From Armatimonadota bacterium (GTDB lineage Bacteria; Armatimonadota; SYMT01), in assembly GCA_046292385.1 (NCBI GenBank), contig JBKBRF010000003.1, positions 1 to 64,000 of the forward strand: a stretch of DNA of 64,000 nt. Reading direction: 5' to 3'. The notes under the pieces were generated by a model. That model had not been told where the DNA came from, did not search any database, and saw only the letters and a program-made list of their open reading frames with translations. This document shows positions 1 through 64,000 of the stretch, one piece after another. Position 1 is the stretch's first letter; every line of letters begins with the position of its first letter. Made by a program: the position numbers and the translations under genes.

Positions 1-150
1 GCCTCCTTCGCGCAAGCGAGCGATGCGGCAAAACCTTCCTGCGCCACCAGCGGCGTAACTTTACAGCGTGTGACACAAGCCACCGCACTCCACAGACTGC
101 ACCGAGGCCGTCTCCCTTTCGGCGAAGAGGGAGGCCCTGCCGGATCGGCT

Positions 151-195
151 TGTGGAGTGCGAATGCTTGCTTTCGCGCCCCGCGTCAGCGGGGCC
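151..195. repeat. Dispersed REP-like element, copy 1
   Basis: TGTGGAGTGCGAATGCTTGC-TTTCGCGCCCCGCGTCAGCGGGGCC recurs at 30727-30790, where it has a 19-bp insert; contains a GCCCCGC/GCGGGGC hairpin. Confidence 0.8.
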
Positions 196-292
196 ACCAG
201 CGCAGCCCCTCGGATTCGCCGATAGTGTCCGCCGCGAGGGGGGCTCATAGGCTCCGGCTCCAGCCCCTTCGTGGGCTTCCGCCGGACACGGA

Positions 293-874
293 TTACGGGT
301 CGGGCGGCCAGAGGAAGTGTCGTATTGGGCCGCCGGGGCGCAGGCGCAGCCAGACGCCGAGCGTGAGGCGGTGCGGGGGCTTCTCCGGCGGGGTGCCGGC
401 CTGGAGCTGGCGGGCGAGGGTCGCTACCGGGTATCGAAAGAGCCGGAGGATCAGCCGGGTGCGCGGGTCCTCACCGCGAAGGCGGGCGGCTTCGCAGCGG
501 GCGAGGTCCTGCACCCAGGCGAGGGCCGGCTCCGCGGCGAGCCCCTCCGCAAAGGCAATCGCGTCCTCGCGGTGCTTCTGCGCACCGGAGGGGACCCGCC
601 GCTGCGCGTGGCGGCGGAAGCGCGGCTCCAGCTCCGCGCCGAGCGCCGCCGCGGTGGCGGGGAGGAGCGCGGTGACGTGCCCGAGCCGCTTGCGGAGCAG
701 CGCGGCGGCGAAGTCGCGCACCTCCTGCTCCGCAAGCGCCGCCAGCCGGGCGGAATCGTCCGGGTCCAGGCCCAGCTCCCGCGCCACCTCCTGCGGCGCG
801 GCGAAGAAGCGCTCTCGCAGCGCCTCGTCGGTGTAGAGGCGCGCGAGGGTGCGCTGCACCTCCGCTAGTCCCAT
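293..874 (-). CDS. Putative MNIO partner protein (193 aa) downstream of DUF692
   Basis: C-terminal part of ORF 293..1783, starting MGLAEVQRTLARLYTDEALRERFFAAP; ATG overlaps the end of the DUF692 gene; resembles helical proteins that follow DUF692 genes. Confidence 0.7.
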   Translation of the reverse strand: MGLAEVQRTLARLYTDEALRERFFAAPQEVARELGLDPDDSARLAALAEQEVRDFAAALLRKRLGHVTALLPATAAALGAELEPRFRRHAQRRVPSGAQKHREDAIAFAEGLAAEPALAWVQDLARCEAARLRGEDPRTRLILRLFRYPVATLARQLQAGTPPEKPPHRLTLGVWLRLRPGGPIRHFLWPPDP

Positions 875-1722
875 CGTCCGTGCCGCCTCCCCAGCTCCCG
901 CGCCCGCTCCAGCTCCGGGAGCAGCTCCGAGAGCGCCGGCAGGCGGGCGTCCCGCTCCAGGATCACGCCCTTTACGGGGGCGCGGCGCAGCACCTCCTCC
1001 AGCAGCTCCCAGACTTCGGGCGGGGTGGGGGCGGCGTGGTCGTCGACCAGCAGCCCGCCGCGCCGGCTGACTCCGACGAAGTGGAGCTGCACTACCCGCT
1101 CCAGCGGGAGCGCGTGGAGCAGCGCATAGGGGTCGCGGCGATGGTTGACACCGTTTACGTAGAGGTTGGTCACGTCGAGCAGCAGCCCGCAGCCGGTCCG
1201 CTCCAGCACCGCGCGGATGAACTGAGCTTCCGTCATCTCCGCGCCGGGGAGTTCCAGGGCGTAGGTGATGTTCTCCAGGATCAGCGGCGCGTCGATCCGG
1301 CTCCGGGCCAGCTCCACGTTGCGGCAGACCGCCTCGACCGCTTCCTCGGTAAACGGGAGCGGCGCGAGGTGGCCGATCTCCACGCCGCCCGCGCGGGTGA
1401 ACGCCAGGTGCTCGCTCCACCAGGGCGGCCGGAGCCGGTTCACCAGCCGGGCGAGCCGCTCCAGGTGCGCCGGGTCGAGCCCCTCCGCGCTGCCGAGCGA
1501 GAGCCCCAGGCCGTGCGGGATCAGCGGGAAGTGGTCCGTCAGCAGCGCCAGCTCTTCGTCTTTCCACGCCGGCACGTCGAGGTAGTGCTCCGCCGTGATC
1601 TCCAGGAAGTCGACCTTCCCCCGGTTCCGGAACAGCTCCGCCCGGAACGGCTCGCGGAAGCCGAGCCCCACGCCGAGCACCGGCAGGTGGGATAGCTCTT
1701 CCGCCGGCGCGACCGCTGACAT
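865..1722 (-). CDS. DUF692 family multinuclear non-heme iron oxidative enzyme (MNIO)
   Basis: Motifs GVGLGFR, DFLEITAEHY, HGLGLSLGS, WWSEHLAF, LILENI, LLLDVTNLY, DDH, ILERD; alternative GTG start at 1734. Confidence 0.92.
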   Translation of the reverse strand: MSAVAPAEELSHLPVLGVGLGFREPFRAELFRNRGKVDFLEITAEHYLDVPAWKDEELALLTDHFPLIPHGLGLSLGSAEGLDPAHLERLARLVNRLRPPWWSEHLAFTRAGGVEIGHLAPLPFTEEAVEAVCRNVELARSRIDAPLILENITYALELPGAEMTEAQFIRAVLERTGCGLLLDVTNLYVNGVNHRRDPYALLHALPLERVVQLHFVGVSRRGGLLVDDHAAPTPPEVWELLEEVLRRAPVKGVILERDARLPALSELLPELERARELGRRHGRWD

Positions 1723-1730
1723 GGTCTGTC

Positions 1731-2726
1731 TCACCCTCCGCCGCAGCCGCCGCAGCCCCCGCCTCCGCAGCCGCCGCTCCCACAGCCGGAGCCGCAGCCG
1801 GACCCGCAGCTCGAGCCGGAGCCGCAGCCGCCGGCCGCCCCGGAGGCGTCGCCGCGGCGGAACATCCCGGGGTAGTAGTCGAAGGCGGTGTCCGTCAGCA
1901 CGCCGACGCCGAAGACGCCGACCAGCACCGGCAGCGCCCGGGTCGCCCCCATCTCGCCCGCCAGGGCGGCCCGCTGCTCCCGGAACGGCTGGTAGGCAAG
2001 CTGCAGCCGCTGGAGGTAGGCGTCGCCCAGGTGGGTCCGCCGCGGCTGCCGGGCGCAGAGCACCGTGAGCCCGACGAACGCGAGGAACCCGAGCAGGATC
2101 AGGAAGCCGACGTTGAAGTGACCGTTCGCCAGCGCGGCGACTAGCTTGTAGAGTCCCAGCCCGCCGATGATCCCCGCGCCGGCAAGCCAGGTCCGCACCG
2201 CCGTGTGCTGCGCTTCTTCCGGCCGCAGCAGCTTCTGTGCCTTCAAGCTCTGCTCGTACCGTGCCGCCAGCGGCTCCACCCGCTCCGGCAGCGCGCCTCG
2301 GAACACCTCCTCCGGTTTCCGTGGAGTGCGGAAGAACTCGAAGATGGTCCGCTCCAGCGGGGAGAGGTCGCGCGGCTCCGGGTGACTCCGGGCGTGGCCG
2401 AGCGCCTGGTCTCCCAGGCTGCGGGTCTTCACGCTAAGCCGGCTCGATTGCGCCTGCTCCTCCGCCAGTGGGACTTCCAGGTAGCCCCGCTGGAGCAGCG
2501 AGAAGACGACGATGCGGATCAGCTCGTTCACCCCTCCGCGCAGGAAGGCCACCTCGTACGGATCCGGGTTCTCCGGCACCTGCAGCGGCTTCGCGCCCTC
2601 GGTCGGGTCGGCGGCCTGCAGCCGGAAGTAGGCCCAGAGCAGCGTGCCGCCGCTCACCAGGGCATAGAGGAGCAGAAAGGCGGGTCCGCGCAGCTCCGCG
2701 AGCGGGTTGTGCAGCAGCCAGTCCAC
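1731..2726 (-). CDS. TIGR04222-type membrane protein with Cys/Gly-rich C-terminal tail
   Basis: GPAFLLLY, DPYEVAFLRGG, several TM segments, tail GGCGSGSSCGSGCGSGCGSGGCGGGGCGGCGGG; GGAGG RBS before GTG at 2726. Confidence 0.85.
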   Translation of the reverse strand: MDWLLHNPLAELRGPAFLLLYALVSGGTLLWAYFRLQAADPTEGAKPLQVPENPDPYEVAFLRGGVNELIRIVVFSLLQRGYLEVPLAEEQAQSSRLSVKTRSLGDQALGHARSHPEPRDLSPLERTIFEFFRTPRKPEEVFRGALPERVEPLAARYEQSLKAQKLLRPEEAQHTAVRTWLAGAGIIGGLGLYKLVAALANGHFNVGFLILLGFLAFVGLTVLCARQPRRTHLGDAYLQRLQLAYQPFREQRAALAGEMGATRALPVLVGVFGVGVLTDTAFDYYPGMFRRGDASGAAGGCGSGSSCGSGCGSGCGSGGCGGGGCGGCGGG

Positions 2727-2817
2727 GTCGGCCTCCAATTCCGCGGAGCCTCGACCGGGATCGTCCGACCGCCTCCCCGGCCTGCTCTGCTGAGTACCGG
2801 AACGGTCCCGCAGGGAG

Positions 2818-2843
2818 AACGTTTCGCCTCCGGCGCCGGTTCA
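2818..2843 (-). promoter_or_regulatory. Possible ECF-sigma promoter of the TIGR04222-DUF692 operon
   Basis: Minus strand TGAACC-N16-CGTT about 90 bp upstream of the start codon. Confidence 0.35.
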
Positions 2844-3018
2844 GCGTTCTTTAAGACTCCGCCACCCCCGGGCTTCCGCCCCCACTCCGGTGGGAGACGC
2901 CGGCTCAGGCGGAGTTGCGCCCGGTTCGCCGGTTGGAAACCCCACATCCGGAGCCTGAAGGTCATCAGCCTCGGGGTAGAGCACCAAACTCGCCGGTTCT
3001 CCACAGCCGGAAACCTGA

Positions 3019-3235
3019 GGCACCCGGAGGGTGCCACCTGTGACGGCCCCTGGGCGTCAGGGGCCGTAGCTCGAAGGCGGCCGAGCCAGCCCGTGAACCA
3101 AGCCATTGGAGCGATGCGGCGCCGCGACGCGGGATGAGCCCTCCGTGACGCACACCCGTAGGGGCCTGCTAGCGTAGGCGAAGCCGGAGCGTGAAAAGGC
3201 ACCGGAGGGCTCGCGTCGCGGGAGGGCTGGCTCGG
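3019..3235. repeat. Cluster of hairpins and nested inverted repeats (REP mosaic or structured RNA)
   Basis: GGCACCCGGAGGGTGCC; ACGGCCCCTG/CAGGGGCCGT; nested pairs 3081-3092/3224-3235, 3122-3131/3212-3221, 3136-3145/3203-3212. Confidence 0.6.
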
Positions 3236-3293
3236 ACGACAAGGGCTCGGGGTCGGCCCTCCGAGGTTCAACGCTGCCCTCAAGAGAACACCC

Positions 3294-4154
3294 TCAGATC
3301 CCGGTCCGAATCCCCTCCTCCGTCAGGTACCCCGTAATCAGCTCCGCCGGCGTCCGGTCGAACTGCACGTTCGCCACCTCCACCCCCGGTGGGGCTTCCG
3401 CCAGCACTTCCGACGGGGGCCCCGGCACCGTCGTGAAGCGCGCCGCCGGGTCGCGCTCGCCCACCCACCGGGAGCGCTCCGCCACCACGTAGACCTTGCG
3501 GCCGTGGGCGGCGCAGACCCGCGCGGCGACGGCGGTCCCCGCGGGGGCGACCACCGCTCCGTCCGGCAGCACCCGCTCCGCCTGGAGCAGCGCCAGGTCG
3601 CACTCCGGCGCGAACAGCTCCAGCTGCGCCTCCGTGATCAGCCGCACCGGCAGCGCCTGGTCCGCCAGCGCCGCGGCGATCGCCACTCCCCGGGAGCGGG
3701 GACGGCCCTCGCTCACCGTCACCGCTTCCAGCCGGTCGGCGAACTTCACGAGCAGCTTCAGCACCGTTTCCTCATGGCCGAGCACCAGGACCCGCGTCCC
3801 CGGCCGGAAGAGGCTCTCCGCCGCCTGCGCCAGCTCTCCGAAAGAAGAGCGGAGCACCGCCTCCGTCTCGGCGAGCGCCGCTTCCCGTCCCCGGCGCAGC
3901 GCCGCCTCCACCCGCTCCAGCGCCTGCGCCAGCGCCGTCGACTCCGACCGGGCCCGCCGCAGCCGCGCCGCGAAGGCGGAGAGCTGCGACCGGACCTGCT
4001 CGGCGTCCGCGTCCGGGGTCCAGGCCTGCTCCAGCGCGGCCCGGAACGTATCGACCGCCTGCCGCACGAGCTGCTCCGAGCCCGCCTCCCGGTTCGTCTC
4101 CAGCTCCAGCGCCTGCAGCAGCCACTCCCGCGGCAGCTTCAGCTCTCCCGCCAT
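3294..4154 (-). CDS. eIF-2B alpha/beta/delta-like (IF-2B family) protein
   Basis: SEGRPRSRG, ERVLPDG..GT, EVANVQFDRTPAELITGYLTEEG. Confidence 0.8.
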   Translation of the reverse strand: MAGELKLPREWLLQALELETNREAGSEQLVRQAVDTFRAALEQAWTPDADAEQVRSQLSAFAARLRRARSESTALAQALERVEAALRRGREAALAETEAVLRSSFGELAQAAESLFRPGTRVLVLGHEETVLKLLVKFADRLEAVTVSEGRPRSRGVAIAAALADQALPVRLITEAQLELFAPECDLALLQAERVLPDGAVVAPAGTAVAARVCAAHGRKVYVVAERSRWVGERDPAARFTTVPGPPSEVLAEAPPGVEVANVQFDRTPAELITGYLTEEGIRTGI

Positions 4155-4290
4155 CCCGGCACCTCCCGTGGTCTGTCGAGCTACTTCTAACCACAGGGGA
4201 CCGGAGCTACGCCTCCAAAGTGCGGGGGCGTGCGACTTCTCCCGTGGCGCCCGCGTCCAAAACGTGACGCCGCCTCAACGGGAGGTCCCC

Positions 4291-6024
4291 GTGCGATCCT
4301 CTGCCCTGCTCCTGCCGCTCCTCGCCGCCGTCCCGCTCCTCTGCGGCAGCCTGCCCGCCGCGGCGCAGGACACCGAGCCGCGCGATAACACGCCGCTTGC
4401 CTACCGCATCCTCGAGGGAGAGGGCGAGAACAGCCTGCTCCAGCTCCTCGAGCGCGGGCTCGAGCCGAACCTGGCGGGACCGGAGGGGACCACGCTGCTG
4501 ATGGCGGCCTCCACCCGCCGGTGGACCCTCGCAGAGGAGCTCCTGCCGCTGCTCGCGGCGGGCGCCGATCCCAACCGGCGGGACCGCGACGGCGAAACCG
4601 CGCTGATCTACGCGGCCCGCACCTTCAACCCGGGTGCGGCGGAGGCGCTCCTTGCGTTCGGGGCGAAGGTTGACGCGCGCGACCGCCGGGGCAGCACCGC
4701 CCTCCACCACTGCGTGAACTGGCACCAGTACGACCTCATCATCGGGGGCCGGAGAGAGCAGTGCGCGGAGGTCGCCCGGCGCCTGATCTCGGCCGGAGCG
4801 TCGCTGACGGCACGGGACCGGTTCGGAATGACGCCGCTGATGTGGGCGGCGAACGCGGAACACGCGCCGGCCCTGGAGGTGCTTCTGAAAGCCGGTGCCG
4901 ATCCGAGCTTCGCCGATCGGAAGGGACGGACCGCGCTCACCTGGCGCGCCTGGGCCGGCCCCGAAGACGAGATCGTCCGGACGCTCCTCGCCGCCGGAGC
5001 GCGAGTGAGCCTCGTCGACGCGCTTCTGCTGAACGATCCGATCCGCGCGCGGATGCTGCTGGACGAAGGTGCTTCTGTCCACGGCGTGGGCGGGGATAAC
5101 CAAACGCCGCTGATGCTGGCGGCGCGGCTGGGGGATCTCGATCTCGTGCGGCGTCTCCTCCGCCGGGGAGCCGACGTGAGGGCCCGAGACCGGAGAGGCA
5201 ATACCGCCCTGATGTACGCCGCGGGCGGGCGGGAAGTGACCGATCAGCTCGGCCAGTCCCGCTGGGTGTCGGAGGGCGCCGACCGTGGCCGGCAGTTCAT
5301 CGTGGAGGCGCTCCTGAAGGCCGGAGTGCCGCCGGACGCCGTGAACAAACAGGGGCAGGATGCTCTCACCTGGATGGTGGGCCTCCGCCAGACCGAGGCG
5401 CTCGAAGCTCTGATCCGGGGCGGTGCTCGCTGTCGAGCCGCATCCGGACGTTACTACCTGCGGTCGAGCTGTGCGCTCGAGGTGCTGTCAGCCCGGGGAG
5501 ACCTGCGGCTGGTGAAGCTGATCCTGAAGCACCGGAACGATCCGCATCTGGATGCCGCGCTCCCTGCCGCGCTCGCCAGTGAGTCCGACACGGAAGCGAC
5601 GATCGCCGCGCTCATCGATGCGGGCGCCGATCCGAACGGGCGCGGTCGCGAGCGCGGTTGGCCGCTCGCGGCTGCGGCGTCCAGCGGCCGGCTGGAGCGG
5701 GTAGAGGAGCTGCTCCGCCGCGGCGCGAAGCTTGGAGCGCGGTCCGGGGCACGGTTGATGGTGGAGGCGGTCCGGAGCGGGAGCGTGGAGATCGTGCGCC
5801 GCTTCCTCACGGCCGGCGTGCCGCCGGACGCGGCGGAACACGACCGGACGCCGCTGATGCTGGCGGCGAGGTGGGGTCGCGAGGAGCTCGTACGGATGCT
5901 GCTCCAGGCTGGCGCCGATCCTACCCGAAACGACAAGCGCGGACGGACCGCGGTTACCGACGCAACGGAAGCCGGTCATCCGGCGATCGCGGCGCTGCTG
6001 CAGGAGGCGATCCGCCGCCGTTAG
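4291..6024 (+). CDS. Secreted ankyrin repeat protein
   Basis: GGAGG RBS plus GTG, signal peptide, many G-x-T-P/A-L-M/H-x-A..LL..GADP repeats. Confidence 0.88.
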   Translation: MRSSALLLPLLAAVPLLCGSLPAAAQDTEPRDNTPLAYRILEGEGENSLLQLLERGLEPNLAGPEGTTLLMAASTRRWTLAEELLPLLAAGADPNRRDRDGETALIYAARTFNPGAAEALLAFGAKVDARDRRGSTALHHCVNWHQYDLIIGGRREQCAEVARRLISAGASLTARDRFGMTPLMWAANAEHAPALEVLLKAGADPSFADRKGRTALTWRAWAGPEDEIVRTLLAAGARVSLVDALLLNDPIRARMLLDEGASVHGVGGDNQTPLMLAARLGDLDLVRRLLRRGADVRARDRRGNTALMYAAGGREVTDQLGQSRWVSEGADRGRQFIVEALLKAGVPPDAVNKQGQDALTWMVGLRQTEALEALIRGGARCRAASGRYYLRSSCALEVLSARGDLRLVKLILKHRNDPHLDAALPAALASESDTEATIAALIDAGADPNGRGRERGWPLAAAASSGRLERVEELLRRGAKLGARSGARLMVEAVRSGSVEIVRRFLTAGVPPDAAEHDRTPLMLAARWGREELVRMLLQAGADPTRNDKRGRTAVTDATEAGHPAIAALLQEAIRRR

Positions 6025-6105
6025 CCCAACCGGACGTCTACTCCGTCGATCAGGAAGCTGCTCCTGGCCGCGCGGCGCTGAAGTGCATCTCGAGAGGAGA
6101 CCGGT

Positions 6106-6636
6106 ATGTTCGGAAGGCGCACGCTGGAGCTGTGCATCGGAGCAGCGGTCATAGCCGGCACGGTCGGCATCGCGCGGGAGATCCACCGCCGCCAGCTCCT
6201 CGGCGCCCGCCTGCGGCACGCGCTCTCCCAGGAGAACCTGCCGGTGGCGCTGGGGTGTGTCCGGGCGGGGGCCGATCCGAACCTGCAGCCCGCTCGGAAG
6301 CCCACCGCGCTGATCCTGGCCGTCGCGTATCGAGATACGACGGCGGCGCAGGAGCTGCTGCACGCGGGCGCGGACCCGAACCGGGAGGTGCGCTGGTGGG
6401 GCCAGCCTTCGGGCTACTGCATGCCGATCGAGGAGGAGTTCCGGCACTCGGCCCTGAGTCTCTCCGCGGTCAATAGCGACCCGCGCATGGTGCGGCTGCT
6501 CTTGCAGAACGGCGCCGATCCTCACCGGCGGAACAGCCGCGGCAAGATCCCGGCAGAGCTGGCTCGCAATCCGAGGGTGAAAAAGCTGCTCCTGGCTGCA
6601 GAGCGCTCAAATGACGCCAGCGCGGGACTGGAGTAG
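6106..6636 (+). CDS. Ankyrin repeat protein with N-terminal membrane anchor
   Basis: TALILAV..LLHAGADPN, LLLQNGADPH repeats. Confidence 0.8.
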   Translation: MFGRRTLELCIGAAVIAGTVGIAREIHRRQLLGARLRHALSQENLPVALGCVRAGADPNLQPARKPTALILAVAYRDTTAAQELLHAGADPNREVRWWGQPSGYCMPIEEEFRHSALSLSAVNSDPRMVRLLLQNGADPHRRNSRGKIPAELARNPRVKKLLLAAERSNDASAGLE

Positions 6637-6668
6637 CGGCGTTACCCGAGGGGGTGGCGCTTCGGCGC

Positions 6669-6899
6669 GGCCTCACCCCCGGCCCCTCTCCAGGGAGGAG
6701 AGGAGAGCTGTCAGTGCGGAGCCAACCTGCTCCCGCTTCCACTTCAGGGAAGGCTTGTCCCCCGAATAGGGGAGATAGGCTGCGCCGAAGAGACAACCCT
6801 GCCGCTCCCGCCTCATTCAGCCTCAGAGAACGAGAACGAGTAGGAGTAGGAGCTCCCGCTACCGGAGGGTCCGGGCTTTAGCCTTCTGCCTTTAGCCTT
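6669..6899. repeat. REP-like composite (CCTCACCCCCGGCCCCTCTCC family plus heptamer repeats)
   Basis: Shares blocks (GGCCTCACCCCCGGCCCCTCTCC, TTCCACTTCAGG, CTTGTCCCCCGAA) with 16070-16280, 39255-39380 and 53480-53625. Confidence 0.75.
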
Positions 6900-7383
6900 C
6901 GGAAACGCGGGGGGCGATGATGACGCGGCGGTCGTCACCTTCGCCTTCGCTGTAGGTGGTGACGTCCGGATCGTCGGCGAGGGCGTTGTGGATGATCCGG
7001 CGCTCGAAGGCGTTGAGCGGGTCGAGCTCCGCTTCCTGGCCGTGCTGCTTCACCTCTTCGGCCAGCTCGCGGGCCTGCTCGATCAACGCCGCCTCGCGCC
7101 GGCCGCGGTAGCCGTCGGCGTCCAGGGTCAGGCGCACGTGCTCGCCGGTATCCCGGGTCACCACCAGCGTGGCAAGATACTGCAGCGCGTTCAGCGTGTC
7201 GCCGTAGCGGCCGACGACCCGGTCCGCGCCCTCGCCGACCACCGAGACGAGCAGGGAGCCCTCTTCCGTCGTCGCCACCTCTACGTCGGCGTCGACCAGA
7301 CCCATGGCGTCGATCACGTCGAGCACGAAGTCCCGTGCCGAGTCCGCCGCAGTGTATTCGCCTTCGGTTTCTTCAGGCTCCAT
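6892..7383 (-). CDS. jag: Jag/KhpB (EloR) RNA-binding protein with KH and R3H domains
   Basis: GRYGDTLNALQYL, LDADGYRGRRE, LDPLNAFERRIIH, SEGEG; last gene of the yidC operon. Confidence 0.9.
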   Translation of the reverse strand: MEPEETEGEYTAADSARDFVLDVIDAMGLVDADVEVATTEEGSLLVSVVGEGADRVVGRYGDTLNALQYLATLVVTRDTGEHVRLTLDADGYRGRREAALIEQARELAEEVKQHGQEAELDPLNAFERRIIHNALADDPDVTTYSEGEGDDRRVIIAPRVSEG

Positions 7384-7662
7384 GCTTCTCTTCTCTCGGG
7401 TCGGGGGCCAGGGGCCGGGGATCGGGGGCGGGCCAGCTTGCTGATCTAGCCGGCGCTCGCGACCGGATAAGTATATGCCGTTCCGGCAATGTCGGCAGGG
7501 ACCGCGCCAGGTCTACGCAGGTGGGCTGACACTTCTACCGCTCTGGAGTGGGAGCAAGGGAGAGTGGGGGAGTGGGAGCCCCGCTCCCGTGGGCGGCTTT
7601 TCAAGCTCTCCCACTCGCCCTTTCAGTCATCGTCCGTCGCTCGCAGCTCGCCGGCCCTGGCG

Positions 7663-9054
7663 CTACTTCCGCTTTCCGGAGCCTTTGGGCGGGCGCATCG
7701 CGCTGCGAGGATCGCGCGGGTTGCCGCGGCCGTTGCGGCCGTCCTTCTTGCCGTTCTCCACGCCCTTCATCGGCTTGAGCGGCGGCGGGGGCGCGGCCTC
7801 CAGAGCAGCGGTCCCGCCGCCGCCCCCGGCAATCGCGTGCAGCCCGTAGCGGCGCATCAGGCTCCAGCTCTGGTAGCCGCTCACCACGTTCAGGATGAGC
7901 CAGTAGAGCATGAAGGCGGACGACCACTGGTAGATCCACATGAAGACGCCGAACATCAGCGGCATCATCACCATCATCATCTTCTGCTGCTGCGCCTGCT
8001 GCGGGTCGGCCGGCTTCGGCTGCAGGAGCGAGAAGGCGACCATGCTCAGCATGTAGATGATGAAGAGCGGCAGGTCGAACTGCGCCAGGTTGTCACCCAG
8101 CCACGGGCTGTTCTTCGAGGCCGCGGAGCCGATCCACAGGAAGGTGCCGTGGGTGAACTGGAACTCGTAGTCCGCCACCATCCAGTAGACCGGGAAGATC
8201 ACCACCATCATCACCAGCATCGGCAGACAGCCGGCGGCGATGTTGACGTTGTTCTCCTTGTAGATCTCGAAGACCCGGCGCTGCACCTCGTCCGGCGGCG
8301 CGTTGCGCGCCTTCATCTCTTCCTGGGCCTCTTTGATCAGCGGCGCCACGCGCATCATGTCGCGCTGGTACTGGTACTGCTTCTTCTGGAACGGCCAGGT
8401 GATCCCCTTGAGGAAGACCACCACCACCAGCAGTGCCAGGAAGTAGCTGAGGCCGGGATAGCGGACGCCGCCGAAGACCTGGACCAGCCCGTCGAGGATC
8501 CTGTAGGTCCACTTGTCTTTGTTGACTTCGTCCCGCGCCAGGCGGATCAGGTTGAGCCGCTCGGAGGCGATCTGGCTCAGATCGCCGGTGCGGGTCTCGG
8601 TCTTGCCGTTGATCTCCAGGGTCACGGTGCCCTGCTTGTTGTGCAGGGACTTCTCCATGTCTTTGAGCTTCGGGATCGCCTGGTCGTGCCAGTGCGTGCC
8701 GGAGCGCTTCCCCTCGAGCTGCGTGGCGAGGTAATCGTAAATATTGACCTGCTGGAACCGCGCCTGGTAAGCCTCCGGCGGCACCGGGTTCTTGTCCTTC
8801 TGCTGGTTCCAGTACTCTTCGTACTTGCCGACCGCGGCTTCCAGCTTCTTCACCCGGTCCGCGATCGCCACGTTCGGATCGGCGGTGCGGCCCTCCTTCT
8901 CCAGGTTCTGGGCCTGGATGTAGAGCGACGGCGCGTTCGGGTCCGGCGGCGCGGGCGCCTTCGGCATGAAGAAATAGAAGCCCGCCATCAGCACCGCGTA
9001 CATGATGATGAAGTTTATGAAGCGGCTTCTGTTAGAGGGCTGCGGTTGTGCCAT
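7663..9054 (-). CDS. yidC: Membrane protein insertase YidC
   Basis: YKENNVNIAAGCLP, FLWI..NLAQFD, LYW; synteny with rnpA and yidD. Confidence 0.92.
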   Translation of the reverse strand: MAQPQPSNRSRFINFIIMYAVLMAGFYFFMPKAPAPPDPNAPSLYIQAQNLEKEGRTADPNVAIADRVKKLEAAVGKYEEYWNQQKDKNPVPPEAYQARFQQVNIYDYLATQLEGKRSGTHWHDQAIPKLKDMEKSLHNKQGTVTLEINGKTETRTGDLSQIASERLNLIRLARDEVNKDKWTYRILDGLVQVFGGVRYPGLSYFLALLVVVVFLKGITWPFQKKQYQYQRDMMRVAPLIKEAQEEMKARNAPPDEVQRRVFEIYKENNVNIAAGCLPMLVMMVVIFPVYWMVADYEFQFTHGTFLWIGSAASKNSPWLGDNLAQFDLPLFIIYMLSMVAFSLLQPKPADPQQAQQQKMMMVMMPLMFGVFMWIYQWSSAFMLYWLILNVVSGYQSWSLMRRYGLHAIAGGGGGTAALEAAPPPPLKPMKGVENGKKDGRNGRGNPRDPRSAMRPPKGSGKRK

Positions 9055-9151
9055 TCCTGTTTAGACTCGTCTCAGAATAATGCCCGTCCACGCCAGCGGA
9101 CGGGCTCGATCCGCACCGGCGCGGGCTGCGCGCTCGGGCATGGGTAAAAAC

Positions 9152-9394
9152 CTATCGCACGGGATCGTAGCCGCCCTTGCAGAGCGGCTGACAGCGGCAA
9201 ATGCGGGTGAAGGCCATCCAGGACCCTTTCAGCGCCCCGTGTTTGCGGATCGCCTCCAGCGCGTATTGGGAGCAGGAGGGGACGAACCGGCATACCGGCG
9301 GCCGCCAGCGGCGGGTGCTCTGGTAAAGACGGATCAGCCCGATGAGTGCGCGCGCGCCCAGGCTTCCCGGGCGGGTTTCCGGCGGCATACTCAC
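9152..9394 (-). CDS. yidD: Membrane protein insertion efficiency factor YidD
   Basis: [36 protein letters not shown]. Confidence 0.93.
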
Positions 9395-9431
9395 GTGGCA
9401 CCTCCCTCTCCGCGGGCGCGTCGCGCTCTCC

Positions 9432-9836
9432 TCATCGCGGCCGGCGGTGCCCTGGCGCCCCGGCCGGCATGATATAGAGCGCGTCGGGGGCGGCGTCTGG
9501 TTCCCGCGGCAGTCTCGCGCGCCGGGCCAGCTCCCTGACTGCGGCTTCCAGCTCCGCGAATTCGGCCTCCGCCGCCGCGGAGCGGGCCACCAGGACCGCG
9601 TCGAAGCCCTGCTTCCATTCCGGGAGCAGGGCCCGCACGATCTCCCGCAGGCGGCGGCGGACCCGGTTGCGGACCACCGCCTTGCCGACCTTCTTACTGA
9701 CGGCAATGCCCATCCGCAGACCGGATGGGCGGGGATGCACGTGCAGAGCTGCCAGCGGGTGCGCCCAGGAGCGCCCGCCCCGGTAGACCTGCTGAAACTC
9801 CCGCGTCGAGCGCAAGCGATGGTCTCGCGGCAGCAC
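9432..9836 (-). CDS. rnpA: Ribonuclease P protein component
   Basis: [42 protein letters not shown] (RNR motif). Confidence 0.95.
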
Positions 9837-9871
9837 CCGTACACCTCGCGGGAGTTGGCTGGCTCGGCGGC

Positions 9872-10012
9872 CTAGCCGGAAACCGTCAGGCGCTTGCGGC
9901 CCTTGGCGCGGCGCGCCGCGAGCACGTTGCGGCCGTCGCTGGTCGCCATGCGCTTGCGGAAGCCATGGACGCGCTTGCGGCGGCGGTTGTGGGGCTGAAA
10001 AGTTCGCTTCAT
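9872..10012 (-). CDS. rpmH: 50S ribosomal protein L34
   Basis: Hand translation [46 protein letters not shown]; not in the ORF track. Confidence 0.97.
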
Positions 10013-10037
10013 CTAATTCCTCTCCCTGCGTCGCGTG

Positions 10038-10066
10038 ATTATAGCACAGGGGTAAGGGGGCCACAA
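10038..10066 (-). promoter_or_regulatory. Sigma70 promoter of the rpmH operon
   Basis: TTGTGG-N17-TATAAT with TGn extended -10. Confidence 0.65.
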
Positions 10067-10215
10067 GCGCCGGGCGGCGCCGTCGCGCGCCGGGAGCCGG
10101 GACCACTCCGCTCCTTCTAACGGGGCAGGGACGCCCGGGGATACGCCCGAAGATGAACTCGAGAGGGCGGGACTCCGTCTGGACCGGTAGCAGAGGGCGA
10201 AGAGAGAGTGCCGAA

Positions 10216-10698
10216 ATGCCGCAAAGAACCGAGCTGCGGGTGAATGGCGAGCGCCGGGTGATCGACGTCGACCCGGAGCGGAGCCTGCTGAGCGTGCTGC
10301 GGGACGACCTGGAGCTGACCGGGGCCAAGTACGGCTGCGGCGAGGCCCAGTGCGGCGCCTGCACGGTGGTGATCGACGGCCAGGCGGCGCGGTCGTGCGT
10401 GACCCCGGTCTCCGCCGCGGCGGGGAAGTCGATCACCACCATCGAGGGGCTGGCCGGCGGCGAGGCGCTGCACCCGCTGCAGGAGGCGTTCATCCAGGAA
10501 GATGCGCTCCAGTGCGGCTACTGCACCACCGGGATGATCATGTCCGCGTACGCGCTGCTGCGCCGGAACCCGGAGGCTACGGAGGCGGAGATCCGGAAGG
10601 GGCTGCAGGGCAACATCTGCCGCTGCGGGATTTACTCGCGAGTCGCGAAGGCGGTGCGCGCCGCGGCGGAAGCGATGCCGAAGGAGGAGAAGCGATGA
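10216..10698 (+). CDS. (2Fe-2S) small subunit of a xanthine dehydrogenase-family enzyme (IorA-like)
   Basis: GAKYGCGEAQCGACTV, QCGYCTTG, NICRCG. Confidence 0.93.
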   Translation: MPQRTELRVNGERRVIDVDPERSLLSVLRDDLELTGAKYGCGEAQCGACTVVIDGQAARSCVTPVSAAAGKSITTIEGLAGGEALHPLQEAFIQEDALQCGYCTTGMIMSAYALLRRNPEATEAEIRKGLQGNICRCGIYSRVAKAVRAAAEAMPKEEKR

Positions 10699-12839
10699 GC
10701 CGCGAGCGCCCGATCGAGCTGCCCTGGGAAGAGGAGCGGTACGAGCTGGAGGCGGAGGCGGAGCGGTGGGCGCTGCTCTCCCGGCGAGACCTGCTGAAGA
10801 CGCTCGGCGGCGGCCTGCTGATCCTGCTCTGCGTCGGCGGCGCGGAGGCGGTGCAGGAGTCGGGCGGGCGGCGCGGCGGCGGGCGGCCGCAGGCGCCGCA
10901 GGAGCTGAGTGCCTGGCTGCACATCGGGGAGGACGGTACCGTCTCGGTTTTCACCGGGAAGACGGAAGTGGGGCAGAACATCCGCACCTCGCTCTCCCAG
11001 GCGGTGGCGGAGGAGCTGCGCGTGCCGCTCGCCTCGGTGCGGATGGTGATGGCGGACACCGCCCTCACGCCGTACGACATGGGCACCTTCGGCAGCCGCA
11101 CCACGCCGGCGATGGCGCCGCAGCTCCGCCGGGCCGCCGCGGCGGCGCGAGAGGAGCTGGTCCGGATCGCCGCGGAGACCTGGAAGACGGAGCCGGCGGC
11201 GCTCTCGGTGGCGGAGGGACGCGTGACGCACGCGCCGACCGGCCGCTCCGCCGGCTTCGGAGAGCTGACCCGCGGGCAGAAGCTGGTGCGCACCGTTTCG
11301 CAGGAAGGACCTCTCACCCCGGCCGCGGAGTGGAAGGTCGCCGGTACCTCCGTGCCGAAGGTCGACGCCCGCGCCATCGTGACCGGGCTGCACCGGTACA
11401 GCTCGGACCAGCGCCGCCCCGGAATGCAGGTGGGGAAGGTGCTGCGCGCGCCCGCGTACGGTGCGGAGCGGCTCTCGCTCGACCCCGCCGCGGCCGCGGC
11501 GATGCCCGGCGTGCAGGTGGTCCAGGACGGGCCGTTCGTCGGGGTCGTCGCGCCGGATGAGCTGACCGCCACCCGCGCCCTGGCGGCGCTGAAGGCGGCG
11601 TGGAAGCAGCCGGAAGGCGCGCCTTCTTCCGCGGAGCTGTGGGACCTGCTGAAGAAGGGCGGACCGCCGCAGCCGGACCCGCGGGTGGAGGAGGCGCTGA
11701 AGGGGGCGGACCACCGCCTCGCCGCCACCTATACGATCGCCTACATCGCGCACGTGCCGCTGGAGCCCCGCGCCGCCGTGGCGGAGTGGGAAGGGGACCG
11801 CGTGACGGTCTGGACCGGCACCCAGCGCCCGTTCGGGGTACGCGGCGAGCTGGCGTCCGCGCTTGGCATTCCGGAGGAGCGGATCCGCGTGATCGTGCCG
11901 GACACCGGCTCCGGTTATGGGGGCAAGCACACCGGAGAGGCGGCGGTCGAGGCGGCGCGGCTGGCGCGGGCGGCGGGGAAGCCGGTCCGCGTGGTCTGGA
12001 GCCGTCCGGAGGAGTTCACCTGGGCCTACCAGCGCCCGGCCGGCGTGATCGAGGTGCAGGGCGGCGTGAGCCGGGACGGCACCCTCCTCGCCTGGGACTT
12101 CCACAACTACAATTCCGGCGGCTCCGGCCTCCAGAGCCGCTACGAGGTGGCGGCGCGGCGCGAGCAGAGCCACCGGGCCGAGTCGCCGCTCCGGCAGGGC
12201 TCTTACCGCGGTCTCGCGGCGGCGGCGAACCACTTCGCGCGGGAGTGCCATCTGGACGACCTGGCGAAGCTGGCCGGCCTCGACCCGCTCGAATTCCGCC
12301 TGAAGAACCTGAAGGACGAGCGGATGCGCGCGGTGCTGCAGGCGGCCGCGGAGCGGTTCGGCTGGGACCGCCGCCGGAAGGGGGAGAACGTCGGCGCGGG
12401 GCTGGCGGTCGGCTTCGAGAAAGGCGGCTACGTCGCCACCTGCGCGGAGGTGGAGGTCGACCGTCCCCGCCGCGCGGTGCGGGTGACCCGCGCCGTCACC
12501 GCCTTCGAGTGCGGCGCGATCGTGAACCCGCGGCACCTGGAAAGCCAGGTGGAAGGCTGCGTGGTGATGGGCCTGGGTGGGGCGCTCTTCGAGCGGATCG
12601 ACTTCGGCGAGGGGCGGGTCCGCAACGCGAAGCTGGCCCAGTACCGCGTCCCCCGGTTCAGCGACCTCCCGCCGATGGAGATCGTGCTGCTCGACCGGAA
12701 AGACCTGCCCTCCGCGGGCGCCGGGGAGACGCCGATCGTCGGCATCGCCCCCGCCATCGGCAACGCGATCTTCGCCGCCTGCGGGCAGAGGATCCGCTCC
12801 CTGCCGATGCTCCCGGACGGGCTCCCCGACCCGGCGTAA
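10695..12839 (+). CDS. Molybdopterin-binding subunit of a xanthine dehydrogenase-family enzyme (IorB-like), Tat-like signal
   Basis: SRRDLLK, GKTEVGQ, GTFGSRTT, GSGYGGK, GAGETPI; ATGA overlap with the small subunit. Confidence 0.92.
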   Translation: MSRERPIELPWEEERYELEAEAERWALLSRRDLLKTLGGGLLILLCVGGAEAVQESGGRRGGGRPQAPQELSAWLHIGEDGTVSVFTGKTEVGQNIRTSLSQAVAEELRVPLASVRMVMADTALTPYDMGTFGSRTTPAMAPQLRRAAAAAREELVRIAAETWKTEPAALSVAEGRVTHAPTGRSAGFGELTRGQKLVRTVSQEGPLTPAAEWKVAGTSVPKVDARAIVTGLHRYSSDQRRPGMQVGKVLRAPAYGAERLSLDPAAAAAMPGVQVVQDGPFVGVVAPDELTATRALAALKAAWKQPEGAPSSAELWDLLKKGGPPQPDPRVEEALKGADHRLAATYTIAYIAHVPLEPRAAVAEWEGDRVTVWTGTQRPFGVRGELASALGIPEERIRVIVPDTGSGYGGKHTGEAAVEAARLARAAGKPVRVVWSRPEEFTWAYQRPAGVIEVQGGVSRDGTLLAWDFHNYNSGGSGLQSRYEVAARREQSHRAESPLRQGSYRGLAAAANHFARECHLDDLAKLAGLDPLEFRLKNLKDERMRAVLQAAAERFGWDRRRKGENVGAGLAVGFEKGGYVATCAEVEVDRPRRAVRVTRAVTAFECGAIVNPRHLESQVEGCVVMGLGGALFERIDFGEGRVRNAKLAQYRVPRFSDLPPMEIVLLDRKDLPSAGAGETPIVGIAPAIGNAIFAACGQRIRSLPMLPDGLPDPA

Positions 12840-13052
12840 GAGTTCCAAGTTGGCAGGTTGCAGGTTTACAGGTGGCTCCGAACCCCGCCTCACGGGGAGT
12901 AACCTGGAACCTAGAACAGACTCCCCGCGTGGCGCTTGCCCGCTCCCCATCCGAGCACGCGGAATACGGTTTGGCTGTCCGGGCCGAGCGGGTACTCCTG
13001 GGTGACTAACCTCAGCGATGTACGCGTTGAGGGAATGGCAGGAGGAGCAGAG

Positions 13053-13496
13053 ATGTCGAAACGCTGGACCGGGATCGCGGTGATCCCTTGCCTGGCCCTG
13101 GGACTGGCGCTCGCCGGCTGCACCGGCGACACCACCGACACCGGCAACGCGCCCGGGACCGTGGGCAACACCGGTGACATGGGCAACACGGCCGACGCCA
13201 ATACCCCCGGCGAGCCGGGTGACGAGCGAGATGCGGATCAGGTCGCCGCGGATGTGGCGATTACCGGCCAGGTCAAGTCCGCCCTGCTTGCGAGCACCGA
13301 AGTCGGCGCCCTGGAGATCGATGTGGACACCGTCTCGGGCGTCGTCAGTCTCAACGGCGAAGTGGATACCGAGGAGCAGAAGGCGAAGGCCGAGGAGATC
13401 GCCAAGGGCGTAGAAGGCGTTACCTCGGTGACCAACAACCTGACCGTGGAGCCGGACGATGCCGCCGGTAACGCGGCCGGCAACTCGCCCCACTAG
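13053..13496 (+). CDS. BON-domain lipoprotein (OsmY-like)
   Basis: Lipobox LAGC; DVAITGQVKSAL..IDVDT..GVVSLNGEV..AKGVEGVTSVTNNL. Confidence 0.88.
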   Translation: MSKRWTGIAVIPCLALGLALAGCTGDTTDTGNAPGTVGNTGDMGNTADANTPGEPGDERDADQVAADVAITGQVKSALLASTEVGALEIDVDTVSGVVSLNGEVDTEEQKAKAEEIAKGVEGVTSVTNNLTVEPDDAAGNAAGNSPH

Positions 13497-13524
13497 AACT
13501 GGGAGCGAGCTTGAGAGAACGCGC

Positions 13525-14005
13525 GGCCTTCGGAGACGGAGTGCCAGAGGGACAGAGGAGCGGCAGCGCCCCGGGAGGGGCGCGAGAGGATAGCCGGGGG
13601 TCAGCGCAGCGCAGCCCCCGGATCCGGAGCCGCCGCCACGTTCCGCCCTGAAGGGGCGACGGAACCTTCCGCGCTCTGGAAGCAAGGGCGGGGCGGAGTC
13701 AACTCCGCGTGTTGGTTCCGCCGGGGGTCAACCCCCGGCGATCTACCTCTCTCCGCGCCCCGGAGGGGCGGGAGGGCTATCCGGAAGTGGTGCGGAGTGA
13801 ACTCCGCGGGTTGGCTCCGCCGGCAGTCAACTGCCGGCGATCTGGGGCTTTTTGCGCCCTGGAGGGGCGGCGGAAACCCGTCCTCTCGAGAACGCGCCGG
13901 AGTCCGGGGCTCGCCAGCGAGCAGGAGCAAGAGTAGGAGCAAGAGCAGGCCCCCCCCGTACACGGAGGGTTCGGCTTTATCCTTTAGCCTTTTGACTTTA
14001 GCCTT
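13525..14005. repeat. Large REP mosaic (BIME-like) between convergent genes
   Basis: Blocks recur in inverted orientation at 35075-35330 and 43530-43910, e.g. GATAGCCGGGGGTCAGCGCAGCGCA, CGCCGGCAGTCAACTGCCGGCG, CACGGAGGGTTCGG. Confidence 0.85.
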
Positions 14006-14011
14006 TAAGAG

Positions 14012-15127
14012 CTACCAGTCCGCCACGCTGCCGTCGTCGTGGTAGAAGCGCGGGGAGTGCCAGTTGTGGCCTTCCTTCGCCGCGACCGCCTCGTCGTCCA
14101 GCTCGATCCCGAGGCCGGGGCCGGTCGGGAGCGGGATGTAGCCGTCGACCACCTCGAACGGCTGCTTCAGGTAGCCCTCGCCCAGGCTCACCTGCTCCTG
14201 TACCAGGAAGTTCGGGATGCAGGCGTCAAGCTGCAGGCAGGCGGCGAGGGAGATCGGTCCCAGCGGGTTGTGCGGCGCCACGCCCGCGTAGTAGCACTCC
14301 GCCATCGCGGCGATCTTCTTCCCTTCCAGGATGCCGCCGGCGTGGCAGAGGTCCGGCTGCACCACCGCCGCCGCCTGCTTCTCCAGCACCTCCCGGAAGC
14401 CCCACTTGGTGAAGAGCCGCTCGCCGGTGGCGATCGGGATGGAGGTGGAGCGCGCCACGGTGACCAGGGTATCGACGTTCTCCGGCAGGCACGGCTCCTC
14501 GATGAACATCGGCGAGTACGGCTCCAGCGCCTTCGCGAGCCGGATCGCCAGAGCCGGGCTGACCTGGCCGTGGAAGTCGATGGCGACGTCGACCTCCGGC
14601 CCCACCGCCTCCCGGATCGCCGCGAAGCGTTCCACGCACGCCTCCACGAAGGCCGGGCTCTCCAGCATCCGCGCCGGGCAGCGGCCGATGCCGGTCTTTA
14701 GCGCGGTAAAGCCCGCCTCCACCAGCTCCCGCGCCGAGCGCGCCGCCTCTTCCGGCAGCGGGAGCCCGCAGTGCGCGTACATTCGGATCCGGTTCCGGCA
14801 GGCGCCGCCCAGGAGCTGGTAGACCGGTACTCCGAGCGACTTCCCCAGCAGATCCCACATCGCCTGCTCCACGCCGCTGAGGGCGCTGGTGAGCACCGGC
14901 CCGCCGCGGTAGAAGGCGTTTCGGTAAATCGCCTGCCAATGGTGCTCGATGCGGCGGGGGTCCTGGCCGATCAGGTACTCCTCCAGCTCGTGGACCGCCT
15001 GGCGCACCGTCGCCGCGCGCCCTTCCACCACCGGCTCGCCGTAGCCGACCAGCCCCACGTCGGTGTGCATCTTCAGGAACAGCCAGCGCGGCTGCACCAT
15101 GATCGTCTCGAGCCGGGTGATCTTCAA
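14012..15127 (-). CDS. dgoD: Galactonate dehydratase (enolase superfamily)
   Basis: KITRLET..PRWLFLK, GEPVVEGRA, YRGGPV, DFHG, FIEEP, TGERL, QPDLCHAGG, HNPLGP, DGSVADW; TTG start after GAGGAG. Confidence 0.88.
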   Translation of the reverse strand: MKITRLETIMVQPRWLFLKMHTDVGLVGYGEPVVEGRAATVRQAVHELEEYLIGQDPRRIEHHWQAIYRNAFYRGGPVLTSALSGVEQAMWDLLGKSLGVPVYQLLGGACRNRIRMYAHCGLPLPEEAARSARELVEAGFTALKTGIGRCPARMLESPAFVEACVERFAAIREAVGPEVDVAIDFHGQVSPALAIRLAKALEPYSPMFIEEPCLPENVDTLVTVARSTSIPIATGERLFTKWGFREVLEKQAAAVVQPDLCHAGGILEGKKIAAMAECYYAGVAPHNPLGPISLAACLQLDACIPNFLVQEQVSLGEGYLKQPFEVVDGYIPLPTGPGLGIELDDEAVAAKEGHNWHSPRFYHDDGSVADW

Positions 15128-15174
15128 CGCTTCTCTCCTCCGCGGGCGGTCCGTAGGGCGGAGCCCCCTACAGG

Positions 15175-15903
15175 TTACGAGCGCTCGCCCGGGGCCCCTG
15201 CGTCCCGGTACCAGGAGCTCACCGCCGGCTGACCCGTGTAGTTCGGCCCCGCCCGGTCGTCGGCGCCTAAGAATGCCAGCGGAAAGTCGACGCGCCGCCC
15301 CCCAGTCGCCGCGAGCAGCTTCTTCCGGGAATCGTAGCGGAGCCCTGCGGCCTTCAGCGCGGAGGAGAAGCGGCGAGGGTGCGGCCGGCCGTCCTCCAAG
15401 CGCAGGTTGTCCAGGTCGAGGTGCGCCAGGAAGAGGCCGTCCGGCTCCAGCCAGGAGACCGCTCTCGAGATCAGGCCCAGCTTGTCGCCGACGTAGTGCA
15501 GCCCGTGGACGCAGGTGATCAGGTCGTAGGCGCGCTCTGGCTGCCACTCCGACAGCGACGCGGCCTCCATCCGCACCGCCTCGAGCCCCGCCGGCACCGG
15601 TGCGAAGTGCTCGACCAGGTCCACGCCCCGGATCTCCACCGCGTCAGGCGGCGCCTCATCGTTCAAATGCACTCCCGCCTCGATCAACGCGCGGCCGGTC
15701 CCGCAGCAGAGATCGAGCCACGCCACCCGACCCCGCTCCTGGAGACGCTTGCGCAGGGAGGCGAGCACGTCGAACGAGAGGTCGAGGGCGTAGCTGTTCC
15801 GGCCCAGCAGCCCGCGCTCCCGGTTCATCGTGGAGTTCGCCACCACCTCGGACCGGGCCAGAGCCGCGTCGGAGAGTAGATGTTCGTGGGGAGCGGGGAT
15901 CAT
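15175..15903 (-). CDS. Class I SAM-dependent methyltransferase
   Basis: WLDLCCGTG motif I; YDLITCVHGLHY; WLEPDG. Confidence 0.85.
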   Translation of the reverse strand: MIPAPHEHLLSDAALARSEVVANSTMNRERGLLGRNSYALDLSFDVLASLRKRLQERGRVAWLDLCCGTGRALIEAGVHLNDEAPPDAVEIRGVDLVEHFAPVPAGLEAVRMEAASLSEWQPERAYDLITCVHGLHYVGDKLGLISRAVSWLEPDGLFLAHLDLDNLRLEDGRPHPRRFSSALKAAGLRYDSRKKLLAATGGRRVDFPLAFLGADDRAGPNYTGQPAVSSWYRDAGAPGERS

Positions 15904-16069
15904 CGTGGTCCTCCCGCGAGTTCCGAAGCGGCGCCTCGCGAGCGACAGATACTACGATCCGGCGAAGAGGGTCAGCCACAGCGGAATGGCCGTCCGGACG
16001 TGAGTAAGAGTGAGTGTTGTCGATGAGCTTCCCGGTCACCAGCGGCCATGAAAGGTGCGGCGGCGGCTC

Positions 16070-16280
16070 CTTCTCACGGGGCCTCACCTTTCCACTTCAG
16101 GGAGCGCTTGTCCCCCGAACGGGGGAGGGTTGGGGGGTTAGGCCGTGCTGGAGTGTCCACCTGCCGCTCCCGCCTCATAGCCTCAGAGAAAGAGAAAGAG
16201 AAAGAGAAAGAGAAAGAGAAAGAGTAGGAGCTCCTGCTACCGGAGGGTTCGGATTCATCCCTCAGCCTTCATCCCTCATC
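16070..16280. repeat. REP-like composite with (AGAGAA)n and TTCATCC repeats
   Basis: Shares blocks with 6669-6899 and 39255-39490; overlaps the rsmA 3' end. Confidence 0.7.
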
Positions 16281-17200
16281 CCTGGAGACACCCCCTTATC
16301 TCCTTTGCGTTCGGAAACTCCTGCCGGTCTGGCAGCGGGCCCCCGTCGCGCAAGCTCGGCGAACTCCTCGGGGGAGAGCGTTTCTCCGCGGCGGACGGGA
16401 TCGATCCCGGCGGCCTCCAGGGCGGCCCGGGCTTCCTCTCGCGTCCAGCCGAGGAGCGGGCCGGTGAGCGCGTTGTGCAGGCTCTTCCGGCGCTGCTGAA
16501 AGGCGGCGCGAGTGACGGCGAGGTAGCGCTCCGGCGTCAGGTCCGGGTACCGCGGCGACTCCCGCACGTCGAGGCGCACGATGGCGCTCTCCACCTTGGG
16601 CGCGGGGATGAAGGCGCGGCGGGAGACCGGCGCCACGAAGTGGACCTCCGCAAAGAGATGCGTAAAGAGCGTGAGCGAGCCGTAGTCCGGCGTGCCGGGT
16701 GCGGCGGCGAGGCGGTCGGCGACCTCTCGCTGCACCATCAGCACCACGCGATCGAAGAGGTGCCGGTGCTCCAGCAGCCGGATCACCACGGGGCTGGTGA
16801 TGCTGTACGGGATGTTGGCGACCACCGGATGCCGGCCCGGGCCCAGGCGCTCCGGGACGAGGCGGTCGAGATCGACCTCCAGGAAGTCGGCGTGGACCAC
16901 CTCTACGTTCGGGAGATCGGTCAGCGTCTCTTCGGTCAGGGTGGCGTAGAGCTCCGGGTCGACCTCCACCGCCACCACCTTGCCCGCCGCACCGGCGAGG
17001 GCACGGGTGAGGGCGCCCAGCCCGGGGCCGATCTCCAGGACGGCGTCGTCCGGAGTCAGGCTCCCCGCGCTCACCACCTTGCCGAGCAGGTTGGCGTCGG
17101 TCAGGAAGTTCTGGCCCCAGCGGTGCTTCGGCCGCAGGCGCCGCCGGCGGAGGATCTCGGCGACGGTGGAGGGGGCGTGGAGAGGGGGCGGCTGGCTCAT
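16262..17200 (-). CDS. rsmA: 16S rRNA adenine dimethyltransferase RsmA/KsgA
   Basis: WGQNFL, LEIGPGLGALT, VANIPYSITSP, MVQREVADRL, FQQRRK. Confidence 0.95.
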   Translation of the reverse strand: MSQPPPLHAPSTVAEILRRRRLRPKHRWGQNFLTDANLLGKVVSAGSLTPDDAVLEIGPGLGALTRALAGAAGKVVAVEVDPELYATLTEETLTDLPNVEVVHADFLEVDLDRLVPERLGPGRHPVVANIPYSITSPVVIRLLEHRHLFDRVVLMVQREVADRLAAAPGTPDYGSLTLFTHLFAEVHFVAPVSRRAFIPAPKVESAIVRLDVRESPRYPDLTPERYLAVTRAAFQQRRKSLHNALTGPLLGWTREEARAALEAAGIDPVRRGETLSPEEFAELARRGPAARPAGVSERKGDKGVSPGMRDEG

Positions 17201-17310
17201 GGGACCTATCGGAGGCGCGGAAGGTGCTGGCTAACGAATACTAACGTATACCCCGGCGCGAGGCGCATCCGGCGGATCCCGCGGCGCCCGGCGCGGGTCT
17301 TGAGCTTGTA

Positions 17311-18213
17311 ATGCGCATTCGAATCCTGACTTCCCTGGCCCTGGTCTCCCTTTCCCTGGCGCTCGCCGGCTGCGAGCAGGGGCGGACTGCCGCGGGTCCG
17401 CCGCCTCCCGCGCCGGAGGGGATGGTCTACGTGCCCGGCGGAACCTTCGCGATGGGGTCCGACCACGGCATGGAAGACGAGGCGCCGGTCCACGAGGTGA
17501 CCATCCGCCCGTTCTTCATCGACCGGCACGAAGTCACGAACCAGCAGTTCGCCGCGTTCGTGAAGGCGACCGGCTACCGGACCGTCTCCGAGCGGATGGG
17601 GTGGTCCGCCGTGTTCGACCAGAAGGCCGGCATGTGGCGGAAGGTCGACGGCGCGGACTGGCGCCACCCGGAGGGGCCCGGGAGCAGCCTCGAGGGGAAG
17701 GACGACTACCCGGTGGTGCAGGTGGCGTGGGACGATGCCGCCGCCTACGCGAAGTGGGCCGGGAAGCGCCTGCTCACGGAGGCGGAGTTCGAGCTGGCGG
17801 CCCGCGGCGGGCTGCAGGGGAAGGAGTACGCCTGGGGGGACGAGCTGCGCCCGGACGGCAAGTTCTTCACCAACAGCTGGCAGGGCGAGTTCCCGAAGGA
17901 GAACACCGGCGAGGACGGCTACCAGGGGCTGGCCCCGGTGATGAAGTTCCCCGCCAACGGCTACGGCCTCTACGATCTTACCGGCAACGCCTGGGAGTGG
18001 GTGGCCGACTGGTACAGCCCCACCTACTACCGCGCCAGCGCCCGAGAGAACCCCACCGGCCCGCCCAGCGGCGAGCAGCGCGTGATCCGCGGCGGCTCGT
18101 TCCTCTGCGCGGAGAACTACTGCACCAAGTACCGCGTCGCCGGCCGCAACCAGGGAGCGGTGGAAGACGCCTGGAACCACACCTCGTTCCGCTGCGCCCA
18201 GGACGTTCCGTGA
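17311..18213 (+). CDS. Formylglycine-generating enzyme family lipoprotein
   Basis: Lipobox LAGC; WRHPEGP, RLLTEAEFE, GNAWEW, RGGSFLCAENYC. Confidence 0.9.
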   Translation: MRIRILTSLALVSLSLALAGCEQGRTAAGPPPPAPEGMVYVPGGTFAMGSDHGMEDEAPVHEVTIRPFFIDRHEVTNQQFAAFVKATGYRTVSERMGWSAVFDQKAGMWRKVDGADWRHPEGPGSSLEGKDDYPVVQVAWDDAAAYAKWAGKRLLTEAEFELAARGGLQGKEYAWGDELRPDGKFFTNSWQGEFPKENTGEDGYQGLAPVMKFPANGYGLYDLTGNAWEWVADWYSPTYYRASARENPTGPPSGEQRVIRGGSFLCAENYCTKYRVAGRNQGAVEDAWNHTSFRCAQDVP

Positions 18214-18220
18214 TGGGGGA

Positions 18221-18537
18221 TTTACCGCAGAGACGCAGAGGACGCGGAGAGAACCGGAACCAGAATCCGAACCGTATTTACCGCCAAGACGCCAAGAACC
18301 GCCAAGAGGGACCGGAAGCGACAATCCCCGGGGCCGCTGTATGGGACTCGTGAGATGGACCAGGCTCACTCCTGGTTCCGGTTCTCTCCGCGCTCTCTGC
18401 GTCTCTGCGGTGAATCAGGTTCGGACCGGGGCCGCTGAACGGTACTCGACAGGCGAGCCAGGCCCATCCCTCTTGGCGTTCTTGGCGTCTTGGCGGTTCA
18501 ACTCCCGTTCGGGTTCTCTCCGCGTCTCTGCGGTGAA
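18221..18537. repeat. Inverted nonamer-type REP repeats (ACCGCAGAGACGCAGAG and ACCGCCAAGACGCCAAG)
   Basis: Two motif types in direct orientation at 18221-18310, and their reverse complements at about 18375-18415, 18470-18500 and 18513-18537. Confidence 0.85.
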
Positions 18538-18598
18538 TGACGGTTCCCTGTAACCTCCCTTCCCGGGCAGGGTCTCACCAGCACGAGGGAGAGCCCCG

Positions 18599-20065
18599 AT
18601 GCCTGGCTGTGGAGAGAGCCCGTTCCAGCACCCCCGGATGACCCGCCGCGCCTCCGTGCAGGCGGGGGCGGTGGGGCTGCTTGGGCTGGGGCTGAACCAC
18701 CTGGCGGCGCTGCGGGCGCTGGCGGCGGAGGAGACCGACGCGCCGGCTCAACCACGTGCCCGCTCGGTGATCTTCATCTTCCTCTCCGGCGGGCTCTCCC
18801 AGTTCGAGAGCTTCGACATGAAGCCGGACGCCCCCGCGGAGATCCGCGGCGAGTTCCGCCCGATCCCCACGCGCACCGACGGCATCCGGATCTGCGAGCA
18901 CCTGCCGCTGCTGGCGCAGCGGAGTCCCCGGTGGGCGCTGGTGCGGTCGCTCACGCACGCCTACAACGAGCACTCGCAGGGGCACCACGTGATGCTGACC
19001 GGCCGCACGGAGCTGCCGCCCGGCTTCGATCCGAGCCGCCCGAAGCACACCGACTGGCCCTCCCTCGCCGCCGTGGCCGGGGCGGTGCTCCCGCAGCGGC
19101 ACAACCTGCCGCCCGCCGTGGTGCTGCCGGAAAAGCTGGTCCACAGCACCGGCCGGGTGATCCCGGGGCAGTTCGCCGGGATGATGGGCGCGCCGCGCGA
19201 CCCCTGGTTCATCGAGGCGGCCCCGTTCGACGCCCGCGCTTACGGCGCCTACCCGGAGTACGAGTTCGACCACCAGCAGCGGCCCCGCCCCGAGAAGGAG
19301 AAGCTGTTCCAGGCGCCGAGCCTCTCCCTGCCGCCGGGGATCGGCACCGGCCGCATGCAGGCGCGCGTGGAGCTGCTGCGGCAGGTCGACCGTCAGCGCG
19401 CCGACCTGGAGCGCCTCGCGGAGGTGGAAAGCTTCGACCGCTACCGGCAGGACGCCGTCTCCCTCCTGACCGCCGGCGAGGTGCGGAGCGCCGTCGACGT
19501 CACCCGCGCTGACCCGCGGACGCTGGAGAGGTACGGCCGCAACTCGTTCGGGTGGTCGCTCCTGATGGCGCGGCGGCTGGTGGAGGTGGGCGTCGGCCTG
19601 GTGCAGGTGAACCTCGGCAACAACGAGACGTGGGACACCCACGGCAACGCCTTCCCGCACCTGAAGGAGAAGCTGCTGCCGCCCACCGACCGCGCCGTCT
19701 CCGCCCTGCTGGACGACCTCCACGACAGCGGCCTGCTGGAGAGCACGCTGATCGTGATGGCCGGCGAGTTCGGCCGCACGCCGCAGATCAGCCACCTGGC
19801 GCAGCACTACAAGCTGCCCGGACGCGACCACTGGGGTGCCGCGCAGAGCGTCTGGTTCGCCGGGGGCGGGGTCCGCGGCGGCACCGTCATCGGCTCCACC
19901 ACCCCGGACGGCGGCCTCCCCGCCTCCGACCCGCAGACCCCCGAGAGCTTCGCTGCCACGATCTACCAGGCGCTCGGCATCCCCCGCCTCGCCGAGTGGC
20001 GCGATGCCCAGGGCCGCCCCCACGCCGTCTACCACGGCGAGCCAATCCCCGGCCTCGTGGGGTAA
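18599..20065 (+). CDS. DUF1501 domain protein
   Basis: SVIFIFLSGGLSQFESFDMKP, ARRLVEVGV, WDTHGN, GEFGRTP, GRDHW. Confidence 0.9.
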   Translation: MPGCGESPFQHPRMTRRASVQAGAVGLLGLGLNHLAALRALAAEETDAPAQPRARSVIFIFLSGGLSQFESFDMKPDAPAEIRGEFRPIPTRTDGIRICEHLPLLAQRSPRWALVRSLTHAYNEHSQGHHVMLTGRTELPPGFDPSRPKHTDWPSLAAVAGAVLPQRHNLPPAVVLPEKLVHSTGRVIPGQFAGMMGAPRDPWFIEAAPFDARAYGAYPEYEFDHQQRPRPEKEKLFQAPSLSLPPGIGTGRMQARVELLRQVDRQRADLERLAEVESFDRYRQDAVSLLTAGEVRSAVDVTRADPRTLERYGRNSFGWSLLMARRLVEVGVGLVQVNLGNNETWDTHGNAFPHLKEKLLPPTDRAVSALLDDLHDSGLLESTLIVMAGEFGRTPQISHLAQHYKLPGRDHWGAAQSVWFAGGGVRGGTVIGSTTPDGGLPASDPQTPESFAATIYQALGIPRLAEWRDAQGRPHAVYHGEPIPGLVG

Positions 20066-20184
20066 CGGCTTCGCGCTTGTTGCTAGGAACTGGGGACAGC
20101 TTTGCGAAGTCGGGTCCAATGACACCGCAGTTGTCCGGTAATCCCGGACAACTGCCGACGACGCAACCCCGAAGAACGACTGCG

Positions 20185-20643
20185 ATGCAAAAGATCACGA
20201 TCGATGCTCTAGATCGTCATCTGGAGCGGTGGCCAATTGCACGCGCCACGGAACAGCCGACCATTGACGAGATAGCACAAGCGGAGGCCCAACTCGGCGT
20301 CAGCTTCCACCCGGACTATGCCGAGTTTCTTCGCCGCTATGGAGGCGCAGTGGTTGGGGGGATGGAGATCTATGGCCTTCGTCCGGTGGAAGTGATGGGG
20401 GAGCCCTGGTCGGTTGTCGAGAGCACGCTTCATGCCCGCGCAGAGGGGTGGCCGGGCTCCGAAGACTGGTACGTCATCTCCAACGATGGCTTTGGCAATC
20501 CGATCGGCGTGGCGCGCAACGGATGGGTCCGGCTCTACGACCACGATCGGGGTCAGCACGCGGTCTTGGCGAAGAGCTTTGAGGAGTTCCTGTGGAGTTG
20601 GGGAAAGCTGCCCCGCCGGTCGTCCACTGACGCCACCCCCTAG
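20185..20643 (+). CDS. SMI1/KNR4 (SUKH) family immunity-type protein
   Basis: EIAQAEAQLGVSFHPDYAEFLRRYGG..ISNDGFGNPI..LAKSFEEFL. Confidence 0.85.
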   Translation: MQKITIDALDRHLERWPIARATEQPTIDEIAQAEAQLGVSFHPDYAEFLRRYGGAVVGGMEIYGLRPVEVMGEPWSVVESTLHARAEGWPGSEDWYVISNDGFGNPIGVARNGWVRLYDHDRGQHAVLAKSFEEFLWSWGKLPRRSSTDATP

Positions 20644-20759
20644 AATCGTCGGGGGCAGACCATCCCACTCGCTCGTTAGGGATTTCCGCGAACAGTTGGG
20701 CGGGACAGGCGCGCGGGGTATCGGTCAACCCAAGGCCCAGACTGGGCCTCGACTCGGCC

Positions 20760-20788
20760 TTGCCTATAACGCCACCCCGGTGTAGGCT
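20760..20788 (+). promoter_or_regulatory. Promoter and operator of the TA operon
   Basis: TTGCCT-N17-TAGGCT, overlapped by a GCCTA/TAGGC inverted repeat. Confidence 0.5.
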
Positions 20789-20807
20789 CAGAGCAGGAGG
20801 TTGTGTT

Positions 20808-21104
20808 ATGGCATCGCATACGATCAAAGTCACCGGGGTGAGCGACGAGTTGCTCCAACTCCTTGATGAGCGGATTCAGGCGCAGCACTCCACCGGACGC
20901 TCAGAGTACATCCGCGAGTTGATTCGAAAGGATGTGCTCGCTGCTCGCACAGGATCTGCGGGGCCGCAGCGGTTCCGGGAGATCCTGGCTCCCGTGCATG
21001 AAGAGACCGCGAGGCAGGGCTACTCCGACGAGGAGATAGACGGGGACATCGAGGAAGCGATTCAGGAGTCACGAGCGGAGCGACGAGAGGCGGAGGCTGC
21101 TTAG
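20808..21104 (+). CDS. Ribbon-helix-helix antitoxin
   Basis: TIKVTGVSDELLQLLDERI..RSEYIRELIR; AGGAGG RBS; abuts the PIN gene. Confidence 0.8.
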   Translation: MASHTIKVTGVSDELLQLLDERIQAQHSTGRSEYIRELIRKDVLAARTGSAGPQRFREILAPVHEETARQGYSDEEIDGDIEEAIQESRAERREAEAA

Positions 21105-21605
21105 GTGGGGCTCGTCGAGGCTCCACCGCCCCTTGCAGTCTTTGACTGCTCGCTGTTTCTCCAGGCGGTGCTCCGAGGGAGCGGACCGGCCAGCGCTTGT
21201 TTCGAGCTGGTGGAGAAAGGTCGACTACGCCTCGTGGTCAGCAGCGCCATCCTTGCCGAAGTGCGAGACGTCCTGACACGGCCCAAGCTGATCCGCAAGT
21301 ACCCCCAGCTTGCCTCTCCGCATGTAGCAGAGTTCCTGGAAACAGTGGTGGAGTGGGCGGAATACACGGACCCCGTCCCCGAAATCTTTCCTTATCGGCG
21401 CGACCCTAAGGATCAGCCCTACCTGGACCTTGCGGTTGCCGTCGGAGCGGACTTTCTGGTCTCCCGCGACCGGGATCTCCTTGACCTCCAGGCTGCCGAC
21501 TCCGAAGCGGGTCAGGACCTCCGGAGAAGTGCTCCGAAGCTCACCATCCTGAATCCCGTGGAGCTGCTTCGGCGCTTCTCCCCAACCACTGACGAGAGCG
21601 GTTAG
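21105..21605 (+). CDS. PIN-domain toxin (VapC-like)
   Basis: AVFDCSL, ILAEV..VL.RPK, RDPKDQPYLDLA, LVSRDRDLL. Confidence 0.88.
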   Translation: MGLVEAPPPLAVFDCSLFLQAVLRGSGPASACFELVEKGRLRLVVSSAILAEVRDVLTRPKLIRKYPQLASPHVAEFLETVVEWAEYTDPVPEIFPYRRDPKDQPYLDLAVAVGADFLVSRDRDLLDLQAADSEAGQDLRRSAPKLTILNPVELLRRFSPTTDESG

Positions 21606-21691
21606 AAACTGATGTCGATCGCGAGATCAAGCGGCTCTGGACGGGGCGTATGAGAGGCGCACGACGGAGCCGTACACCTCTCGCCTCGCCG

Positions 21692-22006
21692 CTAGAGCGC
21701 CACTTCGTCCATGCTGGGCAGCTCCGGGTTGGCGAGCTGGTGGGCCAGCGCCTCGTACCAGAGCACCTCCTCGAAGGCATCCCTACCCAGTCCGGTCTCC
21801 TCCCAGTCGGAGCCGCGCAGGCGGTCCCCGTCGTCGATGCGGCCCAGCAGCGGCTCCAGGGCGGGCCAGCGCTCCGCCAGCTCTTCCCGCAGCCGCTGGA
21901 TCTCGTTCTCCAGCTCGCCCGGGAGCACCCGCGTGGCGCGCAGCGCGGCGTCTTCCCGCGCGGCTTCCAGCTCCAGCGCTTCCGCGATGATCGTCGACTC
22001 CTCCAT
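21692..22006 (-). CDS. Hypothetical protein
   Basis: 104-aa acidic ORF with RBS and host-like codon usage. Confidence 0.6.
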   Translation of the reverse strand: MEESTIIAEALELEAAREDAALRATRVLPGELENEIQRLREELAERWPALEPLLGRIDDGDRLRGSDWEETGLGRDAFEEVLWYEALAHQLANPELPSMDEVAL

Positions 22007-22072
22007 CCTCTTCCCTCCGCCGCGGTCTTACCCCACGCGGCGGCCAGTTATTCGGAGTAGCGCCGGGTCGGG

Positions 22073-22786
22073 CTACTCCGCCTCGTCCGAGAAGCGGTAG
22101 CCGACGCCGCGGACGGTGAGGATCCGCTCGGGGCGGGCGGGGTCGCGCTCCACCTTCTGGCGGAGCCAGCGGATGTGGACGTCGAGCGTGCCGCGGTCGA
22201 GGAACTCGTCTTCGCCCCACACCAGCTCCAGCAGCCGGTCGCGCAGCATCACGCGGCCGCGGTTGCTGATGAGGGCGCGGAGCAGCTCGAACTCTTTCGG
22301 GCGGAGGTCAACCTGCTTCCCGTCCACCAGCACCCGGTGGCGGGAGACGTTCACTTCTACGCCGCCGGAGGCGTAGACCTCCTCCGCGTCCTGCGCCTCG
22401 GAGCCGCGGGCGACTTTGCTGCGGCGGATCAGCGCCTTCACGCGCGCCATCAGCTCCAGCATGCCGAACGGCTTGGTCAGGTAGTCGTCCGCGCCGATCT
22501 CCAGCCCCAGCACCTTGTCGACCTCCCGCGAGCGCGCGGTGAGCATCAGCACCGGGACGGCGGAGCGCTGGCGGATGCTGCGGCAGACGTCGCGGCCGTC
22601 GAGCCCGGGGAGCATCAGGTCGAGGATCACCAGGTCGAACGGCTCGGAGGTCGCCAGGCGCAGCCCTTCGTCGCCGCGGCCCGCCAGCGTTACCTCGTAC
22701 CCCTCGTCCCGCAGGTTGAGCGCCACGGCGTCCGCGATCGCCCGCTCGTCCTCCACCACCAGCACTCTCGGCTCGACTGTGTTCAT
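22073..22786 (-). CDS. OmpR/PhoB-family response regulator (no cognate kinase nearby)
   Basis: VLVVEDE, LDLMLP, GADDYLTKPF, LDVHIRWLRQK, TVRGVGY. Confidence 0.93.
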   Translation of the reverse strand: MNTVEPRVLVVEDERAIADAVALNLRDEGYEVTLAGRGDEGLRLATSEPFDLVILDLMLPGLDGRDVCRSIRQRSAVPVLMLTARSREVDKVLGLEIGADDYLTKPFGMLELMARVKALIRRSKVARGSEAQDAEEVYASGGVEVNVSRHRVLVDGKQVDLRPKEFELLRALISNRGRVMLRDRLLELVWGEDEFLDRGTLDVHIRWLRQKVERDPARPERILTVRGVGYRFSDEAE

Positions 22787-22880
22787 TGTGCTCCTGAGCT
22801 CCTGCCCGGCGCCGCCGGAAGGTTCCTGACTCACTCTAGCGGCGCGAGCTTAAGCGGAGATTAAACGGGCCGGAGGAGCG

Positions 22881-25100
22881 CTACTCCGGCAGGCCGCGGG
22901 CCGCTTCGTACTGCTGCAGCAGCTCCTCCAGCCGCTCGCGGGTCGCTTCTACCTGTCCCGCCTGTTCCTCCGCCAGCGCCGCCACGCGCTCATCCCCCTG
23001 CCGTCGCAGCCGCTGCGCCACCTGGCGCCAGGCGCGGGTCTCTTCCTGTCGCAGGCGCCGCTCCAGCTCCGGGTCGTACTCGCCCGCCCCGCCGCTCTGG
23101 TAGAGGGCCGGGTTGGCGTCGTGCAGGCGGCGGCGCTGCGCCAGTACGCACGCGGCCCGGCGGTAGTGGGTCAGCGCCTCTTCCGGCGGCGCGGTGGAGG
23201 CGACCCGCAGCCGCGCCAGCGGGAAGCGGTAGTCGACCACCTCCGCCAGCGGGCGGACGCGCCCGACCGGCGTGTCTTCCAGCTCCACGATGCGCCGGTA
23301 GGAGGCGAGAGCGTCTCCCGGCTCCCCCAGCCGGTCCCAGATCTCGGCGCGCGCGAAGAGGAGCGCGAGGTCGTTCGGCGTGTGGCGGAGCCCGGCGTCG
23401 ATAATGGCGACCGCCGCGGTGGGGCTCTGCTCCCCGTCCATCCGGTTCTCCCAGATGCGCGCCTGGGCGAGGTAGGCGAACGGCCGGCTCTCCGCCAGGG
23501 AAATCGAGCGGCGCGAGGCCTCGATCGCCTTCGCCCACTCTCCCTGGTAGAGGTGGGCCAGCCGCTGGGCTTCCGCGACCTGGTAGCTCCACGGCAGCAG
23601 CGCCTCCGCCGTGCGGAGCGTCTCCAGCGCGGCGGTTGGGTTCACCGCCTTCTCCGCGTCCCCCTGTTCGTAAAGACGCCAGCCGAGCGCCTGGATGCCG
23701 CATGCCACCAGCCCCGCCCCCGCCAGCGCGAGGCCGGCCCAGTGCCACGGCGACCGCCCGGCCGCCGCGCCGGGAGCGGGCTGCGAGCTCTCAACCGGCT
23801 TGGCCGCGGGGAGGCCGAGGGCCATGCCGACCACCGTCCACGCCAGCAGGCCCAGCGCGGGGACGAACCAGAGCGAGTCGAGCAGGTTGTGGGCGGCGGA
23901 GGCGGCCAGGGCGGCCGCCGCGCCGGCGGTCCAGCCCCACTCCGCCGCGCGGGGCGCCCGCCAGAGCCGCCAGATCGCCCAGAGCAGCAGGGCGGCCCAG
24001 AGCAGCACGCTGGGGGCGCCGGTCTCCGCGAAGAGCTGCAGGTAGCTCTGGTGCGCGTGGCGGGTCGGGATCGCCACCGCGTGCGGTGGGAAGGCGGTCT
24101 CGTAGGTGCCGGCGCCCCAGCCCAGGAGCGGGCGCGCCTGCGCCATCGCCAGGGTTCCCTGCCAGGTCAGCTTCCGGAACTCGTTCGAATCGGCATTGGC
24201 GGAGCGGGCTTCCCCGGGCGGGCAGAGCTCGGCCGGGAGCGGCGAGGCGGGGGCTGCCGCGGCGAGGCGCCCGCGCAGCACCCCGGAGAAGGCGAAGGCG
24301 GAGACCGCCAGCAGCGCCAGCAGCACGCCGAGGCGCTTCCACGTTTCCGCGCCGCGGAGCTGTCCGCGCGTGCCGGCGGCGAGGAAGAGCACCAGGATGC
24401 CGCCGCCGAGCGAGAGAATGCCGCCGCGGGAGCCGGTGATCATCAGCGCGCCGCCGAGCGCCAGCGTGAGCAGCCCCAGCGCCAGCAGCCACATCCCCGG
24501 CTTGAACTCCTCCGGCCGCCAGGAGGCGAGGGAGAGGGTGAGCAGCAGCCCCATCACCAGGTAGCCGGCGAAGAAGTTCTGGTTGGTGAAGGTGGAGAAG
24601 GCGCGCCAGCCGGTATCCCCAATGCGGACCCGGTAGCCCCACTCCTGCAGGCCGAGCCCTGCCACCACCAGCGCCCCGGCCAGGATCGCCCCGAGCAGCC
24701 GCATCGCGCCGCCGCGCCGCACGATATCCGCCGCCAGCCACGCGCCGGCGGCGAAGGTGGTGTAGAGGAGCGTCTGCGCTACGGTGGCGCCCTTCTGCGC
24801 GGAGACGAAGAACGAGGCGGCGGAGAGCGCCGGGAAGAGCAGCAGCAGTGGCCAGGCGGCGGGCCGGCCCAGCGGCACGCGGCCGGGGACCACCAGCCGC
24901 AGCAGCAGCGAGATCCAGACGAGGCCGGAGAGCACGAGCGCCACCGTGGGGCGGGTGGGGCCGGCGATCAGGTGCCCGGCGGCGAGCGGGGCCAGGAACA
25001 GAGCGAGCAGGAACGGCAGCTCGCAGACGAGCGTGGAGAGCCCGGGCTCCTCTACTCCCGGGGCCGCCCTTTCCGCGCGGCTTGCAGACGTCCGTGCCAC
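22881..25100 (-). CDS. O-antigen ligase-like (Wzy_C) membrane protein with C-terminal TPR region
   Basis: STFTNQNFFAGYL, TGSRGG, RPLLGWGAGTY, HAHQSYLQ..ETG; start uncertain. Confidence 0.85.
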   Translation of the reverse strand: MARTSASRAERAAPGVEEPGLSTLVCELPFLLALFLAPLAAGHLIAGPTRPTVALVLSGLVWISLLLRLVVPGRVPLGRPAAWPLLLLFPALSAASFFVSAQKGATVAQTLLYTTFAAGAWLAADIVRRGGAMRLLGAILAGALVVAGLGLQEWGYRVRIGDTGWRAFSTFTNQNFFAGYLVMGLLLTLSLASWRPEEFKPGMWLLALGLLTLALGGALMITGSRGGILSLGGGILVLFLAAGTRGQLRGAETWKRLGVLLALLAVSAFAFSGVLRGRLAAAAPASPLPAELCPPGEARSANADSNEFRKLTWQGTLAMAQARPLLGWGAGTYETAFPPHAVAIPTRHAHQSYLQLFAETGAPSVLLWAALLLWAIWRLWRAPRAAEWGWTAGAAAALAASAAHNLLDSLWFVPALGLLAWTVVGMALGLPAAKPVESSQPAPGAAAGRSPWHWAGLALAGAGLVACGIQALGWRLYEQGDAEKAVNPTAALETLRTAEALLPWSYQVAEAQRLAHLYQGEWAKAIEASRRSISLAESRPFAYLAQARIWENRMDGEQSPTAAVAIIDAGLRHTPNDLALLFARAEIWDRLGEPGDALASYRRIVELEDTPVGRVRPLAEVVDYRFPLARLRVASTAPPEEALTHYRRAACVLAQRRRLHDANPALYQSGGAGEYDPELERRLRQEETRAWRQVAQRLRRQGDERVAALAEEQAGQVEATRERLEELLQQYEAARGLPE

Positions 25101-26044
25101 TTGATAGCCTCGTTTCGCGAGAGAGTCAGCGCCGCCCGCACGGCGAGCCCCGCCGTCAGCGCGGCGCGCCCGAGCGGGTTCTTCCCGACGCGGGAATGCA
25201 GACAGAAAAACCGGTACGCGCTCAGGTGGTGCTGCACGATCATCCGCTTCGGGCGGCGGTCGGAGCTGCGGCCCACCTCGTGGATCACCACCGGCTCCGG
25301 CACGTAGCGGACCGACCACCCGGCCTGGCGCGCGCGCATCGACCAGTCCACGTCCTCGAAGTACATGAAATAGCCCTCGTCCAGCCCGCCGATCCGGTCG
25401 ATCAGCTCGCGCCGCGCCATCAGGCAGGCGCCGGAGAGCCAGTCCACGTCCCGGGGCTCATTATGGTCCCAGTCCCGCATCAGGTAGTCGGCCGTGTACC
25501 GGTTCCGGGGAGAGAGCCATTCCAGCGGCGTGTGGCGGAACATCCCGGCGCCGAGCGTGGGGAAGCGCCGGCAGGAGTACTGGAGCGTGCCGTCCGGATT
25601 CAGGAGCTTGGGGCCGATCAGCCCCGCCTCCGGGTGAGCGTCGGCATACTCCACCAGCGCGGTCAGCCAGCCGGGCCGCACCGCGGTGTCGGAGTTGAGC
25701 AGCACCACGTAGCGCCCCCGCGCGTGCCGGAACCCGACGTTGTTCCCGCCCGCAAAGCCGAGGTTCGGCTTCTGGCGCACCAGCACCGCCTCCGGGAACT
25801 CCCGCTCCACCAGGCCGGCGCTGCCGTCGACCGACTCCTGGTCCACCACGATCACCTCGTGGCTGACCCGCTCCGGGGGAAAGTCGATCACCGGCCGGCC
25901 GACCCGCTCCCACGCCCGCAGCACCTCCGGATCGTCCGGGTGGAACAGCGAGGCGAGGCACCGCCGCAGCCAGCGCTTGGCGTTCCAGCTAAGGATCACG
26001 ACGGAGACGTCGGGTCGGCTTTGCTCTTGGGTGGGCTGTGTCAA
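25052..26044 (-). CDS. Glycosyltransferase family 2
   Basis: VSVVILSWN, NLGFAGGNN, LLNSD, WLSGACL, YFMYFEDVDW. Confidence 0.92.
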   Translation of the reverse strand: MTQPTQEQSRPDVSVVILSWNAKRWLRRCLASLFHPDDPEVLRAWERVGRPVIDFPPERVSHEVIVVDQESVDGSAGLVEREFPEAVLVRQKPNLGFAGGNNVGFRHARGRYVVLLNSDTAVRPGWLTALVEYADAHPEAGLIGPKLLNPDGTLQYSCRRFPTLGAGMFRHTPLEWLSPRNRYTADYLMRDWDHNEPRDVDWLSGACLMARRELIDRIGGLDEGYFMYFEDVDWSMRARQAGWSVRYVPEPVVIHEVGRSSDRRPKRMIVQHHLSAYRFFCLHSRVGKNPLGRAALTAGLAVRAALTLSRNEAIKWHGRLQAARKGRPRE

Positions 26045-26081
26045 AGCAGTGTGGCTGGAGTGCTAACGGGAGGGGGAGTAG

Positions 26082-26306
26082 TGCGTATTGCGTATTCCGT
26101 AGCGTGCGGCTGGCTCTGCTTGGCGGTAGATCGTGCCGGGCGAGGGACTCTGGCAGCGCTCCGCCCGGCACGACGTCTCCGGTGCAGCGGGATCAGCCGC
26201 ACGCTACGCAATACGCGATACGGAATACGCAGCCTCTCGCCCGGCACGACGTCTCCGGTGCAGCGGGATCAGCCGCACGCTACGCAATACGCGATACGCA
26301 ATACGC
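26082..26306. repeat. Two tandem units of about 76-bp period with TACGCAA heptamers, plus an inverted partial copy
   Basis: CGCCCGGCACGACGTCTCCGGTGCAGCGGGATCAGCCGCACGCTACGCAATACGCGATACG at 26162 and 26238; reverse-complement arm at 26082-26112. Confidence 0.9.
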
Positions 26307-26394
26307 CTCCCGCCTCCGTACCGTGCCTGAGTCCGTTAACATGAGGGCGGAAGGGTCGGGCCCGCGTTTCACCCGGTGAAGTGAGAAGCTGCGA

Positions 26395-27954
26395 ATGAAC
26401 CTGCAATTTCTTCGACGAAGACTGCTGCTCCCCATGGTCTTACTGCTTGCGGCAGTCATCGGCCTCCCTGCGTCCGCAATCACGCTGGACGAGGCCGCCG
26501 CGCAGTTCCGCGAGGGACCGCGGGTCTACGACTTTGCCGGCGTGCTCTCGAACGCTGAGGAGCGGCAGATCCACGAGCAGATCGTTGAGATGCTGCGGCA
26601 GAATCTCGCGTCGGGAGTCGTCGTGACGATCGATCGCGCCGAGAACCCGAGCGACGTCCACGATTTCGCGCGGGAGCTCGCCGAGCGCTGGCAGGTTGGA
26701 CAGGGTGCCACCCAGAATGGTTTCCTCTTGCTGGTTTCCATTGAACAGCGCAGGGCCGAGACAGTAACCGGAACCGGATTGGAAACAGTCCTTCCTGACG
26801 CTGAATCCACGCGGATCGCGAGAGAAACCCTGGTTCCGGCCTTTCAGAGGGGTGACTTCGCTGCGGGCCTGAGTGCGATGCTCGATCGGGTCCAACAACG
26901 CCTAGAGCAGGCTGGCGGGGCCGAAGCCCTGCCGACGCGCGACCCAGCTCCGGCGGGCCCCTCGCAGTTCGCTTGGCTCCTAACGGTGTTCCTGAGCGGC
27001 CTTACCGCTGTCGGCGCCTACCGCGCCTGGCCGCGGGGCAGTCGGGTAGGAGAAGACCGCTGGCGGGTGGCGACTATCCTCTTCGGACTCGCCGCCCTTG
27101 TCTGGGCGCTGCTCGTGGCCACGCAGGTCCCCACCGGCGGGACCGGGTTGATCATGCTCGCCGTTCCGGCCGCTGGCTTCGCGCTCTTCCGGCTGTTCGA
27201 GAATGCCGCCGTGCCGGTGCCGCTCGACCGGGTGCAGGAGACCGGCGCGCAGGCGACCACCCGGTATGCCCTGGTCATGGGCCTGCTCTTCCTGCTCTGG
27301 TTCTTCCTGGGAGCTTCCTGGGCGATGCTCTTCTTCGTGCCACTGGCAATCGTCTTCGCGGCGGCGATCCCGGGCTACTTCCGGCGCGCGCCGCGTAAGT
27401 GCCTGGAGTGCGCCGGGCCGATGCGCTGGCTGCCGGAGCAGGAGGAGCACGCCTTCCTTCGGGATGAGGAGAACGTGGAGCAGCGGCTCGGCAGCGTCGA
27501 CTACGACATCTGGCGCTGCGAGCGGTGCAACCGCAGCGCGGTGACTTCGAAGCGGCAGGCCGGAACCGCCCTCGGCGACTGCCCCAAGTGCTTCCGGCAC
27601 ACGCTGGCGCAGCGCTCCGTGTGGGATGAGAACAGCACCGCGTGGGACGCGTGGGTCACTGACATCTCGGAGTGCCATAATCCCCACTGCGGGTATCACG
27701 AGGAAAAGCGGCGCCACGTGGAGCGCCCCCGCTCCGCCCGGCGCGGCGGCGGCTGGGATGACGACTGGGGCGGCGGCGGCCCCGGCATCATCATCCTGCC
27801 CCCGATCTTCGGCGGCGGCTGGGGAGGCGGCCATCATGGTGGAGACAGTGGCGGCTGGAGCGGCGATTCGGATGGAGGCGGCTGGAGTGGCGTCGATCTC
27901 GGCGGCTTCGACGGCGGTGACTTCGGTGGTGGCGGAGGCGGAGTAGACTGGTAA
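26395..27954 (+). CDS. TPM-domain membrane protein with Cys4 zinc-ribbon motifs and Gly-rich tail
   Basis: VYDFAGVLS, NGFLLLV, TGTGLE..LPD; CLEC, CERC, CPKC, CHNPHC; ends GGDFGGGGGGVDW. Confidence 0.85.
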   Translation: MNLQFLRRRLLLPMVLLLAAVIGLPASAITLDEAAAQFREGPRVYDFAGVLSNAEERQIHEQIVEMLRQNLASGVVVTIDRAENPSDVHDFARELAERWQVGQGATQNGFLLLVSIEQRRAETVTGTGLETVLPDAESTRIARETLVPAFQRGDFAAGLSAMLDRVQQRLEQAGGAEALPTRDPAPAGPSQFAWLLTVFLSGLTAVGAYRAWPRGSRVGEDRWRVATILFGLAALVWALLVATQVPTGGTGLIMLAVPAAGFALFRLFENAAVPVPLDRVQETGAQATTRYALVMGLLFLLWFFLGASWAMLFFVPLAIVFAAAIPGYFRRAPRKCLECAGPMRWLPEQEEHAFLRDEENVEQRLGSVDYDIWRCERCNRSAVTSKRQAGTALGDCPKCFRHTLAQRSVWDENSTAWDAWVTDISECHNPHCGYHEEKRRHVERPRSARRGGGWDDDWGGGGPGIIILPPIFGGGWGGGHHGGDSGGWSGDSDGGGWSGVDLGGFDGGDFGGGGGGVDW

Positions 27955-28004
27955 CGATGCCGGCAGTTGCCCTTCCCAGCGGCGGGGGTGGATAAGACAG
28001 CGGA

Positions 28005-28778
28005 ATGCAGCAGCGATACGAGACGGAGCTGAGTGAAGAGGCGCGGCAGTCCGGCTACAGCCCGGAGGAATACCGCGAGATCGTGCGGCGCGCGCAGCAG
28101 ATCCGCGCGGAGAAGGAAGGCCGCCTCTCCCGGGAGCTGCTGACGGAGAGCGCGGCGGAGGTGGGCATCCGGGAGGAGGACCTCCGCGCGGCGGAGCGCC
28201 AGATCGAGCAGGAGAAGCAGCAGGAGGCGATCCGGCAGCGGGAGCGCGCCCAGCGCCGCGCGAAGATGGGGATGATCGCGGCGGTGGTCGCGGCGCTCCT
28301 CGCGCTCTTCATGATCTTCAGCTACAACTCGCTGAGCTCCAGCTACGCCGGCGTGCAGAGCGCCCGCGCCAACGTGGAGGCGATGCTGCAGCGCCGCGCC
28401 GACCTCGCGCAGCAGCTCATGCCGCTGGTCCGGCAGGGGGCGGCACAGGACGCCGAGCTCTCCCAGCAGATCAGCCAGGCGCGGGAGCAGATCCAGCAGG
28501 GCGATCTCGCCGCCGCGTCGGACGAGCTGAACGAGAGCCTGGGGCGCCTGCGCGCGCTCGCCGGCAGCAACTCGGAGGTCGGGGCCCAGATCGAAGGCTC
28601 CGAGAACCGGATCGCGGAGTACCGCCGCCGCTACAACGCCGCCGCGGCGGAGTATAACCGCAAGGCGCGCAGCTTCCCGACCAACGTGGTGCGCCCGTTC
28701 TTCGGAATGCCGTCCGAGGTGCAGCCGTTCCAGGCGCGGACCGACAACCTGGAAACCCCGCCCAGCTTCGCTCCGTAG
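28005..28778 (+). CDS. LemA family protein with N-terminal extension
   Basis: LQRRADL, QIEGSENRIAEYRRRYN..YN..FPTN. Confidence 0.85.
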   Translation: MQQRYETELSEEARQSGYSPEEYREIVRRAQQIRAEKEGRLSRELLTESAAEVGIREEDLRAAERQIEQEKQQEAIRQRERAQRRAKMGMIAAVVAALLALFMIFSYNSLSSSYAGVQSARANVEAMLQRRADLAQQLMPLVRQGAAQDAELSQQISQAREQIQQGDLAAASDELNESLGRLRALAGSNSEVGAQIEGSENRIAEYRRRYNAAAAEYNRKARSFPTNVVRPFFGMPSEVQPFQARTDNLETPPSFAP

Positions 28779-28834
28779 CCCTCACCCACTCCCACTCTCC
28801 CACTCTCCCACTCAGTCAGATCCTGGAGCCGCCC

Positions 28835-29728
28835 GTGTCTTCCGTCACCGTTCCCCGTCCCGATCCTGCCCGTCGCTTCGGCGCGCACATGCCGATTGCC
28901 GGTGGCCTGCAGAACGCCCTCACTTCCGGTAAAGAAGTGGGCTGCGACCTGGTGCAGATCTTCACGAAGACGCCGCAGCAGTGGAAGGCGAAGGAGCTGA
29001 CCGACGAGCAGGTGGAGGCGTTCCTCCGCGCGCAGGAGGAGACCGGCGTGCCGTGCGTCGCCTCGCACGACAGCTACCTGATCAACCCCTGCTCCGCCGA
29101 CCCCGAGCTGCTCCAGAAGAGCCGCCAGGCGCTGGTGGACGAGGTGGTCCGCTGCCACCGGCTGCAGGTCCCGCTCATCGTGATGCACTGCGGCATGCCG
29201 GGCGACTGCCCGGAGGACGAGGGGAACACCCGCCTCGCCGACACCGTGAAGTACATCCTGGACCAGACCGCCGATCTCTCCCCAATCCTGCTGCTGGAGA
29301 CGATGGCGGGGCAGGGCCGCTGCGTGGGGCACCGGTTCGAGCACCTGGGTCAGGTGCTGCAGCAAGCGGGCGGCGGCGACCGGCTGCAGGTCTGCGTCGA
29401 CACCTGCCACATCTTCGCCGCGGGGTACGAGCTGCGGACCGAAGAGGGCTACGCGGAGACGATGCGGCAGCTCGATGCCGCGGTGGGGCTCGACCGCGTC
29501 CGCCTGATCCACGCCAACGACTCCAAGAAGGAGCTCGGCAGCCGGGTCGACCGCCACGAGCATATCGGCGACGGCTGCATCGGCCCGGAGGCCTTCCACT
29601 ACCTGCTCACGGACGAGCGCCTCGCCACCGTTCCGGTGATCCTGGAAACGCCGAAGGTCGACAACTCCGATCCGCGCAACCTCGCCGCCCTCCGCCGGGC
29701 CGCGGGCGTACCGAGCGGGGAGAGTTAG
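28835..29728 (+). CDS. nfo: Endonuclease IV
   Basis: GAHMPIAGG, QIFTK.PQQW, HDSYLIN, LLETMAGQG, DTCHIFAAGY, HANDSK..DRHEHIG, LETP. Confidence 0.95.
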   Translation: MSSVTVPRPDPARRFGAHMPIAGGLQNALTSGKEVGCDLVQIFTKTPQQWKAKELTDEQVEAFLRAQEETGVPCVASHDSYLINPCSADPELLQKSRQALVDEVVRCHRLQVPLIVMHCGMPGDCPEDEGNTRLADTVKYILDQTADLSPILLLETMAGQGRCVGHRFEHLGQVLQQAGGGDRLQVCVDTCHIFAAGYELRTEEGYAETMRQLDAAVGLDRVRLIHANDSKKELGSRVDRHEHIGDGCIGPEAFHYLLTDERLATVPVILETPKVDNSDPRNLAALRRAAGVPSGES

Positions 29729-29869
29729 CCACGTTCGAACCCGGGCTGATCGGGGAACAACCTTCCAGCGAAGACCCTGCCCCGGTAGGGAGCTCCGGCG
29801 CTCGCCGCCCACGCGCGGCCGCCGTCTCTACCGGGGCAGGGTTTGCTGATAACTGGAAGGAGCCGGGGC

Positions 29870-30481
29870 GTGGACGAATGCGTGATCCTGGTCGATAACA
29901 CGAACCTGTTCATCGGCGGACAGAAGCTCTCCGCCAAGCGGAAGGGTGTGAACGGCAAGAATGGGAACGGGCCGCCGAAGGACCCGTCGTGGCGCCTCGA
30001 CTTCGAAGGTCTCCGCACCTGTCTCGCCAACGGGCGCGAGGTCCATGCCGCGGTGATGGTCGGCTCCGCGCCGGCCGAGTCGGACTGCGTCTGGGAAGAC
30101 GCCGCCCGGGATGCCGGCTTCGACGTAGTGGTCCACGACCGCGCGCCCGGCCGAGGCGAGAAGGCGGTCGACACCGAGCTGGTCGCCCGCGGCACGGAGA
30201 TCATCTGCTCCACGGAGCGGCCGATGGTGCTGGTGCTCGCCTCCGGCGACCGCGACTACGTGCCGCTCGCGGAGGTGGCGCACCGGCACGGCTGGTCCGT
30301 AGAGCTCTGCGCGTTCAGGGCGTCGTTCTCGGAGTTCGGCGACCTCGCGGAGACTTCGGACGTGGTGCGGGAGCTGGATGACTGCTTCGACCAGGTCGGA
30401 ATGAACGAATACCCCTGGCCGGAGAACACTGTGTCCGAGGATGAAGCACACTCGGGGCGGAGCAAAGCCAATGCAAAGTGA
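29870..30481 (+). CDS. NYN-domain (PIN-like) protein
   Basis: ILVDNTN, EKAVDTEL, LASGDRDYVP, GWSVE. Confidence 0.85.
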   Translation: MDECVILVDNTNLFIGGQKLSAKRKGVNGKNGNGPPKDPSWRLDFEGLRTCLANGREVHAAVMVGSAPAESDCVWEDAARDAGFDVVVHDRAPGRGEKAVDTELVARGTEIICSTERPMVLVLASGDRDYVPLAEVAHRHGWSVELCAFRASFSEFGDLAETSDVVRELDDCFDQVGMNEYPWPENTVSEDEAHSGRSKANAK

Positions 30482-30720
30482 CCCGGAGCGGCCGGCACGC
30501 CAGATGCAGGTCCGAAAGTCACGCCTGCACGACGAACTGCCGACCGGGAGGACCTGCAGAACACCACCCCGGAAGAGCGGATCGGGATGATGTGCGGCCT
30601 GACCCTCGATGCGTGGGCCTTCAAGGGCGAGCCGGTTGTTGAACCCAGACTTCCACGACATAGGGTCCGAGTTCTCCGCCGCCGGAGTTGACCACTCGAC
30701 CAGAGGGAATCTCTCCCGGT
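30471..30720 (+). pseudogene. Decayed small-gene plus nucleotidyltransferase-like pair
   Basis: Frameshifted peptide MQSDPERP..HDELP / DLQNTTPEERIGMM..DAWAFKGEPVVEPRLPRH, overlapped by LLNPDFHDIGSEFSAAGVD, which runs into a REP element. Confidence 0.4.
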
Positions 30721-30726
30721 CCGGCG

Positions 30727-30790
30727 TGTGGAGTGCGAATGCTTGCCCCCAGTACGGGGGCTTGCTTTCGCGCCCCGCGTCAGCGGGGCC
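30727..30790. repeat. Dispersed REP-like element, copy 2
   Basis: Matches 151-195 with a 19-bp internal insert. Confidence 0.8.
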
Positions 30791-30812
30791 CCTGTAGCAG
30801 CCCTCGAGTTCG

Positions 30813-31550
30813 CTAACGAAGCTCGAAGGGAGCGTCCCGCGGCTCATGCGGCAGCCCGTCCAGCACGCCGGCGCGCTCGGCAAGATCCCGGAGGCGCTGG
30901 GCGGCGGGCGGAAGCTGCGGCGGCAGCGGCGGGCGGCCGGAGTGATCCGCCTCGATGAGATAGAGCAGCTCCCGCAGCGTCGCCGGCGCCACGCGCTGGG
31001 CGAGCTTGCGCGCGGTGCGGACTCCCGCCTGCGGGTCCTTGAAGGCGTAGTAGGCCATGTGCTCCGCCACGAGCGGCTGCACCCGCTGGATGATCCGCTC
31101 CGAGATCCCCAGCCGCCGGAGCAAGCGCGCGGCAATCGGCACGCCGACCCGGTCGTGCCCGTAGGAGGTCCAGCGCGCGCGGCCGTCCCGGGTGCGGCGG
31201 ACGGTGGTGGAGGGCTTCCCCAGGTCGTGCGTCAGCGCGGAGAAGAGCAGCACCGCCCGCGTCTCGCTCTCCAGCCCCTCCCGTTCGGCAATCGCGGCGG
31301 CGGCATTCAAGACGTGCGCCGTGTGGAGGTGCACCGGCCCCTCCGGGTGCCACTGCGGCTCCTGCGGCACGTCGACCAGCGCCGCGAGCTCCGGGTAGCG
31401 GCGGATCTCTCCGGAGCGCTGCAGCTCCAGCAGCAGCTCCCCCGGGCGGTCGCTCTCCAGCGCCCACCGCATCCAGTCGATCTCCTCCGGGGCCTGCCGC
31501 CCCCACTTCCGCTCCATCTCGACCACGCCGCCGCTCCCTTCCGGTTCCAT
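30813..31550 (-). CDS. Stand-alone HD-domain phosphohydrolase similar to the HD domain of multifunctional CCA enzymes
   Basis: PELAALVDVPQEPQWHPEG..HT, THDLGKP, YGHD, EHM, EADHSGRP; no nucleotidyltransferase domain. Confidence 0.85.
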   Translation of the reverse strand: MEPEGSGGVVEMERKWGRQAPEEIDWMRWALESDRPGELLLELQRSGEIRRYPELAALVDVPQEPQWHPEGPVHLHTAHVLNAAAAIAEREGLESETRAVLLFSALTHDLGKPSTTVRRTRDGRARWTSYGHDRVGVPIAARLLRRLGISERIIQRVQPLVAEHMAYYAFKDPQAGVRTARKLAQRVAPATLRELLYLIEADHSGRPPLPPQLPPAAQRLRDLAERAGVLDGLPHEPRDAPFELR

Positions 31551-31626
31551 CAACCGTACTTACCCGCGAGGGAGGGGGACAAAGCCGGGGAATGGATGCG
31601 AGCCCATCCCCCGGCGTGGTGTGTGC

Positions 31627-32055
31627 CTAGTCGCCCGACCTGCAAGCCAGCGCGGCGGGCCAGTCCTCGTGGTCGGGCTCCACTTCCGGCAGCAGCCGCT
31701 CCAGCGGGAACGGCGGCTGCGACATCGCCCGCACCGCCAGCGCCATCAGCGCCAGCTCGTTGTCGTCGCCCGCCACGCGGTTGGAGTGCAGCTCTCCGCA
31801 GCTCCGGCAGCGGTGGATGATTGCCCACTCGCCGCCGGGCCGCACCCACACGGCGATCGGCTCCATGGAGCCGCGGCAGCCGGAGGCGCGGTCGCCCGGC
31901 ACGTCATCCAGGTGCCGGCTCCAGAGGCACCACGGGCAGTGGTTGCGGTGGGAAGTGCCCACGGCCTGGCCGGAGACCGGCTGGCCGCAGCGGACGCAGC
32001 GGAACCATTCCGGGGCCTGGCCCCGGCGGGTCCCGGCACGAGACTTCGTGCTCAA
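31627..32055 (-). CDS. RNHCP domain protein
   Basis: FRCVRCG..HRNHCPWCLWSRHLD..PGDRASGC..M.PIAVW..IIHRCRSC..NRVAGDDN; TTG start after AGGAG. Confidence 0.9.
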   Translation of the reverse strand: MSTKSRAGTRRGQAPEWFRCVRCGQPVSGQAVGTSHRNHCPWCLWSRHLDDVPGDRASGCRGSMEPIAVWVRPGGEWAIIHRCRSCGELHSNRVAGDDNELALMALAVRAMSQPPFPLERLLPEVEPDHEDWPAALACRSGD

Positions 32056-32238
32056 GGGAGTACTCCTGGGGGGCCCCGCGCGCGGCGGAGGCGCCCCGGT
32101 CGAAACGGTGTGGAAGCAGGTCACGCGCGCGGCCCTCCCGCCGCCCCAGCGGCAGCGGCGAGCGGTCGCGCCCGTACGAGCCGCACCCTCCAGAGTCCAC
32201 CGACGCCCGCCCCGCGGGGCGGCGGTGTCCGGAAGCGG

Positions 32239-32298
32239 TTAGCTCGCTGGCGACAGCCGGGCCGTCTTCGGCCCGTTCTTCCACACCCTGACCCTCAT
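32239..32298 (-). promoter_or_regulatory. Putative leader peptide (uORF) MRVRVWKNGPKTARLSPAS upstream of RNHCP
   Basis: GGGAG RBS 6 nt before ATG; followed by a GC-rich hairpin at 32198-32227. Confidence 0.4.
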
Positions 32299-32442
32299 CA
32301 ACTACTCCCAATCCTGTCCGGTAGCTTCTCCGGGGGCAGGCTCCCCCGGCACCTCTCTGTAGAGCGCCCAGGCGCCGGTGCTAAAGCGGCGCGGGGTGTA
32401 ACCCCCGCACTTTCTCCGGCCTCCAAAGAGGAGGAGACCACC

Positions 32443-34167
32443 GTGAGACCGCTGCTGCTCGGATTCTTTCTTTGCCTGATCGCGGCGGTCGCTGCCGCGC
32501 CGGCCCCGGCCGGTCCGTTCGGGGGCGATGCGCGGCTGGAGACGCCGTTGCGGGTCCAGGCAGAGGGGATCGCCGTGGCGGACCTCCTCGCGCGGATCTC
32601 CGCGGAGACCGGCGTGCGTCTCTCCGCCGAGACGGAAGCGGGCGACGACCGGCTGGTCGCCTTCGGGCCGGCGCGACCGCTGCGGGAGGTGCTGGCGGAT
32701 ATCGCCACGCTCTTCGGGCACCGGTGGCGGCGTCGGGAGCTGCGGAGCGGCACGCGGGCCTACGTGCTGGAGAAGCCGGCCGCCGTCCGCAAGCGGGAAG
32801 AGGAGCTTGCCTTCGGGCCGCTCCGCCGGATGCAGGGGCAGATGGAGGCCCAGGTACGCGCCCTCCGGGAGTCGCCGCGGCGCTTGGCGCTTCGCCCGGA
32901 AACCGACCCGATCCGCCGGCACCTCTCGGAGCCGAAGGCGCGCCTCGCCACCGAGCTCTATGCGCTCCTCCCGCCGGAGCAGCGCGCGGCGCTCTTCGAC
33001 CGCGGCCGCTATCACCTCTTCTTCGGACTGCTTCCGCCGGCGTACCAGGCTACAGTCAAATCGGTCCAGCAGGAGGCCTACCGGCAGGCGGACGCCGGCG
33101 TAGAGTCGATTCGCAGCATCCGCGCCGCCGTGCGGAGACCGCCGGAGACGCCCAGCCTCGACTTCACGTTCCAGTACGGCAGCAGCGGAGGGCGCCGGAT
33201 GTACGACCGCGGCTCCCTGCGGCTCTATCCCGGCGGTATCCAGTTCGCCGAGCTCCGCACGCAGCTCGAGATGCCGGCGCTCCGCGGCAATCCTTACCCC
33301 GGACGACCGCTCGCGACCGATGCGAAGCTGCCGGAGCTGCCCCCGGCGCCGCCCGGCGCACAGCCGGACTGGCGGGAACGGCTGCGGTCGCTTTCGGAGC
33401 AGTCCGGCCGTACGGTGCTGGCGGACTATTACCGTCTGCGGTTTCGGGAGGTGCAGGCGGGCGAGCAGGTGGAGGGGAGTGGTTCCGCGGAAGCGCTCGA
33501 CCAGCTCTGCCTGGCGGACGGCTCGCTGTGGTGGACGGAAGGCGAGACCCTCTTCTTCCGCAAGCGAGATTGGTACCTGCGGCGGCTCTACGAGGTGCCG
33601 GACCGGTGGCTCGTCCCGTGGGTGCGCCGGGTTCAGGAGCAGGGCGGTCGCCCACGGTTCGGCGATCTCCACCGCCTGGCAGAGCTGACGTTCCGGCAGC
33701 AGCAGGGCTTCTCCGCCCTCGGGACCCGGCTGGTCGCGCTCCCCGGCGCGATGGGCTCTTCCCACGAGAACCTGGCCGGAGTCCCGGAGCTGCTGAGCCT
33801 GCTGCGGTCCGGTCCGGCGGCGGGTGCGGAGCGGCCGCTCCTCCTCTACGACGACCTGTCGGACGAGGCCTGGCCAGCGGCAGACGAGGCGATGACCCTC
33901 CGGTTCCCCCAGATGACGCCGGTTCAGCAGCGCCACGTCCCCTTCTTTCTCGCGCTGCAGGAGCGGGAAGTGGAGGCGCTCCCGCTAGAAACCTTCCAGG
34001 TACGCATCCGTCTGATGCGCCTCGCCCCCGGCAAGCGGGAGCTCCCCATGCTCCGCGCCGATATCGAGTGGATGATGAAGGGCCACCAGGGCGATTTCGA
34101 GCTCTACCTCCCCCTCGCCGTCCCGGACGACCGCCGCGCGGCGACCAGCGTGCAGCGGGTCGAGTAG
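32443..34167 (+). CDS. Secreted hypothetical protein with N-terminal STN/secretin-N-like domain
   Basis: GAGGAG RBS plus GTG, signal peptide, VADLLARISAETGVRL..PLREVLADIA. Confidence 0.7.
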   Translation: MRPLLLGFFLCLIAAVAAAPAPAGPFGGDARLETPLRVQAEGIAVADLLARISAETGVRLSAETEAGDDRLVAFGPARPLREVLADIATLFGHRWRRRELRSGTRAYVLEKPAAVRKREEELAFGPLRRMQGQMEAQVRALRESPRRLALRPETDPIRRHLSEPKARLATELYALLPPEQRAALFDRGRYHLFFGLLPPAYQATVKSVQQEAYRQADAGVESIRSIRAAVRRPPETPSLDFTFQYGSSGGRRMYDRGSLRLYPGGIQFAELRTQLEMPALRGNPYPGRPLATDAKLPELPPAPPGAQPDWRERLRSLSEQSGRTVLADYYRLRFREVQAGEQVEGSGSAEALDQLCLADGSLWWTEGETLFFRKRDWYLRRLYEVPDRWLVPWVRRVQEQGGRPRFGDLHRLAELTFRQQQGFSALGTRLVALPGAMGSSHENLAGVPELLSLLRSGPAAGAERPLLLYDDLSDEAWPAADEAMTLRFPQMTPVQQRHVPFFLALQEREVEALPLETFQVRIRLMRLAPGKRELPMLRADIEWMMKGHQGDFELYLPLAVPDDRRAATSVQRVE

Positions 34168-34271
34168 AGCCTGTGCCGTAATCCTGACGTACCGCCATAA
34201 TGGACGGCGGGCCGGAAGGGAAGGGCTCGCTCGCATGGGAGACGAGCCTCCCGGCGCCAGGGAGGTTTGCG

Positions 34272-35054
34272 GTGCGGATTTTTGTGGCAGGGCTGCTCGC
34301 GCTGGGGGTGGTCGGGACGGCGGCCGGGGTCACGAGCGCCAACGGGGTGACGGCCGAGGCCCGGCGGGAGAGCCGGCGCGACGACGCGATCTTCCAGACC
34401 TCCACGATCGGGGCGCTCACGGCCGCGGTGCTGGACGGCCACATGACGGTCGCCAAGCTCCAGAAGCACGGAAACTTCGGCGTGGGGACGTTCCACGCGC
34501 TGGACGGGGAGATGGTGGTGGTAGACGGCAGCGCCTACCAGGTGCGGGTAGACGGCAGCGTCCGCCGCGTGCCGGGCTCGACCACCACCCCATTCGCCAT
34601 GGTGAAGTGGTTCCGGCCCGAGCGGAGCGTGAGGATCCAGGGAACGGAGAGCCTGGACGCGCTGGGGCAGCTTCTCGACGGCCTGATCGCCTCCCCGAAC
34701 GTCTCCACGGCGATCCGGATCGAAGGGCGCTTCAACCGCATCCTCACCCGCAGCGTGCCGGCGCAGTCGAAGCCGTATGCCGGCCTCGCCGAAGCGGTGC
34801 GGCAGCAGCGGACCTTCGAGCTCCTCGGCGTAGAAGGGGTGATGGTCGGCTTCCGCACGCCGGAGTACCTGGCGCCGCTCAACAACGGCGGCTACCACTT
34901 CCACTTCCTCACAGCCGACCGCAAGGCCGGCGGCCACGTGCTGGCCGTCGACATCTCCCAGGCCCGGGCGCAGCTCGACAACTCCCTCGGCTTCCGTCTC
35001 GCCCTGCCCGGGTCGCAAGAGTTCGCGGAGGCGGTGCTCCCCGGTCAGAACTGA
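34272..35054 (+). CDS. Alpha-acetolactate decarboxylase with signal-like N-terminus
   Basis: FQTSTIGAL, HGNFGVGTF..LDGEM, RSVP.Q.KPY, GYHFHF, GGHVL. Confidence 0.9.
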   Translation: MRIFVAGLLALGVVGTAAGVTSANGVTAEARRESRRDDAIFQTSTIGALTAAVLDGHMTVAKLQKHGNFGVGTFHALDGEMVVVDGSAYQVRVDGSVRRVPGSTTTPFAMVKWFRPERSVRIQGTESLDALGQLLDGLIASPNVSTAIRIEGRFNRILTRSVPAQSKPYAGLAEAVRQQRTFELLGVEGVMVGFRTPEYLAPLNNGGYHFHFLTADRKAGGHVLAVDISQARAQLDNSLGFRLALPGSQEFAEAVLPGQN

Positions 35055-35074
35055 GTGGGAGCAAGGGGGAGCTA

Positions 35075-35330
35075 GAGGGATGAATCCGAACCCTCCGTGA
35101 ACGGGGAGTCTTGCTCCTGCTCCTGCTCCTGCTCGCTGGCGACCTCCGGGGCTCCGGCATGTCCTGGTGAGGTCCGAACGGTTCCGCCGCCCCTCCAGGG
35201 CGGGTGATTGGGACGGCGGAGGTCCGGGGGCTGCGCTGCGCTGACCCCCGGCTATCCTCTCCCGCCCCTCCGGGGCGCCAGCCCCGCCGCGCCCTGTCTC
35301 TCCGTCCCTCTGTCTCTCCGTCTCAGCGGG
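35075..35330. repeat. REP mosaic, inverted relative of 13525-14005
   Basis: ATGAATCCGAACCCTCCGTG, CTGCGCTGCGCTGACCCCCGGCTATCCTCT. Confidence 0.85.
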
Positions 35331-35392
35331 GGCTCGCCCACTCCAACCCCGTTAACCGGTCGGAGATCGTCGAATGGCTGGCGCGCTGACGG

Positions 35393-35773
35393 TCAGGAGT
35401 CGGAGGGGGCGGCTCCGCAAAGGAGGTCGGCGAACAGCTCTGCCTGGCGCTCGTCTTCGTCGCGTAAGAAGTCGGGATAGCCGTAGACTACCCCGTGGCG
35501 CTCGTTGTCGTAGATGAGGGCGTGATACAGCTCGTGCGCCAGCACTCGGGCGTCTACGCCCAGCCGCAGCAGGATCAACGGCCAGGGCCAGGGCGCATAG
35601 TAGCCGGGTCGCTGGAGGCGCGGGTGGACGAACACAGTGGTGCCGCGGGCGTGACAGACCTCCAGCAGCTCTCCGTAGGTGGCGCGCGGAGAGAGACCGT
35701 ACTCCGCCCGGATCCGCTCCGCCAGGTAAAAGGCCGGCTCCAGCGGGCCGCGATGATGCGTCAGGGTGTTCAT
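35393..35773 (-). CDS. ImmA/IrrE-family zinc metallopeptidase
   Basis: LAHELYH (HExxH) and EDERQAELFADLL (E-x-x-A-x-x-F-A). Confidence 0.8.
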   Translation of the reverse strand: MNTLTHHRGPLEPAFYLAERIRAEYGLSPRATYGELLEVCHARGTTVFVHPRLQRPGYYAPWPWPLILLRLGVDARVLAHELYHALIYDNERHGVVYGYPDFLRDEDERQAELFADLLCGAAPSDS

Positions 35774-35819
35774 ACTCCCATCACTCCGACCGGCACGTTC
35801 CCCGGTATACCGCCCGGAT

Positions 35820-35840
35820 TAGAACATATGTTTGATTATA
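35820..35840 (-). promoter_or_regulatory. LexA-type box next to a TATAAT -10 element, upstream of the peptidase gene
   Basis: TAGAAC-ATAT-GTTTG at 35820-35834; minus-strand TATAAT at 35835-35840. Confidence 0.6.
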
Positions 35841-35885
35841 CTGGCACCTCGCCAGCCGGGGGAGTGCGACGGGTGTCAATGCGGG

Positions 35886-36314
35886 TCAGCCGAGCCCGCG
35901 CTCACGCCGCTTGGCGGCGATGAGCGCCCGCATCGCCTCTTTGAGCGCCCGCAGGTCCTCTTCTCCCAGGTCCTGCGTGCCCTGGAACCCGCGGACGTCG
36001 ACCTGCTCCAGGTCCGGCTCGTAGCTCAGCGCCTCCCGGCGGCGCTCTACCGCCCGCAGCAGGCTCTCCGCCGCCCCGGCGGGGTCCTCCGGCTCGATCC
36101 GGGGGTAGCCCCACGCCTCGCGCCAGTCGTTCACGTCGAGCCCCAGCCCCCGGGCAAACCGCTCCACCGTCTCCACGCCGACGTCACGCCCGTGCCAGAG
36201 CCGCGCCATCGCCTCCCGGCTGAGGTCGAGGCGCAGGTGGGCGGCGTGCTGGGTGAGGCCGCGGGCCTCCAGCTCGGCGCGGACCCGATCGGCGCGTTCT
36301 TGTTGCGGTGCCAT
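35886..36314 (-). CDS. XRE-like HTH repressor (ImmR/CI-like)
   Basis: EARGLTQHAAHLRLDLSREAMARLWHG..ETVERFARGLGL; lies upstream of the ImmA-like gene. Confidence 0.65.
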   Translation of the reverse strand: MAPQQERADRVRAELEARGLTQHAAHLRLDLSREAMARLWHGRDVGVETVERFARGLGLDVNDWREAWGYPRIEPEDPAGAAESLLRAVERRREALSYEPDLEQVDVRGFQGTQDLGEEDLRALKEAMRALIAAKRRERGLG

Positions 36315-36370
36315 CAACAACAGTGTAGCCGACGGCTGCCGCGCCGCGTCTCCCGCGGAAGAGAAAAGTT

Positions 36371-36414
36371 GTTGCTGTCTCGGCAGCAACGTGTTACTAT
36401 AGAACAGTAGTTTG
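36371..36414 (+). promoter_or_regulatory. Divergent promoter with palindromic operator and LexA-type box
   Basis: TTGCTG-N17-TACTAT (36372-36400); palindrome GTTGCTG-N6-CAGCAAC (36371-36390); TAGAAC-AGTA-GTTTG (36400-36414). Confidence 0.65.
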
Positions 36415-36459
36415 CTAGTTCTCCAGCCGGGGCGGCGCTCCGGGGAGAGGAGGTTGGAC

Positions 36460-36504
36460 ATGAAGCAAGCGGAATGGAGCACGAGTAGCTGGAGGTGGAG
36501 ATGA
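36460..36504 (+). CDS. Putative 14-aa uORF MKQAEWSTSSWRWR
   Basis: AGGAGG RBS; stop overlaps the next start (ATGATG). Confidence 0.35.
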   Translation: MKQAEWSTSSWRWR

Positions 36505-36881
36505 TGTCCGGCCGGACCCCGCTGCCCGAGGGGCACGAAGAGCTGCGGATGGAGCGCCGGTACGGCGCGCGGATCTACAGGGATTACCTGGGCCATCACC
36601 GGCGGACGGAGCCGATCGGCTTCCTCCGCTCGCGCTCGGATGGGCGCCATCACCCGTTCGACAAGCGGGAGCTGCTGCCGGCGGGGCTCTGGGACCTGCA
36701 CGAGGCGGTGCAGGCCGCCGCGCTCGCGGCGGGTCTTCCGTACGCGCAGGTGCTGGCGGCGGCGCGACGGCTGCTGCCTGGCTTCCTGCAATCTTCCTGC
36801 GGCCAGTCGCGCCCGGACCTTCCCACGGAGCCCGTCGATGCACGCGGAATCCAGCCGGAGCCGGGCCGTCTCCCCCGGTAG
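36501..36881 (+). CDS. Hypothetical protein
   Basis: GGAGG RBS; first full gene after the divergent promoter. Confidence 0.6.
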   Translation: MMSGRTPLPEGHEELRMERRYGARIYRDYLGHHRRTEPIGFLRSRSDGRHHPFDKRELLPAGLWDLHEAVQAAALAAGLPYAQVLAAARRLLPGFLQSSCGQSRPDLPTEPVDARGIQPEPGRLPR

Positions 36882-37251
36882 CTCGGACCTTTCCCCGGAG
36901 GAGGCGCCCGCCCTCCCGGCGTCACCGGACGAGCGCGACGGCGGCTCCTTCCCCACGGGTCCCGCGTGGGAGATCACGGAGGAGCAGGCATGGCGCTGGT
37001 TCATCCACCGGTTCCGGGACCTCTGCCGGAACCCGGCGTTCCTGGCCCGGGCGTCGCTGGACGAGCACGAGCTGCTGCTGCTGGTCTATGACCTGGGCTG
37101 TTACGAGCAGCAGTGCCTGCGCTGGCTGCGGGCGCCGGAGGTCTACCCGCGGCCCCCGTCGCTCTCGGAGTACCTCTCACCCGGGCGAGAGGAGTGGGGC
37201 GTGGTGGCGCGGCTCGTCCGGGAGCTGCGGGAGGCGGAAGACGCGGAGTGA
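36838..37251 (+). CDS. Hypothetical protein
   Basis: Ordered C-terminal part (WEITEEQAWRWFIHRFRDLC..) with host-like codon usage; start uncertain. Confidence 0.55.
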   Translation: MHAESSRSRAVSPGSSDLSPEEAPALPASPDERDGGSFPTGPAWEITEEQAWRWFIHRFRDLCRNPAFLARASLDEHELLLLVYDLGCYEQQCLRWLRAPEVYPRPPSLSEYLSPGREEWGVVARLVRELREAEDAE

Positions 37252-37305
37252 GATCCGACGGGCCGGGGCGCGTCCGCGTCCCGGCCCTGGACACAGGAGG
37301 TGCCG

Positions 37306-37863
37306 ATGAGAGAGCGACGCCGGATCCTGGTGCCGAGGAGCGACTGGGAGCGGCTGGTGCGCTGCGCGGGGGAGGAGCGGGATGAGCCGCGGCTGGCGTT
37401 CCGCGACCGGGCGGTGGTGGCGACCTTCCTCTTCTCCGGCCTGCGCTGCGGGGAGCTGACCGGGCTGGACCTGGACGACGTGGAGTGGACCGAGACTCCC
37501 GCCGGGCTGCGCTGCCGGCTGCGCCTGCGGAAGCCCGGCTCCGGCCCCCGGCGCCGGGCCGCGCTGGCGGCGCTCGGGGCGGAGCTGCTGGAGGAGTACC
37601 TCGACCTGCGCCCGGAGTGGGAGTGCCCCGCGCTCTTCCTCTCCCGCAAAGGCGGACGGCTCGATCGCAGCGCCGTCTGGCGGGTGGTCCACCGCGCCGG
37701 AGCCCGCGCCGGCTACCCGGAGCTGCGGCCGGGCGACCTGCGCCGCGCCTTTGCCGCGGAGGCGGTACGCCAGGCCGCGCGCAAGGGGAACAGCCTGGAA
37801 GACGTGGCGCGCCAGCTCGGACACGAGCTGCCGGAGAGCACCCGGCGGTGCGTCCGCCGCTGA
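37306..37863 (+). CDS. Tyrosine recombinase catalytic-domain-only protein, apparently inactive
   Basis: RDRAVV..SGLRCGEL..LDLDDV, LFLS, PGDLRRAFA, QLGH..STRRC; no N-terminal core-binding domain. Confidence 0.8.
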   Translation: MRERRRILVPRSDWERLVRCAGEERDEPRLAFRDRAVVATFLFSGLRCGELTGLDLDDVEWTETPAGLRCRLRLRKPGSGPRRRAALAALGAELLEEYLDLRPEWECPALFLSRKGGRLDRSAVWRVVHRAGARAGYPELRPGDLRRAFAAEAVRQAARKGNSLEDVARQLGHELPESTRRCVRR

Positions 37864-37921
37864 CCGGATCCCCCGCGCTCCGGAGAGGTTGAAACCGGCT
37901 ATACTGGGGGCGGATTGTTCG

Positions 37922-38012
37922 CAAGTTGTCAGGTTCCAGGTTGCAGGTTGGGAACCCCTCGACCGTCGGCGGCTTCTAACTTGCTAACCTGCCAACCTGC
38001 AGCTTGCCAACC
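37922..38012. repeat. Inverted short-period repeats (CAGGTTG / CAACCTG)
   Basis: Same motif at about 12845-12870 and 43875-43910. Confidence 0.65.
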
Positions 38013-38026
38013 TCGAGCGAGGCTCT

Positions 38027-39145
38027 ATGCACGGTGATTTCGACTTTCCCACGCGCGTGGTCTTCGGTCCCGGGCGGGTGCGCGAGCTGCCGGAGCTGGT
38101 GCGGGAGCTGGGGCGCCAGCCGCTGGTGGTGACCGACCGCGGGGTGATGGGACACCGGGCGGCGCAGCCGGTGCTCGACGCCCTCTCCGCGGGGGACGTT
38201 GACTTTCGGGTCTTCCACGACGTCCAGTCGACCGCCGACGCGGCGACGATCGAAACCGGGGTCCGCCGCTTCATGGAAGGGTGCGACGTACTGGTAGCGG
38301 TCGGCGGCGGCAGCGCGCTGGACGCCGCGAAGGCGATCCGGCTCGGGACCACGCATCCCGGCCCGCTGGAGAGCTACGATTGCTTCTGCGAGCTCCCCGC
38401 GCCGATCCGACCGGAGCTGCCGCCCCTCGTGGCGATCCCCACCACCGCCGGCACCGGCAGCGAGGTGAGCGGCGAGGCGGTGGTAAGCGTGAGCGGCCGC
38501 CGGCACACGCTCTCCAGCCCGCACCTCCAGCCGACCCTGGCCCTGTGCGATCCGGAGCTGACGGTCGACCTCTCCGGCCCGCTCACCGCGGAGGGCGGCG
38601 CCTACGCGCTCACCCACTGCGTGGAGGGGTATCTCGCCCCCGTGTTCCACCCGCTCTGCGACGCGATCGCGCTCGACGGCGCGGCGCGCGCCAGGCGGTG
38701 GCTGCCGGAGGCGGTGCGCAGTCCGCTGAACGTGGAGGCCCGCTCGGAGCTGATGCTCGCGGCGCTCATGGGCGGCATCGCTTCCCGCAAGGAACGCGGC
38801 CTGACCTACGCCTTCTCTGCCGCGCTCGCGGCCGTGGCGGGCACGCACCCCGGCGCCGCCTACGCGGTGATGCTGCCGCACGTCCTGCGCTCCCTGGCCC
38901 CCGCCGTGCCCGAGCGGCTCTCCGTCCTCGCCGCGGCCCTCGGCGCCGGCGCGGGATCACTGGCCGACACCCTGGCCGAGCACTTCGCTAGCCTCAGGCT
39001 GCCCGTCCGCCTGCGCGAGGAGAACGTAACCCACGCCCTCCTCGGCCCGCTGGCAGAGCAAGCGCTGGTGGAAGCGTCCCGCCACCGCCTTCCCCGCGCC
39101 GTCTCCCGCGAGGAGATCGCCGCGCTGCTGGAGTCCGCGTTCTGA
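38027..39145 (+). CDS. Iron-containing alcohol dehydrogenase family protein (divergent metal site)
   Basis: FPTRVVFGPG, VAVGGGSALDAAK, IPTTAGTGSEV, DPELT. Confidence 0.88.
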   Translation: MHGDFDFPTRVVFGPGRVRELPELVRELGRQPLVVTDRGVMGHRAAQPVLDALSAGDVDFRVFHDVQSTADAATIETGVRRFMEGCDVLVAVGGGSALDAAKAIRLGTTHPGPLESYDCFCELPAPIRPELPPLVAIPTTAGTGSEVSGEAVVSVSGRRHTLSSPHLQPTLALCDPELTVDLSGPLTAEGGAYALTHCVEGYLAPVFHPLCDAIALDGAARARRWLPEAVRSPLNVEARSELMLAALMGGIASRKERGLTYAFSAALAAVAGTHPGAAYAVMLPHVLRSLAPAVPERLSVLAAALGAGAGSLADTLAEHFASLRLPVRLREENVTHALLGPLAEQALVEASRHRLPRAVSREEIAALLESAF

Positions 39146-39254
39146 AGGGCAGGTGCGCAGGTGCGCAGGTGCAGCGAGTGCAAGAATAGATGCAGGCGCG
39201 CTTCGGAGGAGGCCCACGCGGACGACAGTTTCGGAAAGCGACGAGGAAGGCTGC

Positions 39255-39490
39255 TTCTCACGGGGCCTCAGCCCCGGCCCCTCTCCTGAGAGGAGAGGGG
39301 CCGGGGGTGTGATGCCGCTGCTCCCCCTTCCACTTCAGGAAACGCTTCTCTTCCGAACGGGGGCGGGCTGGGGGTGAGGAGGCGCCGGAGTGCTAACCCG
39401 CCGTGCTAGATCTCGACGGCTTTTCCAAAAGCAGTAAGAGCCCAAGTTCGGCCTTCATCCCTCATCCTTCATCCCTCATCCCTCAGAAGC
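39255..39490. repeat. REP-like composite plus TTCATCC heptamers
   Basis: Related to 6669-6899, 16070-16280 and 53480-53625. Confidence 0.7.
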
Positions 39491-39528
39491 CCCCATCCCC
39501 CTATCTCCTTTTCTTACACTTCCAGTAG

Positions 39529-40671
39529 ATGTCCACCGGCGTTACGTTCGGGAAATACCGGATCCTCGGCGAGCTGGGGCGGGGCGCGATGGGCGTGGTG
39601 TACGAGGCGTTCGACCCCGAGCGGGAGACCGAGGTCGCCCTCAAGGTGATCGGGGACCAGCGTGGCCGCAGCCCCGCGTCTCGGGAGCGGCAGGTGGAGC
39701 GGTTCTGCCGGGAGGCCCGGGCGCTGGCGCGGCTGCGGCACCCGTATATCGTCCGGTTCTACGACCAGGGCGAGCTGAACGGCCGCCACTACTTCTCGAT
39801 GGAGCGGGTGCGGGGCACCACGCTGCGGGAGCGGCTGCAGTTCCAGGGCGCGCTCTCCCTGCCGGAGCTGACCCGGCTGCTCGGAGAGCTGGCGGACGCG
39901 CTCGACCACCTGCACGCGCGGGAAGTGGTCCACCGGGATATCAAGCCGGAGAACATCATGCTCCTGCCGGATGGCACCAGCAAGCTGATGGACTTCGGGA
40001 TCGCCCGCATCCTGACCGAGGAGGACACCGCCGCCACCACCGGTTTCCAGGGGTCGCCCGCCTACATGTCGCCGGAGCAGGCGGCCGGGAGGCCGGTCGA
40101 CGGCCGCAGCGACATCTTCTCCCTCTCCGTGGTGCTGTACGAGGCGGCGACCGGCCGCCGGGCGTTCCAGGGAGAGAGCATTCCGGAGATCGTCCGGAAG
40201 GTGACCGAGGAGTATCCGCCGCCGCCGGTGGGGCTGCCGCGCTACTTCGAGCTGGCGCTCCTGCGGGCGATGGCGAAGGATCCCACCCAGCGGTACGCGC
40301 GGGCGAGCGAGATGGCGGAGGACGTGCGGGCGCAGCGGCTGCCGGCAATCTTCAACGCGCGGCCCGCGCCGAAGACTGCCCCGGCCCGGCCGCCGTACCT
40401 GGGCGCGATCCCGGACTTCCTGCTGGAGGTGTCGGAGGTCATCCCGCCGCTCCCCACGGTCCCCGCGGCGCTGCGGCGCGGCAGCACGCCTCCGATCGGA
40501 GACCAGGCGGCATTCCGCACCGATACGGTGCGGGTCCCCTGCCGCTATCATCCGTCGTACGCGGGGGTCGATATCTGCGGCACCTGCGGCGCACCGGTCT
40601 GCCACACCTGCCTGGTAGAGGTGGTGGGGCGGGGGGTGCACTGCCGGGTCTGCTCCTACGGGAAAGAGTGA
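39529..40671 (+). CDS. Hanks-type Ser/Thr protein kinase with C-terminal B-box-like zinc finger
   Basis: LGRGAMG, VALK, HRDIKPEN, DFGIA, YMSPEQ; CRYHP..CGTC..CHTC..CRVC. Confidence 0.92.
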   Translation: MSTGVTFGKYRILGELGRGAMGVVYEAFDPERETEVALKVIGDQRGRSPASRERQVERFCREARALARLRHPYIVRFYDQGELNGRHYFSMERVRGTTLRERLQFQGALSLPELTRLLGELADALDHLHAREVVHRDIKPENIMLLPDGTSKLMDFGIARILTEEDTAATTGFQGSPAYMSPEQAAGRPVDGRSDIFSLSVVLYEAATGRRAFQGESIPEIVRKVTEEYPPPPVGLPRYFELALLRAMAKDPTQRYARASEMAEDVRAQRLPAIFNARPAPKTAPARPPYLGAIPDFLLEVSEVIPPLPTVPAALRRGSTPPIGDQAAFRTDTVRVPCRYHPSYAGVDICGTCGAPVCHTCLVEVVGRGVHCRVCSYGKE

Positions 40672-40694
40672 CCGCGGCGCGGGAGGAGAGACTG

Positions 40695-43484
40695 ATGCGA
40701 GTGTGGAGTGTGCTGGCCGTGCTGCTCATCGCGGGGTGCGCGAGCGCCGCCTGGGCGGGGAAGCCGCGGATCGGTTGGGAGGGCAGCCCCTCCGCCCCGC
40801 GCCTCCGGCTGGGTGAGGCGACGCTGCTCGAGACGCTGGCGCAGCCGTCCTACTCCGCCTCGCTCTGGAAGCTCGACGGCGGCGCGCTGGCGTGGGACCA
40901 CCGGGGGAGCGTCGATACCTTCGCCATCCGCCAGACCGGGGAGCGCGCCCGCGACGTGGTGTACGCGGGCGACGTCCGGATCGTCGAGGGCGACGTGGCC
41001 GGCCTGGTGCTCCGCGCCAGCGCGGAGGGGCCGGAGTGCTTCGCCGTGCTGCTCGGGGCGCAGAGCAAGACGCTGCGGATCGTCTACCTGCCGTGGCCGG
41101 GGCGGGACCTCCAGGTGACGCCGTTTCCGGTAGAGCCGGGCCGCGCCTACCGCCTGGAGGTAACCTGCCGGGATACCGGGGACGGCGTCCGGCTGGCGGT
41201 GAGCGTCGACGGTATCCCGGTGACGGAGCACCTGGAGACGCGGTATCGCCCCGGGGGCAGCCACCTCGGCGTGATGTGCAACAACAGCCGCGCGCGCTTC
41301 GATCGGCTGACGGCGCGTGAGGGCGGTCCGGCCGGACGCCGGCTCTTCCAGGACGAATTTGAGGCCGGCGGGCTCCAGGCGTACGCCTCGGTAGGGGAGC
41401 CGTTCCAGGTGAGCCGCGCCGGCAGCGTGCTGACGCTGAGCGCGCGGCTTCCGGCCGAGGGCGCGGGCTTCGGTGCCATCGCGCAGCTCCGTCACGGCTT
41501 CGAGGCGCCGGAGCAGCTCTGGGTGCCCCACGTCACGCCGGAGCCGGGCTTCGTGATCGCCGACCACTCGCTGCGGTCGCCGGCCCTCGTCTTTGCGGAC
41601 CGGCGCGCGGCGCTGGTCGTGGTCCCGGACGTCGACGACCTCCGCCGCCTGCAGGAAGCGGGGCTGCGGACCTGGCTCGATTACGACCATCCCACCCGCA
41701 CCATCACCGCGGCGGTAGGACAGTACCGGGTCGGCGGCTTCCATGTCGGCTACCAGCCGACCACCCTCGCCTACCGCGGGCAGGAGCCGAGGCTGCGCCT
41801 GCACGTACTCACCAGCACGAAGGCGGAGGACCTGGCGAACCCGTACCGGCTCGCCTCCGCCTTTCTGTGGGAGCGGTGGGGCCGGCCGGGCTACCTGCGC
41901 GGCGGCAGCCAGCGGGCGCCCATCTCCACCTACAATCGCTATATCACCCGGTGGGCGTTCGAGCGGGAGCCGCGCGGCTGGGGCGATACGGTGTGGCAGC
42001 AGCTCGACCTGAACGGCCGGAAGGCAGGCGGGCCGGCGTTCATCGTCGACGTGGCGCAGCATCCGTCGGTGCCGCTCGACCAGCGGAAGTGGCGGGAGCA
42101 GCGCTCCATCTGGAACCAGGCCTGGTTCTCCACCCAGCGCTCCGCGAACGGGCTGCTGCGGTACGCGCGGCGGGTCGGCTCGAAGGAGCTGGAGGCGCGG
42201 GCGCGCGAGATGACCGCCGTCGCGCTCGCCGCGCCGCAGAAGGACGGCCTCTTCCCGGCGGTGCTCACCGCGGGCGGGGGCGGCTACTCGCTCTACAAGG
42301 ACACCCCCGGCTGGGAGAAGGCGCGCTGGACCAACTCCGACCGCCGCCCCGCCGAGGCGAGCGCGGAGGCGGTCCACCTGCTCGACGCCGCCTTTACCGC
42401 CCGGCTGCTGCTGGAGTGGAGCGACCTGGTGGAGGGCGCGGAGCGGCGGGAAGCCCGCGGCTACGTGGAGCGCTTCGCGGACCGCGCGGTGAAGCTGCAG
42501 CGCCCGAGCGGCGCCTTCCCCGGCTGGATCGAGCCGGACGGACGCGAGGCGGCAACGCTGCGCGAGGGGCCGGAGAGCGCGATGGTGGTGACGCTGCTGC
42601 TGGAGCTGCTGCAGCGGACCCCGGGGCGGGCCGACTACCGCGAGGCGGCGCTGCGCGGCCTGCGCTACCTCGCCGCCGGCCCGGTGCGGGAGGCGCGCTG
42701 GGAAGACTTCGAGACCTACTTCTCCTGCAGCCGGTGGTGGAGCGACCGCGTGGGGCAGAAGATCCCGCGGACCGGCGTCTACAAGAGCAATACCTTCTCC
42801 CCGTTCTGGTGCGCCGAGGCGTTCCTGGCCGGCCACCGCGCGCTCCGCGACCCGCAGTGGCTGGCGCTGGGGCAGCGCTGCCTGGACGAGCTCTCGCTCT
42901 ACCAGCAGGTGTGGGACCCGCCCACCCTGCCGGCGCCGTGCCACGGGGGCTTCGGCGTGATGAACGCGGACGGCGAGTGGAACGACGCCCGCCAGAGCCT
43001 CTTCGCGCCGCTCTACCTGGAGTACCACCGGGAGACCGGCCGCGCCGAGTACTTCGAGCGCGGCGCCTCCGCCCTGCGCGCCTCCTTCGCCATGCTCTTC
43101 TGCCCGGAGAACAGCCAGGTCTACGAGGCGTACCGCAAGACCTTTCCGTTCTTCGGCCCGGAGAGCTACGGCTTCATGATGGAGAACATCGCCCACGGCG
43201 GCCCCGGCGGCAATCCGATCGGCCCGTTCACTATCTACACCTGGGGCAATGGCGCCGCGCTGGCGAGCGCCGCGGCAATCTACGACCGTTACGGCGACGT
43301 CCTCCTCGACCCGAAGCGGAAACAGGCCTTCGGCATCGACGGCTGCCGCGCGGAAGTCCGCGGCGGCCAGGTGGAGATCACCGATCCCTATGGCCGAAAC
43401 GAGGTGACGGTCGCGTTCGCCGGCGGGGAGCGGAAGACGGTCCGCCTGGAGGCGGGGCGGGCGCGAATCCCGCTCTCCCGTTAG
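40695..43484 (+). CDS. Large secreted hypothetical protein, possibly carbohydrate-active (lectin-like N-terminus, helical-barrel C-terminus)
   Basis: Signal peptide after GGAGG; beta-rich N-terminus; W/Y-rich helical C-terminus. Confidence 0.65.
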   Translation: MRVWSVLAVLLIAGCASAAWAGKPRIGWEGSPSAPRLRLGEATLLETLAQPSYSASLWKLDGGALAWDHRGSVDTFAIRQTGERARDVVYAGDVRIVEGDVAGLVLRASAEGPECFAVLLGAQSKTLRIVYLPWPGRDLQVTPFPVEPGRAYRLEVTCRDTGDGVRLAVSVDGIPVTEHLETRYRPGGSHLGVMCNNSRARFDRLTAREGGPAGRRLFQDEFEAGGLQAYASVGEPFQVSRAGSVLTLSARLPAEGAGFGAIAQLRHGFEAPEQLWVPHVTPEPGFVIADHSLRSPALVFADRRAALVVVPDVDDLRRLQEAGLRTWLDYDHPTRTITAAVGQYRVGGFHVGYQPTTLAYRGQEPRLRLHVLTSTKAEDLANPYRLASAFLWERWGRPGYLRGGSQRAPISTYNRYITRWAFEREPRGWGDTVWQQLDLNGRKAGGPAFIVDVAQHPSVPLDQRKWREQRSIWNQAWFSTQRSANGLLRYARRVGSKELEARAREMTAVALAAPQKDGLFPAVLTAGGGGYSLYKDTPGWEKARWTNSDRRPAEASAEAVHLLDAAFTARLLLEWSDLVEGAERREARGYVERFADRAVKLQRPSGAFPGWIEPDGREAATLREGPESAMVVTLLLELLQRTPGRADYREAALRGLRYLAAGPVREARWEDFETYFSCSRWWSDRVGQKIPRTGVYKSNTFSPFWCAEAFLAGHRALRDPQWLALGQRCLDELSLYQQVWDPPTLPAPCHGGFGVMNADGEWNDARQSLFAPLYLEYHRETGRAEYFERGASALRASFAMLFCPENSQVYEAYRKTFPFFGPESYGFMMENIAHGGPGGNPIGPFTIYTWGNGAALASAAAIYDRYGDVLLDPKRKQAFGIDGCRAEVRGGQVEITDPYGRNEVTVAFAGGERKTVRLEAGRARIPLSR

Positions 43485-43529
43485 GCTGCGAGGTAGTTGT
43501 TGGCAGCTGCGTCTCGCCGGGCGTTCAGG

Positions 43530-43910
43530 GATGAGCGATGAGCGATGAGCGATGAATCCGAACCCTCCGTGCACGGGAGGTCCTGCTCCTACTCTTGCTC
43601 GCTGGCGACCCGCGATACACCGACACGTCCTCGTAAAGATGGGCCATGAAGTCGTGATCGCCGGTCCGGACGCCGGGGTCCGAGTCGTCCTCCCGCCCCT
43701 CCGGGGCGGACTCACGCTGGCGGGCTGGAATCCGGGGGTTGCGCTGCGCTGACCCCCGGCTATCCTCTCGCGCCCCTCCGGGGCGCCATCCCCGCCGCGC
43801 TTAGATCGCCGGCAGTCGACTGCCGGCGGAACCAACCCGCGGAGCTCGCTCCGCACCGCGTAAGCAGGGGTCCGGAACCTGCAACCTGCTAACCTGACAA
43901 CCTGCCAACC
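43530..43910. repeat. REP mosaic between convergent genes
   Basis: Shares blocks with 13525-14005 and 35075-35330; GATGAGC heptamers. Confidence 0.85.
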
Positions 43911-44296
43911 TAATAAGGCTCCCCCTGCCGGGTGAGGCCGCCAACCAGGGCGGCGAGGAACAGGGCGGCGTTGTGGATGAGCAGGATCAGCCAGGCGGCG
44001 CCCGCCAGCACGGCGGCGACCACACCGAGACCCGGGGCCTGGCTCCAGGCGGCCGCGGCGGCGCCGAGGGCGAGGATGAAGAGGGAGAGCAGCGCCGCGG
44101 GCAGCACCGCCGCGGCGAGGGCGCGCCGCACCGTGCCCGCGCGGCGCCCGCCGATGTAGCCTCCCACGATCGGCCCGATGAACGGCCCGACGACCGGGAT
44201 CCAGCCGAGCACGAGCGAGAGCAGCAGCGAGAGCCCGAACATCCAGCACATCGCGCCCAGGATGCTCGACTTCCCGTAGAGCAGATCGTCGCCCAT
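43910..44296 (-). CDS. Small membrane protein
   Basis: WIPVVGPFIGPIVGGYIGG; about 4 hydrophobic segments. Confidence 0.75.
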   Translation of the reverse strand: MGDDLLYGKSSILGAMCWMFGLSLLLSLVLGWIPVVGPFIGPIVGGYIGGRRAGTVRRALAAAVLPAALLSLFILALGAAAAAWSQAPGLGVVAAVLAGAAWLILLIHNAALFLAALVGGLTRQGEPY

Positions 44297-44419
44297 CGGC
44301 CCGCCTCCCCCGCAGTCCGGCGCCGCCCCGGGGAATGGGAAACGCCGCCGTCCCGCAAAGTTAAGAACGAGAGCGGTCCCGGGGAGTTACGTTACCGGCC
44401 GAGGCCCGGCGAGGCGACC

Positions 44420-45766
44420 ATGCGCGAGAGAAAGCTGCTGCTCCTGGCGATGAGCGGCGTGCGGGTGAAGAACGAGGCGCTGCGGGCGCTCGGCCTGACC
44501 CTCCCCGGTTTCGTGGAGCGGAGCCGCGTCATCGCCTCGCTTCCCAGTCTCTCGCTCCTCGTCCTCGCCGCGCACACCCCGCCGCACTGGCAGGTGGAGT
44601 ACCGGGAGATCGACCAGCTGGACGACCGCGCAGCGGAGACGATCGCGGCGGGCGGCTACGACCTGGTCGCCGTCACCTCGCTCACGGCGCGCATCCTGGA
44701 GACGTACGCGCTCGCCGACCGGCTGCGGGCGGCCGGCATTCCCGTGGTGCTGGGCGGCCTCCACGTCTCCGCGCTGCCGGCGGAAGCGGCGGCCCACGCC
44801 GACGCGGTGGTCCGCGGCGAAGGGGAGGCGGTCTGGGAGGAGCTGCTGCGCGACTTCGAAGCCGGCCGGCTCCGGCCGCTCTACAGCTCGCTGGAGACGC
44901 CCGGCCGGCCGTTCTCTCTCGACTGCGCCCGGGTGCCGCGCTACGACCTGCTCGACATCCGCCGCTACAACCGGCTCACGCTGCAGACCACGCGCGGCTG
45001 CCCGCTCCACTGCAGCTTCTGCGCGGCCTCCCGCACCATCAGCGCCTACAAGCGGAAGCCGATCCCGCAGGTGCGCCGGGAGTTGGAGGCGATCCTGGCG
45101 GTCTGGCCACGCCCGTTTATCGAGCTCGCCGATGACAACACCTTCGTCGACAAGCGGTGGTCGCGCGAGCTGGTGAAGCTCTTCCGGGAGTACCGGCTCC
45201 GCTGGTTCACGGAGACCGACCTCTCCGTGGCGGACGATCCGGAGCTGCTGGAGCTGCTCGCCGGGTCGGGCTGCGCCCAGGTGCTGATCGGGCTGGAGTC
45301 GGCACAGCGCGAGTCGCTCGACCGGCTCGACAGCCGCAACTGGAAAGAGCGGCGCTGGGAGAGCTATGGCGAGAAGATCCGGCGGATCCAGAGCGCCGGC
45401 ATCTCCGTGAACGGCTGCTTCATCCTCGGCCTCGACGGCGATGGGCCGGAGGTGTTCGACCGTACGCGGGACTGGGTGCTCGCGAGCGACCTGGCGGAAG
45501 TGCAGATCACCCTCCTGACGCCGTTCCCCGGCACCGCCCTCTACGAGCGCTACCGCCGCGAGGGTCGGCTGCTGAAAGAGGTGTTCTGGGACGAGTGCAC
45601 GCTCTTCGACGTCACCTACCGTCCGGCCCGGATGAGTCCGCAGGAGCTGGAGCAAGGTTTTCACGGGCTGATGCGGGAACTTTACAGTGAAGAGAACGCC
45701 GCGATCCGCAGGCGGCGCTTCCAGCAGTGTGTGCGCCAGGCGGGGCAGGAGAGGACCGGGAGATGA
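44420..45766 (+). CDS. B12-binding-domain radical SAM protein
   Basis: VVLGGLHVS..P.EA..HADAVV.GEGE; TTRGCPLHCSFC; DDN; IGLES; LTPFPGT. Confidence 0.92.
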   Translation: MRERKLLLLAMSGVRVKNEALRALGLTLPGFVERSRVIASLPSLSLLVLAAHTPPHWQVEYREIDQLDDRAAETIAAGGYDLVAVTSLTARILETYALADRLRAAGIPVVLGGLHVSALPAEAAAHADAVVRGEGEAVWEELLRDFEAGRLRPLYSSLETPGRPFSLDCARVPRYDLLDIRRYNRLTLQTTRGCPLHCSFCAASRTISAYKRKPIPQVRRELEAILAVWPRPFIELADDNTFVDKRWSRELVKLFREYRLRWFTETDLSVADDPELLELLAGSGCAQVLIGLESAQRESLDRLDSRNWKERRWESYGEKIRRIQSAGISVNGCFILGLDGDGPEVFDRTRDWVLASDLAEVQITLLTPFPGTALYERYRREGRLLKEVFWDECTLFDVTYRPARMSPQELEQGFHGLMRELYSEENAAIRRRRFQQCVRQAGQERTGR

Positions 45767-46518
45767 TGATCGAGGAGCGGCCAAAGGCCCCCGGGGTGCT
45801 CCGGACCGCCCTGCGGGTCCTCACCTTCACCGCCAGCCGGGAAGAGCTGGTCGCGCTCGACCGCCGCCACCTCGCGTTCGGCCTGATCTGCACCTGGATC
45901 GTCGGAATCGGCCGCTGGTGGGACGATCCGAACGCCAGCCTGCTCCTGCACACCGGCCTCGGATCGGTCGCCTACGTCTTCGTCCTCTCCGCGCTCCTCT
46001 TCCTCATCATCCGGCCGCTCCGGCCGCGGGACTGGTCGTACTTCAACGTCCTGACCTACGTCTCCCTCACCGCGCCGCCCGCCCTCCTCTATGCCATTCC
46101 GGTGGAGCGCTGGTACGGACTCAGTAACGCCGCGCTGCTGAACTTCTGGTTCCTGGGGGTCGTGGCACTCTGGCGAGTGCTGCTCTTCCTGCGCTACCTG
46201 TTCCGCCTGGGGCAGCTTACCGGAGGGCAGGCGATTCCCGGGCTCCTGCTGCCGATCATGCTGATCATCACGGCGCTCACAACGCTCAACCTGGAGCGCG
46301 CCGTGTTTTCGATCATGGCGGGTCTGCGCGGGCCGGAGCCGACGGCGCACGACGCGGCGTACTTCGTGATGCTGCTCCTCTCGCTCCTCTCGGTCTACGG
46401 TTTCATCCCGGTCGCGCTCTTCTACGTCGCGATGGTGTTCGATGCCCGCAAGAAAGCGCGAGAAGGCGCGCCGCCGGAGAGTGAGCCGAATCCGGGCGGA
46501 GCGTTGGAAGAGGAGTGA
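45763..46518 (+). CDS. Hypothetical membrane protein
   Basis: Several TM segments; WIVGIGRWWD; ATGA overlap with the radical SAM gene. Confidence 0.75.
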   Translation: MMIEERPKAPGVLRTALRVLTFTASREELVALDRRHLAFGLICTWIVGIGRWWDDPNASLLLHTGLGSVAYVFVLSALLFLIIRPLRPRDWSYFNVLTYVSLTAPPALLYAIPVERWYGLSNAALLNFWFLGVVALWRVLLFLRYLFRLGQLTGGQAIPGLLLPIMLIITALTTLNLERAVFSIMAGLRGPEPTAHDAAYFVMLLLSLLSVYGFIPVALFYVAMVFDARKKAREGAPPESEPNPGGALEEE

Positions 46519-46599
46519 CAGCACTCGCAGCCCCATCGCAGTCAGTGGCCAGTCGGGGTCACTGACCGTCAGCGCCGCCTCACCTTCGGTCGGTGGGAG

Positions 46600-46893
46600 T
46601 CAATCGCGGAGATTCCGAAACGGAGTGCCGCAGCGGCCGCATTGCTTCGGGTTCGGACTGCCGCCGAGAGGGCCCCGACAGCGGGGGCAGCGCCAGACCA
46701 GCGCCGGAACGAAGGAGATCAGCAAGGCCAGCACTCCGGCGGCTCGCCCGAGTGTCGAGCTCGGGACCATCTCCCCGGGCTGCATCTCGAAGATGTAGAG
46801 GCCGAGGAGTGCCAGGGCCGCCGCGGACGCGGTGACGTAGAGCAGGCGCCTCTTCCGGAGCTCGGCCCGGAATTCAGGCTGAGGATCGTGCAT
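46600..46893 (-). CDS. Small 2-TM protein with zinc ribbon
   Basis: Two hydrophobic segments, then WRCPRC..CGRCG. Confidence 0.65.
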   Translation of the reverse strand: MHDPQPEFRAELRKRRLLYVTASAAALALLGLYIFEMQPGEMVPSSTLGRAAGVLALLISFVPALVWRCPRCRGPLGGSPNPKQCGRCGTPFRNLRD

Positions 46894-47068
46894 GGGCGTG
46901 GCTCCTCCACGTCAGCGGGGAGGGGGTCTCACCGGTCGGGGTGCGCGAGCGGCGCCGCGCCGATCACGGTGGAGGAGGGCGAGGCGCGCCTGCGTCGGGC
47001 GGCGGCTCCCCGCGGAGAGGCGGCGTCACCCGCGGAAAGGCTTCCGGGGTGACGCCGAAGTACCGGGA

Positions 47069-47872
47069 CTACTTGAGCGGGTTGCCCGGCTTGTCGTCGC
47101 CCTTCTCCAGTCCGAGCGCCCAGCGCATCCCGCCGTTGAGGTGCTTCAGGAAGATCTCGTTCTCGTAGACGTCCTCGCGGTGGCCGAGGGAGGTGTAGAA
47201 CATGCGACCCTCGCCCACGCGGTTCGTCCAGGCCACCGGGAAGTCGCCCGCCTCGTCCTTCTGCGGGTGCTTGTGCATGGTGAGCAGCATGTGCACGCGG
47301 CTGCGCTCCCAGTTCTTGAACTCGTAGATCTCGTCGTAGATCTCGAACGACTGCGGCACCGCCTTCGTGGCCGGGTGCTTCGGATCCTGGTTGTGGATCG
47401 TCACCTTCACCTGGGGCCCGTGGGTCAGGAACTCGCCGCGGACCAGGTTCAGGTAGTCCGCGTCGCCGTGGTAGGTGTCGCTGGCGCTGTGGATGCCGGT
47501 GAAGCCGCCGCCGTTGCGGATCCAGCTATAGAACCCGGCCTTGGCCTCCGGGGAGAGGCCGAGGTCGCCGGTGGTGCTGGCGAAGACGACCATGTCGATC
47601 TTCTTCAGGTTGTCGGCGCTGAGCGCGTCCGCCACCTGCTCCTTGGTGTCGGCCACGCCCACCACTTCCCAGGCGCCACTCTGTTCGCCGAGCTTCTTCA
47701 CGGTGGCCGCGGCGACCGGGCGTGAGCTGTGGGCAAAGCCGGCGGCGTAGGTCACCACCAACACCTTCTTGGGCGCGGCGCCTTCCGCCCGCTCCGCGGC
47801 GACGAGAAGCGTTCCGGCACCCGCCAGCACCATCCCGGCCAGCGCGGAAGCGGCGAGCTTTCTGCGGTTCAT
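47069..47872 (-). CDS. ThuA-like domain protein
   Basis: GFAHSS, GGGFTGIHSASDT, DEIY, PVAW..G.GRMFYTSLGH. Confidence 0.9.
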   Translation of the reverse strand: MNRRKLAASALAGMVLAGAGTLLVAAERAEGAAPKKVLVVTYAAGFAHSSRPVAAATVKKLGEQSGAWEVVGVADTKEQVADALSADNLKKIDMVVFASTTGDLGLSPEAKAGFYSWIRNGGGFTGIHSASDTYHGDADYLNLVRGEFLTHGPQVKVTIHNQDPKHPATKAVPQSFEIYDEIYEFKNWERSRVHMLLTMHKHPQKDEAGDFPVAWTNRVGEGRMFYTSLGHREDVYENEIFLKHLNGGMRWALGLEKGDDKPGNPLK

Positions 47873-48082
47873 CGATCGAATTCCTTTCACCAGCCGGGTG
47901 CGAGAGCCCCGGCGAACGAGCAAGATATCTGCCACGGCAGCCGCGCCGCGGAGCGTCACCCGGAGTCCGCGTTCCGCGGGCTCGGCGGCTCTTCCTGCCG
48001 GGCAATCCCTGTTTCATTCTAGCGAAAGGGTCATTCGCCGCCCGAGCGTCCGAGCCGGGCGCCGCGCCCTGCGGCACTCCGA

Positions 48083-48817
48083 TCAGCCTTGCAGCACGAC
48101 CAGCAGCTCGTCGCCGGCGGGGTTGAAGATCAGGAGATCGCGCCCGTCCTTCTCTGCCACCAGCTTGACCGGCGCCCTGACGTGGATGTTGAGGCTGGCG
48201 AACGGGTTGATCTCGGAAGCCTTGCGGGGCAGCAGCCACAGCTCGCCGTCGGGGCTGTAGCTCCACGCGCCGGTCACCTTACCGATCGGAATCCCGGCGT
48301 AGCTGCCGGTCAACTGGAAGCTGCGGTTCGCCTCCAGGCTGACGCGGGCGCCCGCCTGGCCATCCTCAAAAGTGTAGCGTCCGGATAGGTTGCGCACGCC
48401 GGCGTTGTCTACGGCCACGCGGCTGACGGAGAGATCGAGCGCCGACCTCCCGAGCGCAGGGGACCGTACCTTCCCGGAGAGTGTGGCGCCGCCGTTCTTG
48501 CTCCGAAGCTCCGCCGTTCCGATCCTCTGCTCCCGCTTTTCGTGTGCCAGCAGTAGAACGAGGCTTACCAGGGTTCCGCGGACCTTCCCCTCCATCCGCA
48601 CCGGCGGCTCGTCTCCAACTGCGGAGGTGACCAGGCCGTATGCCTTCTTTCCATCCAGGGCGATCCAGACGTTGAAATCGCCCAGGTCGGGCACGGTCAC
48701 GACCGTTTCGTAAAAGGTGGCCGGCCCGGCAGCGGCCTCGGCAGAGCGTGAGAGGAGGCCGACCCCGCTGAGGGCGAGGCCGGAGACCAGCAGCGAACGA
48801 CGACTCAGGTGACGCAC
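48083..48817 (-). CDS. Tat-exported hypothetical protein
   Basis: SRRSLL twin-arginine signal after AAGGAG RBS. Confidence 0.65.
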   Translation of the reverse strand: MRHLSRRSLLVSGLALSGVGLLSRSAEAAAGPATFYETVVTVPDLGDFNVWIALDGKKAYGLVTSAVGDEPPVRMEGKVRGTLVSLVLLLAHEKREQRIGTAELRSKNGGATLSGKVRSPALGRSALDLSVSRVAVDNAGVRNLSGRYTFEDGQAGARVSLEANRSFQLTGSYAGIPIGKVTGAWSYSPDGELWLLPRKASEINPFASLNIHVRAPVKLVAEKDGRDLLIFNPAGDELLVVLQG

Positions 48818-48987
48818 GACAGGACTCCTTCCGAAAGGAACCGCTTGATTGACATCTGGGCCCCAATGAGGGGCAGCGGCTCTATATTCGCGAGGGAGCC
48901 CTCGGCTGCCTGCTTCTCCGTTAAAAATGGGGCCGCGTGCCGGATGTGGGGAGGCATCCGGGCACGAGAGCCGGCGGGGCAGCGGCG

Positions 48988-50589
48988 CTAGCGCGCGTCG
49001 GCGACGTTGATGACGGCGCTGACCGGAGTGGGGAGGTTGATCTTGGAGCGCTTGCGAGCGTCGTCCAGCCAGCGACTGACGCGGTAGCGGGTCACGATCT
49101 GCTCCAGCTTCTCCCGCTCTTCCTTGGTAGCTTTGGAGACCGGCAGCAGCGCTTCCATCTTGATGATGACGTTGGAGTTGTCCGCCAGCAGCACCGGCGA
49201 CCTGGTGATCTCGCCGGGCTTTAGCTTCTGCTCCTGGATGCCGCGGTAGACGTCGAGCATCTCCACGCGGATGAACGGCGTCATGCGTCCGCCCGAGGCC
49301 CGGCCCTGCGGATCGAGCGAGCGCTCCGTCGCCATCTTCTCGAAGTCGGCGCCTTTCTCCAGCTCCTGGATCCACTCCTGGGCCACGGTATGGTTCGGGC
49401 AGAGGATCATGCGGATGTCGTAGCGCTGCAGGTCGTCGTCGGTGATCGGCTGCTCCGCAATGGCGACCCGCTCCAGGAGCTCGCTGAAGCCGAGCTGCTC
49501 CTGAAGCTGCCGCTCCGTCAGGTTGCCGCGGGTCAGGAACGCCTGGAACGCCTCCGGGTTCTTGAAGCGGGCCTTCAGCTCCTTGAGCTTCTCCGCCGAC
49601 TCTGCGTCGGTGACGGCGGCTTTCACCTTCTTCGCCGCCTGCAGCAGGATGGCGCGGTTGACCATCTGCTCCAGCGTCTCCTCCCCGTGCGACGCCAGGA
49701 GCCGGGAGACCAGGAGGGTGCGGGGCACCTGCTTGCCGTTCACGATCGCGACGACCGGCGCGCTCAGCGGCTTCTTCTGGACCTCCGCCTTCTCCCGCGC
49801 GGCGGCGATCCAGCGGTCGATCCGGTAGGCGGTCATCGCCGCGCGCATCCGCTCCTGCTCCAGGGCCGACGCGGAGGTGATCGGCAGCAGCTCCTCCAGC
49901 TTGACGATCGCCCAGCGGTTCTCGCCCAGGTTGACCGGCTTCTTGGTGAACTGGCCCGGCTTGAGCTGCTGCTCCTTGATCGCCGCGGAGATGTCGAGCA
50001 TCTCGATCGCCAGGAACGCCCGCATGCGGCCGCCGGCGGCGCGCAGCGACTTCTCCTCGGAGCGCTCGCTGGCGATCTTGATGAAGTTGCCGCCGTCTTG
50101 CAGCTCCTTGATCCACTTCTCCGCAGTGGGCTGATCGTTCGCCACGATGACGCGGACGTCATAGCGGATCAGCTCGTCCGGAAGGATCGGCTGCTCCGCA
50201 AGCGCCACTTCCTGCAGCAGCACGGTGCTCTCGATCTCGCTGCGAAGCTGGTCTTCGGTGAGCCGGCTCCGGGTGAGGAACGCCTTGTAGTTCTCCTCGG
50301 TCTGGAACCGCTCCCGGACCTCGGAGAGCTTCCCCTCGATCTCGTCCGGCGTGACGGTGATCTTGCGCCGCTCGGCGGCCTGGACTACCAGCTCGCGGTT
50401 GATCAGCTTGTCGAGGGCCTCGTCGCCCCGCTGGTCCAGGAGCCGCTCCACCAGGCGGGCGCGGGTGATCTCCTCGCCGTTGACGACGGCGAGCACCAGC
50501 TTGTCGACCGCCGAGGCTTGCTGCGCGAAGGCAGCCGCGCCGAGCGAAGCGGCGAAGGTGAAGCTGAGGAATAGATGACGTACGCGCAT
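48988..50589 (-). CDS. SurA/PrsA-like foldase with two SurA-N plus parvulin modules
   Basis: Signal peptide; LAVVNGEEIT; G.NF.KIASERSE..AAGG, repeated twice. Confidence 0.8.
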   Translation of the reverse strand: MRVRHLFLSFTFAASLGAAAFAQQASAVDKLVLAVVNGEEITRARLVERLLDQRGDEALDKLINRELVVQAAERRKITVTPDEIEGKLSEVRERFQTEENYKAFLTRSRLTEDQLRSEIESTVLLQEVALAEQPILPDELIRYDVRVIVANDQPTAEKWIKELQDGGNFIKIASERSEEKSLRAAGGRMRAFLAIEMLDISAAIKEQQLKPGQFTKKPVNLGENRWAIVKLEELLPITSASALEQERMRAAMTAYRIDRWIAAAREKAEVQKKPLSAPVVAIVNGKQVPRTLLVSRLLASHGEETLEQMVNRAILLQAAKKVKAAVTDAESAEKLKELKARFKNPEAFQAFLTRGNLTERQLQEQLGFSELLERVAIAEQPITDDDLQRYDIRMILCPNHTVAQEWIQELEKGADFEKMATERSLDPQGRASGGRMTPFIRVEMLDVYRGIQEQKLKPGEITRSPVLLADNSNVIIKMEALLPVSKATKEEREKLEQIVTRYRVSRWLDDARKRSKINLPTPVSAVINVADAR

Positions 50590-50775
50590 AACGAGTCCCA
50601 GTATACCGTTCCGGAGCGGGGGCTTGAAAAGGGTGCTAACGGTTGTTTCGTTGAGGTTTGTCGCGGCCTCTCGCCGATCCGGTGGGGCGAGACGCAAAGC
50701 GAGAGAGCCGCGGGGCCCGGCTCTCTCGCTTCTGCGATGGAAGAACGCTGGTGGAGCGGCGTCGGGGAAGCAGGC

Positions 50776-52401
50776 TTACCCGGCGGCTTCGGAGATCAGC
50801 GTTTTCAGCGGTACCGCTTGCTCAACGGAATAGTCGGCACGCAGCGCCTCCAACAGCTTCCCGATCCGGGGTGCGTAGATCCGGCGCAGCGCGTTCTCCC
50901 GTTCCCGGCCGGTCAGGGTGGGGGCGGGATGGCGCTTCTCCAGCCGCAGCACATACCAGAACCCTTCCACCTGCAGCGGTTCCGGGAGAATGGCTCCTTC
51001 CGGCGTGTCGCCAACCGCCTTGAAGACCGTCGGGTTGTCGATGCTCAGGAAGGCGCGCGGCTGGAGCAGCCCGTCGCCGCCCCGGTCGAGCGAGACGAGC
51101 CGGACTGCATCCTCGAAGCGGGCGCCCATGCCGAGCCGCTGCAGGAGCTGCTCCGCCTCCGCGCGCGTCTTCACTCGCACGGCGCGGACCGTCAGCCGCT
51201 CCAGCTCTTCCGGCGCCAACGGCTCGCGCGCGGCGAGGACCCGCTCCGCCAGGTAAAGGTAGCGGAGGCGCTCCTTGAACGCTTCCTCGGTGATCCCCTC
51301 GCCCTTCAGCGCCTCGTCGAAGAGGATGCGGCTGGCGCCTTTCGCTTCCCCGACCCGGGCATTCAGCTCGGCTTCACTCACGCCGACCCGCAGACGCTGG
51401 GCTTCTTGCTCCACCAGGCTGCGCTCGGCCAGCCGGTCGAGCGACCGGGCACCGTAGTGAGTCAGCAGGTACGACAGGAGCTGGCCCCGGGAGAAGGTGC
51501 GCGCCTCTCCGCCCGTCTTGGCGGTGGGGGTGACCACCGCCACCGGCGTGCTGTTCGGCAAGCGGGGATCGCTCACCAGGCTGGCGACGACGGTGGGGTA
51601 CTCGATCTTGAAGCGGCGCCGGGTGCTGGGCAGCAGCGCCGCGGTGCGGAACGCCTTGACCTTGCGCTGCGCCAGCTCCCGCTCCTTGGTGGAGAGCGTA
51701 TTCGGGGCGAGCTGCTTTTCCAGCTTCACCACCAGCCAGAACTCGCCGGACTGGATCGGCTGCGGGGTCACCTGCCCCACTCGCAGCTTCTCCGCCATCT
51801 TGAAGAAGGCGGGGTTCTCCACGCGGAGGAACGGGTCCGGCTGGACCATGCCGGCGCGCTCCTTGTCTTCGGACCACTGCAGCACCAGCGTCTGGAAGTT
51901 GGCGCCGTTCCGCGCCTGCTTGATGACGTTGCGCGCTACGTTCTCGTTCTGCAGCCGCGCGTAGCGGACCGAAAGCCGGACGAGGTCCTGCTCTTTGACC
52001 GGCCACTTGGCGTCGAGCACCTTCTCCGCCAGCAGGTAGAAGCGGGCGCGCTCCTTCCAGGTCTCCTCCGTGATCCCCTCCGCCTTCAGGGCGGCCTGGA
52101 ACTGGACGTTCGCCTGGGTGCGCGCGGCGGTCAGCGCCTCGTCCGCTTCCTCCGGGCTCACCTCCACCTTCAGCCGCTCCGCCTCCGATTCGATGACGGC
52201 GTGGTCGATCAACTGCTCCACTCCCGGCTTCCCGAAGTACTGGAGCAGGTAGCGGTCCAGATCGGCGCGGGTGACCTTCCTCTCTCCCACGCGCAGCACC
52301 GCGCTGTCCGGCGACTGTGCCCAGCCCCCGGCACCGGCCGCGGCGGTCAGCGCCAGCGCCAGTCCCCAAACCGCCGACCGCGCCCGGATCTGCATGCTCA
52401 T
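50776..52401 (-). CDS. SurA/PrsA-like foldase, paralog 2
   Basis: Signal peptide; duplicated module (GANFQTLVLQWSED; GARFEDAVRLVSLD). Confidence 0.75.
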   Translation of the reverse strand: MSMQIRARSAVWGLALALTAAAGAGGWAQSPDSAVLRVGERKVTRADLDRYLLQYFGKPGVEQLIDHAVIESEAERLKVEVSPEEADEALTAARTQANVQFQAALKAEGITEETWKERARFYLLAEKVLDAKWPVKEQDLVRLSVRYARLQNENVARNVIKQARNGANFQTLVLQWSEDKERAGMVQPDPFLRVENPAFFKMAEKLRVGQVTPQPIQSGEFWLVVKLEKQLAPNTLSTKERELAQRKVKAFRTAALLPSTRRRFKIEYPTVVASLVSDPRLPNSTPVAVVTPTAKTGGEARTFSRGQLLSYLLTHYGARSLDRLAERSLVEQEAQRLRVGVSEAELNARVGEAKGASRILFDEALKGEGITEEAFKERLRYLYLAERVLAAREPLAPEELERLTVRAVRVKTRAEAEQLLQRLGMGARFEDAVRLVSLDRGGDGLLQPRAFLSIDNPTVFKAVGDTPEGAILPEPLQVEGFWYVLRLEKRHPAPTLTGRERENALRRIYAPRIGKLLEALRADYSVEQAVPLKTLISEAAG

Positions 52402-52490
52402 CTCGCTCTCCCCTCGATAACGGCCTCCCTCGACAGCCGGAGCGGAGCAGGGCTCACGGAGCTGCGGAGAACGGCTCTACATTATGACGT

Positions 52491-53411
52491 TCAAGAAGAG
52501 AGGAGCGCCTCCAGCTCTGCGCGGGTTGGCAGGGAGTCCTGGGCGCCCAGGCGGGTGACGGAAAGCGCGGAGGCCGCTACGGCACGGCGGACCGCCTCCC
52601 GGAACTCGAGCCCCTCCGAGACGCCGACCGCCAGCGCGCCGGAGAACGCGTCGCCCGCGGCGGTGGTGTCGACCGCCTCCACGCGCCGTCCCGGCACGTG
52701 ATACTGCCCGTCCGGCGTCACCACGAAGACCCCTTCTTTGCCCAGGGTCACGATGACGCAGCCGACGCCGCGCCGCAGCAGCTCTTCCGCGGTGACGGCG
52801 ATCCCGCCTAGCCCCGCCTCTCCGCCGCCGAGCAGCATCTCCGCTTCGGTCTCGTTCGGAGTGAGGAGGTCGACGCCCGCCAGCAGCGAGTCCGGCACCT
52901 GGCAGTAGGGCGCGGGGTTCAGCAGCACCCGCTTTCCGTGCTTCTTCGCCAGCTCGACCGCGCGGGAGACCGCCTCCAACGGCACTTCGAGCTGCAGGAG
53001 CAGCGTGTCGCAGGCGGCGATCGCCGCCTCCGCCCGCTCCACGTCGGCGGCGGAGAGCCGCTCGTTCGCCCCCGGCGCGACGGCGATCGCGTTCTCGCCG
53101 TTCTGATCGACCAGGATCAGCGCGACCCCGTGCTCCGCGTCCGGATCGCGGACGATGTGCTCCGTCCGGATCCCTTCCGCCCGGAAACGCTCCACCGCCT
53201 GGTCGCCGAAGGGTCCCGCGCCCGCCCGGGCGATAAAGGTGACCTCCGCCCCCAGCCGCGCCGCGGCGACCGCCTGGTTGGCGCCCTTACCGCCGGAGAT
53301 CATGGCGAACTTTCCGCCGAGCACCGTCTCTCCCGGACGGGGGATCCGCGGCGCCTTTACCACCATGTCGAGGTTCGTCGAGCCGACGACGACGATCTTT
53401 GCTCCGGCCAT
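52491..53411 (-). CDS. rbsK: Ribokinase
   Basis: VVGSTNLD, GGKGANQAVAAARLG, LLQLE, TPNETE, DTTAAGDAF. Confidence 0.93.
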   Translation of the reverse strand: MAGAKIVVVGSTNLDMVVKAPRIPRPGETVLGGKFAMISGGKGANQAVAAARLGAEVTFIARAGAGPFGDQAVERFRAEGIRTEHIVRDPDAEHGVALILVDQNGENAIAVAPGANERLSAADVERAEAAIAACDTLLLQLEVPLEAVSRAVELAKKHGKRVLLNPAPYCQVPDSLLAGVDLLTPNETEAEMLLGGGEAGLGGIAVTAEELLRRGVGCVIVTLGKEGVFVVTPDGQYHVPGRRVEAVDTTAAGDAFSGALAVGVSEGLEFREAVRRAVAASALSVTRLGAQDSLPTRAELEALLSS

Positions 53412-53479
53412 GGAATAGCGACTCCTGCTTGCTCTGAGAATAGCCGTCAAGATGTAGCCGGCGGGTAAGCACTCCAGCG

Positions 53480-53625
53480 CGGCCTAACCCCCCGGCCTAA
53501 CCCCCCGGCCCTCCCCCGTTCGGGGGACAAGCCTTCGCTGCGAGGGAAGGGGAGTAGCAGCTCACACCCATAGCTTCCCTCTCCTCTCAGGAGAGGGACC
53601 GAGGGTGAGGCCCCGTGAGAAGGAG
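53480..53625. repeat. REP-like composite
   Basis: Inverted relative of 16070-16145 and 39255-39380. Confidence 0.7.
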
Positions 53626-53797
53626 CCGCCGACACACTTTTCCTGGCCGCGGATGACCTGAATGGTCATCGACAACTCTTACTCCTGCTCGCCGGCGCCC
53701 CTTCGGGGCAGAAGAGCCGCGGACCCGTCCGACGGCGACCCGTCATCGCCGACCAGAACCAGCTCTCTCCGTCCCTCGGACTCTCCGTCGCTCTGAC

Positions 53798-54523
53798 TCA
53801 AGAGGTGCGGGTTGGGAGCAGCTCTACGCGCCACTCGCCGGCTTCGCGGCGCATCGGGATCTCCAGGTAACCGATCAGGTCTTTCGACCGCTTCTTCGGG
53901 TCCTTGATCCCGTAGTTGAACGGAATGCGGCGCGGGATGACGTACAGCTTCAGCGTATCCCCTTCGATCTGCCCGCGCGGACGGATCTGCAAATCTTTGA
54001 CGAAGAGGATGCGCTCGAACTGCGCTTTCCCCGCGGCGGGGTTGAGCCACCGCCGCTCCAGGAGCGCCTGCCGCGCCGAGTCCGGAACCTGGCTGGAGAG
54101 CAGTGAGACGGCCCGCTCGCGCCGGTCGAGCTGCAGGGCGTTGATGAAGCGCGCTAGCTTGATCTCCGCCTCCCGGTACTCCGGCACGGGGGAGGTGGTG
54201 GTGATGACCGGCGCCGTGAGCTCCGCCGGCTTCTTCACCGGCGCGGCGCTGGTCTTCGAGCTGTCCGGCTTCGCCGGCCCGGCCTCGGCCGCGGCGCTCT
54301 TCAGCGTAGCGTCTCCGCTTGCCTCCGCCGCGGTGTCGCCCTTCTCCGGCGCGTTCGTGCCGCCCGGAGCGGTCCCGGAGGGCGTGGTCTCGGCCGTCCG
54401 CACGGGCGGGACGACCGAAGGCGGGCCGGTGGGACCCGGTGAAGACGAGCGATAGTAGAACGCGGCGCCGGCGCCGAGGGTGAGGACCAGCGCGAGAACC
54501 GTGAAGCCTGCCGAGCGATTCAT
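53798..54523 (-). CDS. Hypothetical membrane-anchored protein
   Basis: N-terminal TM, P/A/T-rich linker, globular C-terminus; GAGG RBS. Confidence 0.65.
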   Translation of the reverse strand: MNRSAGFTVLALVLTLGAGAAFYYRSSSPGPTGPPSVVPPVRTAETTPSGTAPGGTNAPEKGDTAAEASGDATLKSAAAEAGPAKPDSSKTSAAPVKKPAELTAPVITTTSPVPEYREAEIKLARFINALQLDRRERAVSLLSSQVPDSARQALLERRWLNPAAGKAQFERILFVKDLQIRPRGQIEGDTLKLYVIPRRIPFNYGIKDPKKRSKDLIGYLEIPMRREAGEWRVELLPTRTS

Positions 54524-54701
54524 AAGCACCTCGCCTAAATCTTCGGCGACTCGGGGGGAGCCGCCTCCTGTCGCGCCACGTATCTCCTGCTGAGGCGGGG
54601 CCGAACCCTTCTTGCGAAGATTCATCGAACTCCTGCCAGCGGTAGGGCACTTAACAACCGGGTGCCCGCGATGGACCCTGCGGAGGTGTGGTAGAGAGAC
54701 G

Positions 54702-55241
54702 ATGGAAGACGCCCGCCTGGTAGCCCGCTTTCAGCGGGGCGATGAAGACGCGTTCGACGAGCTGGTCGAACGGCACCGACGCCGGGTCTACAGCCTGGTG
54801 TGCCGGCTGGCGCGTCCGGCCGACGCGGACGACCTGGCCCAGGAAGTCTTCATCGCCGCCTACAAGGCGCTGCCGAGCTTCCGGGGCGACTCGGCCTTCA
54901 GCACCTGGATCTACCGGATCGCGGTGCACGTCTGCTCCCATTACGTCCGCAAGCGCCGGCTCGACACGACCGACCTGGACGAGCAGCACGCGGACCAGGA
55001 GCGGGGCCACGATCCGGAGCGCTCGGCGATGTCGACCGAGCTGCAAGAGCGGGTACGGGACGCGATCGAGCGGCTCCCCTACAAGCTGCGGCTCGTGGTG
55101 GTGCTGCGAGACCTGCACGGTCTCAGCTACGACGAGATCGCCCAGGTAGTGGGCTGTCCCATCGGCACGGTGCGGAGCCGGCTGCATTACGCCTCGCAGC
55201 GGCTGGCGGAGACGCTCCGTCCGTACGTGGAAGTGTCCTGA
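54702..55241 (+). CDS. ECF RNA polymerase sigma factor
   Basis: DDLAQEVF, FRGDSAFSTWIYRIA, GLSYDEIA..PIGTVRSRL. Confidence 0.93.
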   Translation: MEDARLVARFQRGDEDAFDELVERHRRRVYSLVCRLARPADADDLAQEVFIAAYKALPSFRGDSAFSTWIYRIAVHVCSHYVRKRRLDTTDLDEQHADQERGHDPERSAMSTELQERVRDAIERLPYKLRLVVVLRDLHGLSYDEIAQVVGCPIGTVRSRLHYASQRLAETLRPYVEVS

Positions 55242-55263
55242 AAGGGCGATCGGAACTACTGCT

Positions 55264-57021
55264 ATGACTCGATGCACTTACGTGGAGCCGCGGCTCCGGG
55301 CGCTGGCGGACGGCGAGCTGGCCGTAGAAGAGCAGCGAAAGGTGGTCTCCCACCTGCACCGCTGCGACTCCTGCCGGCAGGACTACGCCCGCATCCAGGC
55401 GGTCTCTGCCCTGCTGCAGGAGCAGCCGGTGGAGGAGACGCCGGCGCACTTCACCGCGGATCTGCAGGTGCGCCTGGCGCGGCACCGCCGCGAGCGGGTC
55501 GAGGCGGGGCTGCGGCGCCCGCGGCTCCGGGTTCCGGAAGAGTGGCTGCCCTGGAACTGGGCGCCGCGCTGGCGGACCGCCTCCGTGGCGATGACCGCCA
55601 CCGTTACCGCGGCGCTCTGCGTCTTTGCGTGGACCGGCAGCATCCGGGCGGAAGAGGTGGCGCGGCGCGCGCAGCAGTCGTGGACGCAGATCCACAACTA
55701 CGGCTGCGTCTTCGTGAGCCGCGGCGTCTACCGGGGTCAGGAGCGGGTCTTCGAGCAGCGGCAGTTCTACCGCAAGCCGGGCGAGTTCCGGCTGGAGACG
55801 GACCAGGACTATCCGCTCACCACCTTCGTGCGGCGGGGCGAGATGATCCACTACCTCCCCGGCGGCCGCTGGGAAGGGAAAGGCCCGCTGGTGATCGTGC
55901 GGCCGCTCGAGTCGCCGGAGCAGGGGCTGCCGTTCCCGTTCGGCGTCACCTGGCACAACGGCGGCAACGTGAGCCTGGACCAATTGATCCGGCAGCTCGG
56001 CGCGAACGACGACGTGGAGCTCCGCGGTACGGAGCAGGTCGGCGGCTTCCCCTGCTACCGGCTGCAGTTCCACGCGGTGCCCGCTGGCGGGGTGGAGGCG
56101 GACCGATACGACCTCTGGATCGACCAGGAAACGTTCCTGCCGCGGCGGGTCGACTGGTACCGAGACGAGCAGAACCACATCTCCACCGAAGCGCGCGACC
56201 TGCAGGTGAACTACGAGGTGCTGCCGACCGAGACGTTCGACTTCCGCATTCCGGAAGGCGCTTGCGTGGTGCGCGGCGACGTCGATCCCCACGTGCTGGC
56301 GCTGCCGCTGCGCCGGAGCGCCCCCGCCTCGCTGGGTAACGACCCGCTGGCGGTGGCGGAGTACGAAGGCTGGGCCCGCGCCCGGAACGTCCAGTTCCCG
56401 GTCGCTGCGCCGACCTGGCTGCCGGACGGCTTCCGGATGGTCCGCACCCGCGCCAAGCGCGGCGGGTGGGTCGACATGCACTGGCTCCGCCCGGGTAAAG
56501 ACGGCGCCATGGAAGCGGTGAAGCTGGTGCAGCAGGACGGCGAGACGCCCGCCATCGACACGGTGCGGGACGGTGCGCGGGTGGAGCTCGGCGACGCGGA
56601 GCGGCCGGTCATCGGCGCCATGACGCACCGGACGAAGCCGTACCGGCACACCTATCTCTCCTGGCGGCAGGGCGGCACCCGGTTCACGCTCTTCGCGGCG
56701 GAGCTGGAGACGCCGGAGGTGCTGCGGATCGCCCGCTCCCTGCGGCCGGCGCAGCCGCCGGTGCCGACCGTCACGATCGTGCGCGGCAATCCGGACGAGC
56801 TCCTGGAACGCGGCGAGCCAAGTGTCCTGCCCTCCGGCATGGAGACGGAGCTGGCCCCCTCCGTGGAGGCGGCGCTCCCGGGCGAGCCCCAGCTCGACGT
56901 AAACGCGCTGCAGCAGCCGCCGATGATGCCGGAGATCCCGGTGGACGACGGCGTCGCCTTCGCTCCGGCTCCACCGGCTGAGGCAAATCGCAAGCCGACC
57001 CCCGAGCCGGCGGCGCGCTAG
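55264..57021 (+). CDS. Zinc-binding anti-sigma factor with TM and LolA/RseB-like extracytoplasmic domain
   Basis: HLHRCDSC (HxxxCxxC); TM; LWIDQETFLP..ETFDFRIPEGA; PTWLPDGF. Confidence 0.85.
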   Translation: MTRCTYVEPRLRALADGELAVEEQRKVVSHLHRCDSCRQDYARIQAVSALLQEQPVEETPAHFTADLQVRLARHRRERVEAGLRRPRLRVPEEWLPWNWAPRWRTASVAMTATVTAALCVFAWTGSIRAEEVARRAQQSWTQIHNYGCVFVSRGVYRGQERVFEQRQFYRKPGEFRLETDQDYPLTTFVRRGEMIHYLPGGRWEGKGPLVIVRPLESPEQGLPFPFGVTWHNGGNVSLDQLIRQLGANDDVELRGTEQVGGFPCYRLQFHAVPAGGVEADRYDLWIDQETFLPRRVDWYRDEQNHISTEARDLQVNYEVLPTETFDFRIPEGACVVRGDVDPHVLALPLRRSAPASLGNDPLAVAEYEGWARARNVQFPVAAPTWLPDGFRMVRTRAKRGGWVDMHWLRPGKDGAMEAVKLVQQDGETPAIDTVRDGARVELGDAERPVIGAMTHRTKPYRHTYLSWRQGGTRFTLFAAELETPEVLRIARSLRPAQPPVPTVTIVRGNPDELLERGEPSVLPSGMETELAPSVEAALPGEPQLDVNALQQPPMMPEIPVDDGVAFAPAPPAEANRKPTPEPAAR

Positions 57022-57079
57022 CCTGCCAGACCTGCTGGGGATAGGGCCTCGCGTGGGAACACCGTTCCCGTGCGAGGCC

Positions 57080-57301
57080 CTATTTGTTTCGGTTGGCAAC
57101 CGGAATCACCAGCTTGAGTCCGGAGAGCCCGCCGTACCGGGTGGTGGTCCAGCGGCCGGACCAGTTGGCGTCGAAGAACGTCGCCGGGATGTTGTGGCGG
57201 AACCAGGCGTAGTCGGCCAGGCCCGCCGCCGCCCAGAGCAGCAGCCCGGTCGGGAAGAGCCACAGGAGCCGGGGAGCCCACCCACGCAGCCGTCGGAGCA
57301 T
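57080..57301 (-). pseudogene. Probable truncated membrane or secreted protein fragment
   Basis: GGAGG RBS, TM segment, short 73-aa ORF ending in atypical sequence. Confidence 0.35.
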
Positions 57302-57552
57302 CGGACCACCTCCCCCCGCCGCGGCGGCGGAGCCTTTCTCCCAGGAATGCGCCGGAGATGGGACCGGGTGGAAGGGAGAGGAAACCCATTGGCCTCACTT
57401 GGGGTTGTGTTGGGGGAGGACCCCTGTGTGGGAAAAGGAACCTGGGAGGATTGGGCGCTCCCGATCCGCCCGGCAAGCGATAAAAATTGCGGCGCCCGCT
57501 CCGGACGACGAGAGGCAGTCTTGCCGGATCAGCCCAGGTAGGATCTCGCGCC

Positions 57553-57616
57553 GAGCGCGCTCTTAAATCGAGCGGAAACGAGCGCGCTCGTTTCGTAATC
57601 GAGCGCGCTCGATTAC
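57553..57616. repeat. Three tandem GAGCGCGCTC-centred palindromes
   Basis: 57553-57562; GAAACGAGCGCGCTCGTTTC at 57575-57594; GTAATCGAGCGCGCTCGATTAC at 57595-57616. Confidence 0.85.
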
Positions 57617-57622
57617 GTCGAA

Positions 57623-58633
57623 TCACTCTCCGGATTTCGGGAGGAACTCCGTGGTGAAGGCGCTGGCGGGGGTGACCTGGCCGGCTTTGAGCTGGCCGAT
57701 CTCCTGGAGCTGCTGCGCGAGGGTCTCCCACCGCTCGCGCGACATGTGGCCGATCCCCTCCTGCTTCGCGGTCTCGTCGCGGACGAGCGGCTCCATGTCG
57801 CGGGCGCCGAGCTCCAGCAGGTCGAGCTCCATCTCCGGGTTCAGCTCGTGGATGCGGCGGTTCGTCTCCTCGGGGGCTTCCAGGTACTTCTCCCAGCCGC
57901 GGACGGAGGCCTCGACCATCTTCCGCACCGTCTCCGGATCGCTCTGGATCCGCTCCTCGTGGGTCACCAGGAGGCTGGTGTACGGGTTGAAGCCGACCTC
58001 CGCCACGCTGAGCGGGTAGGGGTCGCCGCCCTTCTTCCGCGCCACGTGCGGCTCGCTGAAGATGTAGCCCTGCTGGGCGTAGTCCGGATCGACCAGGAAC
58101 TGCGCCACGTTCCCCGTGTAGGGGACGATTTGCACCCCCTCGAACGGGTAGCGCTTCCGGAGATACTGGGCGAAGGCGCCGGTGTCGGACATCGCCAGCT
58201 TCACGTTCTTGAGCTGCTCGAAGCTGCGGATGCCCGACTTCTCGTGCACCATAATGATCCGCGGGCTCACCTGCAGCGCCGCCATCACCGCCACCACCGG
58301 CGCGTCCTCCGCGCGGCCGAAGAGGACGTTGTCCGCGTTCGCCACGCAGAAGTCGACCCGCCTGGCCGCCGTCTGCTGGATCATCGGTACGTTCGGCCCG
58401 CCGGGGCGGATCTCCACGTCCAGGCCCGCCTCCCGGTAGAACCCGTGCACCAGCGCGGCGAAGAAGCCGCCGTGCTCCGCCTCCGGGAACCAGTTGAGGA
58501 GCAGGCTGACCTTCTTCAGGCCGTCCCCGCCGCCTTCACCTGGGCTGGAGCTGCCGGTGCAGCCGGCCAGGCCGGCGAGGGGCGCGAGCGCGAGGGCGAG
58601 GCCGGTGTGGAGGAGCGAGCGGCGGGATGCCAT
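57623..58633 (-). CDS. ABC substrate-binding lipoprotein, NMT1/THI5 (ThiY-like) family
   Basis: SRRSLL..LAGC; LNWFPEAEHGGFFAA..GFY.EAGLDVEI.PGG. Confidence 0.88.
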   Translation of the reverse strand: MASRRSLLHTGLALALAPLAGLAGCTGSSSPGEGGGDGLKKVSLLLNWFPEAEHGGFFAALVHGFYREAGLDVEIRPGGPNVPMIQQTAARRVDFCVANADNVLFGRAEDAPVVAVMAALQVSPRIIMVHEKSGIRSFEQLKNVKLAMSDTGAFAQYLRKRYPFEGVQIVPYTGNVAQFLVDPDYAQQGYIFSEPHVARKKGGDPYPLSVAEVGFNPYTSLLVTHEERIQSDPETVRKMVEASVRGWEKYLEAPEETNRRIHELNPEMELDLLELGARDMEPLVRDETAKQEGIGHMSRERWETLAQQLQEIGQLKAGQVTPASAFTTEFLPKSGE

Positions 58634-58761
58634 GACAGGTCCTTCGGGGGAGCGGAGGTCGAGGGCCGGAGCGACGTTCGCCCCAACCGAGCAGGCTCCC
58701 TCACGATAGGCTATCGCACCGGGACTTTCACCCGGTCACCCCGAACCCGGCTCCCCGCCGG

Positions 58762-58962
58762 CTAGCGGACCGCCATGAGCGAGTAGTCGTGCTCGGACTT
58801 CTCCAGGTACTCTAGGATCTGGCCCAGCTCGGCCGGGTCGTCGAGCTGGTGGGCCCAGCTCGGCACGCGGGTCCACTTCAGCTCGCCGTTCTCGTCTTTG
58901 CCCTGGTAGAACTCGCCGCTATCCAGCTTGATGACGTACCGGTCGTTATTGTCAGCGCTCAT
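58762..58962 (-). CDS. Hypothetical protein
   Basis: 66-aa ORF with strong host codon usage. Confidence 0.6.
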   Translation of the reverse strand: MSADNNDRYVIKLDSGEFYQGKDENGELKWTRVPSWAHQLDDPAELGQILEYLEKSEHDYSLMAVR

Positions 58963-59182
58963 CCGGTTGCTCCGGGTCCGTTCCGGGCCGTTTCAGCCCC
59001 TTCTCCAGTCGAGACAGCAGATCGTCGAGGTCCCGCTGCACGTCCGGCGGCACCTCCCGGCGGGCCGGGGCCGGGCGCCGCGGCGGCGCGCTGCTGCCCA
59101 GCTCTCGCCGCAGGAGCTCGCCGAACTCGTCCGGCGTCACCTCCGGCCCCTCGGGATTCTCTGGTTCTGCCACGAGAACCAT
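58952..59182 (-). CDS. Hypothetical protein
   Basis: Overlaps the start of the downstream small gene; start uncertain. Confidence 0.45.
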   Translation of the reverse strand: MVLVAEPENPEGPEVTPDEFGELLRRELGSSAPPRRPAPARREVPPDVQRDLDDLLSRLEKGLKRPGTDPEQPDER

Positions 59183-59288
59183 TCTACCGAACGTCGCCAC
59201 GCTCCGCCGTCCGGCTGCGTGCCCCCGGAGTGCCGTCGGGAGATATAAGCCGGGAAGTGTTGGGCGAAGATCGAGGGGGAGGGATGAG

Positions 59289-59492
59289 ATGCCGTACGTG
59301 AACGTGAAGATCACCCGGGACGGGGTGACGGCGGAGCAGAAGGCGCAGATCGTGGCGGAGATCACGCAGACGCTGCAGCGGGTGCTCGGGAAGCGACCGG
59401 AGCATACCCACGTCGTGATCGACGAGGTGGACCCGGAGAACTGGGGCTACGCGGGGATGCTCACGACGGAGTACCGCAAGCAGCAGGGCTGA
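59289..59492 (+). CDS. 4-oxalocrotonate tautomerase family protein
   Basis: Catalytic Pro1 (MPYVNVKI), TAEQKAQI, VVIDEVDPENWG. Confidence 0.92.
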   Translation: MPYVNVKITRDGVTAEQKAQIVAEITQTLQRVLGKRPEHTHVVIDEVDPENWGYAGMLTTEYRKQQG

Positions 59493-59561
59493 TCGCGTCC
59501 CCGCGGGACGTAGGACTCTCTCCCGGGCCGGGAGAAGTGGCGACCGGAGGAAGCGGTCGCC

Positions 59562-61559
59562 ATGCAGGAGAGACCCGGTTCGGAGCAGGGCTACGCGGTG
59601 GGGCTGCGGAGCTGGATCGACGCGACGGCGCGGCGGCTGCGCGCGGGGCAGAATCCGCCCGCCACCCGCGCGGAGGCGCTCCGCCTCGCCTCTCGGGTGC
59701 GGGAGCAGATGCGCCGCGCGGAGGGGGAGTGGCCGCGGGAGAAGGCGCCGCTGCGGCCGGAGCTCCTCGGCACGCTGGAGCGGAACGGCTATCGCATCGA
59801 GAAGCTGATCTTCCAGACGCGTCCCGGCTGCTGCGCGACCGCGCACGCCTACGTGCCGGCGGGGCGCGGCCCCTTCCCCGCCGTGCTCTGCGTCCACGGC
59901 CACTGGCAGGGCGCGCGGCGCGACCCCACGCCGCAGGCCCGGTGCATTGGGCTGGCGAAACTCGGCTTTTTCGTGCTCACGCTCGACGCCTGGGGCGCCG
60001 GGGAGCGCGGCACCGAGCCCGGCGTGAACGAGTACCACGGCGGCCTCCTCGGCGCCAGCCTCTGGCCGGTCAGCACGCCGCTCCACGGGCTGCAGCTCTA
60101 CGACAACGTTCGCGCGCTCGACTACCTGGAGTCGCGTCCGGAGGTCGACCGGCGCCGGATTGGCTGCACCGGCGCCAGCGGCGGCGGGAACCAGACGACC
60201 TACCTGAGCGCGTTCGACCCGCGAGTCCGCTGCGCCGTGCCGGTCTGCAGCGTCGGCACCTTTGAGAGCTACCTGCGTGCCGCCTGCTGCGTGGACGAAG
60301 TGCTCCGCGGCGGCCTCACCTTCGCGGAAGAGGGCGACCTGCTGGGGATGGTGGCCCCCCGCGCGCTGATGGTGATCACCGCCAGCAAAGACGTCTACCA
60401 CTTCGGCCCGGAGGCGGCCCGTACGGCGCTGGACCGCGCGCGGCCCGCGTTTGCGGCGCACGAGGCGTCCGACCGGGTGCGGCACGTGGTAGTCGACTCC
60501 GGTCACGACTACAACCAGCCGATGCGGGAAGCGATGTACGGCTGGATGAAGCGGTGGCTGGCGGACGAGGGAGACGGCTCCCCGGTGCCGGAGCCGCCGG
60601 TGCAGCCGGAAGATCCGGAGACGCTCCGCTGCTTCCCGCCCTCCGCCCGTCCGGAGCGGGTGATGACGACGGTCCGCTTCGTCCGCCAGCGCGCGGAGGC
60701 GCTCGCCGCCGCGGTGCCGCAGCCGAAGCGCGCCGCCGACTGGCCCCGCGAGCGCGACCGCCGCTTGACGCGCCTGCGGGAGATCCTGGCGCTGCCGGGG
60801 CCGAAGGAGTCCGAGTGGAGCCGCGATGGCCGCGCCCTGCTCGCGGAGCCGGGTCTCCCGATCCCCGTGGAGCGCCGGGCGGGGCGGGCGGGGACGGTGC
60901 TGCTGCTGCACCCGGGCGGGCGCGCCAGGGCGGTGGTGAGCGAGCTGGCGAAAGCGGTGGCGGGCGGCGGCGCGGCGCTGGCGGTGCCGGAGCTGCGCGG
61001 CTGCGGCGAGTTGACGCTCCCCGGCCAGGCGCTGGGAGAGGCGATCCCGGACCACAACCTGGTGGAGTGGTCGCTCTGGATCGGCCGCCCGCTGCTCGGG
61101 CAGTGGGTCCACGATACGCTCCAGCTCGCGCGGCGGCTGCGGGGAGAGAGCCCGCAGGGGCGGCTGGCGCTGGTCGGCTGGGGAGAAGCGGGGCTGGCGG
61201 CGCTCCTGGCGGCGGCGCTCGACCCGGAGATCGCCGGGGTGGCAGCGATCGAGGCGCCGGCTACGTACGTCACCGACCGGCCGCCCCATGCAGTGCGGAT
61301 GGTCGCCTTCCAGCCGGACCTGCTGCAGGTCGGCGACATCCCCCACCTGGCGGCGCTCGCCGCGCCGCGGCCGGTGCTGCTGGCGAACCCGATGCGGCTC
61401 TACGGCGCCCCCGTGATGCCGGCAGAGCTGGAGAGTCTCTTCGCCTGGCCGCGGGAGCTGTGGGGAAAGCTCGGAGCGGCGGACCGCTTCACCGCGAAGA
61501 CCGGGCTCGGAAGCGAGGCTCTCGCGCGACAGGTCGCCGGCTGGCTCAGGGTAGAATGA
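59562..61559 (+). CDS. Two-domain alpha/beta hydrolase (acetyl xylan esterase-like)
   Basis: PAVLCVHGH, RALDYL..RPEVD..RIGCTGASGGG, GHDY; second domain lacks the nucleophile Ser (GWGEAG). Confidence 0.85.
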   Translation: MQERPGSEQGYAVGLRSWIDATARRLRAGQNPPATRAEALRLASRVREQMRRAEGEWPREKAPLRPELLGTLERNGYRIEKLIFQTRPGCCATAHAYVPAGRGPFPAVLCVHGHWQGARRDPTPQARCIGLAKLGFFVLTLDAWGAGERGTEPGVNEYHGGLLGASLWPVSTPLHGLQLYDNVRALDYLESRPEVDRRRIGCTGASGGGNQTTYLSAFDPRVRCAVPVCSVGTFESYLRAACCVDEVLRGGLTFAEEGDLLGMVAPRALMVITASKDVYHFGPEAARTALDRARPAFAAHEASDRVRHVVVDSGHDYNQPMREAMYGWMKRWLADEGDGSPVPEPPVQPEDPETLRCFPPSARPERVMTTVRFVRQRAEALAAAVPQPKRAADWPRERDRRLTRLREILALPGPKESEWSRDGRALLAEPGLPIPVERRAGRAGTVLLLHPGGRARAVVSELAKAVAGGGAALAVPELRGCGELTLPGQALGEAIPDHNLVEWSLWIGRPLLGQWVHDTLQLARRLRGESPQGRLALVGWGEAGLAALLAAALDPEIAGVAAIEAPATYVTDRPPHAVRMVAFQPDLLQVGDIPHLAALAAPRPVLLANPMRLYGAPVMPAELESLFAWPRELWGKLGAADRFTAKTGLGSEALARQVAGWLRVE

Positions 61560-61765
61560 GAGACTGCCCAGAGAGATCTGATTGGCTGCATCCGGCTGCG
61601 AGACGACCATGCGTCGTCCGGAGGGGCGGGGCGACCATGCTTCGAGGTCGCCCCGCCCCTCCCTCCTAGCCTGCTCGCCTCTCGCTCGGCTTCGCCCTAA
61701 CCAGATCTCTCCGGACAGCCTCCAAGCGACACCTCTTCCCATCGCACCTGTCGGGCCGCCCACGC

Positions 61766-62509
61766 ATGCTGACGATCGAGAACCTGTTCAAGTCGTACGG
61801 CGGGGGCGTGCCGGCGGTGCGGGACGTCAGCTTCCGGGTGGAAGGCGGCGAGATCCTGGGGCTGCTCGGCCCGAACGGGGCGGGGAAGACGACCACCCTG
61901 CGGTGCGTCGCCACGATCCTGCGGCCGGACCACGGCCGGATCACGATCGCCGGGCACGACCTGGCGGCGGAGCCGGAGGCGGCGAAGCGGGAGCTGGCGT
62001 TCATCCCGGAGCTGCCGCACCCGTACGAGATGCTGACGGTGCTGGAGCACCTTCGCTTCGTCGCCGCGGCGTTCGACGCAGAGGAGTGCCTGGAAGACGC
62101 CGAGCCGCTGCTGCGGCGCCTCGATCTCTGGGAGAAGCGGTTCGACCTCGCCGCCTCCCTCTCCAAGGGGATGCGCCAGAAGCTCGCCTGCGCGTGCGCC
62201 TTCATTCACCGCCCGAAGGTCTACCTCTTCGACGAGCCGCTGATCGGCATCGACCCGAAGGGCGCGCGGGAGCTGAAGAACCTGCTGCTGGAGCGGCGGG
62301 CCGCTGGCGACGCGGTCCTCGTCTCCACGCACCAGCTCGACACGGCGGAGCGGCTCTGCGACCGCGTGGTGATCATGCACCGGGGGCAGGTGCTGGCGGA
62401 GGGCACCCTGGCGGAGCTGCACGCGCGCGCCTCTCTGGGGGCCGGGGCGACGCTGGAAGACGTCTTCCTCCACCTCACCGAAGAGAGCGGCGAGGCGGAG
62501 CAGCCCTGA
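61766..62509 (+). CDS. ABC transporter ATP-binding protein
   Basis: GPNGAGKTT, LSKGMRQK, FDEP, STH. Confidence 0.95.
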   Translation: MLTIENLFKSYGGGVPAVRDVSFRVEGGEILGLLGPNGAGKTTTLRCVATILRPDHGRITIAGHDLAAEPEAAKRELAFIPELPHPYEMLTVLEHLRFVAAAFDAEECLEDAEPLLRRLDLWEKRFDLAASLSKGMRQKLACACAFIHRPKVYLFDEPLIGIDPKGARELKNLLLERRAAGDAVLVSTHQLDTAERLCDRVVIMHRGQVLAEGTLAELHARASLGAGATLEDVFLHLTEESGEAEQP

Positions 62510-64000
62510 TGCGCCCGCTCGCGCTGCTGGCGCTCTGGCAGTTGAAGAACGCGCTGCGCGCGGCGCTCACCGATCCGCGCCGCCTGATCCCGCTGCTGCT
62601 GATCACCTTCGGCATCCTCTCGCAGATCGGCGGGATGTTCCTCGTCACGCTGGTCCGTCCCCCGCGCAACGCCGCGGCGGAGGCGTGGGTGGCGCAGAAC
62701 ATGGACGCGATCTCCGCCGGCCTCTTCTTCATCCTCGTCTTCGCGGCGATCGGGGTGCTGGAAGACGGCCTGAGCGGCGGCTTTCTGGCGTTCTCCCTGG
62801 CAGACATCGACTATCTCTTCCCCGCCCCGATCCCGCCGAAGCTGGTGCTCGCCTACCGGCTGGCGGCGAAGACCGGCGCCGCGTTCTTCCAGGCGGCGTT
62901 CAGTCTCTTCGTGCTGATCTGGCTCACCACCAGCGGCCTCGGGTCGTACGGAGCCGGGTTCGCGGCGATCTTCCTCTCCATCGCGGCGCTCTTCCTCTGC
63001 TTCGCGGGCTACATCAACGTCGCGCTCTTGATGAAGCTGGTGCTCGGCTTCGGCCGTCGGAACACGATCCGCCGGTGGGTCTTCGTGGGGCTGGTCGTCA
63101 TGGCCGCGCTGCTGATCCTGCACTACCGGGAGCACGGGTGGGGCGGTCTGGCGGCGCTCGGGCGGAGCCCGGTCTGGCTGGTGCTCTTCTTCCCGTGCCG
63201 GCTGGCGACGGACGTGCTGCTCGCGCCGCTGCAGGGGCAGCTCGCGGCCGGGTCGGCCGCCTGGCTGGCGCTCTTCTACCTCGTGTCGCTCGGGCTCGTC
63301 TTCAGCCGGAGCGAGCCGTTTTACGAGGCCTCGCTGGAGGGAAGCCAGACCGCCGCCCGCATGCTGCAGGCGGCGCGGGAAGGGAACTGGTCGAGCTTCT
63401 TCGCGCTCGGCACCCGGCGCGGACCGCGGGGCGGCTCCAGCCGCCGCCCCTACGCCTTCCCCCGTTTCGGCCGCGGAGCCGGGGCGCTGCTCTGGGCGCA
63501 CCTGGCGGCGGCGGCGAAGCGCCCGTGGGTCAACTTCATCCTGCCGCTGGCGGGCGGGATCGTCCTGGCGCTAATCGCTCACCGGCTGACGCCGCAGTAC
63601 GCGGGGCTGGTGGTCGGCGCCGGCTCCGCCTACCTCACGCTGGTGACCGCCGCGGGCGGGGTGATCGGCTTCCGCCAGGGTCTGGCGCGCTACGAGCTGG
63701 TGCGGCCGCTCCCGTTCCACGCCCGGCAGGTGGTGCTGGCGGAGGTGGTGCCGCGGACGCTGATCAGCAGCCTCTTCGGCTGGGGCGCGGGGCTCGGGAT
63801 CCTGCTGGTCCGCGCCAGCGACGCGGCGCAGGCGGCGCCGTTCCTCTTCCTCTGCCTGCCGATGCTGCTCCTCTGGCTCAGCCTGGTACAGCTCCTCTGC
63901 GCCCTCTGGTACCCGGACCCGGGCGACCGCCTGCAGCAGGCGCTCTCCGGCCTGATCGGCATCACCCTCACCGGCGCCTGCGTGCTGTTCCTGGTGCCCT
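62509..64000 (+). CDS. ABC exporter permease (partial, runs off the window)
   Basis: TGATG coupling; hand translation MRPLALLALWQLKNALR..FSLADIDYLFPAPI; many TM segments. Confidence 0.8.
   Translation, partial: MRPLALLALWQLKNALRAALTDPRRLIPLLLITFGILSQIGGMFLVTLVRPPRNAAAEAWVAQNMDAISAGLFFILVFAAIGVLEDGLSGGFLAFSLADIDYLFPAPIPPKLVLAYRLAAKTGAAFFQAAFSLFVLIWLTTSGLGSYGAGFAAIFLSIAALFLCFAGYINVALLMKLVLGFGRRNTIRRWVFVGLVVMAALLILHYREHGWGGLAALGRSPVWLVLFFPCRLATDVLLAPLQGQLAAGSAAWLALFYLVSLGLVFSRSEPFYEASLEGSQTAARMLQAAREGNWSSFFALGTRRGPRGGSSRRPYAFPRFGRGAGALLWAHLAAAAKRPWVNFILPLAGGIVLALIAHRLTPQYAGLVVGAGSAYLTLVTAAGGVIGFRQGLARYELVRPLPFHARQVVLAEVVPRTLISSLFGWGAGLGILLVRASDAAQAAPFLFLCLPMLLLWLSLVQLLCALWYPDPGDRLQQALSGLIGITLTGACVLFLVP

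Follow-up and report, generated by a model that had tools for sequence, protein, structure and literature searches.

Locus and gene layout

The sequence under study is a stretch of 64,000 nt from an Armatimonadota bacterium (GCA_046292385.1, contig JBKBRF010000003.1, positions 1-64,000), referred to below as the window. Near its left end lie three closely packed genes, all on the minus strand and at the coordinates given for them in an earlier note, which had been made from the sequence alone. They encode a TIGR04222 membrane protein with a Cys-rich C-terminal tail, an MNIO (DUF692) enzyme and a partner protein (Table 1). The stop codon of the membrane protein (1733-1731) adjoins the GTG start of the MNIO gene at 1734; with the ATG at 1722 as start, the gap is 8 nt. 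The ATG of the partner gene is located 10 nt inside the 3' end of the MNIO gene. As judged from the sequence, the three genes are a self-contained, translationally coupled cassette.

Table 1. Features of the cassette and its upstream region (window coordinates)
Feature	Position	Strand	Description
TIGR04222 membrane protein	1731..2726	-	331 aa from GTG 2726; 335 aa from TTG 2738
C-terminal Cys/Gly/Ser tail	1734..1853	-	residues 296-335 (335-aa numbering); proposed substrate
Semi-conserved pre-tail motif	1854..1895	-	from alignment of homologues
MNIO (DUF692) enzyme	865..1734	-	289 aa from GTG 1734; 285 aa from ATG 1722
Partner protein, TglI-like (PME-type 2)	293..874	-	193 aa
Upstream intergenic region	2727..3293	.	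~570 nt

Base 1 of the window is the start of the contig, thus 292 nt are readable on the 3' side of the partner gene. As the earlier note had said, a separate short precursor gene is not visible in the window with this extent of 3' sequence. The upstream region (2727-3293) showed neither a credible gene nor an RNA family or consensus promoter: a 209-aa ORF (2654-3283) had no Pfam match, an Rfam search over positions 1-3600 gave nothing relevant, and the promoter and terminator scan over the same interval yielded 0 sites. Genes found nearby in the window code for an IF-2B family protein, ankyrin repeats, YidC, YidD, RNase P and a molybdopterin enzyme. We saw no link between these genes and the cassette, whose neighbours vary from locus to locus, and the IF-2B family, ankyrin repeat, YidC, YidD and RNase P genes give no pointer to metal homeostasis.

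The enzyme and its partner

The MNIO enzyme matches Pfam family PF05114 (MbnB_TglH_ChrH) with 299.9 bits (cut-off 25) over positions 1-261 of the 263-position profile. The residues H74, H109, E154, D187, N190, H218, D231, H233 and E260, which we take to be iron ligands, are invariant in 20 homologues, and the same nine positions are identical where they could be aligned to MbnB (7dz9), 3bww and TglH. The metal-ligand motifs claimed for the DUF692 enzyme in the earlier note were thus recovered and, by family score and conserved putative metal-site residues, the protein is a member of the MNIO/DUF692 family. The nearest NCBIfam models were BufB (NF050167, 250 bits, cut-off 310) and HvfB (NF003818, 218.7 bits, cut-off 360), hence the enzyme falls below the threshold of both the BufB equivalog and the HvfB family; the scores against ChrH and MbnB were 45.5 and 34.5 bits. 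The gene context is not that of BufB either, which goes with a Sec-signal precursor of the DUF2282 or Buf_6/12Cys type and a DUF2063 partner: here the upstream gene encodes a TIGR04222 protein and the partner matches no family in Pfam. Among structures, the matches were 3bww (130 bits, E 8e-37), TglH (98 bits; 8hci, E 4e-27) and MbnB (7dz9, E 5e-10).

The partner gene was present as described, and its product matched no Pfam family, DUF2063 included, at E values up to 0.01. In its AF2 model (pLDDT 92.8) the N-terminal domain is helical and is followed by a small domain of beta-sheet. Foldseek matched this model to TglI (8hi7_A, E 3.8e-6), and VIA aligned it with TglI (8hci_C, Z 12.6 over 186 of the 193 residues), NGO1945 (3dee, Z 9.7) and MbnC (7dz9_C, Z 6.4). 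By its modelled fold and its position after the MNIO gene the partner is TglI-like, i.e. of "PME-type 2". We also considered whether it could be a leader-type precursor: its residues 5-59 resemble NHLP/Os1348-type leader models (28.2 bits, cut-off 40), nitrile hydratase alpha (E 0.00097) and Os1348 (Z 7.6). We read these weak matches as a small helical motif shared with the TglI-like fold, not as a sign of a precursor. The partner contains a single Cys. A complex of MNIO, partner and tail residues 280-335, the only complex that we scored, received a score of 0.00, a value that we count on neither side of the question of binding.

The membrane protein and its tail

For the membrane protein GTG 2726 is a likelier start than the first TTG at 2738, because the resulting N-terminus (MDWLLHNP) agrees with the N-termini of homologues in the alignment, and because GGAGG lies 5 nt upstream of this codon. 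The NCBIfam model TIGR04222 matched with 101.1 bits (cut-off 43) over profile positions 3-228 of 229, so that both profile searches suggested in the earlier note, PF05114 and TIGR04222, gave scores above cut-off; Pfam DUF2207_C matched weakly (21 bits). Hydropathy analysis predicted three robust transmembrane helices, the first two of which (TM1 and TM2) are separated by a soluble domain some 140 aa long. A signal peptide is absent. The AF2 model had a mean pLDDT of 83.2, falling below 50 in residues 296-335. Searches with this model gave generic helical-bundle matches only (VIA) or nothing at E ≤0.001 (Foldseek, top matches Vps74/GOLPH3 with E ≥0.6), and we give the soluble domain no fold assignment.

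The region of low pLDDT after the TIGR04222 domain is a low-complexity Gly/Ser/Cys tail. Its end is as quoted earlier (CGGCGGG), and it contains the seven Cys that had been counted in it, every one in a Gly/Ser-Cys-Gly/Ser context. C329 and the Gly on either side of it do not vary among 18 aligned homologues, CGGC occurs within the last 14 residues in 22 of 26 MNIO-linked tails, and all 20 upstream proteins at close MNIO loci (defined below) have Cys/Gly/Ser tails with 3 to 10 Cys. The tail is preceded by a semi-conserved motif, T-x-F/Y-D-Y-Y-P-x-M-F in the window protein and G-T-x-Y..F/Y..F in the homologues, which, to judge from the alignment, may be a recognition segment. Comparison of sequences indicates that the tail is not an artefact of the 72% GC content, because low-GC cyanobacterial homologues have the same type of tail and the strict tail pattern is found in few ORFs (24 of 2100 in one locus set, 34 of 2347 in another).

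Conservation of the cassette

To compare gene neighbourhoods, as the earlier note had proposed, we used 28 MNIO loci from species genomes, of which 20, with at least 53% identity to the window enzyme, make up the close set. These come from Planctomycetota, Cyanobacteria, Armatimonadota, Acidobacteriota, Verrucomicrobiota and methanotrophic Alphaproteobacteria. A partner homologue lies directly downstream of the MNIO gene in all of them, and a TIGR04222 homologue directly upstream in 19, which therefore have the complete three-gene cassette; in the remaining one (L006) the contig ends 54 nt before the MNIO gene. Clustering found no further gene family common to several lineages, only antisense shadow ORFs and genes specific to Methylocystaceae. 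In the 19 cassettes there was no conserved small Cys-containing ORF beside the three genes, and no conserved protease or exporter. The approach is able to pick up such genes: in L022, L027 and L028, whose MNIOs are more distant, it found a separately encoded KCG-repeat precursor upstream of the MNIO gene. The system is therefore not of the RiPP type in the strict sense, with a short dedicated precursor and proteolytic release, the candidate substrate being a 331-aa membrane protein. In the window genome there is one MNIO gene and one TIGR04222 gene, and these are side by side.

The tail on other carriers

The same tail was also found outside this cassette. Carriers 41% identical to that of the window adjoin a gene for a radical SAM/SPASM enzyme instead of an MNIO, and so do small membrane peptides that share the tail but are otherwise unrelated, among them natural minimal versions, single-span peptides of 48-57 aa. 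There is no radical SAM/SPASM enzyme of this kind in the window. In a genome of the same family the MNIO and partner genes follow a gene for a 365-aa protein which has the same tail but is non-hydrophobic, i.e. soluble, and does not belong to TIGR04222. The size of the carriers ranges from 48 aa to more than 600 aa with the tail unchanged. Because of the carriers associated with radical SAM/SPASM enzymes and the soluble carrier of the MNIO cassette, we regard the tail, on these sequence comparisons, as the constant element and the carrier as the variable one.

Among the genomes sampled from the window's phylum there are 15 in which a TIGR04222 protein bears a Cys-Gly tail with the CGGC motif at its end and no MNIO gene adjoins. 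Fourteen of these genomes have no PF05114 match anywhere, the other has a 28.8-bit fragment, and in 12 of the 15 the radical SAM orthologue is also missing. Since the tail is kept in 14 genomes without an MNIO match, it is not strictly MNIO-dependent; the pattern suggests that the tail is retained where neither enzyme is present, and that it may have a function in unmodified form. The DUF2207-like relatives L057-L059 have Gly/Ser/Phe tails with 0 Cys.

Topology

The charge distribution around the predicted spans was compared in 18 homologues. In the 15 residues following TM3 there are 63 Lys+Arg against 13 Asp+Glu, while the N-termini contain 11 Lys+Arg and 25 Asp+Glu. For a fourth hydrophobic stretch the highest hydropathy of any 19-mer lies between 0.38 and 1.82 in these proteins, with values below 0.6 in 4 of the 18; in the window protein the maximum is 1.78, a borderline value for a span, and AF2 renders the stretch only as two helices (268-276 and 278-281). 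In the minimal carriers the tail comes directly after the last span, which is flanked by Lys or Arg. Because of the charge distribution (positive-inside rule) and the hydropathy analysis we place the tail, as a probable assignment, on the cytoplasmic side of the membrane, contrary to Antoine et al., who predict periplasmic tails (PMC12452194). If the fourth hydrophobic segment truly spans the membrane, the topology of Antoine et al. is correct.

Discussion

To our knowledge, every MNIO substrate characterised so far is either a small peptide or a small secreted protein. The proposal of the earlier note was that here a complete membrane protein is the substrate, modified at its Cys-Gly repeats. 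The comparative evidence, namely the conserved cassette, the recurrence of the tail and the lack of a conserved precursor beside the cassette, speaks for this substrate, and it makes modification of the tail by the MNIO a good deal more probable than the contrary; taken as a whole, modification of the tail Cys by MNIO and partner is in our opinion probably the best explanation of the locus. That the tail is the substrate has already been published as a bioinformatic hypothesis (Antoine et al. 2025, Microb Genom, PMC12452194). The remark in the earlier note that the gene association is recognised and its chemistry not established agrees with what this paper says of the class.

The mechanism we have in mind is as follows. 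The MNIO would be a cytoplasmic, O2-dependent multi-iron oxidase forming a heterodimer with the TglI-like partner. The heterodimer would modify the Gly/Ser-flanked Cys in the disordered tail of the co-translated TIGR04222 protein, reaching its substrate already anchored in the membrane. Because the positive-inside rule gives an N-out protein with three spans, the soluble domain and the tail would both be cytoplasmic. The product could be a string of 5-thiooxazoles, giving a tail that binds soft metal (copper). Of the possible chemistries we tentatively favour the Cys-derived 5-thiooxazole by analogy, because the nearest characterised relatives are BufB and HvfB; metal binding by the tail is likewise an idea we hold with some doubt. 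Thiooxazole formation with copper chelation is the best-supported chemistry of the bufferin clade, and bufferin thiooxazoles chelate Cu (PMC12452194).

It is possible, though rather unlikely in our view, that the tail is the substrate of some other reaction, such as a TglH-like excision of the beta-carbon, formation of an oxazolone-thioamide, cross-linking or an oxidation not yet described. This has to be considered because the MNIO scored below the BufB and HvfB cut-offs and the partner is not a DUF2063 protein, its fold being closest to that of TglI, the partner of the carbon-excising TglH; the table of MNIO chemistries in PMC12452194 also shows their diversity. Against it, the MNIO sequence is much nearer to BufB, HvfB and 3bww than to TglH, ChrH and MbnB, and the context of the tail Cys resembles the EGKCG motif and the Gly-Cys motif of SbtM. 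The tail could also stay unmodified, serving for instance to bind metal through its thiolates or as a flexible Gly linker, with MNIO and partner acting elsewhere and the membrane protein being a scaffold, an anchor or an exporter. The 15 related genomes having the tail without an adjoining MNIO (14 of them without a PF05114 match) and the Cys-free tails of the DUF2207-like relatives are in line with this, as is the statement in PMC12452194 that one third of the TIGR04222-bearing genomes have no MNIO genes. We nevertheless think it improbable: no other candidate substrate gene is conserved beside the cassette, the single MNIO and the single TIGR04222 gene of the window genome adjoin, and it is the tail, not the carrier domain, that recurs beside MNIO and radical SAM enzymes.

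Where the tail ends up, and whether it stays attached, can be weighed separately. If the published topology is right, the tail would be modified in the cytoplasm and then pass to the periplasm or the cell surface, and buffer metal as bufferins do. Besides the prediction itself, the borderline hydropathy of the fourth segment in the window protein is compatible with this, and bufferins and oxazolins work outside the cytoplasm (PMC12452194). We consider this placement somewhat unlikely, as the fourth segment is too polar for a span in 4 of the 18 homologues and is modelled as two short helices, the minimal carriers have their tail right behind a Lys/Arg-flanked last span, the protein has no signal peptide, and PME-type 2 partners are correlated with precursors lacking signal peptides (PMC12452194). 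Standard RiPP logic, together with the constancy of the tail on carriers of such different size, would allow the membrane protein to be an oversized leader from which the modified tail is cleaved off and released as a small Gly/Cys product; with neither a protease nor an exporter conserved in the cassette and no evident cleavage motif, this appears very improbable.

If the preferred reading, modification of the tail Cys by MNIO and partner, is true, the range of MNIO chemistry would come to include an integral membrane protein, modified in its tail. The substrate could then be cut down to some 50 tail residues, on which the two enzyme systems could be compared. Were the tail cytoplasmic, a group so far tied to periplasmic or extracellular copper handling would gain its first member that is intracellular and tethered to the membrane. 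SbtM, a radical SAM/SPASM enzyme, makes a thio(seleno)oxazole at a Gly-Cys motif (PMC9204691), converting the Cys to a thiooxazole. It is conceivable that the Gly-Cys tail is a portable module, borne by diverse proteins of which most are anchored in the membrane, and that two unrelated metalloenzymes, the O2-dependent MNIO with its partner and the O2-independent radical SAM/SPASM enzyme, install the same thiooxazole in it, as an aerobic/anaerobic isofunctional pair whose product is not secreted, but stays bound to the membrane on its cytoplasmic side. We regard this extension as speculative and doubtful; should both enzymes make thiooxazoles, it would be a clear convergence of an aerobic and an anaerobic route to one protein modification. 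Although SbtM was among the best NCBIfam matches of the radical SAM/SPASM enzymes found beside the tails (118-133 bits, cut-off 350), it matched no better than other SPASM families (ACGX, NirJ), so these scores indicate no specific relationship. In a quick tree of 47 carriers five changes of enzyme label are needed, of which the well-supported branches force one only, therefore we do not claim repeated enzyme swapping.

It is instructive to compare the locus with the known MNIO systems. The window MNIO is most similar to BufB, and as in the bufferins (BufA/BufB/BufC) Cys are the likely targets. Bufferin precursors are, however, small Sec-exported proteins (DUF2282 or Buf_6/12Cys) and their partners belong to DUF2063 (PME-type 1), whereas here the candidate substrate is the tail of a membrane protein without signal peptide, the partner is TglI-like and the MNIO stays under the cut-off of 310. 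In the oxazolin/HvfABC system and the EGKCG-repeat "captophorins" one MNIO likewise modifies repeated Cys-Gly motifs many times and the product binds copper, but the motifs are rich in Lys and Glu (EGKCG), the proteins are secreted and the partners are of the DUF2063 type, while the window tail is almost pure Gly/Ser/Cys; precursors of the EGKCG type sit at the more distant loci L022, L027 and L028. TglHI (3-thiaglutamate/pearlin) shares the fold of the partner over its whole length, and its MNIO, TglH, is among the structural matches (E 4e-27), yet TglH excises the beta-carbon of a C-terminal Cys that was added to a carrier peptide, whereas the tail studied here ends in Gly and the enzyme is nearer to the BufB/HvfB clade. 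Methanobactin synthesis (MbnABC) is similar in that an MNIO with a partner turns Cys into a copper-binding product, and the nine metal-site positions align; it differs in the low score of the MbnB model (34.5 bits), in the small secreted peptide MbnA and in the other partner type represented by MbnC (Z 6.4).

By its sequence the locus is a typical member of the class described by Antoine et al. as TIGR04222-MNIO-"PME-type 2" clusters (PMC12452194), a class known from bioinformatics, having the same three components in the same order. That paper, too, proposes the Cys-rich C-terminus of a subset of TIGR04222 proteins as MNIO substrate, and describes an MNIO near the bufferin and oxazolin enzymes and a partner that lacks the DUF2063 signature and structurally resembles NGO1945 and TglI, as is the case here. 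The two studies differ in the placement of the tail, periplasmic there and cytoplasmic here. Its main text mentions neither the soluble carrier nor a pairing with radical SAM/SPASM enzymes ("SPASM" and "rSAM", 0 times each), and a literature search, covering journals other than subscription ones, found no experimental study of TIGR04222 tails or of the radical SAM pairing. What the present analysis adds is the cytoplasmic placement, the radical SAM/SPASM pairing, the soluble carrier in an MNIO cassette, and the tails without MNIO. The clusters in PMC12452194 are mostly from Actinomycetota, whereas the subfamily described here occurs in six other phyla.

Genes of the cassette

The window covers the opening 64 kb of contig 3 in a genome of 7.0 Mb (98% complete). 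MNIO and TIGR04222 each match a single gene of this genome, and both genes belong to the cassette, which lies in a region of 70-77% GC. The three co-oriented genes that the earlier note had claimed at 293..2726 are present there on the minus strand, and the last 33 residues of the membrane protein (carrier), with seven Cys, are identical to those it had quoted. Its family assignments were borne out by HMM search: the carrier scored 101.1 bits against TIGR04222 (cut-off 43), and the MNIO 299.9 bits against PF05114, with the entire profile covered. For the carrier the GTG start is likelier than TTG, because it yields MDWLLHNP, in agreement with the N-termini of the homologues (carrier alignment A2), and is preceded by GGAGG 5 nt upstream.

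The window enzyme is a bona fide MNIO on the BufB/HvfB side of the family, and an equivalog of neither. Among curated models BufB (250 bits, cut-off 310) and HvfB (218.7 bits, cut-off 360) matched best, the ApyH, ChrH and MbnB models scoring far lower; the solved structures matched were 3bww (E 8e-37), TglH (E 4e-27) and MbnB (E 5e-10). Nine His/Asp/Glu/Asn positions, which we take to be the iron ligands, are invariant in 20 homologues (MNIO alignment A3) and identical, where aligned, in MbnB, TglH and 3bww.

No Pfam family matched the partner protein. With 15 homologues as input, AlphaFold2 gave a confident model of it (pLDDT 92.8), which resembles TglI (8hi7_A, Foldseek E 3.8e-6; 8hci_C, VIA Z 12.6 with 186 of 193 residues), NGO1945 (3dee, VIA Z 9.7) and MbnC (7dz9_C, VIA Z 6.4). 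In the terms used in section 18 of Antoine et al. (PMC12452194) the partner is PME-type 2. The weak similarity of its first ~55 residues to NHLP/LigA-type leader domains was treated as a shared helical motif.

Coordinates of the cassette genes, of their window neighbours and of features in homologous loci (L numbers)
Feature	Coordinates	Strand	Remark
Carrier	2738 (TTG) or likelier 2726 (GTG) to 1731	minus	NCBIfam TIGR04222
MNIO	865-1734	minus	Pfam PF05114
Partner, 193 aa	293-874	minus	ATG overlaps MNIO stop by 10 nt
Ankyrin-repeat ORF, 842 aa	3496-6024	plus	between cassette and YidC/YidD/RNase P group
YidC, YidD, RNase P protein genes	7663-10493	minus	~5 kb from cassette
365-aa tail-bearing protein, same-family genome	L033:2396-3493	minus	MNIO and partner follow
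Small KCG-type-repeat precursors	L022:3508-3906, L027:3280-3510, L028:3578-3829		directly upstream of MNIOs with 37-44% identity
Tandem TIGR04222 paralogues	L049:437-2592	minus	upstream of MNIO; enzyme-adjacent copy 0 tail Cys, farther copy 6
Tandem TIGR04222 paralogues	L019:1843-3978		upstream of MNIO; Cys tails on both
Radical SAM/SPASM loci	L063:4333-6538, L064:4194-6192, L065:5409-8197, L072:5719-7643; metagenome L075-L118		Cys-Gly-tailed neighbours
Nucleotidyltransferase-like gene	L065:6321-7061	minus	between radical SAM/SPASM gene and Cys-tailed carrier
Nucleotidyltransferase-like gene	L073:3304-4050		contig ends directly after it; GPP34 (PF05719) gene just upstream of radical SAM gene

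Conservation of the cassette

A scan with one genome per species yielded 28 MNIO loci, of which 20, from six phyla, encode enzymes with 53-67% identity to the window enzyme. A partner homologue follows the MNIO in all 20 close loci, and in 19 the end of a TIGR04222 homologue lies at most a few bases from where the MNIO begins, the 20th being cut by a contig end. Every upstream protein (n=20; one locus has two) carries a C-terminal Cys/Gly/Ser tail containing 3-10 Cys, and one Cys with its flanking glycines near the C-terminus is invariant in alignment A2. Clustering of all ORFs of at least 80 aa in these loci gave no other gene common across lineages, and no conserved small Cys-containing ORF was found flanking the cassettes. 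As a positive control, three of the eight more distant MNIO loci (L022, L027, L028) show clear separate KCG-repeat precursors just upstream, which belong to the known oxazolin/EGKCG class. The distribution of the cassette is patchy: a homologue of the window MNIO occurs in 2/6 other genomes of the same family and in 0/24 drawn from elsewhere in the phylum. Tandem carrier paralogues were seen in two loci.

The tail on other carriers and beside another enzyme

In the phylum sample of 301 genomes, TIGR04222 was above cut-off in 22. When the loci were sorted, five genomes besides that of the window proved to possess the MNIO cassette. One genome of the same family (G004) has MNIO and partner preceded by a 365-aa protein, not of TIGR04222, which bears the same Cys-Gly tail, has no Pfam family and lacks a hydrophobic span (maximum hydropathy 1.16); judged from this sequence, a tail carrier does not have to be membrane-bound. 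In fifteen genomes, TIGR04222 proteins bear Cys-Gly tails ending in the same CGGC motif and have no MNIO alongside; a search of these for PF05114 found none in 14 and a 28.8-bit fragment elsewhere in one. In three of the 15 the carrier is of the short form, like that of the window, with an orthologous radical SAM/SPASM enzyme adjacent or one gene away, and a fourth genome has this enzyme directly after another kind of small membrane protein, which combines a zinc-ribbon-like N-terminus with the same tail. Gly-rich C-terminal tails seem to be older in this superfamily, with the Cys version a variant, since the tails of DUF2207-like relatives (~600 aa; L057, L058, L059) are rich in Gly/Ser/Phe, contain no Cys and finish GGGGSW.

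Metagenomes scanned with the alignment of the radical SAM enzymes gave 80 loci, in which the strict tail pattern was found in 34 of 2347 ORFs. A same-strand hydrophobic tail-bearing ORF stands beside the enzyme in 18/31 loci with radical SAM scores of 430 or more, in 6/15 at 330-430 and in 3/34 below 330, many of the metagenome loci that lack one being truncated by contig ends. Among these carriers are TIGR04222 proteins of both the short and the long form as well as single-span peptides of 48-100 aa; one carrier has 41% identity to the window protein over 297 residues, which equals the closeness of the MNIO-linked homologues. By their tail statistics the MNIO-linked, radical-SAM-linked and enzyme-less groups cannot be told apart: Gly/Ser flanks Cys throughout, and CGGC falls in the last 14 residues in 22/26, 23/28 and 12/12, respectively. 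A quick tree of the carriers could not resolve the number of enzyme swaps. The radical SAM/SPASM family is uncurated, its best NCBIfam matches (118-143 bits) being all far under the cut-offs, and our literature searches found no description of its pairing with the tail.

Location and possible modification of the tail

By hydropathy the carrier has three strong hydrophobic spans (20-38, 185-203, 210-228) and a weaker fourth stretch (263-286). Summed over 18 homologues, Lys+Arg versus Asp+Glu is 11 to 25 at the N-terminus, 42 to 28 in the segment after TM1 and 63 to 13 in the 15 residues after TM3, a distribution that indicates a predicted N-out orientation, which would place both the soluble domain of 140 residues and the post-TM3 region on the cytoplasmic side. 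The maximum 19-mer hydropathy of the fourth stretch is 0.38-1.82 (below 0.6 in 4/18 homologues) versus 1.43-2.91 for TM1-TM3, and AlphaFold2 renders it as two short helices. Antoine et al. (PMC12452194) predict the tail to be periplasmic; the charge balance, the polar fourth stretch and its two short helices lead us to favour, with modest confidence, a tail that remains cytoplasmic. If true, this would be a simple account of how a cytoplasmic enzyme gains access to it.

The earlier note had proposed that the MNIO modifies the Cys-Gly tail. Of the present evidence for the tail as a modification substrate, the strongest is that it recurs on carriers unrelated to one another, next to peptide maturases of two unrelated families, but twelve long-form carriers retain it in genomes with neither MNIO nor radical SAM enzyme, which counts against strict dependence on modification. 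By analogy the product would be a Cys-derived thiooxazole: PMC12452194 describes copper-chelating, Cys-derived thiooxazoles for the BufB clade, and PMC9204691 a thio(seleno)oxazole formed at a Gly-Cys motif by SbtM, a radical SAM/SPASM enzyme. That both enzymes converge on one product is only a hypothesis, because the radical SAM enzymes of the present loci resemble SbtM no more than they do other SPASM families.

The gene association and the proposal of the tail as substrate are already in print (PMC12452194), and literature searches found no experimental study of the class, in keeping with the note's view of an association recognised without established chemistry. The window locus is a new and typical representative of a class that has been described but not characterised. 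As far as our searches show, three points are new: the reading of the tail as cytoplasmic, the soluble carrier, and the pairing with a radical SAM/SPASM enzyme as an alternative.

A nucleotidyltransferase-like gene (weak PF01909) follows the radical SAM/SPASM gene in one family. GPP34, the family of the gene just upstream of the radical SAM gene in L073, is also that of the weak top Foldseek matches of the window carrier model, Vps74/GOLPH3 (E 0.6 or more).

Follow-up and report, generated by a model that had tools for sequence, protein, structure and literature searches.

A compact cassette of five genes, occupying about 2.5 kb at positions 35393-37863 of the window (the whole stretch of DNA that was analysed, 64,000 nucleotides), is probably a stranded and immobile control-and-recombination module of a temperate element, either a prophage or a satellite, which still carries an intact two-key DNA-damage switch. 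The best reading of its wiring is a chain in which LexA would repress a metallopeptidase gene, the peptidase would inactivate a repressor and the repressor would silence an operon. All five genes are intact and coding-like, with a third-codon-position G + C of 0.83-0.93. The features of the cassette and its borders are as follows.

35055..35392: left flank, made up of intergenic repeats dispersed genome-wide (more than 100 blastn matches on dozens of contigs)
35393..35773, minus strand: pep, a predicted minimal M78 (ImmA/IrrE/CapP-fold) metallopeptidase of 126 aa with HELYH (H80-E81-L-Y-H84) plus E108
35821..35834: LexA-type box 1 (AGAACATATGTTTG), directly 3' of the minus-strand TATAAT (35840..35835) and 48-61 nt before the pep start
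35871..35879, minus strand: TTGACACCC box, shared, as ACACCC, by three peptidase upstream regions in an alignment
35886..36314, minus strand: XRE/CI-like repressor, 142 aa (HTH_31 E 4.3e-4; HTH_3 E 0.014)
36302..36321: operator-like site O2, of the form GTTG-N12-CAAC, lying across the start codon of the repressor gene
36371..36390: operator-like site O1, an inverted repeat with perfect 7-bp arms (GTTGCTG-N6-CAGCAAC)
36395..36425: back-to-back promoters, TACTAT (36395-36400) on the plus strand and TGGAGA-18-TATAGT (36425..36396) on the minus strand
36401..36414: LexA-type box 2 (AGAACAGTAGTTTG), lying within the minus-strand promoter spacer, immediately after the plus-strand -10
36460..36504, plus strand: candidate uORF of 14 codons (3 Trp); GGAGG lies 8 nt before it, and it overlaps the unkA start as ATGA
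36501..36881, plus strand: unkA, 126 aa, third-position G + C 0.88
36838..37251, plus strand: unkB, 137 aa, helical, with a conserved core from about 36955 and the motif PPxLxEYLxxxRExWG
37306..37863, plus strand: rec, 185 aa, a catalytic-domain-only tyrosine-recombinase fold, nucleophile Tyr->Cys and first catalytic His->Gly
37864..38026: right flank, with imperfect inverted repeats that belong to a dispersed repeat (about 20 short blastn matches on other contigs)

This is the layout described in the initial annotation, that is, an HExxH peptidase gene and an XRE gene on the minus strand, divergent from two unknown genes and a recombinase-like gene. The host-like composition reported there also holds, since the G + C content of the cassette is 0.68-0.73 against 0.69 for the genome and the third-position G + C matches that of the host. 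Genes within about 7 kb are cellular (acetolactate decarboxylase, Fe-ADH, protein kinase and similar ones); no tRNA is present in the window, no integrase, att site, replication or structural gene was found within the window around the cassette, and neither an att-like direct repeat nor a flanking direct or inverted repeat was found around it, in keeping with the absence of tRNA, att site and phage genes claimed before. Because none of these is left, the case for a phage origin rests on paralogy and shared design, and the cassette is at most a remnant of a prophage or integrative element. The flanking repeats mentioned in the initial annotation are present on both sides, but blastn against the genome places them among dispersed intergenic repeats; their spread over many contigs genome-wide ruled them out as element ends. 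Read-contig depth at 34966-35513 is raised many-fold in all four runs examined.

The peptidase gene pep encodes the HExxH zinc motif and the downstream Glu that provides the third ligand (H80, E81, H84 and E108). Across 60 aligned relatives E81 is invariant, and H80, H84, E108 and F114 are conserved in at least 90%. A family search of 1.84 billion representatives gave 69 proteins at E<=1e-3, pep itself included, and 47 of the 69 are 135 aa or shorter, so that they have no room for a sensor domain. Against Pfam M78 (PF06114) pep scores 12.9 bits (E 0.097), under the curated cut-off of 22, and 15 of the 60 relatives match this family at E<=0.1 (best E 7.9e-4). Judged by sequence, pep is a divergent sister group of M78 and not a curated member. 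A profile search of PDB sequences gave CapP as the best match (E 0.0069), with the ligands aligned to AHELGH...E of CapP. Furthermore, when the AF2 model of pep (pLDDT 90.3, pTM 0.84) was compared with the PDB by Foldseek, ranks 1-11 were all M78 proteins (IrrE, PprI, an Mtb XRE-M78 regulator and CapP; structures include 3dti, 3dte, 8sln, 8slm and 7t5t), with modest E values of 1.1e-3 to 2.1e-2, a probability of 1.00 and a TM by query of 0.48-0.61. As modelled, pep is a minimal, sensor-less M78 (ImmA/IrrE/CapP-fold) catalytic domain, and by analogy with such proteins it probably destroys the XRE repressor of its own cassette. Among 401 genomes of the phylum there is no close relative of pep, and scans of genome, metagenome and viral collections recovered the genomic context of none of its 68 relatives.

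By its sequence relationships the repressor has a phage origin: over 94 aa it shares 55% identity with the repressor of a prophage on contig 12 of the same genome, and it matches phrog_8 "transcriptional regulator" (E 3.7e-4). Its Pfam scores are below the cut-offs (HTH_31, 21 bits vs 27; HTH_3, 15.8 vs 23), and its contig-12 paralog scores 29 bits in the HTH test. The gene stands at a divergent promoter with repeated palindromic operator-like sites, and its 55%-identical relative stands in a prophage repressor region. The pattern GTTG-N12-CAAC occurs at only 38 sites in 7.04 Mb, of which two are in the cassette within 90 bp and two more in the contig-12 repressor region. Neither of the two 20-bp sites of the cassette appears in the initial annotation. 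No other copy of O1 exists in the genome when up to one mismatch is allowed, and the site spans the plus-strand -35 as well as the start region of the minus-strand promoter. The scan also lists O1 as a hairpin followed by a T-rich tail.

In addition, GAAC-N4-GTTT boxes, absent from the initial annotation, lie in both regulatory regions of the cassette (35821-35834 and 36401-36414). The motif GAAC-N4-GTT[CT] is found twice before lexA (S24 and LexA_DNA_bind domains) and also upstream of radA, a Y-family polymerase gene, a radical-SAM gene and a ligT-like/recA operon; in the relative G004, lexA is preceded by the identical two-box layout. With a LexA position weight matrix built from five SOS-gene sites only, the cassette sites being excluded, box 1 scores 29.3 bits and is the best non-seed site in the genome (rank 4), and box 2 scores 23.7 bits (rank 12), tied with one of lexA's own boxes. 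Of 7,041,224 genome positions, 4 reach 29 bits and 12 reach 23.5 bits; the matrix is A+T-rich and the genome 69% G + C, and therefore promoter-like stretches score somewhat high. Taken by itself, a plain count of the pattern across the window lacks significance (2 matches vs 0.87 expected; 20 of 100 shuffles reach 2). As to the promoters, the minus-strand one of the back-to-back pair is the only sigma-70-like call in 35000-38100 (shuffles average 0.0), and the plus-strand one was read by eye, its -35 (TTGCTG) matching at 3 of 6 positions. The pep promoter has no -35 at normal spacing, and the TTGACACCC box, 33 nt from TATAAT, is too far away for a -35 element. The cassette boxes look like the host SOS (LexA) box, and both promoters are apparently held shut by LexA. 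If confirmed, this would give the first SOS box and a partial SOS regulon for a little-studied lineage.

The same arrangement is seen elsewhere in the genome. The contig-12 prophage (integrase, RecT, ParB, terminase and portal genes) and an element on contig 45 (serine recombinase, RecT and Prim-Pol genes) each carry an HExxH M78-like gene (Pfam E 0.023 and 0.012, respectively) near a CI-like repressor. A LexA-type box is located at most 100 nt upstream of the peptidase gene in both (13.7 bits on contig 12 and 15.5 bits on contig 45; 105 genome positions score at least 13.5 bits and 49 at least 15.5 bits), and when the three peptidase upstream regions are aligned, box 1 lines up with the other two boxes. 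A LexA-type box before an M78-like peptidase gene recurs in all three elements examined in this genome, and no BLAST-detectable similarity exists between pep and the contig-12 and contig-45 peptidases.

These data also bear on a self-contained XRE/Zn-peptidase pair, ImmR/ImmA-like or toxin-antitoxin-like, which would receive no LexA input and whose boxes would be promoter look-alikes or XRE sites. The repressors of ICEBs1 and of the Listeria monocin autoregulate their repressor-protease pairs, with the protease being activated post-translationally (PMC6872733); the pattern count within the window is, as stated, not significant, and pep may be co-transcribed with the repressor gene because just 112 nt separate the two and a -35 was not found. 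However, the box motif precedes lexA (twice), radA, the Y-family polymerase gene and the recA operon, the cassette boxes rank 4th and 12th genome-wide, a box stands before the peptidase gene in three of three elements and before the unkA-unkB-rec trio in G004, whose lexA has matching boxes, and the XRE protein's own sites are accounted for by the separate palindrome GTTG-N12-CAAC. A pair of this kind is very unlikely here.

In the preferred reading, a stranded module with a LexA-controlled two-key switch, we infer that in the resting state one LexA binds the box just 3' of the pep -10 and a second LexA the box lying between the repressor-gene promoter and that of the uORF-unkA-unkB-rec operon, which stand back to back, and the XRE repressor would occupy the two 20-bp GTTG-N12-CAAC operators in the same divergent region. 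Upon DNA damage, RecA-stimulated self-cleavage of LexA would open the pep promoter, and as pep has no sensor domain its activity would be set by its amount. The peptidase would then cut the XRE repressor in the way that ImmA acts on ImmR and IrrE on DdrO, and with LexA and the repressor both gone the plus-strand operon would be transcribed. As for the role of this operon, we infer that the short recombinase, together with the two small proteins beside it, performed a site-specific DNA step in the ancestral element. The DNA-damage switch of metallopeptidase and HTH repressor proposed in the initial annotation thus gains support from the LexA-like boxes at both promoters and from the modelled IrrE/CapP fold of pep.

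The product of rec matches Phage_integrase (PF00589) with E 2.5e-15 and 57.1 bits (cut-off 27.1), so it has the recombinase fold, but its residues are not those of an active recombinase: the catalytic set R..HxxR..H..Y survives at both Arg and at the second His, with Gly in place of the first His and Cys in place of the nucleophile Tyr. The word "inactive" in the initial annotation was well chosen. The three aligned short homologs (P0071, G004 and contig 12) all keep Tyr, and therefore the loss is private to the window copy; P0071, which is 59% identical to rec and keeps H, R, H and Y, and contig 12 have the full catalytic set. Because the nucleophile is gone, rec in the window copy would at most bind DNA.

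Neither unkA nor unkB matched any family. A weak homolog of unkA occupies the equivalent place in locus C38 of G004 (BLASTP E 1e-4), and small ORFs resembling unkA precede unkB in three other loci. The AF2 model of unkB has a pLDDT of 61, and unkB is found in 2 of 61 relatives and in 3 of the 401 phylum genomes, where one of the matches is weak and contains stops. The leader containing the candidate uORF folds no better than shuffles (z -0.71) and has no Rfam match, and no counterpart of the uORF was seen in the G004 locus.

The unkA-unkB-rec trio occurs at five loci: the window, the contig-12 prophage, C451 and C38 of G004, and L077. The contig-12 recombinase is intact with the canonical HxxR...H...Y, the C451 trio adjoins a ThiF-like gene as in the contig-12 prophage, and a 26.6-bit LexA-type box stands ahead of the C38 trio. 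In C38 and L077 the trio lies beside cellular genes, and these short contigs contain no phage gene. In the window and C38, rec is the last gene before cellular DNA, and the L077 trio starts right after a cellular gene.

Such border positions, together with the intact paralogs of the recombinase and unkB in the same genome, are consistent with a still-mobile miniature element or satellite, that is, a 2.5-kb unit moved in trans by a helper such as the contig-12 short recombinase, the dead rec protein being a DNA-binding accessory. Two read-contig joints, 35144->37937 and 35144->37977, skip almost exactly the cassette. However, on one side their match spans just 21-24 letters, their starting point is a dispersed repeat which joins many other places, and they appear in run X1 only; for these reasons they were rejected as excision. 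Moreover, direct or inverted repeats flanking the cassette were not found, two other studies keep the rec|ADH junction (runs X2 and X3) and one keeps the junction of left flank and pep (X3). Continued mobility is extremely improbable.

Contigs from three other studies contain near-identical pieces of the cassette with the same junctions. In one diverged contig, 8 of the 11 changed codons of unkB are synonymous and 3 are replacements, which is close to the neighbouring kinase gene with 10 synonymous vs 2 replacement changes; the compared strains are nearly identical and thus tell little about long-term retention. Intact ORFs, retained junctions and mostly synonymous unkB changes argue against a relic in decay. 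The initial annotation had contrasted domestication with homologs found only inside full prophages or ICEs and a copy in neutral decay; what was found is a trio beside cellular genes, intact ORFs, junctions kept in other studies and 8 of 11 synonymous changes.

These findings can also be read as a domesticated host module, kept for an SOS-induced output useful to the cell, in which the rec-fold protein with unkA and unkB would be a sequence-specific DNA-binding regulator or an exclusion factor against related phages, or in which the repressor would give immunity. Neither the five ORFs nor any of the regulatory sites is disrupted, the pieces and junctions recur in the runs of the three other studies, the synonymous changes resemble those of the kinase gene and the third-position G + C is that of the host; in addition, SroF, a recombinase fold without the tyrosine that acts as a repressor, is a precedent (bioRxiv 10.1101/2025.11.27.690993). 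The "domesticated stress or defence cassette" of the initial annotation was nevertheless not demonstrated. None of the five proteins matches PADLOC component models (E<=0.01), whether of CBASS or any other PADLOC family; the perfect operator has no second copy in the genome, which leaves no further target in sight; the repressor, unkB and recombinase have paralogs in the prophage of the same genome; the cassette is not conserved (the unkB and pep counts given above); the Tyr loss is private to this copy; and the strains compared are nearly identical. Domestication is considered rather unlikely.

A bolder version, which is distinctly unlikely, holds that the cassette is a domesticated SOS two-key switch whose rec has exchanged catalysis for sequence-specific DNA binding, like SroF, and works with unkA and unkB. 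Upon DNA damage it would reprogramme or block the resident contig-12 and contig-45 prophages or incoming relatives, and the LexA-gated mini-M78 would be a new route from damage to XRE repressors, used by the whole peptidase family of about 115 aa (68 clusters).

Among known systems, a typical ImmA is about 50-60 residues longer than pep, which is the catalytic core only. The cassette resembles ImmR/ImmA of ICEBs1 and the MpaR-type COG2856 pairs in its XRE repressor, in the HExxH M78-fold gene immediately downstream on the same strand and in the divergent operon; induction tied to DNA damage and probable autoregulation of the repressor through operators at the divergent promoter are likewise shared. 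Such repressor-protease duos, including MpaR of Listeria, are known (PMC6872733). They differ in that the protease is activated post-translationally, whereas pep has its own promoter-proximal LexA-type box and the signal would therefore enter via transcription; a literature search found no paper on an M78 peptidase gene with such a box.

LexA-controlled antirepressors are alike in that the LexA of the host holds down a small phage gene, the product of which inactivates a phage repressor that does not cleave itself. They are represented by Tum of coliphage 186, Gifsy GfoA/GfhA and SPC32H Ant (PMC12637031), and by the DNA mimic Sar of SPbeta-like phages, where the repressor has an integrase fold without the catalytic tyrosine (bioRxiv 10.1101/2025.11.27.690993). 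These antirepressors bind the repressor, whereas the LexA-gated product of the cassette is a predicted metallopeptidase that would cut it. IrrE(PprI)/DdrO of Deinococcus and CapP/CapH of CBASS provide the best structural matches of pep, and in both, DNA damage leads to cleavage of an XRE repressor by a protease. PMC6868357 describes the IrrE pathway as independent of SOS, in contrast to the seemingly LexA-dependent cassette. IrrE and CapP chains have 240-291 residues (IrrE/PprI 243-248) with further domains, which pep with 126 aa lacks.

Similar to rec in size (about 190-225 aa) and in their catalytic-domain-only architecture are the FimB/FimE-type invertases, short tyrosine recombinases that lack a core-binding domain. 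Unlike them, rec has no switch flanked by inverted repeats nearby, unkA and unkB stand before its gene in every case, and the residues of the window copy mark it as catalytically dead. SroF (YopR-type) of SPbeta-like phages shares the recombinase fold minus the catalytic tyrosine and the place in an SOS-tied control region of a temperate element, but it has 319 aa with core-binding and catalytic domains and is itself the repressor, whereas rec has 185 aa, the catalytic domain only, and lies in the repressed operon. SroF and rec have no sequence relation. The trio is a rare three-gene recombinase module, with two small partners without known fold.

In textbooks, DNA damage leads to induction of prophages with repressors that do not cleave themselves by two routes: a LexA-repressed antirepressor that binds the repressor, or a constitutive ImmA/IrrE-type protease that is activated post-translationally. 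If confirmed, the present reading would explain how a sensor-less protease serves as a damage sensor and would name a family of about 115-residue proteins below the Pfam threshold, and the cassette, with five genes in 2.5 kb, is a compact test bed. This genome appears to merge both routes, with the gene of a bare M78 domain held by LexA in three separate elements.

The cassette at 35393-37863 is real, compact and intact, and the best reading of it is a two-key switch of temperate-element origin. Its host is a draft genome of 7.04 Mb (G000, 69% G+C, 91 contigs), bases 1-64000 of whose contig C3 form the window. A scan of third-codon-position G+C from 30 to 42 kb calls exactly the five genes proposed in the initial annotation, and these are given below together with the control sites discussed in the following paragraphs.

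35393-35773, minus strand: pep, peptidase gene, 126 aa, third-position G+C 0.83
35821-35834: box 1, LexA-type box
35886-36314, minus strand: XRE repressor gene, 142 aa, third-position G+C 0.91
36302-36321: O2, operator-like site
36371-36390: O1, operator-like site
36401-36414: box 2, LexA-type box
36501-36881, plus strand: unkA, 126 aa, third-position G+C 0.88
36838-37251, plus strand: unkB, 137 aa, third-position G+C 0.91
37306-37863, plus strand: rec, recombinase-like gene, 185 aa, third-position G+C 0.93

The flanking genes encode an alpha-acetolactate decarboxylase (Pfam E 3.9e-75) and an iron alcohol dehydrogenase (E 3.9e-42), and farther out lie genes for LemA, AP-endonuclease-2-type TIM barrel, NYN, HD and RNHCP proteins, a protein kinase and a radical-SAM protein. 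The cassette had been described as host-like in composition, lacking a tRNA or att site and bounded by repeats on both sides. Its G+C equals that of the genome, the 64-kb window contains no tRNA, and the flanking direct repeats are only of the low identity typical of high-G+C DNA. Furthermore, the left (338 bp) and right (163 bp) spacers are dispersed intergenic repeats, with more than 100 and about 20 BLAST matches elsewhere in the genome, respectively, while both regulatory spacers within the cassette are single-copy by BLAST. Gene calls, composition, absence of tRNA and repeat flanks therefore bear the earlier observation out. The dispersed repeats at 35055-35392 and 39076-39623 also reach a summed contig depth 10-25 times that of neighbouring genes in four metagenome runs. 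Synteny is not conserved, because only the Fe-ADH gene, plus the kinase gene in the relative G005, is shared with family relatives; in an empty-site comparison the acetolactate decarboxylase gene was not found in the 5 family relatives searched. Leader RNA structure gave a z of -0.71, and Rfam gave 0 matches at E<=0.1.

The peptidase matches Pfam M78 at an E of only 0.097 and has no match in PHROGs or PADLOC. A full HMMER pass over 1.84 billion representatives collected 69 proteins at E<=1e-3, itself included (33 at E<=1e-10), and 47 of the 69 are at most 135 aa long. Across the 60 that were aligned, nine short or partial ones being omitted (P0033, P0043, P0046, P0051, P0055-P0058 and P0064), the HExxH-plus-Glu signature is kept: E81 never varies, and conservation is 90% or more at H80, H84, E108 and F114. 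With the profile of this alignment the top PDB sequence was CapP (7t5t; E 0.0069), an IrrE ortholog scoring lower at E 1.3, and 15 of the 60 aligned relatives touch Pfam M78 at E<=0.1. In addition, the AlphaFold model built on the alignment (pLDDT 90.3, pTM 0.84) has only M78 proteins among its top 11 Foldseek matches in the PDB, namely IrrE (3dti, 3dte), PprI (8sln, 8slm), the Mycobacterium tuberculosis XRE-M78 regulator 6cyy and relatives, and CapP (7t5t), with E between 1.1e-3 and 2.1e-2 and a TM by query of 0.48-0.61. Whereas the IrrE, PprI, 6cyy and CapP chains have 240-330 residues with additional domains, pep is too short for those; thus signature, fold and chain lengths make it a bare M78 catalytic domain. 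Scans with the pep alignment of metagenome, genome and viral collections gave no context for its relatives, tblastn of pep and unkB against 50,697 phage records gave no match, and a word-based protein search with each of the two recovered the query alone.

The phage ancestry of the cassette is seen in its paralogs. Over 94 residues, the XRE protein shares 55% identity with the repressor of a prophage on contig 12 of the same genome, which sits among genes for an integrase, an Xis-like HTH protein, RecT, ParB, DUF5131, an E2/ThiF pair, a phage metallopeptidase, the large terminase and a portal protein. Among the early genes of this prophage (L002, G000:C12:75001-94000) are those for a pair of a prokaryotic E2 (Prok-E2_D) and a ThiF/E1-like protein and for a pentapeptide-repeat protein of 244 aa (2158-3707 and 6296-7030 of the locus). 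The sequence GTTG-N12-CAAC occurs 38 times genome-wide, and two copies lie within 90 bp in the divergent promoter of the cassette, at 36302 and 36371, the arms of the latter being a perfect 7 bp; two copies also lie within 40 bp in the divergent promoter of the contig-12 repressor. The perfect window-type operator has no second copy genome-wide when up to one mismatch is allowed, and the repressor is therefore without another visible target.

The contig-12 prophage also has neighbouring paralogs of unkB (45% identical) and rec (35%), located between its early genes and the terminase gene. The trio unkA-unkB-rec recurs in the relative G004, on contig C451 after a ThiF-like gene, as in the contig-12 prophage, and on contig C38 beside a dicarboxylate symporter gene, the contig ending 350 bp beyond. 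The C38 trio is preceded by a LexA-type box of 26.6 bits and a 42-nt palindrome; this palindrome (L019, about 11240-11285) is perfect and lies in the leader of the trio operon, between the box and the unkA-like start. Another trio, on a 2.3-kb metagenome contig (L077), directly follows a phosphatase-like gene that looks cellular, and in it the stop codon of unkB and the start codon of rec overlap. Few genomes carry unkB: searches recovered it from 2 of 61 relatives and from 3 of 401 members of the phylum, one of these three being a weak match containing two stops. Among 185,579 species genomes scanned by pattern, only the record of G004 had it, and a scan with its alignment found none in viral contigs. 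That unkB might be the detached core-binding domain of a split recombinase is a possible but unsupported reading, as its AF2 model is helical with a pLDDT of only 61, a wide VIA-align search brought up generic helical matches with a best Z of 5.8, the probability from hhalign with a XerC-like profile was 0.2%, and the ESM Atlas had no usable feature match and a structure TM below 0.5. A complex prediction for rec with unkB residues 40-137 gave no verdict, at a score of 0.00.

The rec protein is full-length, with no truncation. The contig-12 recombinase is canonical (HMLRH...LGH...EIYAHV), the sole close relative of rec (P0071, 59% identical) keeps H, R, H and Y, and the G004 copy keeps the Tyr; the window rec alone has the first His changed to Gly, the residue after the second Arg to Arg and the Tyr to Cys. 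With a dead recombinase, and without integrase, att site or structural genes, the cassette is therefore immobilised; it may be an idle remnant or may be retained for some function in the host.

Runs of three other studies (X2, X3 and X5) contain contigs with near-identical pieces of the cassette, among them the joints left flank|pep (X3 record 20) and rec|ADH (X2 record 14, X3 record 23) as well as segments of unkA, unkB and rec. Among the 40 listed of 243 differences, 17 are in cassette ORFs, 14 of them at third codon positions. Synonymous and replacement changes among the differences listed number 8 and 3 codons in unkB (from one diverged X2 contig), 1 and 1 in rec, 0 and 1 in pep, and 10 and 2 in the neighbouring kinase gene. 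unkB therefore evolves like a working gene; counts for the other cassette genes are too thin to judge. Two joints, 35144->37937 and 35144->37977, would bypass the cassette but were rejected as excision products: they occur only in run X1, one of their sides matches over 21-24 letters, and they begin within a dispersed repeat.

The LexA key of the switch is suggested by the LexA-type boxes. AGAAC-N4-GTTTG occurs once in each regulatory spacer, and in the window alone the pattern is not significant (2 observed versus 0.87 expected; at least 2 in 20 of 100 shuffles). Genome-wide, the motif is found upstream of SOS-type genes: two copies precede lexA, a gene with LexA_DNA_bind and Peptidase_S24 domains at L008 2082-2690 on G000:C4, a perfect palindromic copy precedes radA, and others precede an impB/mucB-type polymerase gene, a radical-SAM gene and a Cas3 gene. 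The lexA gene of G004 (protein 81% identical) likewise has the two-box layout. A weight matrix was built from five sites (lexA, two; radA; the radical-SAM gene; the polymerase gene), the cassette being excluded, and scored box 1 at 29.3 bits and box 2 at 23.7 bits. Thresholds of 29, 23.5, 15.5 and 13.5 bits are reached by 4, 12, 49 and 105 of 7,041,224 genome positions, respectively, and no non-seed site in the genome scores higher than box 1. On the pep strand, a perfect TATAAT stands one base upstream of box 1, which itself is 48-61 nt ahead of the pep start. Box 2 lies inside the 18-nt spacer of TGGAGA-18-TATAGT, the only sigma-70-like promoter call of the region, directed at the XRE gene, and immediately downstream of a TACTAT directed at the unkA operon. 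From these positions, LexA could therefore repress each of the three transcription units.

Several other sites came out of the motif searches. The Cas3 gene (HD and helicase domains; L009, G000:C28:71200-75200) has a palindromic CGAAC-N4-GTTCG of 22.2 bits directly upstream (C28:73158), which hints at SOS control of this CRISPR nuclease. Upstream of recA lies a ligT-like gene of 124 aa (L078, G000:C20:71359-75144), ahead of which stand a 20.1-bit box (C20:72276) and TAGAAT; therefore recA seems SOS-controlled as the second gene of the operon. The 120-aa protein behind a 26.6-bit box at C11:111770 (L007, G000:C11:110000-114000) has no Pfam family and is a candidate member of the SOS regulon. 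A 21.6-bit site (L021, G000:C5:193225) has on one side a 102-aa gene followed by a gene for a 314-aa XerC/D-like recombinase, and on the other a divergent small gene. Moreover, five copies of a contig-ending repeat, 98-99% identical over 125-128 bp (G000 C1:83, C64:159, C66:83, C38:66151 and C16:130837), each carry a strong 27.5-bit box about 40 bp from the inner edge, and may be the SOS-controlled end of a mobile element present in several copies. A literature search yielded no account of an SOS box in Armatimonadetes.

The same design is found in other elements of the genome. Between its integrase and repressor genes, the contig-12 prophage has a gene for a 255-aa HELGH protein (Pfam M78 E 0.023), with CAAAC-N4-GTTTG (13.7 bits) about 90 nt ahead of the start. 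A second mobile element on contig 45 (L074, G000:C45:1-14000) encodes a large serine recombinase, a 278-aa HEMAH protein (Pfam M78 E 0.012), an XRE repressor, RecT, Prim-Pol/D5 and a HipA-like kinase whose gene lies between those of peptidase and repressor, and has a 15.5-bit site about 30 nt ahead of the peptidase start. The aligned upstream regions of the three peptidase genes have in common an ACACCC box, then (G)TATA(AT/CG) abutting CAAAC-N4-RTTY. Thus, a LexA-type box precedes an M78-like gene in 3 of 3 elements examined, and from the genome counts the chance of a site in one 150-bp window is about 0.002 at 13.5 bits and about 0.001 at 15.5 bits.

The two-key switch would work as follows. 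LexA would hold the peptidase promoter and the divergent promoters, and the XRE repressor would hold O1 and O2. DNA damage would remove LexA, the sensor-less peptidase would then be produced and would cut the XRE repressor, and the operon unkA-unkB-rec would then be expressed. A less likely alternative is that the XRE protein and the Zn-peptidase form a toxin-antitoxin pair.

Among known systems, the repressor-protease duo ImmR/ImmA and MpaR are described as a pair autoregulated by the repressor (PMC6872733), and IrrE/DdrO as separate from the LexA pathway (PMC6868357). LexA-linked prophage switches include Tum, CTXphi and GIL01 (PMC12637031), and a preprint presents Sar as a LexA-controlled antirepressor and SroF as an integrase-fold repressor without the catalytic tyrosine (bioRxiv 10.1101/2025.11.27.690993). 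Full-text literature searches found no description of a LexA box ahead of an ImmA-type peptidase gene. The cassette combines known kinds in a new form, an ImmA/ImmR-type proteolytic switch with a LexA-gated antirepressor, and the output of this switch would be a rare, unexplained three-gene recombinase module.
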